From Antedon mediterranea (Eukaryota; Animalia; Echinodermata), in NCBI RefSeq assembly GCF_964355755.1, contig NC_092675.1:20432912-20496911 (forward strand): a stretch of 64,000 nucleotides of DNA. Direction: 5' to 3'. The stretch's first letter is position 1, and each line of letters starts with the position of its first letter. Below are positions 1 through 64,000 of the stretch, in pieces. The position numbers were made by a program, and so were the translations under genes. The notes beneath the pieces are model-generated. The model made no database searches. It was not told the DNA's origin and worked only from the letters and a program-made list of their open reading frames with translations.

Positions 1-3000
1 GTACGAGTGATGCTCTTCTCTATAATCATCCCATTCATTAGATTCTTCAGTGTAATTTTTAGCGGGAACAACAACTGAACTTAGTCTGCGCTTCAAAGCT
101 GGTTTAGCAGGAGCAGGAGCACCGAGTACTGGTATAGCATTTCTGACTGGCTGTTTAACTACAGAAACTATTGACTTAACTGGGCTTGGGAGATCTAAAA
201 GCGGGACAATCTTTACATTAGATGGAGGTGTACCAGGTGGTGGGCCAGCTCGTTTTGCATTTGGTGGCGGAGGCCCAGGCGGTGGCCCGGGTGGTGGACC
301 AGCACTACCTATAGTTGTAATAGTTGATATTTTCTCAGTTTTCATTGTGTTAGCAATAGACATGATTGGTTGTGGAGTAACAGGTGAAGCTACAGTAACT
401 GTGGGGGGCTGAGTGGTTATGTCCTCCTCAGGTACAGATTCTTGAACACTCTCAGGTTTATCTTTTTCACACTTGACCACACTGTCATCTTCTTCGTCAT
501 CTTCATCATCATCTTGTTTCAGTGAAGACAAAAATGCGCCAAGGGCTATGGAATGAGATGATTTAATTTTAGTTTCTGGCAACTTCTCCCTTTTTGGTGG
601 TTCTACATCATCAATGTTGTTAGCATCTGGAGCTTGTCGTCTTTTCAATATTGAGCGAGGTTTTGATAATTCAACGTCTTTTGAGGAGTCGGTTGTCATT
701 TGTTGATCGTCTGTACCTTCACTAGCTTGATCTACATCATTTCTTTGAAGCTTTTCTTCCATTTCAGATTTTGATTTGAATGTTTGATCATCAACAGTTG
801 GAACAGTCTTTAGAGCCGTTAGGTTGCTGAGCAGATTTGGTCTTTGTACATTACGAGGTTGCTTTGATGCCGTTATAATCCTGGTTAAGAACCCAATTGG
901 ATTTGTTTTAGCTTGCTGCATTAATTCTTTATCTTCTGCTTCATCTTCAACTGTGTTGTACTCATCTGGGGCACTGTAGCTAGGCTGTGAGTACTCCTTA
1001 CTGTTACCTTCATACGAAGTCCTTTGGTTAACGTATGGTTTGTAACTGTCACTGGTATAACTATTATCATAGCTTTCACTTGGAAAACTTGGCGTCTGAT
1101 ACTCTTGTTGCGGGTCTGAATAATTAACGCCTGACGATGGCTTGTAATCATTCTGTGGCATGGGAGGAGGGACAGATGGGGGGTAATTTGCCGCAAAATT
1201 GGGCGGCGGCACTGTTAGGTCATATGAATTGAGTGCTGAGTAGGCTGATGGCTGAACTGTCTGCTTGGTTGGAGAATATAGATCTGGTGAAGGCGGAGGA
1301 TTATACTGCGCATTGTTTGATGATGTCGGTATTGTTGAATAATTTGCCTCCTGACTGTTTTGTTGTCCATAGAACGGAGGAGCAGTGTACACTGCTGGTG
1401 CGTAGTTTTGCGAATATACACCAGACGATGTTGGCTGTGCTGATGTACCAATAGATGTAGCAGTATAACTTGCGTCTGTGGTTGTAGCATTTTGGAAATA
1501 CGCATTAGAAGTAAATGGAGCATTAGTTTGAGGGGTACTGACTGGTGGCGGTATCTGTGAAGGTACTGGTTGCGGTATTTGTGGAGGGGCTGATGGCGCA
1601 TATGTAGTCGAATACTGCTGTGTTGATTCTGTGTACATGCTGCTGTATGTTGAGGTGTTTGTCTCTGTCGGAAATGAAACGGGTGGAAAATTGGAACTTG
1701 TATCATGTACAGGTGGTACAGGTTGAGGGAATGGAGAAGGGGGAAGTGGGGGTAAAAGATTTTGGGCTGTAGCCTGGTATGAAGGTTGGACTGTGTTGTA
1801 AGTGTCAGATTGACTGTTTGTAATAGGGGAAATGTTTAATCCTTCTGGAGTGCCTTCTGGTGAAGGAGCGGAACCATTTGATTCTGGCGAATAGGATGCT
1901 GGTGCATCATCGGCATACTTCCCAACTTGACCTTCAAAAAAATACAAACAATATTACTGTTAATATTACAGTATGACATAAATTGAAACTCTTCTGTACT
2001 TTCTTAGGCCAGTTTCTGGACCTAGAGTCAGGCAAAACTGTCTCAAGAAATGGAGCGAGGAAACACGTCCCATTGAAAAGTCGCAAAAGGAAAACTCCTT
2101 ATTTAAGGGGCGATTCCAGCTTTAAGGGGCGATTCCAGCTTTAAGGGGCGATTCCAGCTTTAAGGGGCGATTCCAGCTTTAAGGGGCGATTCCAGCTTTA
2201 AGGGGCGATTCCAGCTTTAAGGGGCGATTCCAGCTTTAAGGGGCGATTCCAGCTTTAAGGGGCGATTCCAGCGTTATAGACTTGTGTTTGGGGGGTTCGC
2301 TAAATATTTCATAAATAATAAAACAATCCGTCAGGTTGCAGAAAAATAAAATTAGTCATTATTTTATTTTAAAAAAGACAAAAGATTTTAGGGGGGCTAA
2401 AGCCTGTTTAGTCCCCGCCTAAATCCGCCCCTGCCTACACCAATCAGTACCAACTTTTTAAGTGAAACCATGTCCATATAACATATGCAAGGTCGAAGCT
2501 TTAACAGTAAATAGTATATATTGATAATGATTACCAGCAATGGTTGCAATTGGTTGTCCAATGGTGGGAGGTCCAGGCAATTTTAAAGGTGCTGCTTTCT
2601 TAGACGTCTTCTTTGTTGGTCTGGATGAGGCTGCTGTATAAACAATAAGTAAATATTAAACTATCAGAAATAGTATGACATAAATGACCCTTTAAAAAGA
2701 AATCATGTAAACTAGTATAAACAAGATGTATATTATTTATTTCAGTTTCCTATGGCTTGGTTGTCTGACTGTGTTTCTATTCTAAATGTACATTTGTAAC
2801 TGTTCTTCAATATAACCGACACACATACGTTAATATAATACAATGTACTATATGTTATAATGATATATAATATCTTTTTACCAAGCTTACTTGTCAGCTT
2901 CTAGTAACGGAATAACAACCCTAAAACTTGGTTCGCACTAGAACACACAATGCAAGCAAGTTGACTAATTACAAGCAACAGTTTGGATAATCAATTTTTT

Positions 3001-6000
3001 GTGATTGATCAAATTACTTGTGTTGCCCTTATGTCCCTGCATTGCGTCCTAGTGGGAACAGGCTTAAACTTTTAACCCCATCCTAATTAGTGTGTAGCTA
3101 CATCTGAAAATAATCTTTGAAATATTGTCAAAACCATACACTAATAAAGTTTATAAAAGATACATACCAACAACGGATCCAATATTTTTAGATTCACCAT
3201 CATCATCAGACATCTCCATATCTTCTAATTCTGTTGTGTCTTGGTTTGGATCCCTTGGAGGTGTAGCACCTGTAAAAAAACAAGATAATGCATTTATCTC
3301 TTGCGCCTTTAGTGTACATTGGTGACACATACAGTGGTCATGTTGGAGCTAATCACTCGGGCGTAAAAGGGAAATTTATCAAAACATAAAACAGGAAGAA
3401 TTAGTACTTTTAGATGGGATTTCTTCATTGTTTCACCTACCTTTACTATGCATATTTTGAACCCGCTGCTAAAATATTCATTCTTTGAAATGAACAACTG
3501 CAACCTAGAAATTAAGCTACTGTTTATATTATACTAAGGGATAATGTAAAATACCAATACATCAGTTGCGCAAGTTAGCCACATTTACGCTTACAATTGG
3601 ACAGACAATTGATAAGTAAATACTTAATAAATCAGTACTATATATGATATATGAGTAGAATCGCCCCTCATTGGCTACAACATTTACACTATAGTACGCA
3701 CATCTAATGTTGGTGTACTTTATAATGCAGTAAAACAGTATAAATGCAGTGATATAGACTGATATGTTTCTGTGATTATGCATAGCATTGAAACAACACA
3801 AATACTATACCAGGTGATGGGGCATCAGATGTCGGTGACGGAAGCGGACTTAGTGAATCATCAGGTATTAACTTGCGATATTCGTCTAAACGTTTCTTTA
3901 AGTTACCAACCCTTGTTCCGAAATTCTTATAAGCCTGGAATAAATAAAAATCATAAATGATAAATCTGTATACAATTCTTTATGTTAAACCAGTAATTAA
4001 ATACGTACGTGTCTTCATCAAGACTTTATCTTGCAATGACTGGATGTTAGTGGTTTGCTAGGAGTAGCTTTGCTAGTTATAGAGCAGTACCTCCTATTGG
4101 CAAACTTAGTCTGCGTTTTTCTGAAGTTCTTTGGATTCAGAACTAGTAAAGCAGTCATTGACTTGTTGTCGAAACGTCGCACACGTACATATTTAATTAC
4201 TGGTTTAAACATGAAGATAATTAATATAAAACCGGATGAAAATATTTTTGAATACATGATAAATGTTTTTCAAGTTCCAAAAAAAAAATAATATTTAGAG
4301 TATTAGAAGAATCAACACCTAAGCCTCTTGATACAAATGTTAAGTTCTGTCTACACTATCAAAAAAGTTTGACAAAAAAAGTGTGATGTGCCCAAATATG
4401 GTAGTGATATGCCCAAATATTGTGGTATGACATCATCATGTCTATATATGGGCACATCACATTTTTTGTCACATACAGTTTGATAGTGTAGACATAGCTT
4501 TACTTACATTAGCAACTATTTTAGCTTCACCAAACTGAGCTTCATAAAATATAACACTTTTTTCTAGTAATTCTAGAAGTGTTTGTCTCATCTCAACTTC
4601 TTTGCCTAGGGACTGCACGTAATGATCAAGCTTATTTGTTGCATCTTCAAAATGTTTTGAAAACCGTTTGCCACCAGCGCGATCTGCCGAGAAAATGTTT
4701 TGCATTATATTTATTTATTTATATTTTAATTATCATATTATAATTGAGGGCATATGTTGGACATTGGATTACTGATCGTGAGATTGTTGTCCTAATCTGA
4801 CTCTCACCGCATTGCTAGACGCTTTACTTACATTTGCCTCTGTGTATACAATGGGTACCGGTTAGATCAAGACACGACTGATTACTAGCTGCATTATTAT
4901 GGGAGTATGTTTCCATACGTGCATGATCCAAAATGACCGGGGTAATAATGTGCAGCGCATTGAGAGCTTGCTTATGCGCTATATAAGAATGAACTATTAT
5001 TATTATTGATGATGACAATGATGATTGCTAAACTACAATTTGGGTAAAGAAATAGGTGAAAAATACATTGGTGACAATAAGCCATTATAATTAGGGTTAT
5101 TATAGGCATAGGCAGCGGATTTGTTTGATAAAAACTGACGGGAGGGGAAATATGTGTTTTAGTCTACTGTACATGGAATTCTAAACAGGAAGAGCAGTTG
5201 TTTATTTACTGGTGCAAGTATGGTTTGCCTAACACTGTTATTGGTGAACTGGACTCTAAAAATGATTTCTACCTGTAGGTAATCATAAAACCCTGGCATT
5301 CTAGGCAATTCATCGGCATCCGATTTTAAAAATGCCTTTGCCCTATTTGCTTCCGATAAATTAGGAAAAGGGAGTGGAGTTGGTATAACAGGTGTTATCG
5401 ACTCTATAAATGACTTATACCCAGTGATGTAAAACTGTCTAGGCAGTTATACTGTATGGAATTTTGTATATTTCCTTGTACTACTGTACATGCTTAGTCA
5501 AGGTGTAACACTGTTGTTGTTGTCTTTTACCTTTTAATTGCATTATTGCTTCTGTACTAGTAACATCAACATTTAAACTTGATAGTTGTTTTCTCTTCAA
5601 GTCCACTTCCCCTTCAAATACTACTAATTGCTCCATACTGTCTGGTAATTCATCCGGCTGCATGAATAAAAACAAATTGTATAGTCTAAAACATTCATTT
5701 TATTTTTTCTTAATGTTCTATATGAGTAAATTGTACTGTGTTTTGGACGCTCCTTTTAAATGTGCCTGGTACTGTACAAATGTAAAGCCTTGTCTACACT
5801 ATCAAACTTTATGTGACAAAAAATGTGATGTGCCCATATATGGACATGATGATGTCATATCACTATCATATTTGGGCATATCACTACCATATTGGCCACA
5901 TCACAATTTTTCTGTCAAACTAGTTTGATAGTGTAGACAGAGCTTTAAAGCATGTGCTAAGAGGAAGAGGGTGAGGATACCATCAAAGTCTTCTACCAAT

Positions 6001-9000
6001 CTTATTACCTCCACCAAGAATGTTATGCAATCACCCTGGTTTATTTGTCTGTTAGCAAGAATATACATAATAATTAAAGTAAAATAAATAAATACCTTGT
6101 ATTCAGCCAGAATTTGAGTGTTTGCCTTTGCAATGGCATCTGTTTCTGTAGCTGAGGATGAACAATTTACAAAATGAAAATTTTAGTATTATGTTCTAAG
6201 TCCACAATATATAGGTCTGCAGCCCAACGAACAGCTGTTCAGATTAAGGGTATTTTCAGATACATAGAGTTATGCTTTCGTAACGTAAGCAATGTCATAT
6301 TATAATAGCGTTGTAACAGCAAAGTGTTTTCATTAGAACAGAAGTGTCACCGATTTGGGTGAACATCTGCAGGAGTAAATTTGATTGGTTGGAGGTCCAA
6401 ATCGTTGATGCTTGACTTTCGTATGGTATCCGTTGTTCACTAATCTTGTACCATGAGCTGTCATAACGAACGAAAGATCAGTGTCGTAAGACCTTCAGAC
6501 CTTGTACGCTGCGAAAACATAACTCTGTATGTCTGAACAGGTGCTTAGACTTTATTTACTCGGGTAAGTTGGCTCCCCAAAGTTAGTGATAATTATCCTA
6601 CAAAACCAAATTACCTGGTACTGTAAATAACTAATAAGCCTGTACAGTGTATATATATATAAGGCTGTAGTCACTAATTATTTCATTGTAAAAAAATAAA
6701 TTCAAAGTTATTTGGTAATAGTTTTAATTTGAAAATAAACTTTCCTTCTAGCATCTATCTGTATTCTACAAAGACCAAAGTATAGAACAAAATAAAGAAA
6801 ATAAAATAATAATCAAAGTTTATATAATAATATTCTCTCCATCTCGGAGATATTTTTTCTTACAAATTGCATCCTGAAACTTCTCAACCACCTCACTTTC
6901 ATAGACATTACGTTGTTCCCAAATCTTAAACAGCCTCTCTATGCTTTTTCTTATACTGTCGTCTCTAACAAAATATAAGACAATTTCACAATTAACATAC
7001 GGTAGAAAAGAGCTGGAAATGTTTATATGATAAATTAATAGAACAGTGCTTGATGGTCATATACCATAGACATAATTAAAGCATTGTCTACATTATCAAA
7101 TTTTACAGTATGTGACAAAAAAAAAATAGCACATCACACTTTTTTTTCCAAATTAGTTTAATAGTGTAGACGGTTACTGTATAATTATGAATTGATGCAA
7201 ACAGGGAAGAGACTGCTCAAAATGGTCGCCATAATATATCTGTTCAAAAACATTATTTAGTACATGTAGGGCCTAGGATTGACTATATTGTCAATGGCAT
7301 TGTCAATGGCATTGGGAATTAAATGAATAATTTCTTGGTAAAAGTCTTAAATTTTGGTATACAAGAATCGAGGAAGATCATAGAATAGAAAGTTCTCGCG
7401 TTGATACACGCAAAATGCTGCAACGCAGTTGGTGCACAACTTAGAAGGGAACACAACTCCAAACTGGCGTATTGAAATGTGAAAAATACTGAAAGGAAAA
7501 AAAATGATGTATCAAAAACTATTGCACAAAGCATAAAACATTTTACTACATTGACAATCAAATTAAATATAAACATTGCATCATTGTTTATACTATACCT
7601 GCAAAAAGTAACAGCCTTAGTAATGGCATCTGCAAAGGCTTCTACAAACGTGTCAATTCCTTTCCTCTTACTATTCTGGATTACATCATTCGCAAGGTAC
7701 ATAAGAGTCAGTCGTTTTGAAGTACCAGCTAAAAATAGAAAATCAATTATTTTATTATTGTTCTTCTTACTATAGTTTGTCAATATATTTGATTTAGTTG
7801 ATCGAACTTAATATTTTGTAATGTATTGTATTTTGCGACAAAATAAAAAAAAAGAATCCATTTTCAAATTTTAAAAACCAATAACCAACTTTACTACTGT
7901 AAATAGATGGCAGCAAATATGAGTTGGTTTTTCTTCTGTTTTTTTTTTATTGTATGTATTTTTTATTCTACAAATCTCACAATTTTTTTTTATCTAAATA
8001 AGTTTTTTTTTCAATTTTAACAAACTTTCCAGATTTGTATATTCCAAGATTTCTTTTAGCATCTGCCTCCTTTATTTGTCAGACGTTCCAATCCTCCAAC
8101 TTAACAATTTATCAACAAATTTAATGTGTTTCAACTGATTTTACTGGAGTTTGACCCATTTTAATCGGAAGTTATTATTATTATTATTCCAAAAACAGAA
8201 TTCAGACAGTAGACATGGGTTTGAAAAATGTCTTAAACCTAAATTTCGAGGGATTGTACAGTATTAATAGTCAGGAAATTGGGAGATTGGATGACAATTT
8301 TGGAGAGGCTCCTTAAGAAATCGCAAGGATTGGTCTGGTATTGTAGCTATAGCATCATTTAATTTTTTTTTATTAATCCATGCATAAATAAAAGAATATT
8401 ATCCTTCTTAAAAACAGGTAAAGTGTGACACTACTACAAAACCTACTAAAACACACTAATTGTGCAAAGAATGAATTTTAATAATTTATTTGACTGGTGA
8501 ATATGATTGAAATAACAGAAAAACAAGTTGATTAACCATTCAAGATAGTGAATTATTTAGTGGAACAAGAAGTAGACACAATGGTGAGACAATTCAAGTG
8601 ATTAACTGTATTGTAATTACCAAACCATATTACAATTTAAGCTAGGCACGAGACTACATACAGCAATACAACAATCTAGAGAAAAATTAAAGTTAAACCG
8701 AATTCTACAACCACATCTCAAAACCCGGAGTTAATATAGTATACTGTATATTCAAGTGTTTTATAAAGATAATTGTCAATTTTATTTGTAGTTGCCACAG
8801 AAACATACACTATTAAAACTGGCAATTGTACAAAAAACAGAATGATCCTTTGATAGTAAACTTTATCATAACTTGGTATTTCATAAACAACTACTATTAT
8901 AGTTCCATGGTATAACATATTTTTCAAGAAAATCTGGTTTTTCTTTAAATCCCTAATATAAGAAAATAGTGTTTATTTAGCATATTTCTAGTTTACCACC

Positions 9001-11942
9001 TTTGCAATTGACAAGAAACAATAGTACTGTTACATCTTCTAGCAAAACTACATTCCCTTTTAATTGACTTATTTTTGAATTTCTACATTTAATTAAAGCA
9101 ATACAGAAAATATATTAATAATGAATTTAATAATGTATTAATATTTATACAATTTAATTCCATTTTGATCATTTGCATAAATACGGTATAAATTGTTCCA
9201 AGACTATACAGTAGTATAGCACAATAAAATATAATTAAATAGAAAAGAAAAAAACCGTAACATACATAATTCTCTAACTCTAATGGCAGATGGGTAAAAA
9301 CTATTATGGAATCTATTTTGTATTCCTGAATGCTTGGTACAAATATTTGCACAAAGACGGTGAAAATAGAATACTCATCATCATTATAGAATATTTTTCC
9401 TAAATTTCCCGAAAATGTTGTCATTTGAAGGTTGTGAATGCTTAACAAATGTAATACAGTACTGTAATACAAATTTCACTTGCATACATTAACGAAAAAT
9501 GCACTTTTGATGTTGCATGGGTTCAATGGAGTATAATAATAATAATAATAAATACTTTATTTTAACACGGAAAAGCTTGTGTCACCTTGTGTTACCTTAC
9601 AAGGCCGTGATCAACTAACAGTAGTACATTACACATTTAAAAATAACAAATTTTAAAAATAACAAATTTTTAAAATAACAAATTAGAGAACAAAAATATA
9701 TTAACAGAAACCTTAATTACATTTGTGATAAGAGTACAAAATAAATAATAAATCACACCAATAATTTTTTGAAAGTATATATATATTGAATATCATGTGA
9801 GTCACATGACCTACAATCCTCCAATACAGTAAATAACAAGAAGTACCAGCAGGTATTAATATATAAAAACAGATAAATCGGCAAAGTTCAACCATGTTCA
9901 ACTTTGCCGATTTTGTCGGCGATGAATCGTAATACGCGTACCAAAGAATATTTAGCACTCGCGTACTAGATCCCCGATAAATTCTAGCGTTTCCATAGAA
10001 TCGCTACGCTCTGTCGTGTAGCGATTTTATGGAAACCAGGCTTAAATAACAAGAAGTACCAGCAGGTATTATATAAAAACAGATAAAAAACTACAGTAGT
10101 ACAGATATTAAACATTGTTGTTATTACAAACAATAGTCACTAACTTACTGTAGTATTTTATTATTGTATTTTCATCTATTACAAACTAAATTTTGAATTT
10201 ATCATATCTTGATTAGAAAAAATGAAAGTATTCAAAAGTAAAAATTTAACATTTTGAATTGGGCTGAAGGGAATGGTTACAAATATTATCGCATACTGCT
10301 GTACCCATTAATAAGTATCATCTGTCCCCGCAACAGACTATACCATTTTTGGAATGTTGGTTTTAAATCGCAATCGTACATAGTTTAAACACAAGGTTTA
10401 TTGGAAAATTTAATTCGTATTGTTTATCATAGAATATTAATTTTAAAGTAAATTTAACAGCTTCCGCGGTGGTTTAAAAAAAGTACTGTATGTAATGTGT
10501 TATGTTTTTATAGAAATGTATTATACAATTACAAGATTATTAGAATCTTGTTTAAATACCAACATATTAATGTACACTAGTATCTAGGTCTAGATGTACA
10601 GTACGGTGGTTTTTGAAACCGTTAAATTCAAGCATAGTTTTGCATCTAGCTTTCATAATAAATGGTAGGACAATCAACCACACAAAATTAATATTCACCC
10701 TCGTTACTAATTAAAGGTCGCCAATTATGCACTATGCAAGATATAGAGGCAATCTAATTAATGTTTATTAGAGAATGTTATTACTATTATTAGAGACAAT
10801 AAATAATTAACCACTTATTATTTTTAATTATTACAACCTATTAATATGACTGCTAACTAGGCCTTATTGTATTTTTTTAATATTTTATTAAAGACCCCTT
10901 CCCTGCAATTTTGGACGTTTTTTGGAAAATAATACATATATATCACTTTAAAAACATTAAACCATGTCATTCCTTGTCTTAAATGTACGTTTTATGGTGA
11001 ATTATGATAAAAAGTGAGAAACAATGCACTACCTAAGTAGCTCGCGGCGATCGACCTCTCGTGGACGGTCTTAGGCCTAGCCTAGCTAGGCTTAGTTTTG
11101 TAGGCCTAGCTGGTAAACATCGATAACGTACGAACATCGTACGCTAGCTATATACCTAGCCTGACGTTGTATAGTTGCTGCATTAATTGTCTTTCTATTT
11201 TTGCCAAACTCCGTTGATACAAATTGGGGAAAATCCGGTATTTTCGCTGAAAAGTTAGGAGTCTTCCATTTGTTTTGGCTTCACGATCGATCGAAAAGTG
11301 GGCGAATTACAGGTGAAAAACAAAAATATCAATCCGCGCGCAATGCATTTTGGGATTTATAGCGGGCCGCTATAATTATTAGAATCGATTTATTTTTCAC
11401 ATTTTTAACCGTTTAAAGACGAAAAAAGTTATCGCAATAGGACCATATAGTATTATTTTTACATTAAATATAGTTTGTGATCTTAAATTAGATCTAAAAA
11501 ACGTAGGGAATGGGGCTTTAATTATACATTTTTAATTAGGAAAAAACTAAAATATCAGATATATCCTTCACAAATATTAATAATGAACTTCATTTATGAA
11601 CAAATATATTACAATAAATAAAACATACCTTTTTAAAACATACTTAATAACTAGGCCTATATAAAGGCCTTAAAATATAATAATTAATGACCACAAATAC
11701 TCACTCTGTTTAACTTCTTCAAGCCAACTGGATGCAATATCCTTAGCATGGTGTTTGTGATGAATAATCCATAAAGATACAGATTGGACACTGTCCTGAG
11801 TGTTATTCAAAGATTTTAATTTATGCTGCAAACTTGCAATATTCAATTTAGTACTTGTTGATGAACCTGATTTAGACTCCTGTTTACTTCTTTTCTTACT
11901 TTTCTTCCTACTGGACCTGTGGTGTTCACGGTCACGGCCCAT
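1..11942 (-). CDS. RPRD2: Regulation of nuclear pre-mRNA domain-containing protein 2-like (CID domain, coiled coil, long Ser/Pro-rich tail); 3' end outside window
   Basis: Phase-consistent GT-AG exons on minus strand: 11942-11705, 7728-7599, 6964-6864, 6151-6096, 5657-5531, 4683-4508, 3934-3811, 3269-3168, 2633-2535, 1931-<1. CID motifs NNTQDSVQSVSLWIIHHK, LTLMYLANDVIQNSKRKG, IERLFKIWEQRNVY; RPRD2-type AYKNFGTRVGNLKKRLD...SPLPSPTSDAPSP and EDMEMSDDD. Confidence 0.9.
2102..2272. repeat. Perfect 19-bp minisatellite (TTTAAGGGGCGATTCCAGC) x9 in an RPRD2 intron
   Basis: Nine identical consecutive units read directly. Confidence 0.95.
2924..3066. mobile_element. Short degenerate TIR element (MITE)
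   Basis: Imperfect inverted termini AAACTTGGTTCGCACTAGAACAC...CAATGC / GCATTGCGTCCTAGTGGGAACAGGCTT. Confidence 0.55.
4342..4501. mobile_element. MITE family A (Harbinger-like, ~160 bp)
   Basis: TIR (A)GCTCTGTCTACACTATCAAA...TTTGATAGTGTAGACA(G)AGCT, internal 21-bp GATATGCCCAAATATGGTAGT units, TAA/TTA flanks; many copies in the window. Confidence 0.85.
4745..5010 (+). mobile_element. tRNA-derived SINE family 1 (Deu/Nin-like core, (ATT)n tail)
   Basis: Homologous to copies at 14170-14665 and ~49460-49585; core TGTATACAATGGGTACCGG; tail GCGCTATATAAGAATGAACTATTATTATT. Confidence 0.7.
5785..5946. mobile_element. MITE family A copy
   Basis: Same TIRs and internal repeat, opposite orientation. Confidence 0.85.
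6247..6547. mobile_element. ~300-bp TIR element (MITE)
   Basis: Inverted termini TTCAGATACATAGAGTTATGCTTTCG / CGAAAACATAACTCTGTATGTCTGAA. Confidence 0.7.
7080..7172. mobile_element. MITE family A, internally deleted copy
   Basis: Degenerate TIRs TGTCTACATTATCAAA / TTTAATAGTGTAGAC. Confidence 0.6.
10888..11521. mobile_element. TTAA-flanked non-autonomous DNA transposon (Kolobok-like)
   Basis: TTAAAGACCCCTTCCCT ... AGGGAATGGGGCTTTAA termini; its last ~180 bp recur at 41395-41586. Confidence 0.7.
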
Positions 11943-12229
11943 TTTCTCTGATCAAAATCGATCTTATTGTGGCACTACCATCCAGGCCTAGCATCTGATA
12001 AAGTCCACGGAGTTGTCACCAATCAACTCGCTTACCTTCTCGTCAAGCACATGACGGAACACAACATTGATAAACACAGGCCTAGAGTTGCAACATCGAA
12101 CTCAAATCTTGAGATGAAATATATTATTCCTTCACTCTTTTAAAGTTATTGTTATATTTTGTAAATTTTTGACGGGAGCATAAATATCTTGGCCAAATTT
12201 AATCAATTTTTAATTCTAAAACATGAGAT

Positions 12230-12310
12230 TATTCACCGCCGCCATGTTATCATTTTGCAATGAGCATGCGCAGTTAGTCGCGATCGCTTTAGTAGTAATA
12301 GAGGGCAGCA
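12230..12310 (-). promoter_or_regulatory. Probable RPRD2 core promoter
   Basis: Local CpG-rich patch with YY1-like CCGCCATGTT, NRF1-like GCATGCGCA and TCGCGA motifs about 300 bp upstream of the ATG. Confidence 0.5.
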
Positions 12311-13020
12311 AACAATTTTTTTTCTCTTTAGACATGTTGCTTCTTTACAAATAAATTGCTTTCAACACACTGAAACCACCAAATTAAATGTATGTAAGAG
12401 AGATAAATGCAAATGTAAAACAAATCATTCTCGACAAAAAAACCCATTTTATTATCGATCAAATCATCTTTATTTAATAATTAATTATTTTAATCAATTG
12501 CTATCATACTATTATATACATACTTTAAAATACAAAAAAAGTTAAACAATGAATTAAAAGCATTTTATTGTCATCCAGAGAGTTTATTTGCAATCATCGG
12601 TTGAGCATGTCTCATGGAATGCGTTACATACTTGTTGACTGGGTGTATTAAAGATAGTAGCGCCGTTTCTCAAACAGTAATAGAACCGTGATATCTTGAC
12701 AGGACTTTTGAAAATAATATGGTTTCTGGAGCTTCTACCAAATATTTTGACAAAGTATTCGCAAACACAATTCAAGGTTGCAAAAAATTCAGTGATTATG
12801 GGCTGTTTTGAGCAGATAATCAGCAGTCTTAACTACTCAAAATCCTCACTGATTATATGCAAGCAGTGAGAGTAGATCACTGCAAGATGTTTGCGAGTGA
12901 CAAGTTGAAATGCCTGAGCCTTCACAGGCTTCTAACAATAAATAAATCCTCATGGCTGTAGCACAATAAAATCTTTTATATAACAAATACATTAACGAAA
13001 CTAAAATAAAGTAGGAGTCA

Positions 13021-15527
13021 TCATAATGAATTTTCTATTTGTAATCTAACTTTCCGCCTGGTTTCTGCATCTAGTATTCGTCTTCGAAAAAACACAACTA
13101 AACATGAAATGATGCAGAGAACAAACATAACGCCCTCAAACACCCAAAAATGTTTCTCTATAGGCCATCCAGTCAATTCACAGCTGAAAAAAATATATAT
13201 AAATTTGAAAAACATTCATAATAAAAAATGTCATAACAAAATATATATGTCCAGTATCATTAGCAAATTCTGTATACAGTGTGTCATACGTGATACCTGT
13301 ACCACAAGTCATAACCTTTAACATAACATAATACACCACCACTAATAAAAACTACATCCTATTTCAAAATATTACGAAATTGTTAATGCTTGATTTAACG
13401 TAATACAAATATAATAAAGTAGCTAGAGAAATATTAAGGGTGTGTGTAAAAAAGTTACAGGTATATGGGATACTAGTGTACTTTCAGGTACTCATTGGGT
13501 GAGTGCTTTAGGCTACGTGGACAATCTTAAAGGTGGATGTCCCAGCCCACCTCTACCCCACACAATTACATTGATGAAGACACTTACCTTTTATATGTAT
13601 TAACTTTTGATTCTTTGCATTTCAGTAACAACTTATAGCCAGTTATTTTGCAATATTGGAAGACATTCTGTAATGAAATAATGTACCAATGTTACATTTC
13701 AACACATATTCAACAGGGAAACGGGAAAAGAAATTGTTACTTCTGTAACTAAGCCTTGAAATGAAATTTAGGTAGTGACCTAAAAAATGTGGTCAGGTTT
13801 GGGGGTGGGTCTAACCAGAGGACCTCATTGTCATATGTCCGAAGAGTTAATTCAAGTGTATTTATGGTCAAGAATCTCTCGACCATAATTCTGGTGGTAG
13901 AGCAGATATCTGGATTGGTTCACTTTTAAAAATCCCAGTGCATCTTTTTTCTGAAGAGAGGAGGTGTTACCCTTATGTTCTGGTCTATCTCATTAACTCA
14001 GCCCCTATCAACTTGGAAAGATGCATGAATGAGCATCCTTTGATTCCAGCTGAAATTTAGACTATTACAAAAAATATTATTGTTCATGCCATGGAGGTAA
14101 AAATAAATTACACTTTAAAAACATATAAGTTAGGATACGAAAATAAACACTATTACTGTACATAATAATAGTTCATAATAGTTAGTTCATTCTTATATAG
14201 CGCATATAAGCAAGCTCTCAATGCGCTGCACATTATTACCCCGGTCAGTTTGGATCAAACACAGAATGAAAACATACTCCAATAATAATTCTGCTAGTAA
14301 TCAGCGCAAAGTTGTGTCTTGATTTAACCGGTACCCAGGAATTCGTTTTTGCCAGTGGCTATTCGACTCTTAAATTCTTGAACCTTGACTTGACTTTTTT
14401 TCTATTTTGTTCTGTGTATTGTGATATTTTGTATATTTTGTAAGATCATTTTAATCCAGACCTTTTTATTTGAATTGCCCCGTGTGGGATGATTAAAGAA
14501 TTTTGAATTGAATTGAATTGAATTGAATTGTATACACCTGGGTGGAGAGATGCAAATATACGTAAAGTGTAGTTACTAAGGATACAAGCAATGCGACAAG
14601 AGTTGGATTCGAACCACAATCTCAAGATCAGTAATCCAACGTCCAACACACTGCACCACACGTCTAATACATACCGTTTCGTAGTACTCGCACCTTTCAC
14701 AAACTCCCATCACAGTATAGTCTTCCCGATGCCAGCATGGTAATGTACTTTCATCTGTATGCATATTACTACTTTCACGACTCTCAACAGACTTTTTATC
14801 TGAAGTTAAGTCTTCTGATGGAATGACACCCGCATTACACCTTTAATTTAAACAATGTTATAATTTGTTATTGGTTAATTCTTCATGTATAACATTGTAG
14901 GTCACAAAAATGTTTAAAGCTCTGTCTACACTACCAATCTAGTTTAACAAAAAAAGTGTGATGTGCCCAAATATGGTAGTGATATGACATCATTGTGTCC
15001 ATATATGAGCCCATCACATTTTTTTGTCACATGTAATAAAGTTTGATAGTGTAAACAGAGCTTAAGATAACAATTTAAATCAATAAATTTATATTAATTA
15101 TTATAAATATATATTATTTAAAATTTTATGAGGGTGGTCCATCCAGCCAAAGCTGATCATTAGGTACCCTCATAATCTAATCCATAATGTCAGAGTCTAT
15201 CTGACCTATTTAATTTGGTTAATACTTTGGTAAATTCTTTGTTATTACTTTTTGTATTCAAACTAAAATCTCCAATTAGAGATGAGACCATTTTGGAACC
15301 AAAGCTATTTATTAGATATACTATAAAACCTTGAAAAGAAGTCCATGGGCTTCTTTTTTTAGTAATGAGAGATTACAGAATATCATTTTTTTTTATTGGC
15401 TGCACGTGCAGGAGAAAGAAGTGTACGTATTGTTGTAGAGTGTTAAATGTTCTTACCGTAAAAAGAAAAATAGTATAATTAAAAAAATATTATAAAATTC
15501 ACAATTATTTAAAGTTTGTATGTTCAT
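13021..15527 (-). CDS. JTB: Jumping translocation breakpoint protein (JTB) homolog, single-pass membrane protein
   Basis: Exons 15527-15457 (signal-peptide-like MNIQTLNNCEFYNIFLIILFFFLR), 14840-14675 (LPCWHREDYTVMGVCERC), 13667-13588 (CKITGYKLLLKC), 13183-13021 (HFWVFEGVMFVLCIISCLVVFFRRRILDAETRRKVRLQIENSL*). Cys pattern, FWxFEG and C-terminus match JTB; all phases compatible. Confidence 0.9.
14170..14665 (-). mobile_element. SINE family 1 copy interrupted by a LINE 3'-tail insertion
   Basis: A-box-like GTGGTGCAGTGTG, B-box GGTTCGAATCC and core CCACCCAGGTGTATACAA|TGGGTACCGG split by ~14338-14530, which ends in (TTGAA)n. Confidence 0.7.
14917..15063. mobile_element. MITE family A copy
   Basis: Same TIRs. 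Confidence 0.85.
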
Positions 15528-16721
15528 TTTGCTGGTGATGACAAAATCACTGAAACGATCAATAATAATGTAGACGTCACTAAGAAGAAGGTTGCTGAAA
15601 TGAGAAAAAAAAAAGGTGGATTAGTTTTAATTAGTTCTTTATTTTCTCTATTATTGTATACAAAACTGTGGTAAACACATTAGCTGTTTATAAGGCCTAT
15701 ATTTGCTAGTACTTCACGTGATCAGTGCAGTGGGGGAACCCACCTACAGTTGCTAGTAATTCACGTGATAAGTGGACACAGTTGAAACCAATCGGGCCCG
15801 CCTATACTGAGCACAATTTTATAGAGACGGCTGAATTGTGAGTAGGCCTAGCCTAGAGGCTTTGGTGAAACGCCTAAAAATGACTTTAATTAATACTACA
15901 GTGGACAAACTTACCATTTAATTTTAAATATGAAATTTCAACAATGTTTTTATGCGTTAAAATAATGAGAAATCAGCATCATCTTCTTCTACGAATCTCA
16001 ATAACAATAACATGTTGTTAAAAACACAACAAGAAATGACAACAAAACCTCCACGTCGGTTTTCGCGACAAAAATAGCTGTCATCATCAGGATGCAGACA
16101 GACTGTTCCTTTGTTGGAAAGGGGTAGGCCTAGGCTAGTATGTGTTACCAATTAAGTATCATTTGATGTTTGTAGATAATCAAATCATCAAATTTACTGT
16201 CACTTAATATTTTGTATGAAATATCTAAACATTTTTACATGTTTAATACATTTTTAAATAATAACATTGTATATATTTATGTATGCTTCTAAAATATATC
16301 ACCTTAAAATGATGGTCTCTCCCGCAAAAGGGCTTCCCCAAAAATCCATTCTTTCATTACATTTTATTGGCTGCCATTGCTCAGAAGTGTAAGGCCTAAG
16401 GTCTGTAGAGTGTACTAATTTGTTTAGACCCTGTAGGTTTATAAAAACAGGCGAAATAGATAGGTCAACACATAGAATCAAGTTTAATTTGACCGGTAAT
16501 AAAATAAGGTATAATTAATAATGTTTTGTCTAAATTCATATTGGGAAACTGTTTTAATTCTTTGATATTTTGTACTTTTTCTCGTTGAGTGAGGCAGTGG
16601 AAACGTGATCGGCCTACTATCTCTAACTGTAAATGTGAATTGTTTTAATAATATATTTGTTTATGAATTCTATATTTTTCTTTAAAACTGCGCACCAAAA
16701 CAACAGACTGCGAAAAGTATC

Positions 16722-19700
16722 ATGGAAAAACGGATTGAAGAAGTAGATCTGGCCAAAGACGATGTGAAAGATGACGTGATAGATTCAGAAGAAAATAAAA
16801 CAAATATGGAAGGAGAAACAAAACCAAATGATACAAGTTCAGATGAAGTTACACCAGACAAAGTTCAGACTGATGATGCTCCAGTTGATGGCGGCTGGGT
16901 TGACATCATTGGAAGTGGTGATCTGAAGAAGCTGGTGCTTAAAGAGGGCAGTGGTGTTGATAGTAGGCCTCGGAAAGGAGAGATTGTTACCATGAGAACA
17001 AACGGTCAATTGGAAGATGGCAAAATTGTTGATGCACATGAAAATTTTAAATTTTCTGTTGGAGAAGGGGACGCATTGCAGGGTAAAAACTATCATAATT
17101 GATCTCCGTTATTATTAAATGTTTAAAAATCGTAATATAAAAATAACGCTTAAAAAAGAACGACGTTTTGACTCCATCATGGGGTCATTATCAAGTCCAA
17201 TGAATAAAATATAAAACAACAACTAATTAAATAGCACAAGCCAAGGGTCAACGTTTAAATAACAAAAGACCTATTGTCTAACATCCTGTCAAATGAAAAG
17301 CTTAGCTTATACAGAGTCACTTTGTTTATTCAGACTAGGTTTTAATTGTCTGATATACAACATTTCATAGATAACACAGTCAAATTTGTTTTTGCATTTC
17401 CTAAGTATACTAAAACATGAATTAATTTTACTTGGATTAACAATCACGTTATGATCCTTTAAATGCTGTCCTATTAAGCATCTACTATGTTCAACAATGC
17501 GTTGGTAGAGGTGTCGGCATGTATATCCAACATAACATCGCACAAGTCACATTTAAATTTATACACAACACATTGTTGACTTATAATAGTTGGTTTCTTT
17601 TCGACTTTCCTAGGTTGTTTTATTCACATACGTCTTAACATATTCAGTTTTGTTTGTGTTTTTAGCGTGGGAGCTTTGTGTTCCTCTAATGGAATTAGGA
17701 GAAATTTGCACATTGATTACAACTCCGAGGTTTGCTTATGGAGAAGTTGGAAGGTAAATGCCTTTACCCGCTAAATGGTCTTTCACACCTGTTCCGGCAT
17801 GATTCCGGTCCGGCGCCGGCAAATCAAATCGAACATCAATTTTTTTCATTTTCACGATGCTCCACTTGGATATGCACCAAATGCGCCTTGCCATGTGAAA
17901 ACAAAATAATAATAATAATAAGATTTTTATAGCGCACATACCACTCCAGAGTGCTCAAGGCGCATTTAAAAATAAAAAAGAAATAAATCATACAAATTCC
18001 TGACAAATAAAATGCAAAACAGTGACATTCAATTTGATTTGCCGGAGCTGGTGTGAAAGGCCCTTCCTGATTCCTGATTCTTTCCTGAACCATACACTGG
18101 AGTTCTTCAGTGTGATAGATCTACCCATTGTTTGACAGACAAATAAATGTTTAGCATATATTAGATATATCTCCTCTGAAGGTGTTCATTTTACAATTTT
18201 CCTCTTTTTCAGAAAACCAGACATTCCACCAAATGCAACTATTACGTATGAGTTGGAATTATTAACTGTTGAAGAAGCCGTTAATCTTACAACCCTACCA
18301 TTGGAAGGGCTTTGTAAATTAGCGTAAGTATAGTGTTGTACTTTTTGAAAGCTGTTATGATTCTATATTTTTATTATTATTTATTAACTTTATTAATCTC
18401 AATTATTGGAAATTAACATCCTAGTGACTCACTTTGTGTGGTAAGGCCTCACAATATATTATCAATTTCAGAGATGAGAAACGAGAAAGAGGAAATGACT
18501 TATTTACAAGATATGATTATTCTGGTGCTATTAACTCTTATACACGGTAAGTATCTAACCTAGCAAAGATAAAAAAATCACACATTATTTAATACAATTT
18601 TTAAATCTGCAAAATGTAATAACTTGTAACCAGGTTTGCATAGTGTGAAGACAATTTTCTGGAAAATCTCCTGAGATTTTGCAAGGGTCCCCATGTGAAA
18701 TCTCAAAACACAGACGAGATGCCTGTTCTGTTCTTCCCAGATGTCCCGAGTTTGTACTGCGCATGTATGTTGCCCTGGAATTTAACTGACCAATCACAGT
18801 ACACTAATAATTAAATAGCACCTACTATGCAATGACAATACTTTTCAAGATTTTTCATGTATGCGTGTACGAAAGCGTGCAATAAATCTGTAGATCAAAC
18901 CTGGTTACAACTAGTAACAATTTACACCAATGGCTCAGATTCGTTTTTAGTAGTGGGAGGAACGTATAAAATGAAATACTTTAGGCTTGGGACTAGAGGG
19001 CTGCCAAGGGATGAGAGCCCAATTAGAAGGATAATATAGTTGGCTGTAGCCAGTTCGAAAAAACAACCTTTTTTCTGAAGTTCCCCTTTTAAAATAACTA
19101 ACTCTTGACATTTTTTGGCCAATCTTTGTAGGCAAATCTAATATGAGGCCTAAAACAATATTTTCTTTAATAACAATGTTTGTAATTATGCCCCAAGTTA
19201 TTTATTATTGATTATTTACTATTTTATTATTTTTGAAATTGATTTTACTGTTCATACTACATATTTGTATACTATTTATAATTTATATTAATAACTTTTT
19301 CCTTGTTAAATTACAGTGCTCTTCAAATTCTAGAATCTGATGAGGTAAGTCAAATTCATGTGTGCAATAAGTCATCTTCCATGTAGATTTTATTGGTTGA
19401 TTTGTTATCACATGGCATGCATTATTCTCTTCCATTTCAATGATTGAAGGTACTATTTCATGCTCACCTTTTGAAACCACCTGTAGAGTGCACAGTCTAT
19501 AACTGTTGTTCTCTCGCGTCAAAAATCCAAGAAATGTGTTTATGGCTTGGCATTAATACATTTAATTCGAAATTACTGATTAAATAAAAGTTTACTTTAT
19601 TTAATTATTTATTCGTCATTCTTTATATACGATACTAATAAATGAAAAAGACAAATTTTGTTTTACTATATACATTTACATTTGTACCTTTTTTTTAGTC

Positions 19701-22700
19701 CGCAGATGAAGATGGATTTAAACAATTACAACAATCAAAAATAAAATGTTACAACAACTTAGCAGCTGCTCAAATAAAGGTAAAACTTTTTTGTAGTACC
19801 TATTACTTTACCTGTGGGTTTATTTTGTTATGTTAAAGATATATTGTCCCCCTAAAAAAATTTTTTTTAAATTCTTTTGTTGAATATGTTATTTTAATGT
19901 CACATAATAGTTATTCACTCTCACAAAAAATTTGGTCTGAAAAAAATTTATTTACCTGAGAAAAATGTAATTTAAAGCAAAAAATGGTCAAATTGTCTGG
20001 AAGACAACGAGTTTTTGGGTAATTTAACTGTTTATTTTGTCTTTTTATAGGTGAAATAATTTTTTCCCCCGTTTTTTTTCTTATGGAAGTGAACAACTTC
20101 ATTAAAACTGCAAAATGGCCTATTCAAAGTCCAATTTAAATAATCTTTATTTTTCATGATTTTGGGGGACAATATATCTTTAAAGTAAAAAATGTATTTA
20201 TCTCTTTTTAAGACAAGGACCCCAATGGAAATAAGTTTTCTTTTAAACTTTCTTATTCCTTGGTTCATTCTATTAATATTGTTATCTTGTGCTTTTTATA
20301 TTTTATGTTTGTCTTGTATTTTTGAGTGAACCGAATAAAACTTAACTGAACTGAAAAATCTTAGAAAAGAAAACATCATTCAAATCAACTAAACATGCAC
20401 TTCCTTCTTTCTAACTTGCTTTCTTTTCTTAACATAAAATAATTAAGTAGAAACTTCTATTAACGAATATGATTAAAAAATTAAATAAGAAAAGACAAAA
20501 TATTGATACTGTTTTCATAAAAACATATACTTTTTTTAAATGGTGTGCTTCTTTCTGTGATGAAAAAATAACTAAAATGTGTTTCACTTATATTAATTCA
20601 CAAAGAAATAAGACTTAGGTAGAAAGAAACAGTCAAACGATACGATATGATAAGATATTATTGATTGTAATTTTAACAACGAGGTACAAATGAAATTTTG
20701 TTGGTTGGTTTACATTTTACATCCATGCTTATGATTTTATTCTTATTTTATAACTTAACTCAATTTCTAAACTTAAATGTTACAGGTTAAAGCTTATGGT
20801 CCTGCTCTAAAGTCATGTGACTGGGTACTCAACCATGAAAAAGACAACGCAAAGGCATTATTTCGTAAAGGAAAGGTAACTGAACTTTATTTAGTAGCTG
20901 CATCAGTCAGTGTTAAATGAGAGGCTTCTTCACATGGCATATAAAATGACCAATCACAATGCATTATTATAGTTTGATGAAATTAGAAAGCATGTCAGAT
21001 GTACTGTCAGTCGTGTTGAGTTTGCTGTCATAAGGTCATATCAATTAGGAAGTTTTTGATTTGCAATGACATACGACATGACATCTTGCTAGTTTAATGT
21101 GCGCTTGAGTTTGGTTTGACAATTTTTGTCAAGATTGTTTGAAACCCAATTGCATTGATTTTACTGTGATGGACTCTGTATCACAAATATGCACATTTCA
21201 ATCTTTATTGGGTTCGTCAGTTGCGGTGAAAGAAAAATCTATGATTTAGGGGAAAAATGTATTGAAATATTGTTTCTCATTGTCTTTTCTATATTTAAGG
21301 TGTAATAATAGATCTGTATTTACTTTAAGGTTCTTGCTGTACAAGGTGAATTAACAGAAGCATTGATAGTAACAAAAAAAGCTTTGAAATTAGAGCCATC
21401 AAATAAGGCAAGTTGCAATTTTAAAACATACTGTAGCTTACCATAGTCAATATCTTACTAGGGGTTCTTTTTCCCCAAAAAGGGAAGGAAAAGCAACTGA
21501 AGAAAAAATAGTTGATGAAAATAATTTGCCTGCTGGCTACCAGTACTGTATGTAGGATTGGCCTAAACATTTTAATAAGTTAGGCCTACTTACTAGCAAT
21601 TAGCTGCTGGTCTGGTTTCGAACCCTACGAACCCTGCCCCCTAACCCCCATGGCTTTGTAATGTCAAACATAAAGAAAGAGTGAAATAAGTGTTACAGAT
21701 GAGAAATCTGTAGGGTGACCACGAGATCCGACCTCTACCTTCTGCTTTCATGATATGGAGACGCCCTTTAGACCACTGGGATTTTCATTATATGGAGATG
21801 CCCTACCATTAGACTAAACATATTTGTCTGTCAATAAAGTATAAAAATAATTGTAAGAATTGTGAGGAATGGATATAGGTGTTGTGTGAAACCATACAGT
21901 TACTTAACTATAAATATCTATGGTGAAAGAGGACAGTATCTATTATCCAGTAATTATAAGTTATTGTGTTTTTAGACAATACATCAGGAGTTGTCAAGGT
22001 TACTAGCCAAACAAACTGAACAAAAAGAAGAACAAAAGCTATTGTGCAGGAAAATGGTTGGAGATATGGCAAACATGGCAGAGACTACACCACCAAAAAG
22101 CAAGGTGATTAATATGCAGGGTATTGAAGAATAGCTCCCCTATTAAAGATTTATTTTTTTAATTTAATAGATGAACAAAAGTTATGTTCAGACAACCAAA
22201 CATGAAATTATACGTGCGCAATACTTCCGATGAACGTCCACATGATGCTTAATTTTAGGTTCAAAAAAACAAAAATTGCATCTACACAACGCTAATTCGC
22301 TAATTTTCTAATATGAGATAATTGACTATAATACCAGTGTGGTTACATGTTGGTGCATACCACCAATCCCAAATGTACTGACTTTACATTAGGTCATGAT
22401 AATACCAGGATTTGGGCTAGCTGACACCAGGATTTGGGCAAGCTGAAACCAGAATTTGGGCCAGCCGATATTCTTCATGACCAAAAAAGTCCCATTGCCT
22501 AAAAACGTTATAAAATAAAAAACTTTAGAATATACAGTACATATATTCATGTGATCTGCTAATGGTTTGCAGTGGCGATAGTTTAATCACAATAGTTTGT
22601 GAGGTTCTTTGATACCTTCATGTTCTTGAGTAGATGTGCGCCATCTACATATACCTGTAGTATGTGTGTGTTTCTGCTTGTTTTGGCATAAAGACTTGGC

Positions 22701-22874
22701 TAAAATATGTTGGGCAGTTGTCTGAAAATATGTAGTACTTGACCATTTACTTTTTTTACAATGGATTTGATTTCAATTTTGTTGTTTCAGATGAAAAACA
22801 AATATGCAATTCTTGCACTCCTCGCTGGCTTGCTAGCTGTCATCACTGCTGTGTTGATCCAATCATCTGAATAG
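16722..22874 (+). CDS. FKBP8: Peptidyl-prolyl isomerase FKBP8/FKBP38 (acidic N-terminus, FKBP domain, TPRs, C-terminal tail anchor)
   Basis: Exons 16722-17082, 17666-17753, 18213-18323, 18472-18546, 19317-19344, 19699-19779, 20786-20875, 21330-21407 (GC donor), 21976-22104, 22791-22874. Motifs WVDIIGSGDLKKLVLKEG, MELGE...RFAYG...DIPPNATITYELEL, KRERGNDLF, KCYNNLAAAQIK, KALFRKGKVL; terminal TM helix YAILALLAGLLAVITAVLI. Confidence 0.92.
17155..17620 (-). mobile_element. Penelope-like element 3' remnant (GIY-YIG endonuclease, frameshifted) in FKBP8 intron 1
   Basis: VVYKFKC...YVGYTCRHLYQRIVEH...IYEMLYIRQLKPSLNKQ, followed by a degenerate hammerhead motif at ~17158-17200. Confidence 0.8.
17770..18064. 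mobile_element. MITE family B (TTTCACACCTGTTCCGGC TIR) with an internal SINE-tail-like insertion
   Basis: CTTTCACACCTGTTCCGGC ... GCCGGAGCTGGTGTGAAAGG; second copy at 28676-28841. Confidence 0.7.
19832..20183. mobile_element. TTAA-flanked MITE family C (Kolobok-like)
   Basis: TTAAAGATATATTGTCCCC ... GGGGACAATATATCTTTAA; homologous copy at 27051-27386. Confidence 0.8.
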
Positions 22875-24857
22875 CATCCTCTACAGTTGAGACGTAAACA
22901 GAAAATAGAATATATTATGCAAACATAGATGTCTAGGGGTGTATGTACTGTACTTTATTGCAATATACTGTACTACTCATTTTGTCAGAATGTGTGTTCT
23001 AATTTACAGTATTTTCACATTAAAGATATTTCCTTTGTCCGTGTAATATGACCTGAACAGGGAAGAGTAAAATTACATTTGTAATACCTTGTAATTTCAT
23101 TCTTCTCTGGACCTTACCTACATATGCATGTACAGTAAGTAAGTGGGATGTCTTTATGGTAGGAAACTGAACGAGTAGCTGGAATAGTGGGTGGTATTAA
23201 GTTGCAAAATTAAAACTGCTCTATTTAAAAAAAAAAAGTTATGATACATTTATAAAGACAATAGATTAGATTTTGTATTAAAACGGCCTCATATATTGTA
23301 GTTAAATTATTAAATAAGACTTGTCTTATTAGGAAGTAAGTAATAATACAAGTGATGTACAAAGTTCAAAACCTAGATGATGATGAACTATAATAGAATT
23401 ACTCAAAACAGTCAGATATGTCTGTCTTCCCCGTGGTCAGCCACACCACCACTACATCTTGTCCTGGAAGTTAATACCAGTAATTTGAATGTGCAAGAAT
23501 TTTACACAAATTTTAGTCAAGTAACCTTACTCTTTCCTATTTAATAGCCATTTTAAAAATCAAGATCTACAAACTGAATCGAATGATTTACATGACATGA
23601 TTTATAGTATGTGGGTCTTTACAATATCGTTAGTAGATTTTCCAACAGGAAACCGACTGCCAGATTCTATCTTCTAATCATCTTACTTCTCTCTGCCCAA
23701 TCTGCTCTTTGGCCTTCAGCTCTATGTTATCGTCTGTGTGTTATCATTGTGGTACAGTAGTACGATGAAAACGTAGATCATACCATCTTAGGTTTACAGA
23801 ACTACAGTACATTCCATGATATACAGTATTTCCTGCACTTTGATATACTTGTTTTATGTGTGCTAAAATTATATTATAAAAAGGTGCATTGATTATAAAA
23901 ACTGATAATCATCCAATTTGTAACAAAGTATAATTATAAAAACTAAAAGCTATAAATATTATTGTTGTATTTTTAGTTTGAACATTATGTTCATGGTTTA
24001 ATTTAAAATGCAGTAAACATGAGGTTAAATAGTTTAAATGTTTTCTTTTTAAATTCATTTTCTTATACGTACCAATAAAAATGTATTTGTCCATGTTAAT
24101 TCATACTAATTTAGTCATACAGTACTAAGCTAAATTTATAATTAAACTTTTAGTATACTCGAACAAACAGTATCTGAATTTTCTTTGCACTGATAAAGAG
24201 TAATTATACGTGACTAGCAATATGACCGTAATATCTCAACTGAATAATTAAAGTGACTTTAACTTTATTTATAGAATTGTGAGCTCCAATAAAACCATAA
24301 TTATAACTAGATCAGACAATAATTGCCTGCGTAGGCTTGAAAAATTTGTTAAGGCCTATTTATGTATTATTTTTGGAAAATTATGAATAATTTCAGTCAT
24401 GTGATATTTCTATGTATATGAGGATATGATTCATAAACATTTGTATTTTCAAAGGTAATGACAATATAATACCAAGTAGGAAATGTATTAAAAATAAATA
24501 TTTATAAATCTACCAGAAATTATTAATAGTTTATTTACTATAATGTGAACCATTTAATTACAAAAATCTAATCCTAATCATTGGTTTCAAAATAATACAA
24601 AAATGAAATACATATTTGTATTAATAAAACAAAATAGTGTACTATATTTTAAATATATTTTACTGTATTCGCCCAATGCTATCTATCTGCTTGACTTGTT
24701 TACCTGTGGTGAGTTCAAGTGGATTGAGGCCCAAAATCAAGAAGTGTTTTGTGGTGGTTTTACCATAGCAATTAGCAGAGAACAGCATTTAAAACAAAAT
24801 GCTTTACCAGATAGACCACAGCGATAGTAGCATAGCACAACTTGACCTGTTTATACA

Positions 24858-24981
24858 TTATTTGAAGGTTTGCGGTACACCATGTACATTAGTTCTGAAA
24901 ATAACTGTTAAGTTCCTTGATGTTTCGATCAATATGCTTTGATCATCTTCAGGAGTGAGAACCGCAAACTTCATATCAACA
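24858..24981 (-). mobile_element. 124-bp insertion carrying a minimal hammerhead motif, flanked by a 16-bp direct repeat
   Basis: TTGACCTGTTTATACA at 24842-24857 and 24982-24997; minus strand reads CTGAAGA-T-GATCAA-AGCATA-TTGATC-GAAAC. Confidence 0.6.
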
Positions 24982-26767
24982 TTGACCTGTTTATACACAT
25001 GCAGTAACTAGATGTTAATAATGACACCTTATAAACAAATGTGGGGGTGGGGAACAAACCCCATGGACACACCAGCATCATCCATCTGCCAATTAGGGTT
25101 CAAAGGGGTGGTGCACGCATGAGTCAATATAAAGTCAGTATAATAATAATAATAATAGATAGATTTATATAGCGCAAATAAACGATGACTCTATGCGCTC
25201 GACAATAAAGAGAAAGAGTGGAAAACAAAAGGAAGAGAACAAAAAGACAAAAACACCAAGCTAGCACCTAAACCGGACTATGGGGATACATCACCGCTAA
25301 CTGCCCAGTTAGCATCGGTTATATCTTGATCTTTTCAGTGAAAAAGTTGCACTATACTGTATGTGCTGACAGATACTAAACACAATAACAATTGTTTGAA
25401 TATTAGCAAGTAAAACTATGACGACATGAAACAAATAAGAAGGTTCTATTGTTTTGTCTTGGCATTGAATGTCCATGGATTGTCTCGATTTGATTGTTTA
25501 AACTAGACAAATATCTCGTAAATATGAAATACAGTATGTACATATATACATGCATATGTATTTAACATCTGTAAGTGCAGTGAAGCCCTGCAGATTAAAA
25601 AGCACTAAATATTATAAACAAATTACTAAGAAAATATGTTTAATTTTCCTCAAGGGTTTATGTTAATGAAACATTAAAAATTGATACCATATGGTAGACT
25701 CTTGGGGTGGAAATGGGAATCGGCCAAAAGTGGTTTATAAGGTTGGGTTTAAAGATACGGTTTTTATTTAGGCACACTTTCCTAGTAAGCACACGGCTAG
25801 CTCTACTTATTGGAAAATTTCTTTCTGAACTACAGCACTGTATAGAATTGTTATTTAAATTTCAGATGAGGCGAGCACCGAGTCTACCTCATGCTGGCTA
25901 CAGCCCTGTGATTACCGTATTATCGTCCTCAAATTAAACAGGAAACTGGGGCATTTGGACCAATGGCAGCCAGTAGTGCAGCACCCTATGCCAGCAGAGA
26001 TCCCCTACTCGTTTTGTAGTGTACCAAGTTGCACTGTAGTATGAGACCAACAGCTTTACCATCCTTTCTGAAGGACAAGGCAATCATATGAGTAATACGG
26101 ATACAACCCATGACCCAGATGCTTGTTTAATTATAATACTCACTATATCATTAATTATTATACAAATAATATGTTGGAATGGAATGAATATTTTCATGAG
26201 TTGATATTTATGATTTTAATTGTCTCGGATACATAGTATGGCCGATGTGTATAGTATTTGATTGACCTGTCGACATTTATTTTTCTGAAAGAGTTCATCC
26301 CCATCTTGAATTTTTAAGAGCTCATTCTACATCTGAATTTCTATACATCTGCAGTCCACATCGCAAACTTATGGAATTTTAGCCTCGGATCATGCTTCTT
26401 GTTTTTGATATACATGTCCATGCAAAGTGTGATGCCTATTAATATTATGGGAATATACCTGCTTTCAATTCAAATATAAGCTGGAACCAATCGTAATGGG
26501 AATATTGTGGCCAGATAATATGACTAGGTTGAAGTTGTCCGGAGCATATACCAGTACCGGAATATTATGAATATGAATTTTTTCTGATAAGAAAACATGC
26601 CGGTATTGTTTGCACAATATTGCGATAATAAAGCTCTGTTTGAAATTGGTACAATACGAGTGGTATCATTGCATTGTTAGGATAGTTAGGATATGGAGAT
26701 GTAATAATGGTGGGACCAAACCCTGAGATGAGTCATGCTTGTGAGTAACACAGGTGATTCATCCCTT

Positions 26768-26911
26768 AAGCTCTGTCTACACTATAAAAATATTTTACCT
26801 AAATATGGTAGTGATATGCCCAAATATGGTAGTGATGACATCATCGTGTCCATATATGGGCAAATCACATTTTTTTTGTCACATAAAGTTTGATAGTGTA
26901 GACAGAGCTTT
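26768..26911. mobile_element. MITE family A copy
   Basis: Same TIRs and internal 21-mers. Confidence 0.85.
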
Positions 26912-27050
26912 ACCACAGTGTATTCTCACTTATGCCTGGTTAACTTTGAATATTACATTCCTGAGGTGGGTCTTTATCAAGGAAGTCAATCAGAGCATGT
27001 TACCATCAATGAATCACTACCACACACAATGTTCATGTCATTGCTTTTGG

Positions 27051-27386
27051 TTAAAGATATATTGTCCCCCTAAACAAATTATTTTTAAATTTTTTTTTAA
27101 TATGCCATTTAATGTCACAAAATAGTTATTCACTTTGACCATAAACTGGATCTAAAAAAAAAATTATATATCTGAAGAAAATGTCATTAAAAGCAAATAC
27201 TTTTTTGGTTTGGTTTTTGGTTAAAATTAAACGTTTCTTTTGTCTTTTATAAATGAAATAATTATTTTTGTTTTTTATATACAGAAGTGAATATCTTTAT
27301 TAAAACTGCAAAATGGCCTATTTGAAGTCAGATTTTATTATTTTATTATTCATTTTTCATGTTTTTGGGGGAACAATACATCTTTA
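27051..27386. mobile_element. MITE family C copy
   Basis: Similar along its length to 19832-20183. Confidence 0.75.
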
Positions 27387-27704
27387 TATACTTATTTCAC
27401 ACATCTAATCATTTTGTCATCGTTACTGTCTTTCCCCTCGACCACATACCACCTCAAAAGCTCATTGTATTGTTAATAACTTCCAAAACCAAATAAGTTA
27501 CTGAACATCAATTTATTGAATATCAGATTATAATATCAATTATAAAATCACTCCAAATTATCATATTTAATATCCAATATATGCTGACACAAGTATATTT
27601 TTGAGATTTTATTTATCACATTGACTAAACATCTACAGTATTAACAAGGTTTAGACTATTAAAACATTACATTTAAGGAAAAAGGAAATATTTGGTGTGT
27701 TATA

Positions 27705-27848
27705 AAGCTCTGTCTACACTATCAAACTTCGAAATGTGATGTGCCCATATATGGTAGTGCTATGCTTAAATATGGTATTGATATGACATCATCATGACCA
27801 TATATGGGCACATCACATTTTTTTGTCACAGAAAGTTTGATAGTGTAT
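27705..27848. mobile_element. MITE family A copy (one TIR truncated)
   Basis: AAGCTCTGTCTACACTATCAAAC ... GTTTGATAGTGTA. Confidence 0.8.
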
Positions 27849-28675
27849 GAGTTTGAACTCATAAACATTTTATCCGAATGTAACTCATAAACAATCATTA
27901 TTTTAATACATACCAGTTGCAATTGGTAGGCAAATTATCCATATGGGCAAAATACCTAGTCAATTACAGTTTGTGATTATATGATTAAATATGAACACCA
28001 GTACTAGTAGTGTGGTACTGTGCAGTACTTGGTAGTTTTCATTGGAATCTTGTTACATAAGGATAAGCCTATCTTTATACAACAAGCAGGAAATATAAAG
28101 TTAATAAAACAAAACAAAAACATATTGTGTGATCATAGATCATAATCAGAGTTTATCATCTATTAGTTGCACATACTGTATTTAAATTACATTTAATGGC
28201 CCCACAAATACCAAATATAAGTTACAAATTAAAGGACAAATTTCATTCTAAATCCTGCAATATTTTTTTTTACAATATTTAATAAACCAATACATTTACA
28301 TTTTTGTTCGTTGGAATATACTTGGGTCCACATCAAGTAAATTATTTAAAAGTCTGAAGTAACTTAGATAAAATCATTGTATCTCATATATGGCTTAATT
28401 GGATGAGATTAATGAGGCTAGTTGGGTGATGATTGAGATTAGGCTTACAATATAGTAGTACAGTAGTATTAGTAATTCTCCAAATGAACCCATGCTTTGA
28501 ACTTACAAACTATCTCCCTAATACTTGATTCACACAAGACAAAAATTCAAAAGTCTTACAAAATGTAGCATATGGAAACAAATTGTTACATTGGTAATGT
28601 GTGAAATTGTTTCTGCGTAAAATCTTTGGACAAGTCGGTAATCTTTCCAAGCCTTAGCGAGGCCTGTGTAAAGTG

Positions 28676-28841
28676 TATTTCACACCTGTTCCGGCACGGT
28701 TCTGGTACGGCGAATCGAACATCAACGTTTCGTTTTTGCGACAATCCATGCGGCTATGCGGCAATCTATAAAACATTGAAGTTTGATTGAATTTGCTGTC
28801 TCCGGACCGGAACCAGGCCGGAGCAGGTGTGAAAGGCCCTT
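28676..28841. mobile_element. MITE family B copy
   Basis: TTTCACACCTGTTCCGGC ... GCCGGAGCAGGTGTGAAAGGCCC. Confidence 0.7.
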
Positions 28842-30423
28842 TAGGGTTACTTCAATGAAATACAGTGGTACCTGTGCATACGCACTTGTCTTGAGATTAT
28901 ATTGCATATGTGTGAACGCATTTTAACTATTAGATATCTATGTACCAATTGCATTTATGTTGTATGTATGAATCAAGTATCCATTTTCCTTGAATTTTGT
29001 TTGTACAATTATCTAAAAATTACAACCTGGGTTTGACTTGGTACAGGATTGATAGGATTCTATCTTGACAAAAAATATCATTATCATCATGCGCTGATCT
29101 ATATTGTTTACTTCACCGTTAATTTCACAATATTAACATCAATACAGTATTCATTAAAATGAATTCTAAGTTTTTTATCTAAATACACAATGTAGGTACA
29201 TTTTGCTGAATACAACGAGGCATACAATACTGAAATTATATTCGGCACTATACTGTATAATAATAATAATAAATATTTATCACTTAGTAAACTCGTAAAT
29301 AACAACTGTACAAAAAACTTAGTGTTGTTCTGCATCAATAACAGATAAAATATGCTCTCTTGGAAAACTAACTGATTGTTACAGAATGAGTTTATCTATA
29401 AAGATATTGAGGATGGTTACAAGGGTAATTGATGTATTTACATACTCAAGTATTCAATTTATGTATACTAAACTCATTCACACTGGACTTTGTTCAGTCA
29501 ATCTAACTGCAACATTCCGTCAAACTAACTGCAAAGTTTGGTCAACTAGTAACAGCAACTTTCTCTCCTGTGGAAAAGTTTATCAACTGAAATTCGATAA
29601 AAGGAAGAGTTAGTTTAACGAAGCTGGAAAACTCAAGCCAAACAAAGTAGGCCTGATGTCGATTATATAGAACTTCTAATTTAGTTGATTGAGGACTTCA
29701 GTTAGCTTGACCATGGTTCTTATCTAGACAATTATTCCAGTACTAAAAACCAGAGAATTTGACTGAACTGTATTACTCAGTGAATAAGGCTTTGGATATT
29801 GTTTTTCTCAATTTACTAGTTGTTGTACAATTTTCCAAAGCTTTGTTGGGGTATATGTCTCACACTTACCCAAGTATAAAATATAAACATGCAGTAGAGC
29901 CCCTATTAAGGGGACACTATTGGACCGTTTTAAATAAGCGGTTGGCCTTAGCGTTAAAACATATATTTCCCTGTTGTTCATTTCACAGTATAGTGTTCTC
30001 TTAATAGAGATGTTCCAAAAGAGGTGATCTACCGTACTTTAAAAAAATGATAAATACTGAATTGGCAATTCATGCCGGTTACTTAATTAATTAACTATCT
30101 ATTTATATTAAAGATGATTTACAAAGAATAAAAAAGTTCAGTAATAACAGTTAACGCCTATTTACAATAAAGTACAACATTATTTATTACTTAGTAAATC
30201 ACTGTACACATAATGTAACCTCTTGTATCATTCAGATTTTTTAATGCTGAATTTTGCGATTTTTTAAAAAGAAAATACTGATTTTAATTCCTTGCTGGAA
30301 AGTTGCTAGCTGCTATAAAGGTAATCTGAAACAAACAGATGATCAAAATCGTATTATAAACTGTTAATAACTAAACTAATAAAATGATTACAATCACAGA
30401 AAAGATAGCGCCATATGGTATAA

Positions 30424-30588
30424 TACAGTAGATCTCCTACTAAGGGGGACACCTCCAGAACCAAATGTCCCATTAATAAGAATGTCTAATGGAATAAGGG
30501 CTGTAGTGTTAAAACATATATTGTACCTTGTTCGTTTCACAAGAAAGTGTTCCCTACAGGGGTGTCCCAAAGTAGGAGTTCTACTGTA
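30424..30588. mobile_element. Tc1/pogo-type MITE (TA-flanked CAGT...ACTG)
   Basis: TACAGTAGATCTCCTACT...GGACACC / GGTGTCCC...AGTAGGAGTTCTACTGTA; a more decayed relative lies at ~29891-30036. Confidence 0.7.
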
Positions 30589-32027
30589 TTGAATTGGCAA
30601 AATAATAGTACATATAACACACAGAAAGCAAGGTGGTAGTCAACCAAATGAATACAAATATGAGCATACACTGCTGAAATAGCACTCATTTATACGTACA
30701 AACTAGGTGAAACTAGGTGAATTTAGCACAAAAAAATGCGCAGCCAATGAGAGCTCAGGAAATGAGTTATCATGCGTTCATGATCTGCTCAGCATTTGTA
30801 CAAATCAAACAGCTCAGCACATACGCAATCTAAATGAAAATCGCAGCTCTTGTAGTATAAAATAATATACATCACAATTTTTTTCTTTTTGTTGCATAAA
30901 TTCATTTAGTGGAAAACAGGCTTTATGTAATGAATTTAAATTAGGACTCTCTCACATTGAAGGAGTTAATAACAATGACATAAAGAGTTAATTAACAAAT
31001 TTAATGCTGATATTTAATATACATTAAAATATTACTACTAGCCTTAAACAATATTCAATTTCTTTGAGTCTATTATCATGCTAATACCAACTGTACCAAT
31101 TAACTGTGATTATGTAATTAACAAGATTGAAAAACAACTAATTAACATCGTTTATATTATTTAATCATTAACATCAAATTTAACCAATAATCACATACTA
31201 ACATTAAATTTTACAATTAATAATTGGTAAAGATGAACAATTCATAGATAGTCATAGATAGTCAATGATTGTATTTAAACAATGTCATAGTACAAGCCTT
31301 CTCTGTGAAAAAAAAAATACAAAAAGGATCTATTGTTTTGGTAATGTAAAATTAATTATTTAACAGACTTTTGAATCTACAATTGAGCAAATTCAAGCTC
31401 TGATAAAAATATAGAACATGTCAAGTTCTCATTATGTTTCAAATTCATCAAAGGGATAGGAGACAGTTTGTTTACTGACTAAGTATGTTTCACACTGCTA
31501 AATTAGTAAATCACAAAGCTTGTCATTCTAAATTTATTTTTACTGTAAATTAATTTAAACCAAATTAAATCCAACCTATGTGTTTCTTTTATACTCTTTT
31601 AAATACATGTACTATGTGGAGAGAAATTCCTTCATTTTTCAATCGTGTGATTAAACAAGAATGGTTACATGTCTTAATCTCAGTTTACAGTGAACGTATA
31701 TGAAATAAAATGTGTTATTTATTGTGGTATATATTCCTCATCCATTTCAAAAGTGTAATTGGATGGAAGAATTATACATAATACTAAATTATAAATGAAA
31801 ATATATTCAATTAGCATATTTATAAATATAAAAAAAAATAGTAGTATTGGAAAGACATAAAGACATGAAGTTATCTAAAGAATTATTTAGTGTATACCAC
31901 TTTAAGCAGTTAGAAACTAGGTAAGTCTGTGTCACCTGGAAAACGTACTGTAACACCTGTATGTAGAATTGTGTAGGACTTATGTACTTAAGTATACTAA
32001 AGAAATTTTGACTCACATATATACTGT

Positions 32028-32555
32028 AAACCACCTGTGTAGTGTAACATGTGACACAGAGTATAAGGGTCACTCCTTATTCAAACTGATGATAGGTTCA
32101 TACTGAAGAAAGTCTGTGCCACTTGTGTACATACATAGTGTACATCTGTAAACTTATGTAAAGCCACCTGTTGTGGTATGTGTAAACCCCCTGTGTAGTG
32201 TAACATGTGACACAAAGTAAAACCTTATTCAAACCTTAAGGTCAAACCTTATTCAAAATGATGATAGGTTCATACTTTATAAAGTCTGTGCCACTTGTGT
32301 ACATCTGTAAACTTATGTAAAGCCACCTGTTGTGGTATGTGTAAACCACCTGTGTAGTGTATACATGTGACACAGTGTATAAAGGTCAATCCTTATTCAA
32401 ACTGACGATAGGTTCATACTGAAGAAAGTCTGTGCCACTTGTGTACGTACATCTGTATATGTTAATACATAAAGCCACCTGTGGTTGTATGTATAAACCA
32501 TTAGATGTGGTAGATGTATTTGAATATATACAGGTCAATCCTTATTCAGACTGTT
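32028..32555. repeat. ~155-bp tandem repeat, about 3.3 copies
   Basis: Units starting AAACCACCTGTGTAGTGTAACATGTGACAC at ~32028, ~32184, ~32343, plus a decayed fourth. Confidence 0.85.
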
Positions 32556-33404
32556 AATACAGCATTAATGATGTTTATTTCTGCACTCTTTTTTGTGTGT
32601 AGCATGTTTGTTTGTTTGCTCATTTCATTACCTGCAAGAATAAGAAACCATAAGATAGAGTTAGGCGCGCATAGTACACTATAATAAAGCAAGTCAGGTT
32701 GAGATTGTCGTTTCAGATTTTTCTGATTCAGTAGTATATTAAGGTTTAATATACAGTACTATAATCAAGAAAATATTTTTTATAAATATTTATTTTATCT
32801 TATTAACAAAAATACTGAAATTCATCAAGGAACATCATCATTTAAAAGGAACAGGGTAATATAAAGGATGACGATGAAGGTGAGATACAGGGGAATTCCC
32901 TTTTCAAGGATCAATGAGCAACATACTGTACCATTTATGAAAAAATGTGCACTCAGTTCCTTATAAATGTTCCAAAGTATATAATAAAATGACTTAGACA
33001 TACTACTCAATGATATTGTAGCATAGACCACAAGAAACCCAATAAGTTCCTTGTATACATACTGTATTCAATCACAAACTATACTATCAACATTCCAGTA
33101 ATTGATGAATGATTTATTTATTGCTGTACCAAAATATAATGTAAACTACTAGATGGCAAACACAATTCATGTTCTATTCAAGTACTAACTATAAATACAG
33201 CAACATTGTACTGTAATTGAATGATAAATCAATTCTAATATATTATACCCCAAATTAGTATAAACTACTTGTACTACTACTACTACAACAAATCTAATAA
33301 AGCTCTTTGTAATATTTAATACTTGAAACTAAAAACAATAATATACAACCTGTTGAAGAGTCAGACATTATTCAAATACAAACTATGTATGATTGTTACT
33401 GTTA

Positions 33405-33566
33405 GGCTCTGTCTACACTATCAAACTTTATGTGATAAAAAAGTGTGATGTGCCCAAAGTTGGTAGTGACATGCACAAATATAGTAGTGATATGACATCA
33501 TCGTGTCCATATAGAAACACAGCACACTTTTTTGTCACATAAAGTTTGATAGTGTATACAGAGAGC
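33405..33566. mobile_element. MITE family A copy
   Basis: GGCTCTGTCTACACTATCAAAC ... GTTTGATAGTGTATACAGAG. Confidence 0.85.
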
Positions 33567-34227
33567 TTTTAAGTGTCTGTCAAATGGATGGTTGAATGAT
33601 GCACAATAGTACAGTTACTGTAACACTGCTGACATTTGCACCTGAAGGCAAGGGAAGAGTGGGAAGACCTAAACAAAACTACAGTAGTAGTAGAGAATAA
33701 CATTGAACAGAGAAGGATCAAGTTGGACAGAATCATCGAATGTAGCCTCAAACAGGGAATTGTGGAGGCTATTTATTATTGTCTATGGGGAGAGAAGAAA
33801 TATAATATAATAAGGATAATAATTAATCTACTGTATTTTATAACACACCTCGGTGTATACATGCAATTTGAGTGGTTAATTATGCATCACATGCTGTTCG
33901 GTATTAGTTCGGAAGTGCTATCTAATGGTTGTAATGGACATTCAGCTTAAATGGTAAAAATCTTGAGAATTTTTTGCCATGCAAGGTTGTTGAGTGATCC
34001 GACCATACTCAAAAACCTTTAGTACATCCCTTCTTCTCTGCGTCCAAAATGCGAGTGTTGCCCTTTTTAATGGCCTAGCTTCCCGACAATGATTCAAGAT
34101 GGAAGAAGTAGTTTAGTTGAATAAAACTTTTTAAAAAAAACCACCAATAGATGCACTGATTATGTTTAAATAACAAAGTATAAACTGACTCTAAACAATG
34201 AGAGGCAAGCTCATTAATGAGTTTTAT

Positions 34228-34848
34228 ACTTTAGAGAAGATGGATACATGTGGAGTAATCTACAAAGTCACCTGCCGCAACTGTACACAAGTTTACATTG
34301 GGGAAACAGGGAGGGCATTACAAACACGAATTAATGATCACAAAAAAGATGTTACAACAAACACGGGGGGAGTAATGACTAGGGCCTCCAGAACATCCAC
34401 ATCTTTGATCATACACAAATCTGCCATTACAGAACATGTCATAAAACACAATCATGTACCAAACTGGGAGGCTACCATCTTAACCAAAGAGCCTAAACGC
34501 AAAGACAGACAGATTAGAGAATCATTACATATAAGGAGAAATAAGGAGAAGACCATGAACCGGGACACTGGAGCCCACGAACTCTCGCATTTGTACAATG
34601 ATTTGATAGACACATCACCTGGCCGAGCCCCGCACAACCTCCAACCTACAACCGGAGGCGTACGACGTCATCAACAGATGACGTCAAGAATGACTAAGCT
34701 GCATTAACACTCCGCAGTCAGTTGAGAAGGATCTCTGATAGAGATCGAAACGTTCGAGTAAGTACTCCGTTAACTTGTGCTTTTACAAAAACGAAATTTG
34801 TCATCTATACAAAATCGAAGCTAAATGAAATTCTTTCAAGACTTTAGA
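34228..34848 (+). mobile_element. 5'-truncated Penelope-like retroelement: GIY-YIG endonuclease ORF plus 3' region
   Basis: ORF 34198-34707 CGVIYKVTCRNCTQVYIGETGRALQTRINDH...SAITEH...RQIRESLHI...MNRDTG is typical of the PLE endonuclease; hammerhead-like motif follows directly. Confidence 0.88.
34715..34765 (+). ncRNA. Minimal (type I-like) hammerhead ribozyme motif of the PLE
   Basis: TTGAGAA-G-GATCTC-TGATA-GAGATC-GAAAC-GTT: core with U3/A8 covariation, perfect 6-bp stem II, palindromic AACGTT. Confidence 0.6.
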
Positions 34849-36868
34849 ATACAGTTAGTAGAGGTGTGAATAAATAAGGAATGTGCTAAATTTGTTTGAT
34901 TGACTGCTCTACTGCTCAAAGCAGTCAATCTTTCAACGCATAAACATAGTTAGAACAGAGTGCAATAAATGATAAAAGCTACATTATACTGAAACACAAT
35001 ATCCTACAGCCATCCAGTACTGACATTGCTATTCAGTTGGTACAGTTTTACACTTAAACCACTTGAATATATCAATATTTATCAGATACTGTACTGTAGT
35101 TATCTAATACTATACACTAATTATATTTTAGGCAGCATGTATGATGAGTCATCTGTGTGCACAGTGTGTCATAAGCAAAATATTTTGACACCATACATGG
35201 CAATATTCTTGCTCAATACCATTGAAAAATATACTATACAGTATACATTAGAATATTATTACAGATTTACCATAGCACAAATATATTCAAACCTCAATTC
35301 GAAATAAGCAATGTTTAATATTATTAAATTAAAGTCATCTTCTTATTTATAGGTTAATCAAAAAACACATTGATGACACGCCAGAAGCCTACCCTAGTAT
35401 CTGTAATTGGAAATCTTTCATTAATATGAATCTAGATTTGTTATCACTTGTTTATCACTGTGTGTGAATATTAATTTTTAACTAAAACCATTAATAACTA
35501 TAGATAAGGCTTATTATAATGAAATTAACATACTGTAATGCACAAGGCTCAAACGTACGGTATCTCATATTGGAGAAAATCTCATATTTAAACTTTATAC
35601 AGTATACTGTGAATAGACAATACAGCCTACAGTACAGTATCATGCATTTATTTATTTATTTATTATGAATGCAGCACTGCAGTTTGTGAATAGTCTCAGC
35701 AAATTGTACAATAAGCAAATTTGTATGCTTTTAATTGTATTCGCATAAGGCTGATACTTGGTTAAAATCTAATTAGAAAAGTCTGTAAATAAATTATTAG
35801 AAATGTCTGACAGTAGCAATCGTCGTTGTCATTCTATCTGTGCAAATTAATGCATCGGATAATACAGTAGGTGCCACACAATAGCCGGCTTGCACTCATT
35901 AAATCCAAGTTTAGTGCAACTGCAAATTATAATTTTGTACTGTACAGCACAATGTACTGTGTTTTTCTTTTTGTATTTTGAAGGATGCACCTTTGAATCA
36001 TAACCAATTTAAAGGTGATATTGGAATCCAAATAAATAAATAATTGATTGGATGTGGCAGAAATATAATATTAATCAATAATGTTAAATTATTGTATCTA
36101 GGGAAATTTGTTTGTAGTTTTTACTAAAATGATTTTATATTCAATTTATTCTCCTATCCAGTATGCTTCTGTTAAATAATTTTTTGTAATTGATATATAC
36201 TGTTACTGGTACGACTACGAATCACTGCTATTTATACTACAGATAACACATGTATTATATATTTATAGTGAGTTATTGTAATGGGTAATACCAAGAATTG
36301 AAGATCTTAAGAAGTAAACTTTTAAGCAATATTTCTGAATAATAAACCATTATCTTATTTTTGTCCACAGTTGTACTTCTTAAAAACCAATGAATGAAAT
36401 GTTGTTGAAAATAGTGAAAGAAGGCAGAGATTGAATGAAAGATACTGTACATGCAGTAGAGGAAACAAAAGGAAAGCATTCTTAAAAGCTGGAAATAATA
36501 TAAAACAATTGCTGGTTTTCTGGCCTTCCTATTGTTGAATACTCCCTGGTTTTGATGAGTTTGATATAAGTTTGATTGAATAATAGCTTTAAATTCACTA
36601 ATGCCCTCCTCTCAAGAGAACTTATCAGGCCTGCCCATCAACATGTATCATGATATTTGGGTCTCACATTAAGTAGACATGTGATAGTAACAACCTTTCA
36701 TGTTCACGATAAGCCAGATAATACAATGAAGATGCCGAGTCGAAAAGTAATTCTGCACAGAATGACTGTTAGACTCAATAGCTGCATAGCCATATGACAA
36801 GTTATGAAAATGAATTTCGTTATTACAGTATAATATATTGTTTAAAATAGGAAAACATCATTACCATT

Positions 36869-38755
36869 TCATTTTGCATCTGTTGTAGGTTTTTCAGTTA
36901 CATTAGATTGTTCCTTAGGCGGAGGCGGCGGCTGCTGGACTGTCTGTGCGGGTGTCTGTGCGGGTGTCTGTGCTGTCGTCGGATGAGTCGTCTGTTGCTG
37001 TTGTGATTGTTGACTGTGCTGAAGCTCTATTGAGGTAAAGTGTTTCAGTCGTTCCAAGTATTGACTGTACAACTCAACATCGTTGTGTCCAGCGCCCTCG
37101 ACCCATAGAGGATCGACAGCTCGTGGACACTTTTCAAACATTGCAAGCCCGTGAGAGAAATCAATTACTTCATCTTCTGTTCCGTGAATGACTAGCACAG
37201 GGGATGATACCTTGGTTATCTTGTCGATACTAATGTAAACAAAATTATATTAGATCATTTTATGCTCATTGTCAAATATTGTTGAAGACAAAAATGCCTA
37301 AGATTATTAAAGCAGTCATTCTCTGATACCAGTATCCAATAAATTTCATGTAATTATACAGTTAGAAAAAATGTGTTTAAAAAAGTTTACTGTACATTAC
37401 TGTAGTCTATTGTACACATCTTGAATAAAAGTTACCACCAGTCTGTATAGAGTACAGTACTAAGTTTCTTGGCAAACAAATCAGTTTTTATGCAAAATTC
37501 TTTTTACTCTTGCATAGAACATCAGTGTACAGTATTAATGGATGTCAAAGTACAATGGTCTGAGCATGGACCTACAGTAAGGTCCATAGTCAGTCCAGAC
37601 ACTCATGTAACTTGGATGAAGATCCAAATCATAGGATGTTTAGAGTTCATAAAATAGTATAATAATGAATATTTAGTTTTTAAGCATTAGCTGTAGTGTA
37701 TTCTAAATGAAACATCAAAATGAAACTGCAAAATAAATATTTTTCTCTTTTTTCTTTACAGTAATTCAATTGAATATATTAAAACGTGCAGTGTTACCGG
37801 AATTGAGTGTAACAGTACAAAATCAAGGCAAAATATCTTGGTATGAATTAACGATAACATCATTGATTGCTGTCATTGTTAAAGTTACAATAATATGATT
37901 CTTTATTTAATATATAAACACATTATTTAAGTAAAAATTATTTACATAAATGAATAAACAATTGATTGTAGATATATTGTTAAAGTTACACAATATTATG
38001 AATCTTTACGATACTTTAATCTTTATTAATATATAAACACTGTATTTTAAAAAGTAAAAATTATACATAAATTATTATTAAAATATAAATGTATACAATA
38101 CAAACCTTGGGAATGCATCAAAGCACCATGTTCGTTTTGTCTCTGGGAAAGCGACTCTCATGCCAGACATTAACGGGGAATGCAGGATGACAGCGGCGCA
38201 CTCGTATCGGGAAGCTAAATCCACTGTCGGCACCGTACCTATACTCTGTCCATATAAAACTATATGTTCTGGACTAATTCCATAGCGAGTCCTTAACGCT
38301 TGCCATGCAGCATCAACATCTGCATATAAATTTCTCTCCAATGGTTTGCCCGTGCTAGCTCCATACCCAGAATAATCATAGCTAAATATATTGCAATTAA
38401 TTCTGGTACCTAGTCCTAGATAGAAACTGCTCATTTGACCAATATCAACTGCATTCCCGTGACTGAAAAGAATGGTAAAATGTGGATTTTGGGAACAACG
38501 CACAAACATGCAGGCTACTTTATTTCCACGTTTGCTCCTAGTTGAAAATACTTCAATTGATTCTTTTTCCTTTTCTCCGTATTGCCATTCTGCTCGCTCT
38601 GATAATTTTAAAGCAAACTTTGATTCTGTAGTGTCCACAGCAGTGAGTTCATATGTAGGCTCGGGTGGAAGAAAGGCTAACTTCGCTGCGATCCGAGACG
38701 GGCAAGGTGGGCAACAAAAGAGACAACACAACTCACCTACGCTTAGCCCATTCAT
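36869..38755 (-). CDS. ABHD17: Alpha/beta hydrolase ABHD17 (protein depalmitoylase)
   Basis: Two exons 38755-38106 and 37229-36869; N-terminal Cys cluster [21 protein letters not shown], catalytic [20 protein letters not shown] and GAGHNDVE. Confidence 0.95.
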
Positions 38756-39989
38756 ATTGAAAATCGACTCTCTATTCCAAATAATACGACACAATTACTA
38801 TATATTTTAACTTACAGTTAAGATACATAAAATCAATTAAAAATTTAATAGATATAGAAACCCACTTGATGTAAAAAGTTGAAAGTTATAAGGGAGTTTC
38901 TATGTCCTAAAATAAATTGACAAACCGGAAAAGCATGACGTCATTAACAAATAAAACTTTTGCGGCTGCGTAGAGTTTCATTAATCGATTGGTTTTTTGT
39001 TAGTGTTTGTTTCCTCAATGTAATTTATTGCCGCCGCAAGAGGACGTGATCACATTTCGGGGAAACAATACTACTACTGTATTTTATTTGTCCATTCAGC
39101 CATTCACCTTTTGAATCAATCGCACATACAAAATGCGGTATTTATTAAAATATATATATAGAAACTTCGAAAAGAGTATACATACAAGATACAAAGAACA
39201 ATAACAAGTAAAATTCTTTTTTCTAAAGCTAAAAAAAAAATTATTAATCTGTTGCCAATCCGTTATTAATTTCATGATAATAATTCTTTCTTTGATTTTT
39301 ACAGTAACATAATTTTAATCGTATAAGCAGTGTCTTTTTTGTTAAATGTTGAATCAGTTTAACCAAACATTTTAAGTAAATAAACTTCATCCTCAGTCCG
39401 CCTTTCTTAGTTGAAACAAATAGTATCATTTTGAGATTCAGTCATTCAATTGACATTCAATTTACTGCATCTACAGTTATGATCATCTCTGGTGCGTTTA
39501 ATGTTTATTGTATAAGAATACTCTACTCACAAATATAAAAATGAGTCAATAGTCTATACATAATGTTCAGAAATTTATTTAACAAAGAAAAAAATATAGT
39601 TAACATCAGGATTTCATAACCTTAGGCCTATATTCAATTTCATGCAAAATGAGTCATATACCTTGAGATACAAATAGTAATTCCAATACCTATCCATGAA
39701 TTTTTAATGGCAAGGCCTAAATAAAAGTTCAACAAAAATAAAAAATTACAAGTTTTGACATTCAAATATAAGTAGTGGATAATATAAATGTTATCACACC
39801 TAGCATTTTAATTCATATAGTACTGTGCTGTAAATACAATCTATTCTTTATCTATGCAACAGGCAATTGTCCAAAGTTAGCCAGTAGTACTAAATTAAGT
39901 TCAATTCCAACAAAGAAATTGTGTACATATCCATTGACTTGTGAGTTACTGTTTCCATATCCCCCATTAAAATTCACCATAAAATAATT

Positions 39990-40310
39990 CCTTTTATATA
40001 ACACCTATATAAATTCCTGTCATTTGATTGGACGAATGTGGGTCACATGGCGTGCAATAGTACGCACTATTCAACGATCGTTAAATAGTACTTTTTGAAA
40101 CATTTTTGTGTACGAAAAAAAAACGTCTAGATGTTATATAAAACAAATAATGAATGTTTTGTATTCGTGTAATGGTACAAATAATGGCACTTGGTGAATG
40201 ATGAAAGGTTATATCAACTCGGCTTTGCCTCGTTGATATAACCTTTCATCATTCACCTCGTGCCATTATTTGTACCATTGCACTCATAAACATTCATTAT
40301 TTGTATAATA
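39990..40310. repeat. Foldback element with a ~170-bp near-perfect palindrome
   Basis: Arms such as GGTGAATGATGAAAGGTTATATCAAC / GTTGATATAACCTTTCATCATTCACC around TCGGCTTTGCCTC; extra inverted pair TTTTATATAACA / TGTTATATAAAA. Confidence 0.85.
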
Positions 40311-40580
40311 TTCAGTAGTCTACAATAGAACTTTCATATATTACTTGTGATCATTATGAATTGGCGTAATGAAGTTGTTGGTCTAAAAGTGATGCTTTCT
40401 GATTAGGTGATCAACACTAGGCAGATCATCGTTTGTGATATACTAATAATATACCTAATTCTATACTAATTCTGTATTTTTTTCTGTTTGCCTGATATTA
40501 ACATGCATCTACCATTACTACCAGCTGCATATCCTATTGGTCAGGTCAAGAAAAATACATTATGTAATTGTTACCTGTCT

Positions 40581-40745
40581 AAAGCTATGTCTACACTATC
40601 AAACTAGTTTGACCAAAAAAGTGTGATGTGCCCAAATATGGTGGTGATATGCCCAAATATGGTAGTGATATGACATCATCATGTCCATATATGGGCACAT
40701 CAAATTTGTTTGTCACATAAAGTTTGATAGTGTAGACAGAGCTTT
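40581..40745. mobile_element. MITE family A copy
   Basis: Near full-length TIRs. Confidence 0.85.
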
Positions 40746-41132
40746 ACAGAAGATCCATCAAGATTATGTTAATTCTCATTTTTAGAATCTTGTCAATAGA
40801 GGCAATATTTTCTGTTTACATAATGTAGTCAAAATTTGTAACCTTAAAATCATGATTAATATTTAATAATTAAGTTATAAATCTACAAATAACATTAATT
40901 TAGTCAACTCAAGGTCATAATTTTGGTCAATCAGCATTTCATGTATTGTGTATACAGTACAAAGTTGTTACAGCATTTCATGTAATGTGGTGTATATGAT
41001 AAAGTTATTTTTAGTTGTGTAAATTTTTATTATTTATACAAGTTGACTTTTAAATGCTTTTTTGTCCATAATACTTGTTTTCTTTTTATGTCTAAATGTA
41101 TTGTAAAAATAAGCACTTCTAATATCCTCAGT

Positions 41133-44100
41133 CTACTTTAGTTTGGCAGCTTTCATAGCCTTGCGGGTCTTAGTTGGTTCAGTATCTTGTAATGGTTCCT
41201 TGGTTATGATGCCGGTATACTGGTTACCAAGTAGCTCTACCTGTACCTGTGTACCAATCTCTGTCATGGTAGATGGTAAATATGCGTAACAAATACTCTT
41301 GTTTAAATAGTGACTAAAGCAACCTGATGTGGTATTCCCTACAACCTAAAAAGCGAAAATGTTAGAACCAGTTTACAGAATAGTTTATGACGTTTAAAGA
41401 CCCATTCCTACAATGCGTGTTGGGATTTATAGCGGGCCACATAAATTATTAGAATCTTATTTTCACATTTTAACTATTTAAAGATGAAAAAAGTTATCGC
41501 AATAGGACCATATAGTATTTATTTCTACATCAAATGTAGTTTCTGACCTTAAATTAGATCCAAAAAACGTAGGAAATTTTGCTTAAAATAATTAATAAAT
41601 GACCGATTTGATTTTAATCTACCTTCTTCTTTAACTCACCTCTCCATTTATGCGTATTGTTTCGTTTCCTTCAGGGTCAACGTTGTCCGTATCTACTGTC
41701 AGTAAAACTAACTTCCTCTTTAAGCCTTCTTCCTTGAGTGCTATTAAAGCATCTTTACCAATGAAATCAGCTTCCTGATAAAACATTATTACAATGTAAA
41801 GCTTTGTCTACACCATCAAACTTTATGTGACAAAAAAATGTGATGTGCCCATATATGGACACGATGATGTCATATCATTAAAATAGTTAGGGATATCACT
41901 ACCATATTTAGGTACATCACACTTTTTATGTCGAACTAGTTTGATAGTGTAGACAGAGCTTTAATCGTGGATTTATTACAGTTTAGCATCGTGAGGTAAT
42001 TTCCCGATTGATCGTAATCAAAACGGTACTGTATTGTATGATATTTAGTAATTTAAACAAAGAACTCATATAGCGGCAAATGCTGAAAATAATTGAGTGT
42101 ATAAAAGGCAAAGAGAGAGAAAAAGTCTACATATTATATAGTTTTCCAAGCATACATTTGAGTTTTTTCTAGAATTATTTAACTTTAATTAAATCTACCA
42201 ACCTTTTTTAACTTGATAAATGGTTGCAGACCTGCTTCTAGTGGGTTGTTATCTGTTAACATCTGAACAAAAAAAGAACAATTGTTTGAATTGCTTCACC
42301 ACCTCATATCAACACAGTACTCTTGTTATTTGATTGGCTGATTTTTATATTATGTGCTGTTATTTTCTCTTACTGTAAGTATGCAGTCAGCTTGATATCT
42401 TTGTGCCATGCAATAGGCAGTTACATAAAGATATTACATAGAGATATTTAGTGAACCATAATAACTCTATGATAAAACTAAACAATTGCACCATCTATAA
42501 ATTCTCTGCTTTAATGAGTGATTGAAGGAAGTAGGGTCCCCCCTTGATCTACAGTTACAGAGTATGGTACTTACGCATACTTAAAGATGTATTGTCCCTT
42601 TGTCAAATTCCAAAAAAAAAAACAAACAAAAAAGATTTCGAAAAAAAGTGGCTCATTTTGAAGTATCATAATAGTTGAAAAAAAATCATTTAACTGAAAT
42701 ACAGACGTTTTTTGGTTCAAAAAATAACTTTGACTTCCAGTCAAAGTTTTCTATCAAAACATATCTCATATTATGAAACGCGCTTATTTGGCTACTCTGT
42801 ATGCATAATCATAAACTTCCCTGCGATCTGTGTAAAAACACCTTCTTATCCGTGACGAGTTGTAAACAATCCTAATTAACATCATGCATAATTTATACTC
42901 ATGGTTTCAAATCTTTGTTTACTTTCGCTCGGGATGATTATCCAGACAAAATTAATTTAGCTGTTAATTACGTAAAATTGTTGTTTTTGGCTCGAATTTT
43001 CGACTTAAGGTGAATAACTTTAATATTACTTTGATATGGCCAATTTAAATTTAGAATATTTTGACCTTCATTTTTTTGTGTTTCAAGGGACAATACATCT
43101 TTAAGATAGTGCAAACAGTTATTCAAAATGTAGTGTAGCCTGCAAATGCTTACCTCTGCTCCCCACATCCTAAATCCTTTCTCTAACCTCATCACATTGA
43201 TGGCATACGTTCCAAAATCTCCAATACCAAATGGTTCACCAGCCTTCATCAATGTGTCATACAGTTTCGCTGTGTCTCCTTTATCATGATAGAACTCCCA
43301 TCCAAGTTCACCTAAAAAGAAATAAAAAAAGAAACTTATAGTAAGGTACGATTTTTAATTTTTGAAATGTACAGTATATGTTAATTGACATATTCATATA
43401 AGACACATGTGTTGACAATGATGTTATATCTCTTGTACCTGTATATGATATACGCAGTGCCTTCACTGTGACGTCACCTATCTTAATGCTCTGGCAAGTC
43501 ATAAATTTAAATGCTGCATGACTGACATCGGACTCAGTGACTTTGGCTAGTATATCTCTTGACAGTGGTCCAGCTATACTTAGACAAGCGACATCATCTG
43601 TTACATTCTTAAATTGGACGTCATATTTTCCTGCATAAGCTTTTTCTTCCATCCATCTGAAATAGTTGGAACAAATTTAGTTTATTGCATACATCTTATA
43701 CATTGCATGTTGGAAAAACAGATATGCTTTTAAGTATCATTTGAGATCTGGGTAGTGTTGTGCAATCAGCCATGCATTAGCATTAAGTCAGAATTAAATG
43801 CTGGGCCTTGGGTTTTGAAGGTAGGCAATGTATTTCATTAGCGTCCAACAGCGAGTAACATGTCATTGTCAATGACTATTTTATAATTTATGTTGCTTAT
43901 AAACTAAGTCTCATTAAGAAGGCTTAAGGAGTGAAGTTGAAAGAATGAGTTACAACCCTGGCACTATGTCAGGATTGAACCCTGAACCTTGGGATTGGAA
44001 GGTAAGCACATTAACCAACAAGCTACAGCTACACAATTTAATTAACTTATCTCAATAGCTTATATTATAATAAATGTTTGATAATTTTATTGATCTTTTC

Positions 44101-47100
44101 TACAAATCTATAATGGTCTGAATAGTATTTGGATGGGACACTGCAACTTTGCATGTTACGAAGCGGCTTAGGTTCTACAGATCAGCCACTCTTTAAAATC
44201 TCTATACATATTAAAATTCACAATACCATACAGTACCTCAAATCATGTAGTTCGGAGCCTGATCCTGTGATTACAAAATATTTGTTTTCCTCGCCTCTAG
44301 TGATAGTTAATTCAGCATAAACACGACCTCGCGGGGTTAGCATATGAGCTACATTTACAGAACCAACCTATTACGGTAAAACATTATAGAATTGAAATTA
44401 ATTTTATATGTATCTTATCCTGTATCAAACCTCAAAATTATGAATTTTTTGATTTACCTTTGGAAGAGAATTAGCCACAAGTCTATCCAAAAACTTTGAA
44501 GCATCATTACCACTGATCTCAATTTTAGCAAACGGTGTAAGGTCAATGACTCCTGCTTTTTCCTTGACTAGTTGACATTCTCGTAGAACCGGTTTGTGCC
44601 AGTTTGTTCGTCTAAAACTTGGTTTGTAGCCTGCTTCATCACCCTCAAGTGCAAACCAGTTGGGCTGTTCCCAACCTAAAAAAAATCACATAAAAACAAA
44701 AAATAATTGTACTCCGATGTAATTGTACTGCATACCCAACCTAAAAAATGAACATCATTAGTATAATTCAATTGAAACCACCATTACATCCATCTTAATA
44801 TGATTTAACTATGATAAAAACTACTACCGTACTAGGAAATAGGTTTGTGTCAGGGAATTAAGATCTGCTCTACTCTGAGGCACTTACTGTATTCTCAGGC
44901 TCACTGATGCAAAGTAGTGGTTAATTATATATATCATCAATCATCTTATAATCATGACAAGCCATCATATTCATATTATAGTCTTTGGGTCACTAATTAC
45001 AAGGTAGTTAGATAAGGACATATTAAAGCTCAGGTACAGCCATGAATTTTAAATATAATATCTGGTTAATTGTACATAAATCAAATATTTGTAATAGAAA
45101 TCAAGATGAAAAAACATGAATTTCCCTCAAAATGGTCAAATACAACATTTCTGCTATAAAAACAAGGAAGATATTTTTTTCAGTAGAGGTAGTACCTCTA
45201 CTGAATTTACCTATATTTAGTTATCTCTAATAGAGAATAGAGATTTACTGTGTAATTTGACCTATCCCCCCACTTATTTTCAACAAGCTGGTGTAACACA
45301 AATAAAATCCCATAAATTATGAAACATACGGGAAACTATAGATCGATAATTATTGGAATGTATGATAAATAGAAATGTTTTGCCCACCTCTGGCCTTTAA
45401 ACTTTGTTTATAGCATTGTTCTACTAACCAGCATGAAATCCCATCTCGGCACCTTTACGTCTAAGTGTCTCGTAGACTCCAGAGATCCTCTCTGTAGGCC
45501 TACCACCTGGTCTCTCCTCTTTAGGATAACCTAGAAGGTTGTTTAAACCGTACGATTCACGGGCCTTCTTGAATATAAATTCATTATTGCACCACTTGCC
45601 GTAGCGATTTGGATCGACCTCTATGAGGTCATACGGTGGTTCACCATTCATGATCCAATCAGTGATGTATTTACCAGCCCCACCTGATTGGATGACACCA
45701 TATCTGCCATGAGAAAAAGTAAAATTTTTAAATTTAGTAACTTAGACACATTTTTAGTCATACTTGTTCTGAAGGGTTTTTGCTTTTTATCAAGGAGGTC
45801 AAATGGCAGTCAAACAAGACCATATGACCATAAAGGAAATATGCTATGACCAAGGGTTTGGGAGTGAGCATCGCTTTTCAAACAGTCGTCACAAAATTAA
45901 TAATATTATTTGTCCAGAAGGAAATTCATTTTGACATACAATTGCTCAATGAGTGGAGTTGTGGCTTGGTGGATATAATGCTGGGCTACCACTCCAAGGG
46001 TCCTGGGTTCAAGTACCGTCACATGTCAGGATTTTTTCCAACGACAAAATTACAACTCCAATCCCAATGACTTGTAATAAGACTTTGTTTATGTAGCATC
46101 TTGTGTATATGTTTGTCGTGTGAACCTATGAGGGTCCCTAATGATCAGCAAGACCAGAAAACGTTGTTGGCAACAATGGGGATATAATGCAATATACAGT
46201 AATTACCCAAAACCACACATGACCCAGTAGTTATGGACACCATAGCATGGCCCAAGCAGTGCTTGATTTTCAGGTGAGTAGGTAATTGGTCCAGCAACCA
46301 CTGACTGGATGTCACCTTTGGCTAGCACAGGAACCAGCTCCATGGCACTTTCTAGATTGTCGCTAATTCTATCAAGATCACTTTCATACAATTCACGTCC
46401 AAAATCTGCATTTAAATTAAAATTATTCAAATAGTTAACAAGTTCAGGCAGGTATTCAATTAATTAATTGACTAGGAAAAATAACAAACTCCTTAGGCAA
46501 CTCCCCAAAAACAGTTACTGTACCCTCGAACTCTCCTATTAGGACAACTTTGTTAATTTGCCCTGAAGGTACAGTAGTTGTTCTGAAGGTACTTCATCCA
46601 AAGTGGGGGAGGACGACGTATTTCCCGTGTTTTCTAGAGTGTAAAATCATATACAGTTTTATTAGTTACGCACCCTTACGCGAAGACGATGACCGGCAGT
46701 AACTCTCTCCCTCCCCTGTCTCGTGGCATGTGGCCCTTCTGAATCGCTTGGCTCTGGTGATACACCATAGGCCTAGCCTTCCTAGCTAGGTGCCTCGCAT
46801 TCAAACGCCACGCATAACGTATTTGCTTTCAACACAGCCATTTTAACCCAATAAAAATGTTATTTCGTTAAACAATTAAATTAGACGTTCAAATATTAGT
46901 TTTTAAATTTGCAAATTTAAGTGTAATTTGAATTGTATATTTAAGGTTATAATGTACATTATTTCTAGTCGTTCTTCGTAAACGAGAAAACGGCAACTTT
47001 ATCGTCCTCAAAAAGAATTTCAGGCTAAGCTCCGCCCACTTTATTAAAGCTCATGCATAAAGTATTCATGAGCACCGTCTTATGGCTTCCCGTCATTTTT

Positions 47101-50100
47101 CGTAAAGTCCCTGAACCCTGGATTATATTACAAAATGTAATTCATACCCGGTGGAACACCTTCAGTGATCCAATCATCTTGTAACCTCATCTTATGTTCA
47201 GTTTCATAAGGACCAACAAGCAGACCAGTCCGCTCTTGTCTTAGGTAGTAGGAGCCATCCAGATCTCGGATTACTGGCAGCTCTTTCTTCAATGCTTTAA
47301 CCTCTGGAATCGTAGAGGTTACTACGTATTGATGATGAATGGGAACTAGCGGAATATCTACACCAGCCATCTTTCCAATTTCAGTTCCCCAAAAACCTAC
47401 AAAACATTTATACTCAATTAAAAATTCACAGTATTTTACACATTTTTTAGAACTGGTTTTTACAACTTTTAAATTCATAACAGTTCGTTCATTCATTCAT
47501 CAGTGGAAAATTACTTCCATTTATTGTCATTTGCATATAAAATATACACAAAAACAGGTAAATAAAAAACTAACAAAATCAATTACAAAGTGTTGTATCA
47601 CTCTCTTACGGTATACTGAAAAGCATTCAGTGCCCGAACAGCAAGTGGGATAAAAGCTGTTATGAAACCTATTTGTACGAGAGAGTAAGTAAGAGGGTAA
47701 GTTTTAATAACCTGTAGCATTGATGACCCGCTTGGCGTTGATGGTACCATGTTCTGTCTCAACATCCCATCCTCCATCTGCCCGCTGAGTAGTAGCCGTC
47801 ACTGGACAATGTTGATACAAGTCCGCTCCATACTTTCTAGCTCCAATTGCTAAAGCTTGTGTCAGTGAATAAGGATCAATATGACCATCATTGGGATTGA
47901 AAAGACCCAATAAAACCTAAAAAAAGACAAAGATATCCATTATTTGAGATCAATCAAAGAAATGATATATTTTTTTTAGGAATTAAAAAATTCAAAAGGG
48001 GATATCAAATGTTATATTACATCGATATAAAGGCAATATCTGTTAGCTAAAATGATTCTGTAGTCCGTAGGCCCAGAGTTACTCTACTCCATCTTACCTT
48101 AGTGAAGTAATTAAAAATCTATGATTACTTTATATAAAAATATTCATCAAGTACTTAACAAATGAATTCGCAGCACATTTTGTACAAGAGTCATTTCTAT
48201 CAATTCTTCATCTGATAGATATAAACCTATTCGAAGTCACCATTTTAGAGCAAAGTGTACAATGGGCCAGATGGCATCCATTAAGACTCATGCAATTGTT
48301 GTCTTTGCATATTTTTAAACGAAAAAGTTTCCTCTCAGGGGGTTACAAATAATGTGCATGCCACCCACCACTCTTTACCTTTAGGTATTGCCATGACAAC
48401 ACACATTCATTGTACAAGGACAAATCTTCAAACATTTTCGAAAGATAACACAACATATGGCATGTCAAAAATCATATCTTTAAATCACAGTTGTTTTGTA
48501 AGAATACATTTTGATTTCTTAGACACACCATACATTTAACACCGGGCACTACAGTATTATTTATTCAAAAAACTTACAGTTTACAGGTGGGTGTTAGACC
48601 TTACAATAATGGGTGGGAAACATTAGCTCACTTCCACCCAACACAATTACATCCATGAGTACCTTGTCCATATTTAGCAGTGGATGTATTTCTGGGATTT
48701 CCTCTGGTGTTAGGAGCCATTGCGGTGCCTTCTGCCAAGCCTGTCTTTGCATCTGGTAGTGAAACTCATCACAACGCTCTGGAGTGGAGGCTATCCTTAA
48801 ACTTCCAGGTGTGTGGAACCCCACCTCCTGTCATCAAAATTAGAAGAAATAAAAGTTGTTAAAATGTATAAGAATAGAAACCTTAATATAGTAGATTTGC
48901 ATTGCAACATTTGTAGCTATTGTGAATTTAAAATGCATGCCCTTGGGTGAAAGTTCACCAATACAAAAATTCTTAGCAGGAGCAATGATGCATGGTGACA
49001 TGACTGGTTGGCGAATGCATGGGGTATTAAATGCATGTTTAAACCTTCAACCACATTTGTATTGACAATGCTCGGTGACCTTTGCTGAAAAGCAATTTGG
49101 AATCACTTTAAATTGCACTAAGTTACATAGACCTGATTCTGCGCAATACATGATCTGTTGTTAAACTGTAAAGCTCTGTCTACACTATCTAACTAGTTTG
49201 ACAAATATGGTAGTTATAAGTTTTGGTAGTGATATGACATCATCATGTCCAAATATGGGCACATCACATTTTTTTGTCACATAAAGTTTGATAGTGTAGA
49301 CAGAGCCTAAACCATATAATCTGAATCCTTAAGAAATTAAATTAGGGATGAGAATACTATCTTATGTGCATTGATCTAATATTGGGTCATACTGGGTCAT
49401 ACTGTACAATGTCAGACCAATAAGAATAGCCCTCTTTATTCAAACAATTTAAAAGTGAAATTGTTCTGATTATGGGAGTATCTTTCCATACGTGTTTGAT
49501 GCAAAAATGACCGGTGTGGTAATGTTTAGTGCTTCACAACATTAGGCTCTATATAAATCCAGGATATTATTATTATTATTATTACTATTGATAACTAAAT
49601 CATACCTGTCCTGTCTCTTCTTGTAATTCTGAGAACAACCGTATACTGTAATGGTGAATATTTTTCAAATTAATACCTGGATGATAGTATGTTGCAAGAC
49701 CAGCCTAGAAAAAAAAAACATGCTATCTGAAAGGCATATACAGTAATTAAAATAAACTAGATAATAAATTCAATGACATAAATCTCTTAACCACCATGAA
49801 CAAGATTGGTAAAATTATGATGACAGTACATGTCTATATGTCTTGCATTTTTGTGAGGGTCCCTCATTTTCAGCTTCCTCTGGACTGACCACCCTCGTAC
49901 AACATTGTTGAAAAAAATAAAATAAATACAAAACTAGAACTTCTGGATTTTTAATAAACACTGTAGGTAGGCATTAAATAGAACAGACAATGTTCATTAC
50001 ATTGCAAGATTTGAAAGCATTTGCATTTTGTTATGGCTTATCATAGATCTTACAGCATGCCAGGTTGAACCTGCAGTGAGCTCAGTCTTCTCCAAGAGCA

Positions 50101-51030
50101 CTACATCCTTCATGCCTGCTTTAGCCAGATGATATGCAGTGCTGACTCCAACACAACCTCCTCCTATCACAACAACCTCAGCTGTGTCTTTTAAGCGTTT
50201 GTTTAGAGGCTTTGTTGTTTTCTTATCACTACTGCAAAGATCAAGACATCATAGAAAAGGTAAGAAACTAACATTAGTCATTGTAAATCATAAAAAGTAT
50301 TAATTTATTAATTAATATTAGCTTATCATGGCCATGTTATGTCTATGGTATTTTAGTCATTTTATTTTTTATGTATAACAACAAGTGTGAACAGAGTACT
50401 CTCAGGATTGTAGCTCTCCAACACTCTAAACCACAAACAAAAAGTAACTGTACATATAATATACACATACAGTAACATATAACCACAAACGCACAGTGAG
50501 AATAGTATTTTTATGCTATCAAAAAGTACTTAATTTAATGAAATGATTTTTTCATTTCATTTCATTTATTTCGTCTCACATACTTATAACAAAAAATAAC
50601 AAACAATAGAGAGACAGGATTCCCAAAAGCGAACTAAATCAAACTATCAAGTGGGTCTCCAAAGCAAAACATAATCATCCGACAATAAAATACAAAATTA
50701 CAACATTAAAAACAACGTGAAGATTAAAAAATGGGGTGTAATGGGGTGTAGGAAAACACTGCTGTTGTACCATATCTTACACAGGGGTGTCATATCCTAA
50801 TTGAAAAGAAGGATATGTCTAATACAGTAAATAGGGAGGGACCGACCGGTGTTAGGATGGTCAATTCCTTAAACTACTACTTAAGATGACCTGATGTATG
50901 GGCTTTGGTTTACTCTCAATTACCTTTGTGTTGTGTACTTGACTGATTGAGTAGAAGACGTTAAAGGCCAAATGCGATGACTTTGACCTAATCTTGAAAG
51001 ACTTCTTACTCGTGACATAGTCCCTGCCAT
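41133..51030 (-). CDS. DMGDH: Mitochondrial dimethylglycine dehydrogenase
   Basis: Exons 51030-50924 (Arg/Ser-rich transit peptide [21 protein letters not shown]), 50231-50054 ([11 protein letters not shown] motif, [10 protein letters not shown]), 49704-49606, 48827-48663, 47916-47712, 47396-47148, 46405-46207, 45703-45429, 44675-44458, 44367-44237, 43656-43439, 43311-43154, 42262-42203, 41774-41640, 41345-41133. [42 protein letters not shown] and VVGNTTSG fit DMGDH better than SARDH. Confidence 0.93.
41395..41586. mobile_element. Short derivative of the element at 10888-11521
   Basis: Shared GGGATTTATAGCGGGCC...AAAAAAGTTATCGCAATAGGACCATATAGT...AAAAACGTAGG. Confidence 0.75.
41798..41962. mobile_element. 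MITE family A copy
   Basis: Same TIRs. Confidence 0.85.
42580..43103. mobile_element. TTAA-flanked non-autonomous transposon related to family C
   Basis: TTAAAGATGTATTGTCCCTT ... AAGGGACAATACATCTTTAA. Confidence 0.8.
45950..46150 (+). mobile_element. tRNA-derived SINE family 2
   Basis: A-box-like GTGGCTTGGTGG and B-box GGGTTCAAGT; inverted homolog at ~55000-55165. Confidence 0.65.
49171..49308. mobile_element. MITE family A copy
   Basis: Same TIRs. Confidence 0.85.
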
Positions 51031-51638
51031 ATTGAAGCTTCAATTCTATAAAAAAACATATTGGTATGTGTTCATTGTATAAGTGTAAAATAACATCATG
51101 TAAGTACTGTATTATCATTTGCTTCTGTACCTTGAATTTAAGGTTGATTTTGTAGCAATACTCCGGTCACTCCGGGTATAAATTGTCTTATGTTTATTGA
51201 CAATAACCCCACTTAAAAGCATTAAACAAGTGGTGCTACATGTTATGTTATGTTTCATGTTTTAAGATAGGAATATTTTACCAATTTTCAATGACTTACA
51301 AATGCATTGCTAGCATGTAACTATTCTTATAAAAAAGTATTTTCCTGTGTAAAATATTCATTTATAAATTATATACTTTTGTAAAAAATGCCTAAAAATA
51401 TGTTATTTTATGTTATTATAATGTGTAGGTAATGTATTTAATACAAAATCTGGGGCTACCCTTTAAAAGTGTGACTCTTGCAATAAAGGATGACCAACTT
51501 ATAAAGTAGATGTGCAACAATACAAACTAAACCAGTTGTGATAACTCTGGTGATTACAACAAATTATAAGTGTTTTTTAAACAACTATACTAGCCTAGTA
51601 TTAGTAATACAGTAATAATTTAATAATAGTTACATCAG

Positions 51639-51983
51639 TGTATATGTTATGCGCGATTTGCCCAATTTAAAATTGCGCGAAGAATTTATGTTGTGTATTA
51701 TACACATGTTATCTTCGCATTTATTATGTTTCATTTTGAGTTATTAGTTTCGAATAAATTATTATTGTTAACCGATCGTCGACGTTTAGCACGCATTCTG
51801 GTAGAATTCTGCTGCGCAATTTGACAATTTTACAAATTGTGCAGCGAAATTTGAAATTGCGCAAGGATTTTCTTGCGCAATTTGAAATTGCGCAAGAATT
51901 CTTTGCGCAATTTCAAATTGCGCAAGGAATTTTTTGCGCAACCTCAAATTACGCAAATCGTTCAAATCGCGCATAACATATAC
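51639..51983. mobile_element. TIR element containing an array of TTGCGCAA palindromes
   Basis: Termini TGTATATGTTATGCGCGATTTG / CAAATCGCGCATAACATATACA; six TTGCGCAA copies at 15-16 bp spacing (51857-51941). Confidence 0.75.
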
Positions 51984-52329
51984 AATAGTAGACAAGTTAA
52001 TTAAAGGTATACAATATAGATCATTTCGAGTTTGCAAGGCCAATGACATATTTATTAATAATAATTATATTGGCAGAAGCAATAATCTCCACCCACCAGA
52101 CCACCACCATCAATCATTCCACGCGTGCGCCCAGCCACCCATCTTCCACTTCCATCTATATATATTCTATATCTTGGTTTAGCCATACTCCATGGTTTAG
52201 CATAATGACTGCAGGTCAGTCAAGCCAATACTGTATTTTACTCTAATTAGTATTAAAATATGTCTACACGTAGGCCTACTACTAGGCTCTACATAACATT
52301 TTGAAATAGCTAGGCTAAGCTTATAGTTT

Positions 52330-52963
52330 TACCTCTACCTAATCCAGGGACGTAAATCTCTGCTCTGCATACAGATGCTATATTTTTGATCAATGGTTTA
52401 CTACTGGTTCATTCCAGTTCTTTTTCACTTCGTGGTTGTGTTGTTGTTTTGTTTTTCTTTCGACCTCGAAACTGAGGTCATATTGCATGGTTCAGTGATC
52501 ATGAAATAAAAAGTAAACCCTAAAATGTTGAAAGATTTTAAAAATTTATAATTTAAACCGTTTAGTAGTGGGTCGACTCCAGCAGTTTATATTTGTTATG
52601 TAAACAGGCCTATAAGCATACATTATTTTTGAGTGGTTTCAGTTGCTGACAAGAAGAAGAACAGCCCCGCCCATGTCGCGCCTTTCTTTTTGTTTACTTG
52701 TACCACACTACGCACATGTCTCACACTGATATACTGCCCCCTATAATACTAATCACACGGCAAAAAGATCGGACTCATGGGGAATACGCGTTGTTCGGAG
52801 TAGTGGTTGTTCGGACTACCCAGTAATTTTTCTAGGCTGCTCTTTTGGCCACACTACTCGACGACATCGACAATCAACCCAGCGGATAGATAGGCTCGCG
52901 CGCGGCGACATACGATCTGAAACACAGTTCAGATCGGGTAGTAGAGGAGCCATTTGGACAAAG
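52330..52963. promoter_or_regulatory. Putative bidirectional promoter region of DMGDH and ABCD3
   Basis: Head-to-head genes, raised CpG content, GC box GCCCCGCCC at ~52664, YY1-like AAGATGGC over the ABCD3 ATG, and a minus-strand splice donor at ~52332 suggesting a DMGDH 5'UTR exon. Confidence 0.5.
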
Positions 52964-55900
52964 ATGGCACCGTCAATGAGTAAACTTTTGTATAGCCCAA
53001 CGTCGGCTGTAGCAATATCAAGTGCTTTTAGCATATATTACTTAGCGAAAAGATTGGATAATTCGAAGGACAACAAAGGGAGGCGGAAACGAACTGAAAG
53101 GTAACACTTTTATTTAGGCTAGGCCTAGGCCTAGCTAGGCTAGCCCTTAAGTAGGCTAGATAGCCTAGGCCTAGATGCCTATCTTGCACGCCGCCAGGTA
53201 GACAGGTTGTTACCTGGCGTGACCAACTTAACTGTCATGCCGGCGGCGGCTGGGGATTCCCTGGCATTAACCGACGTGATTCTAGACTGTGCAGTAGGCC
53301 TAGCTAGGCTTATGCGGCTGCCTACAATATAAATTTTTCTTTCGATTTAAAAATTGATTATTTTTTAGTACTTAACATTAAAAGAATTTGTTTTGTTAAC
53401 CTATTCTGTTTTGTTGATTGATGCCGTGCCTTGTTTATGATTTTTTAATGTTACCTGGAAATTGAATAAAATAAAATAAAATAAAAAAAATTATTTGCAA
53501 TGTCATTGGCAATTGCTTGTTGTGTTGTAGGCCTATGGTGCCTAGTCTAAAATAGTAAAATTAGGCCTAGCTAGGCCTATAGCTTTACCTATTGTTGATA
53601 TTATTATTTAATTTTATGATTGTGTTAAAAAATTTAACAAAATAATATGGATATTTTTTACAGGCTCTTTAATCTGCAGGTACATTGATTCATAATATAA
53701 ATAATTACGTTTAAATATGCATGCATATCTATTTTTAATAAATAAGTATTTAATTAAGTACCAGCAACATGGAGTGGTATTATTGGTAATACTATTGTAT
53801 AAGCAAGTAACTGCACCTCACACAATTTTACTAAATGAAACTCTTTTTTTTTTTATTTCAGTATATCAGAAATCCCTGTGGTGCTTCAGGTATAAATCAT
53901 TACTGTTTTTTGGGTAACAATAACATTTTAACAAATAATATGACATAATATAGTAAATCAGACCTGCCAACCCATGGGTCATAAATGAAATTGCTAAAAA
54001 AAGTTCCCAGATTGAATATTACCAATGACGAAAAAAAAAACAACTATAACTCTAACTATTTGCTATCTTAAATCTGCCCGGCCGTTAGTGGCAACATTCA
54101 ATTAAAAAATATGTTAAATTTTTTTTGTGACGGAAGGGACATAAATATACCTGACATTCTTTTGACCCATTTTCCATTTAGAAAATTTGTTTGTTTTTTT
54201 TAGGGAGGAAAATCAAAAGCACAATCAAAAGAAAAGGCTGCTGTAGATTCTGTATTTTTCAGGTAAGACTTTTAGCAAAAAGTATTATCCAAAATCTACA
54301 CAAATTGTTGTTTTCTGTATAATTGACAGTGAATAACATATTCATAAAATAGAATAAACACTGTAAGCATTCTATTGTATGCCTGCAAAAACTTACAATG
54401 TTAAGAATCAATTAACACATTAGTATTAAGTACCTGTTCCGTTCTATTCAAGATTCAAGAAATTTTATTTGTCCATAAAAATGGAAATTCACTTTGCTTG
54501 GTAGATTAAAACAACAATATTGCAACAATTTAAAAACGTGCAGTATTATAACAGATTAAAAATACAAGATAAAAAGTTAAAAATACTGTTAAAAATGTAA
54601 AACTATTAAAAATTGCATTAACGTCTTACATTAGAATTAAAAATTGCATTAACGTCTTACATTAGAATTAAAAATATGAATGCTATTTACAACGAAGGAT
54701 TTTCTAGTTCTACAAAGATTTGCTCTTGGAGGTCGTAGCCTAATGCCTGATCTATTTAAGTTATAACAATGTAACGGATGAGTGGGGTCTTTCATAATAT
54801 TGTTTACTTTTTTTTTAGAATACTCTTTTCATATATAAATGAACAAGGCGTAAGATCAGCTTTAATAATACGTTGTGCAATTTTACGTGGTCTCTCAATA
54901 TTTTTCTTATCATTATCTTTCTATGCTATTATCTGAAGTAATACTAGTTCCTATGTATTGATTTCAATTTTTTTTTTACATTTTTTTTTAACCATATTTT
55001 AATGAGGGTAATCCATCCATCCATTGCTGATCATTAGGGACCCTCAGAGGTTCACAAGACAAACATATACAAGATGCTCTACATAAACAAAGTCTTAGGG
55101 AGTGGAGTTGTAATTTTTTCCTTAGAAAAAAATCCTGACATGTGACAGGACTTGAACCCAGGACCCATAAATTTGAATTTCATTTCAAATAAACATTTAT
55201 TTTCTTTTACATCATATAAAATAGAAAACAAGATATACTGGTATAATATGTAACAGCAGCTCTCTTTTATAAATATGTTTTTTTTCATTTTGTAGACGAT
55301 TATTTTCAATTATTAAGATATTAGTACCAAGGTTAAAATGCAAAGAAGTAAGTATTTTCCAAGTTTGTTTATTTGGTAATACATACTGTATATATATACA
55401 GCTTATTTTGATATGACGTATATAACATCACATGGGTATTGTTTTACTTTCATATGCATATGAAAGTCTGTTCCAACGTAACATTGAGGTGCCGTGCAAA
55501 CATTTGAACTAACTGCGGGCTGGTAGCATGAAATCCGAAAATAACCTTAAAACATTAATATTTAATATCCAAATGTTGAATTAACCACATGTCACTTTTA
55601 AGTTGCTTTAACTTTTTAAAACTAATTTATGTTCATATTATATATACAGTCTGTGTTCTACATGTTTTATTTGGAACATTCTGTTTAATTACTACTCTGT
55701 TGATACTCCTTATAATTTATGTAGTGGCAGTAAAAAATAATTGGTAGGTTATTTTAATATCCTGTTAGATTATAGATTATTCACATAGGGCTTTTATTGG
55801 TCAAGTGGTTTAAATTGTTAAATTGTATTTTACAAAAGATTATGGCGTGCAGGATTAAGAATTTCTTTTTAAATCATACATACTTGTCCTTGACTTTTGT

Positions 55901-58900
55901 TTTTCATAGAAAACTATAATGTATTGTATTAGATGGACTTTAGTAGTAGATTCTTATTTATAGATTTGGGTTTTTTTTTTAGAAATGTATTAAAATATTA
56001 TTATTTTGAAAAGGTGTGCTACAAATTACACTCCTCAACATACTGTATGTGCTGTAGGTATGCTGTTTGTATCTTGGTGTGTAGAAGCCTACAAAATTGA
56101 ATTGTAAATGTAAATGGCACACATTTATGTGTGTGATTGCACTCGCATGCCTCAATCTCTTACGGGTGTATAGATGTGCTAAGAGAGGCCTGAGGTCCGA
56201 GATAGATCACACTAGATTGGATCACTGTCTCGAAAAGCGGACCTCTGGAAATAATACTTTCTCAAAATTTGGACCGGTCATGTGGAACGAACTCCCGTCT
56301 GTGATCCGGGAACAAACCACGGTTCTAAAATTTAAAAAAGCCCTCAAAACACATCTATTTCCTAAGAAGTGACTCATTGTTGGGTCTGCTGATGTAAAGC
56401 GCTTTTATCATTTTATACTAATTTGGAAAAGCGCTATATAAATAAAATAAGAATAATAATAATAATATTAAATGAAATGTTGTTACATAATAATAATAAT
56501 AATTCCTGTATACAAATCATAAAACTGTTATTTTTACTTTTTTTTTTATTTAAACAAAAATGTTATTCTGTCAAGGGGTTCCAAAAGAAGCCAAAAATCT
56601 TCTAAACAAGGATTAAGCGTGTCACTCAAATTTAATGGTTACAATTTTTGTTTTCAGACATTTTATTTACTAATAGTGGCTGCTTCCTTGGCTGCAAGAA
56701 CATATTGTGATGTTTGGATGATTCAAAATGGAACTGCCATAGAAAGGTACATTTTGGGTTTTGTAATTAGCAATACTATAATTAAAAATTAACAAACAAT
56801 ACTTACTTCTTGGTCTAGACTCGGATATCCAAGTGCAAAGAGCTCTATCCCAATCTATGAGAAAAGTCAAGAGACCAACAGGAGGCCCCAAACTCGCCCC
56901 CAGAATCTGGCTATGAAAAAAAAAATAAATAAGTCTATGTGCACACCCTGGGCAATACTCACTCTGATTGGAGGAGTTAAGTGCGGTATGTCATAAGACG
57001 TACTGTACAGTGTTCATAATGACTTACTATTCACAATACATATTCATTTAATTATTTATGCTCTTGTAAATGAAACAATGCATAATTTTTTGCTAAATAA
57101 GAATTTAAATCATCTTTTATACTTTTTCTTTTAGCTCTATAATTGGTCGAGATGTTGGCTTATTCAAGAAATATCTTTTTAATTTCATTTGTGCCATGCC
57201 AGCTGTAAGTATTCTGAAAGGTGTCAGACTTCACCCATTGTTTATTATCGAACATATGTAGGTAGGCCTAGGCCTAGTCAATTTGGTATTGGATATCCCA
57301 GATGGTGTACGCTCAAAGATTTTAATATTATTATTATTACCTTATACAGCGACCTCTATATAATTGTTAATTATTATAGCACACCCTCTATTGTTTATCC
57401 AAACATTTTTTTTTTTCAACTTGGGTCCTCTGGTATGTGTAGTATCGAATCAAATTGGCCATTAATTTTAATTGTTCATTCATTCTTTTTTCAGATATCA
57501 CTGATAAACAACTTGCTAAAAGTAAGTCTAAATTTTAATTTGCAATTACTTGTAGAAACAATAATAATTAATTATATAGAAGATTGGACATATTGTTATT
57601 GCTATTGCCTCTTTTTAATACCTTTTTTAAACAATAATTATTTTGTTTTTTTAGTATGGATTGAATGAAGTAAAGTTATTATTCAGAACAAGGCTGACAT
57701 CATTCCTCTATGATCAATACCTCAGGTAATTTTAATAACACATACATAAGTTATATTATATTTAATAATCAAACTTTTATGTACTCTTGTGATGTAGAAG
57801 CGTTAGGCCTGGCATATTCCTAGTCTGCGTTATAACTAAGAATCACTTGGGTGTTTTTAATTGTTAGTTTGACATCATTTAAGTGGTTATTTGAGATTTG
57901 TTCCATTTCTTCTGCTCAGAAACTTATTCAAATTCTCTCAGCAGAAACAACCTCTTGCTGCTGTTTTATTCATTTAATTCCCTCTGCATTGGCTTGCTAT
58001 TATATAATTTTATTACATAAACAAACATATCATATTTCCTAATGCCGTAATTATTTACAGAGGGTTCACATACTACAAAATGAGCAACCTTGATAATCGT
58101 ATAGCAAATGCTGATCAGCTATTAACGCAAGACGTGGAGAAATTCTGCAACAGTGTAGCTGATTTGTACTCAAACTTAAGCAAGGTAAATATCTTTATAA
58201 TATACAACTCATCTGTTTGTATTTTAAGATTATGTTTAACATCAATAAATATTTAAATTAACACAAGCTCAGAATAAATTGTTAAAATGTAGGTAATTTA
58301 GAAAGGATATCAATAAATATTTAGACATTAAAGTAGTTTGACAAAAAAGTGTGATGTGCCTAAATATGGTAGTGATATGCTAAAAAATGATATAACATCA
58401 TCATGTCCATTATGGGCACATCAAATTTGTTTGTCACATAACATTTGATAATGTAAACAGAGCTTAAGATTTGTTATCGGGAGTGTATCCAGCACTAAAG
58501 CCCTGTCTACACTATCAAATTTATGTGACCAAAAAATGTGATGTGCCCATTTATGGACATGAGGATGTCATATCACTACCATATTTGGGCACATCACACG
58601 TTTTCAATCTATTTTGACAGTGTAGACAGAGCTTAAGAGTGCGTACTCCTCCATTTTGACAGTTTAAATGAAATTATGAACTACTTTTTGATACTATTTT
58701 TGACAGACTTTTGTATGTTAGCGCTGCCCCATTAAATAAATCTTGGCCATATTATAAAATTCAAAATGCTGTCCTTTGGAAATCACAATTTTGATATTTG
58801 GCAAACCATAATTTGGAATTCTATACTTATTTCTTCTTCAGCCCTTACTTGACATCTTGATCTACACCCGTGTATTGGCATCATCTATAGGTGCTCAAGG

Positions 58901-61900
58901 GCCAGCTTTCATGTTGCTATACTTAGCTATATCTGGCCTAGTACTTACAAGGTATGTTGTATTCATAATACTTGCCGATTCATATTTTTAATTATCTTTA
59001 ATCAACAACTCGTAGATGTCAATTAAATCAGTTATGTTACTCGTTGTCATTTGTGGTCAGATTCTGCTTAGCAGAAAATATTTGTTGCCATTAATTTTAC
59101 TGCAGTCTGTTATCAAAGTCAAAATAACCTAAGCCACACCTGACCTAAGCAAGTATTTTTCCGGAAATATTGGATGATGTTAGAGTCCATTTTATAATCT
59201 AAATAGAACTGGTTTGATAGATAAAATGGCTTTGTTTTTCATTTAAGCACATTTTAACTATCCTGACTTAAGCAAAAATATGTATAAGGTCCAGCCCTGA
59301 TGGGGACTAATTATGCATACAGTTTTAAAATGAAGCAATCCACTTTTATAAAAAAAAATGTCTTCACTGCAAATATATAATATCGCATTCAATTATGATT
59401 TCATTTTTGACTGATAGACTACGTAGGCCTGTTGGCAGGATGACTGTACAGGAACAACAGTTTGAAGGAGAGTTTCGATTTGTCAATTCTCGCTTGATTA
59501 CAAACAGTGAAGAAATTGCCTTCTATCAAGGTAACAAGTGTGAAAGGAGGACTATTTATCACACGTTCAAGAAATTGGTATGATTGTGTTGTAGCTCTTT
59601 AAATACTCTATGTGGTATAATTCTGGTTGAAAGCCTTTTAAACCAAGAAATATGGAATCATTTTGTTACATTAATTATATACATTAGCCCCATGACATTT
59701 GCAATAAGTAACACACCCTCCTTGTGTTTAGAAGATATCCGAGTAGAACAAGCAACATGCAGTTAAAAAAGGTTGTCTTTTTATTGGATAACAATGTATC
59801 TTCTGATGTTTTGCCTTGCCATACTAAATTAGAATCTTCAGAACCAAACCTATTTTGTATAAGGTTTTTCTGTACAATATAACTATTAAATTACCTTGCA
59901 GTTGATAGAACTTAAAATGCTAAATTGTATCCATGAAATATTTTTTGGAGATATTTCATTTATGTCAGAACTATAACATGTCAAAACATTTCTTTAATTT
60001 TTCACCATTTTTTTTAGGTTGATCATTTACATCAGTTTATTTTCTTCCGCTTCTCAATGGGTTTTATTGACAACATAATTGCAAAATGTAAGTTAAAATT
60101 GCAATTTAAGTTGATGTTTACTTAAGATGTCCCTGTGACCTGGTTCAGAGTCTCATTCTATCAATCCATCATCAAATATTGATTATTTTTCTTTGGTGTT
60201 GTCTGCTTATTAATATCTGTGAGAACTTAGTACACTTTTTTTTCTTTTATCACTGTCATATTTCTTTATTTGCTACTGACCATTTGAACTGACAAGTAGC
60301 ATGGTATACTATTATAATCTTTTTAATTGTGTTTATTGACTTTCTTTTGATAGATATTGCAACTGTTGTTGGGTATCTTGTTGTTAGTAGACCATTCCTA
60401 AACCTACAGCACAAACCATTCTTGCATCTTAATCACTCAGAAATCATGGAGGTAAGTTGTAGATTATCAATACATTAGAAAAATGTACATAAGATTTATA
60501 TCATAAATATAATGACTAGTGTGTAAGGTGCATTAAGGGTAGGTGAAAATAGGGGTGCCCTAAAGGAAGAGTTCTACTGTAGTACTACCAGTCATATTAA
60601 ATGGTACAGTATGTTACATTCACCTAAAAGTTATTTTGTTCAGAATAAAAGAAATGTTTTTTGAGGATAAATGTATTGTAAATAGAGCAGAAATCTTATA
60701 CAAAAATGATACTACTTAAAACCTTATTTTACCCATTAAATCTTATTATTTATATTATTTTAATATTGTTAATTATACTTCTCCTTGAAAACTTACATAA
60801 CTTTGATAATTTTTTTAATGTATTTTTTATTTATTATGTAACAATGTATTTTGTTTTTAATGACAATTTTAGTCAAACCTCCTTTTAAAAAAAATATCTA
60901 TTATATAGTATAAGTGACTTGTTTAATTTACTGCAATTAAAACTAGATGTTATTACACTATATATAACTGGATGTAATAATACATTGTCTTTAATATTTA
61001 TTGTTATTTAAATTTCTAAATCTGTTCAATAAATAATCGTCTATTACTTTATTTAGACATACTACAGATCAGGTTACATGCTTTTTAGAATGGCCATGTC
61101 AATAGGTCGTTTAGTACTTGCTGGCCGAGAGGCCATAAGGCTGGCCGGGTAAGTTGTCAGCCACGCAATGCCTATCCTTATGTATACTTTAGTGCATCGT
61201 TCTAACATTTGTGTTTGTGTATTTCATGTTTATCGGCCTAAAGGGCTGGCTGTATGTTTTAGCATGACTGTAGCTATTGCGTTTACTGCAGTATATTTGT
61301 TATTTACTCCAGATCTATCTATCTATCTATTTGATACTTGGTCTATGAGTCTTTATTTTTTTGTTCGGGAGTTTAAGAGAACTAAATATATACTAAATAT
61401 TTGTATGTAATTAACCTTGCAACAATTTGTATACAAAAACTATAATTTTTGTTAGATTAACAATATTGTGCAGTAGATATTAAACTGCAATAAATTTACT
61501 GTTAACAAATTACTGCAGTAATTACAATCACTACAGATAAATTTAGCAATTTTTAGATCATACATAACTAATTACAATGAATTATAACAACATCATTTCA
61601 TTTTGTCATCAACTAGGAATATTATCAGGCGGGGAGAATGTTGTTACGTATGGCTCAGGCAGTCGGGAGAATTGTTCTCGCTGGACGAGACATGACACGA
61701 TTATCAGGGTGAGTGTTTAATTGGAGTTTTAGTGACAAAATTGTGCTGTTCCCGACTGCCAAAGTGAATACTTTAAATGATTTGAGAATTGTATGAAAAC
61801 ACTAACATATTTACACTAAACACTACTGTTTTGTTTGCTTTTGTAATGTACTGTATTGTAATTTAGTGCTTTTAATATTGCTTTATTCAATTGTAATGTG

Positions 61901-63928
61901 ACATGTTGACATGTATTGCGAAAAGTGACATTGTGACATTATCTGCTTGCTAGCAATCCTACCTTTTCAGCACACTAAAGTTTGTTGTTATTTTAAAGCT
62001 CTGTCTACACTCTCAAAAAAATTTGATGTGCCCAAATATGGTAGTGATATGCCCATATATGGTAGTGATATGCTCAAATATGGTAGTGATATGCTCAAAT
62101 ATGTTAGTGATATGCCCAAATATGGTAGTGATATGCTCAAATATGGTAGTGATATGCTCAAATATGGTAGTGATATGCCCAAATATGTTAGTGATATGCC
62201 CAAATATGATAGTAATATGACATCATCATGTCCATATATGAGTACATCACATTTTTTTTGTCACATAAAGTTTGATATTGTAGACATAGCTTAACACAGT
62301 ATACAATGGTATGGTGTATAATGTTGGTAAATTGATTATTCTGCTAATGTTGTTCATTTTTTTATCAACTGCTCAAAAATAGTGAACATCCTTTTAAAGT
62401 GAGCTATGACATTGTTTAAGGAACCAGGCTATTGACTGTTCAAGTCATGCTTGCAGAGCAAATAGTCTTAATTTTTGCTGTCTTTAACTTCCTTCATGGT
62501 CAAAGTTGACGATATATGAACAGGGTTCAAATATGTGGTATTTTTATTGATTATTTTTGTCTCCAATACAAAAGGTTTACAGCTAGGGTTACAGAACTAA
62601 TTACTGTACTGAAAGACTTGAACACTGGACGCTATGAACGTACCATGGTATCAGCTACGGGAAAAGGTATTACAATGTTTATGCAAAGTTAAGCTGTGTT
62701 TTGTATAGCAATGATGATAATGCAGGGGTGCCGAAAACAGCTTGAATGAGGGCTGAGTGTATTAAAACTAGTTCTTGTCTGGCATGTGGCTTGATAAGTC
62801 TACTTAATTCCACGATCATGCATTATCTGAGCTTAATTAGCATATATTATTCTAGTGTTACTTAGTATAGCTTAATACAGTACTTTTTTTCTTTTATAAT
62901 TTACAAAACAATTTCATAGATGATAAAGTAAGTTAGTAAAAGTAAAGTATAGATAAAACATACAGTACATAATAGCATAAATTTATATAAATTTCTGTTT
63001 TTCTTGTGCCCTCTTCAATAGCCTAATGTTGTATTTTTCTTCCTTTAGATTCTGATAGTGAAGAGGACAGTGAACCTTTAGTACCAGGAAGTGGAGAAGT
63101 TATATTTAAAGATGATGTTATAAGGTAATAGAGAGAATATGGTAGTATGAGCAGGTGTGGCTAAATTGCTACATTGAAATGTTACATTTTAGTGTTAGGT
63201 TGGATAGTAAGTAATGTAATCAGCAATGCAGAAAGCATGGTATATACATTTACTAATTTTTACTTCCAAATGTAAAAAAATCCTGAATCGTCCATTTTTA
63301 TAATATTATACGGACACCTTCAAATCAATAATCTTCTTCCAGAATTCAACATTTGAAATTGTAAATTTAACACAGTGGAACCGTAATTACGTAGCCATTA
63401 TATCGGCAAGGGTTCGGGGCTCACTCGCTCCATGGTTCTGGTGGTAGAACAAGTCTTCTCGGATAAGGACTATAAACCGTAGGTCCAGTGTACACATCAA
63501 GCTCATGTGCACTTTAAAGAACCTAGTACATCTTTCGAGACGAGTAGGGGGTTACCCCGGTGTACTAGTACATCACAGCCACTGATCATCAACTGGGCCC
63601 TCTGGGAGACCAGACCAGTCTTTGACTGAAGAGGTCGCACAGTATAAATATAAATAAATAAATATTTAAAAACAGACATGGGATACATTATTTAATATTT
63701 TAAAAGCAACATATAAGAACATCAAAAATACTATAAACATTACTTATTCAAAGTTGTCTATTTTTGATAATTTTCATTCTTTATAGATTTGATAATGTAC
63801 CTCTTGTGACGCCAAATGGTGATGTACTTGTTAAGGGCATGACCTTTGAGGTCACTCGTGGCATGAATGTACTTGTATGTGGACCAAATGGGTGTGGAAA
63901 GAGCTCACTCTTCAGAATTCTAGGAGAG
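52964..63928 (+). CDS. ABCD3: Peroxisomal ABC half-transporter ABCD3/PMP70; 3' end outside window
   Basis: Exons 52964-53100, 53862-53889, 54204-54262, 55296-55347, 56658-56746, 57135-57204, 57495-57521, 57655-57725, 58061-58184, 58842-58951, 59418-59577, 60018-60087, 60354-60451, [61057-61148 or 61617-61708], 62575-62666, 63049-63124, 63787-63928. Motifs [38 protein letters not shown]-like [10 protein letters not shown], Walker [13 protein letters not shown]. Confidence 0.95.
54447..54930 (-). mobile_element. LINE 3' remnant (Rex1/Babar-like)
   Basis: Minus-strand translation [44 protein letters not shown] resembles Rex/Babar C-termini; (CTTGAAT)n-type tail. Confidence 0.6.
55000..55165 (-). 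mobile_element. SINE family 2 copy
   Basis: Reverse complement of 45995-46150. Confidence 0.65.
56200..56470 (+). mobile_element. L2/CR1-type LINE 3' end
   Basis: [34 protein letters not shown] followed by AAAGCGCT...AGCGCTATATAAAT and an (AAT)n tail. Confidence 0.75.
58330..58635. mobile_element. Two adjacent MITE family A copies (58330-58466 partial, 58498-58635)
   Basis: Family A TIRs and internal motifs, opposite orientations. Confidence 0.8.
61057..61148 (+). CDS. ABCD3: ABCD3 alternative exon A (divergent TM6-region copy)
   Basis: TTTAG|92 nt|GTAAGT, phase 0/2, open frame [31 protein letters not shown]. Confidence 0.85.
61617..61708 (+). CDS. ABCD3: ABCD3 alternative exon B (canonical-like TM6-region copy)
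   Basis: CTAG|92 nt|GTGAGT, phase 0/2, open frame [31 protein letters not shown]. Confidence 0.9.
61996..62293. mobile_element. MITE family A copy with internal 21-bp unit expanded to ~9 copies
   Basis: Family A TIRs enclosing (GATATGCYCAAATATGKTAGT)x9. Confidence 0.9.
63410..63665 (+). mobile_element. SINE family 3 (Meta-domain-like core)
   Basis: TCGGATAAGGACTATAAACCGTAGGTCC...GCACTTTAAAGAACC core and (TAAA)n tail; decayed relative at ~13885-14060. Confidence 0.55.
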
Positions 63929-64000
63929 GTATAACATTTTATTATACAGTACTGTCAATTTATCCTATTAATATCTGTTTGTATACTTTGGGCATATTGA

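Follow-up and report, generated by a model that had tools for sequence, protein, structure and literature searches.

Human ABCD3 is spliced through a mutually exclusive pair of 70-nt exons (PMC4878813, Goldstein 2016; PMC8373072 supplement, Martinez-Gomez 2021), the alternative exon being enriched in heart and skeletal muscle (PMC4878813; PMC8373072). The pair covers human residues 114 to 136 approximately, is dated to Vertebrata and is the sole ABCD3 event in the catalogue of the second study (PMC8373072 supplement). Convergent exon duplication is documented more widely in transporters, with Drosophila mrp (eight exons), C. elegans mrp-1 and human ABCC9 as examples (PMC9741552); neither the text nor the supplement of that paper mentions ABCD3.

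We analysed a 64,000-nt stretch of DNA from the crinoid Antedon mediterranea (hereafter the window), in which the ABCD3 gene carries two exons, A and B, encoding alternative versions of transmembrane helix 6 (TM6). Both vertebrate variants of the 70-nt exon match a single location in the window (57133-57216), and the ten vertebrate isoform pairs compared differ only at residues 112-137 (10/10), none of them in TM6. Since the vertebrate pairs differ only at the 70-nt exon, of which the window has one copy, the TM6 cluster stems from a different event in ABCD3. A sequence-only reading of this DNA had known of no exclusive splicing in ABCD3. For the gene this does not hold, as the human pair is published (PMC4878813; PMC8373072 supplement), but that pair concerns a different, 70-nt exon, and no published account of the echinoderm TM6 cluster was found in the open-licence PMC and bioRxiv literature. 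The locus appears to belong to a phylum-wide cluster of mutually exclusive exons, of a well-known kind, apparently undescribed and situated in the substrate-binding helix. We consider it highly probable that A and B are mutually exclusive, that they derive from an old echinoderm cluster of three exon types (A, B and C) and that they yield transporters differing solely in TM6.

Two alternative TM6 exons in one ABCD3 gene

The gene was rebuilt from its start codon to the end of the window, all 16 constitutive exons having GT-AG boundaries (Table 1). Its product contains the Pfam domains ABC_membrane_2 and one ABC_tran, and its closest relatives are ABCD3 proteins. Among solved structures, the exon A and B peptides match only ABCD3, at human residues 356-386; many named ligand contacts lie there, and the segment is TM6, as first identified.

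Table 1 Features of the ABCD3 locus, numbered from the first nucleotide of the window
Feature	Position	Strand	Details
ABCD3 (PMP70) gene, 5' part	52964-63928	+	16 constitutive coding exons plus A/B; continues past the window end
70-nt exon equivalent to the exon duplicated in vertebrate ABCD3	57135-57204	+	single copy in the window
Constitutive exon upstream of A/B	60354-60451	+	98 nt; encodes TM5 plus the lumenal loop; single copy in the window
ABCD3 exon A, alternative TM6	61057-61148	+	92 nt; phase 0 in, 2 out; isoform residues 366-396; NCBI isoform X2 XP_071951923.1
A-B intron	61149-61616	+	468 nt
26-nt inverted repeat in the A-B intron	61268-61293 / 61511-61536	+	core pairs predicted at 0.91-1.0
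ABCD3 exon B, alternative TM6	61617-61708	+	92 nt; of the two, the nearer to the vertebrate sequence; NCBI isoform X1 XP_071951922.1
Candidate RNA stem over the B donor	61658-61668 (exon B) / 61750-61760 (intron)	+	perfect 11 bp, G+C-rich
Constitutive exon downstream of A/B	62575-62666	+	92 nt

Both exons were re-read in the sequence, and the coordinates, lengths, splice sites and phases assigned to them from the letters alone were correct. Each has an AG acceptor, and the donors are GTAAGT (A) and GTGAGT (B). The exons share 17/30 amino acids and 49/92 nucleotides; codon positions 1, 2 and 3 are identical in 15, 24 and 8 of the 30 codons, respectively, and the 200-nt flanks of A and B have nothing in common beyond short chance matches. 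The saturated third codon positions, together with the unrelated flanks, show that the duplication is old and is neither an assembly copy nor a haplotype copy. Both exons show purifying selection, at the protein level only: between two crinoids, A is conserved at 28/31 and B at 30/31 residues, and the core residues are invariant. The A/B duplication is old and under protein-level constraint.

Splicing was then reconstructed in silico. Inclusion of A alone gave an open frame identical over 499/499 residues to Antedon mediterranea isoform X2 (P0003), and inclusion of B alone an open frame identical over 499/499 residues to isoform X1 (P0126). With both exons the frame ends at a stop at 61693, and with neither at a stop at 62584, so that one-of-two inclusion alone is productive, as had been argued from the exon length. 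Isoforms X1 and X2 differ at 13 residues, all inside 366-395; the resulting transporters would differ solely in the substrate-binding helix TM6. As expected of mutually exclusive exons, A and B adjoin each other inside the gene, are homologous, agree in length and phase and have valid splice sites; either alone leaves the same protein region open, while both or neither do not. They are best described as tandem-duplicated ABCD3 exons, of which the open reading frame admits just one. The A and B isoforms already exist as automatic NCBI models, and both exons are present in the isoform models, likewise automatic, of Antedon and nine other species; NCBI alternative isoform models of this kind generally require transcript support.

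An exon-profile search of all six frames of the window returned A (E 1e-18) and B (E 1e-22) only, the next match having an E-value of 0.066. Within the window, a whole-protein profile revealed no convincing second copy of any other ABCD3 exon, and a third (type C) exon was not found there by HMM or permissive tblastn searches, which a heavily decayed remnant might escape. Two degenerate-pattern scans of metagenome contigs yielded 0 loci with related exons.

Two further features lie upstream of ABCD3. An exon of an FAD-dependent oxidoreductase (49997-50248, minus strand; Pfam DAO, E 1e-13), which presumably resembles dimethylglycine dehydrogenase, is oriented head-to-head with respect to ABCD3 (start codon at 52964). 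A unit containing TTGCGCAA recurs at 51820-51975 in short tandem and inverted copies.

Choice between the two exons

Inclusion of both exons or of neither brings early stops with more exons downstream. This arrangement is the usual trigger of nonsense-mediated decay, by which double-inclusion and skip products would be removed. The same frame property is shown by 60% of human mutually exclusive clusters (PMC5740500).

Two routes to exclusivity were rejected. Steric exclusion, for which the published criterion is a donor-to-branch-point distance under 50 nt (PMC5740500), is unlikely in view of the 468-nt A-B intron, the candidate branch point lying 46 nt before B (a branch-point-like CTAAT; the AG-free zone before exon B spans 58 nt). 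U2/U12 incompatibility is excluded by the donors of A and B, both of which are GT and U1-like. Exclusivity would most likely arise from competition between splice sites, possibly aided by an RNA stem over the B donor.

The candidate stem at this donor had a pairing probability of 0.94-1.0 in four folding windows and was the longest found in 36 exon-flank comparisons. Its length was reached in 3/1000 shuffles, or about 0.1 after correction, and 4/10 control stretches contained stronger duplexes. We regard the stem as a lead and not as a finding. Local folds after each donor were no more stable than those of shuffled sequences (z -0.07 and +1.25). The inverted repeat within the A-B intron stops roughly 30 nt short of the candidate branch point for exon B. 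No docker common to both exons was seen at the A/B locus, where one B-donor stem and one intronic inverted repeat were observed.

The intron after exon B also holds a small element (61996-62292) with inverted ends around approximately 10 copies of a 21-nt unit. Similar pieces occur at about 49170-49290 and 58330-58635, and their presence elsewhere in the window suggests that the element likely belongs to a MITE-like family.

Exon types and TM6 residues across echinoderms

The comparison took in isoform records from 13 named echinoderm species, and in 10 of the 13 the isoforms have substitutions confined to the same 31-residue segment. The records show A and B in Antedon, four starfish and Amphiura, B and C in three urchins, and all three types in the crinoid Anneissia, with C in its isoform X2 (P0125); the remaining three species (two Diadema and Apostichopus) have a single type. 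Type A, recognised by Tyr at position 7, is accordingly found in two crinoids, four starfish and one brittle star. Type B occurs in these seven A-bearing species, three urchins and Diadema setosum, and type C in Anneissia, three urchins, Diadema antillarum, the sea cucumber Apostichopus and record P0070; the absence of C is established for the Antedon window only, and a type not seen in another species may lack annotation there. One type each was seen in one hemichordate, in eight lancelet records and in molluscan, cnidarian, placozoan and sponge records. These data support the original proposal that the TM6 exon was duplicated long ago and kept by selection as mutually exclusive copies, and the cluster is older and wider than proposed, with three types across the echinoderm classes.

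A second small splice variation was observed in the linker after TM6, with one residue fewer in four starfish and eight fewer in Amphiura (P0139, P0145, P0137 and others).

In structures of human ABCD3 bound to phytanoyl-CoA, the exon segment is TM6 and includes the contacts G372, I374 and V375; alanine mutants showed R373, R379 and R383 to be needed for substrate-stimulated ATPase activity (PMC11369193). Y357, R366, S368, Q369 and L371 have been named as further ligand contacts (PMC12772208). We compared these positions in 25 echinoderm rows (7 A, 11 B and 7 C). Y357, G372, R373, R379 and R383 are invariant in 25/25 rows and R366 is present in 24/25, while positions 368, 369, 371, 374 and 375 are variable. 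All types retain the residues that grip CoA, with variation falling on the acyl groove and cavity wall, and A has in addition a Tyr in place of Arg362. The A/B changes at acyl-groove positions in Antedon are conservative (I/V, L/I). The non-conservative swaps first noted in exon A fared unequally across species: R>Y is found in 7/7 A exons, whereas L>F occurs in 1/7 and Q>M in 2/7, and MT>AI (381-382) is restricted to crinoids.

Position 362 is Arg in 18/18 B and C rows and in 320/320 exon-bearing ABCD3s outside the echinoderm list, a set of 30 distinct peptides, mostly from fish, from which 24/385 stored proteins without the pattern were excluded; in A rows it is Tyr (7/7). An exon A query against 1.84 billion representatives gave 11 matches, one to an unrelated repeat protein and ten to ABCD3 fragments, all with Arg362. 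The residue is absent from the main text of both structure papers (PMC11369193, PMC12772208), and no paper on it was found in the open-licence literature. Lying 4, 7 and 11 residues before R366, Q369 and R373, position 362 would, by helical spacing, point into the cavity at the lumenal end, one turn from the adenine-binding Y357. An AlphaFold model of isoform A (pLDDT 62, pTM 0.48; helix 371-413) was left out of the contact analysis owing to its low confidence.

Exon A also diverges faster. Its 28/31 identity between the two crinoids compares with 593/637 for the rest of the protein, and between classes A retains 19-21/31 and B 28-29/31 residues, the rest of the membrane domain being 79-83% identical. 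This is compatible with either specialisation or weaker constraint.

A and B transporters would likely differ in their handling of fatty-acid cargo. We put at about even the chance that the effect would be to tune substrate preference or turnover by tissue or stage, with no new activity. As ABCD3 is a half-transporter, A and B isoforms could in principle pair, giving A/B heterodimers from one gene.

A competing explanation, which we rate as possible but would not favour, is that the exons are real alternatives whose isoforms are near-equivalent, or of which A has low activity, both being kept by split expression or as a means of turning down import, and not for any new specificity. Differences between A and B at ligand contacts are indeed mostly conservative, types are absent from the records of several lineages (C is not in the window, and sea cucumber records show C only), and A both evolves faster and has lost a positive charge that is invariant elsewhere. 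Near-equivalence is harder to reconcile with Tyr362 in every A row of three classes, where all other ABCD3s and all B and C rows have Arg, or with the retention in A of every CoA residue proven by mutagenesis.

Age of the cluster and comparison with vertebrate ABCD3

A tree was built from 30 exon peptides over 31 columns, comprising 20 echinoderm peptides, after removal of duplicates inside each type, and 10 outgroups. Every type fell on one side of a branch (support A 92/86, B 86/69 and C 87/92, none starred), a clustering that is partly circular because the types were assigned from those same residues. In AU tests, a constraint to five class-wise clades was rejected (p=0.0009), as was one to crinoid and eleutherozoan clades (p=0.039); holding each of three subphyla together was borderline (p=0.055). 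Of the five single-lineage constraints, that making A and B of Antedon sisters was rejected (p=0.011) and the other four gave p 0.06-0.23. Mean identity of the same type between classes is 26.1/31 for B, 25.9/31 for C and 21.3/31 for A, and that of different types inside one class is 20.3-22.5/31. Placement of B with the vertebrate exon, which would imply a duplication of deuterostome age (p=0.55), and the groupings A+B, B+C and A+C were equally undecided. The vertebrate TM6 exon has Gln359 and Leu365 as in type B; lancelet and hemichordate retain outgroup-like residues.

The echinoderm classes split 542-479 My ago (PMC5831733). As the exons group by type and class-wise duplications are rejected, the A/B/C cluster is likely about 480 My old. 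A and B would likely belong to a three-exon, mutually exclusive cluster dating from near the base of the echinoderms, the simplest history being one in which the echinoderm ancestor carried all three exons and losses followed. Independent duplications in crinoids, asterozoans and echinozoans, with similar types arising by convergence, are improbable. The alignment is short, the three-subphylum constraint is borderline and transporters commonly show convergent exon duplication (PMC9741552), yet such a history would require the Arg>Tyr change to have recurred at an invariant site and the B and C signatures to have arisen more than once, and it conflicts both with the AU rejections of the class-wise and the crinoid-versus-eleutherozoan constraints and with the 26/31 identity of B and C exons across classes, compared with 20-22/31 between types inside one class. 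It is very improbable that exon A of Antedon has fallen out of use and is decaying, or that it arose as an assembly artefact, which had been doubted from the outset: the frame is intact, the donor is strong (8/9 U1 matches), third positions are saturated, flanks are unrelated, 28/31 residues are conserved in the second crinoid and the isoform is annotated.

The authors of the human ABCD3 structure do not settle what residues determine the preference for fatty-acyl chains, suggesting the hydrophobic groove (PMC11369193). The echinoderm isoforms differ solely in the helix that bears most of the named contacts, a difference probably kept for some 480 My, and with isoforms differing only in TM6 the question of preference becomes testable by a one-exon swap. 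A bolder reading, which we hold to be rather unlikely, is that ABCD3 is a convergent hotspot, vertebrates and echinoderms having duplicated different membrane-domain exons, and that the Arg362Tyr TM6 cassette switches acyl-CoA preference by tissue and allows A/B dimers. Were the hotspot reading true, the cluster would be a natural experiment on the determinants of ABCD substrate specificity. No functional study of the muscle-enriched human ABCD3 isoform was found in the open-licence literature, and a second independent exon duplication in ABCD3 suggests that this isoform merits one.

The Antedon pair resembles the vertebrate ABCD3 pair in several ways: the gene is the same, the homologous exons stand in tandem and encode part of the membrane domain, and they are equally long, with a length that is not a multiple of three. 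It differs in involving another exon, the Antedon counterpart of the vertebrate one being single. With the mutually exclusive exons of ABCC proteins it shares an ABC transporter setting, interchangeable homologous exons and separate evolution in several phyla. Unlike those full transporters, however, ABCD3 is a half-transporter with peroxisomal acyl-CoA cargo.
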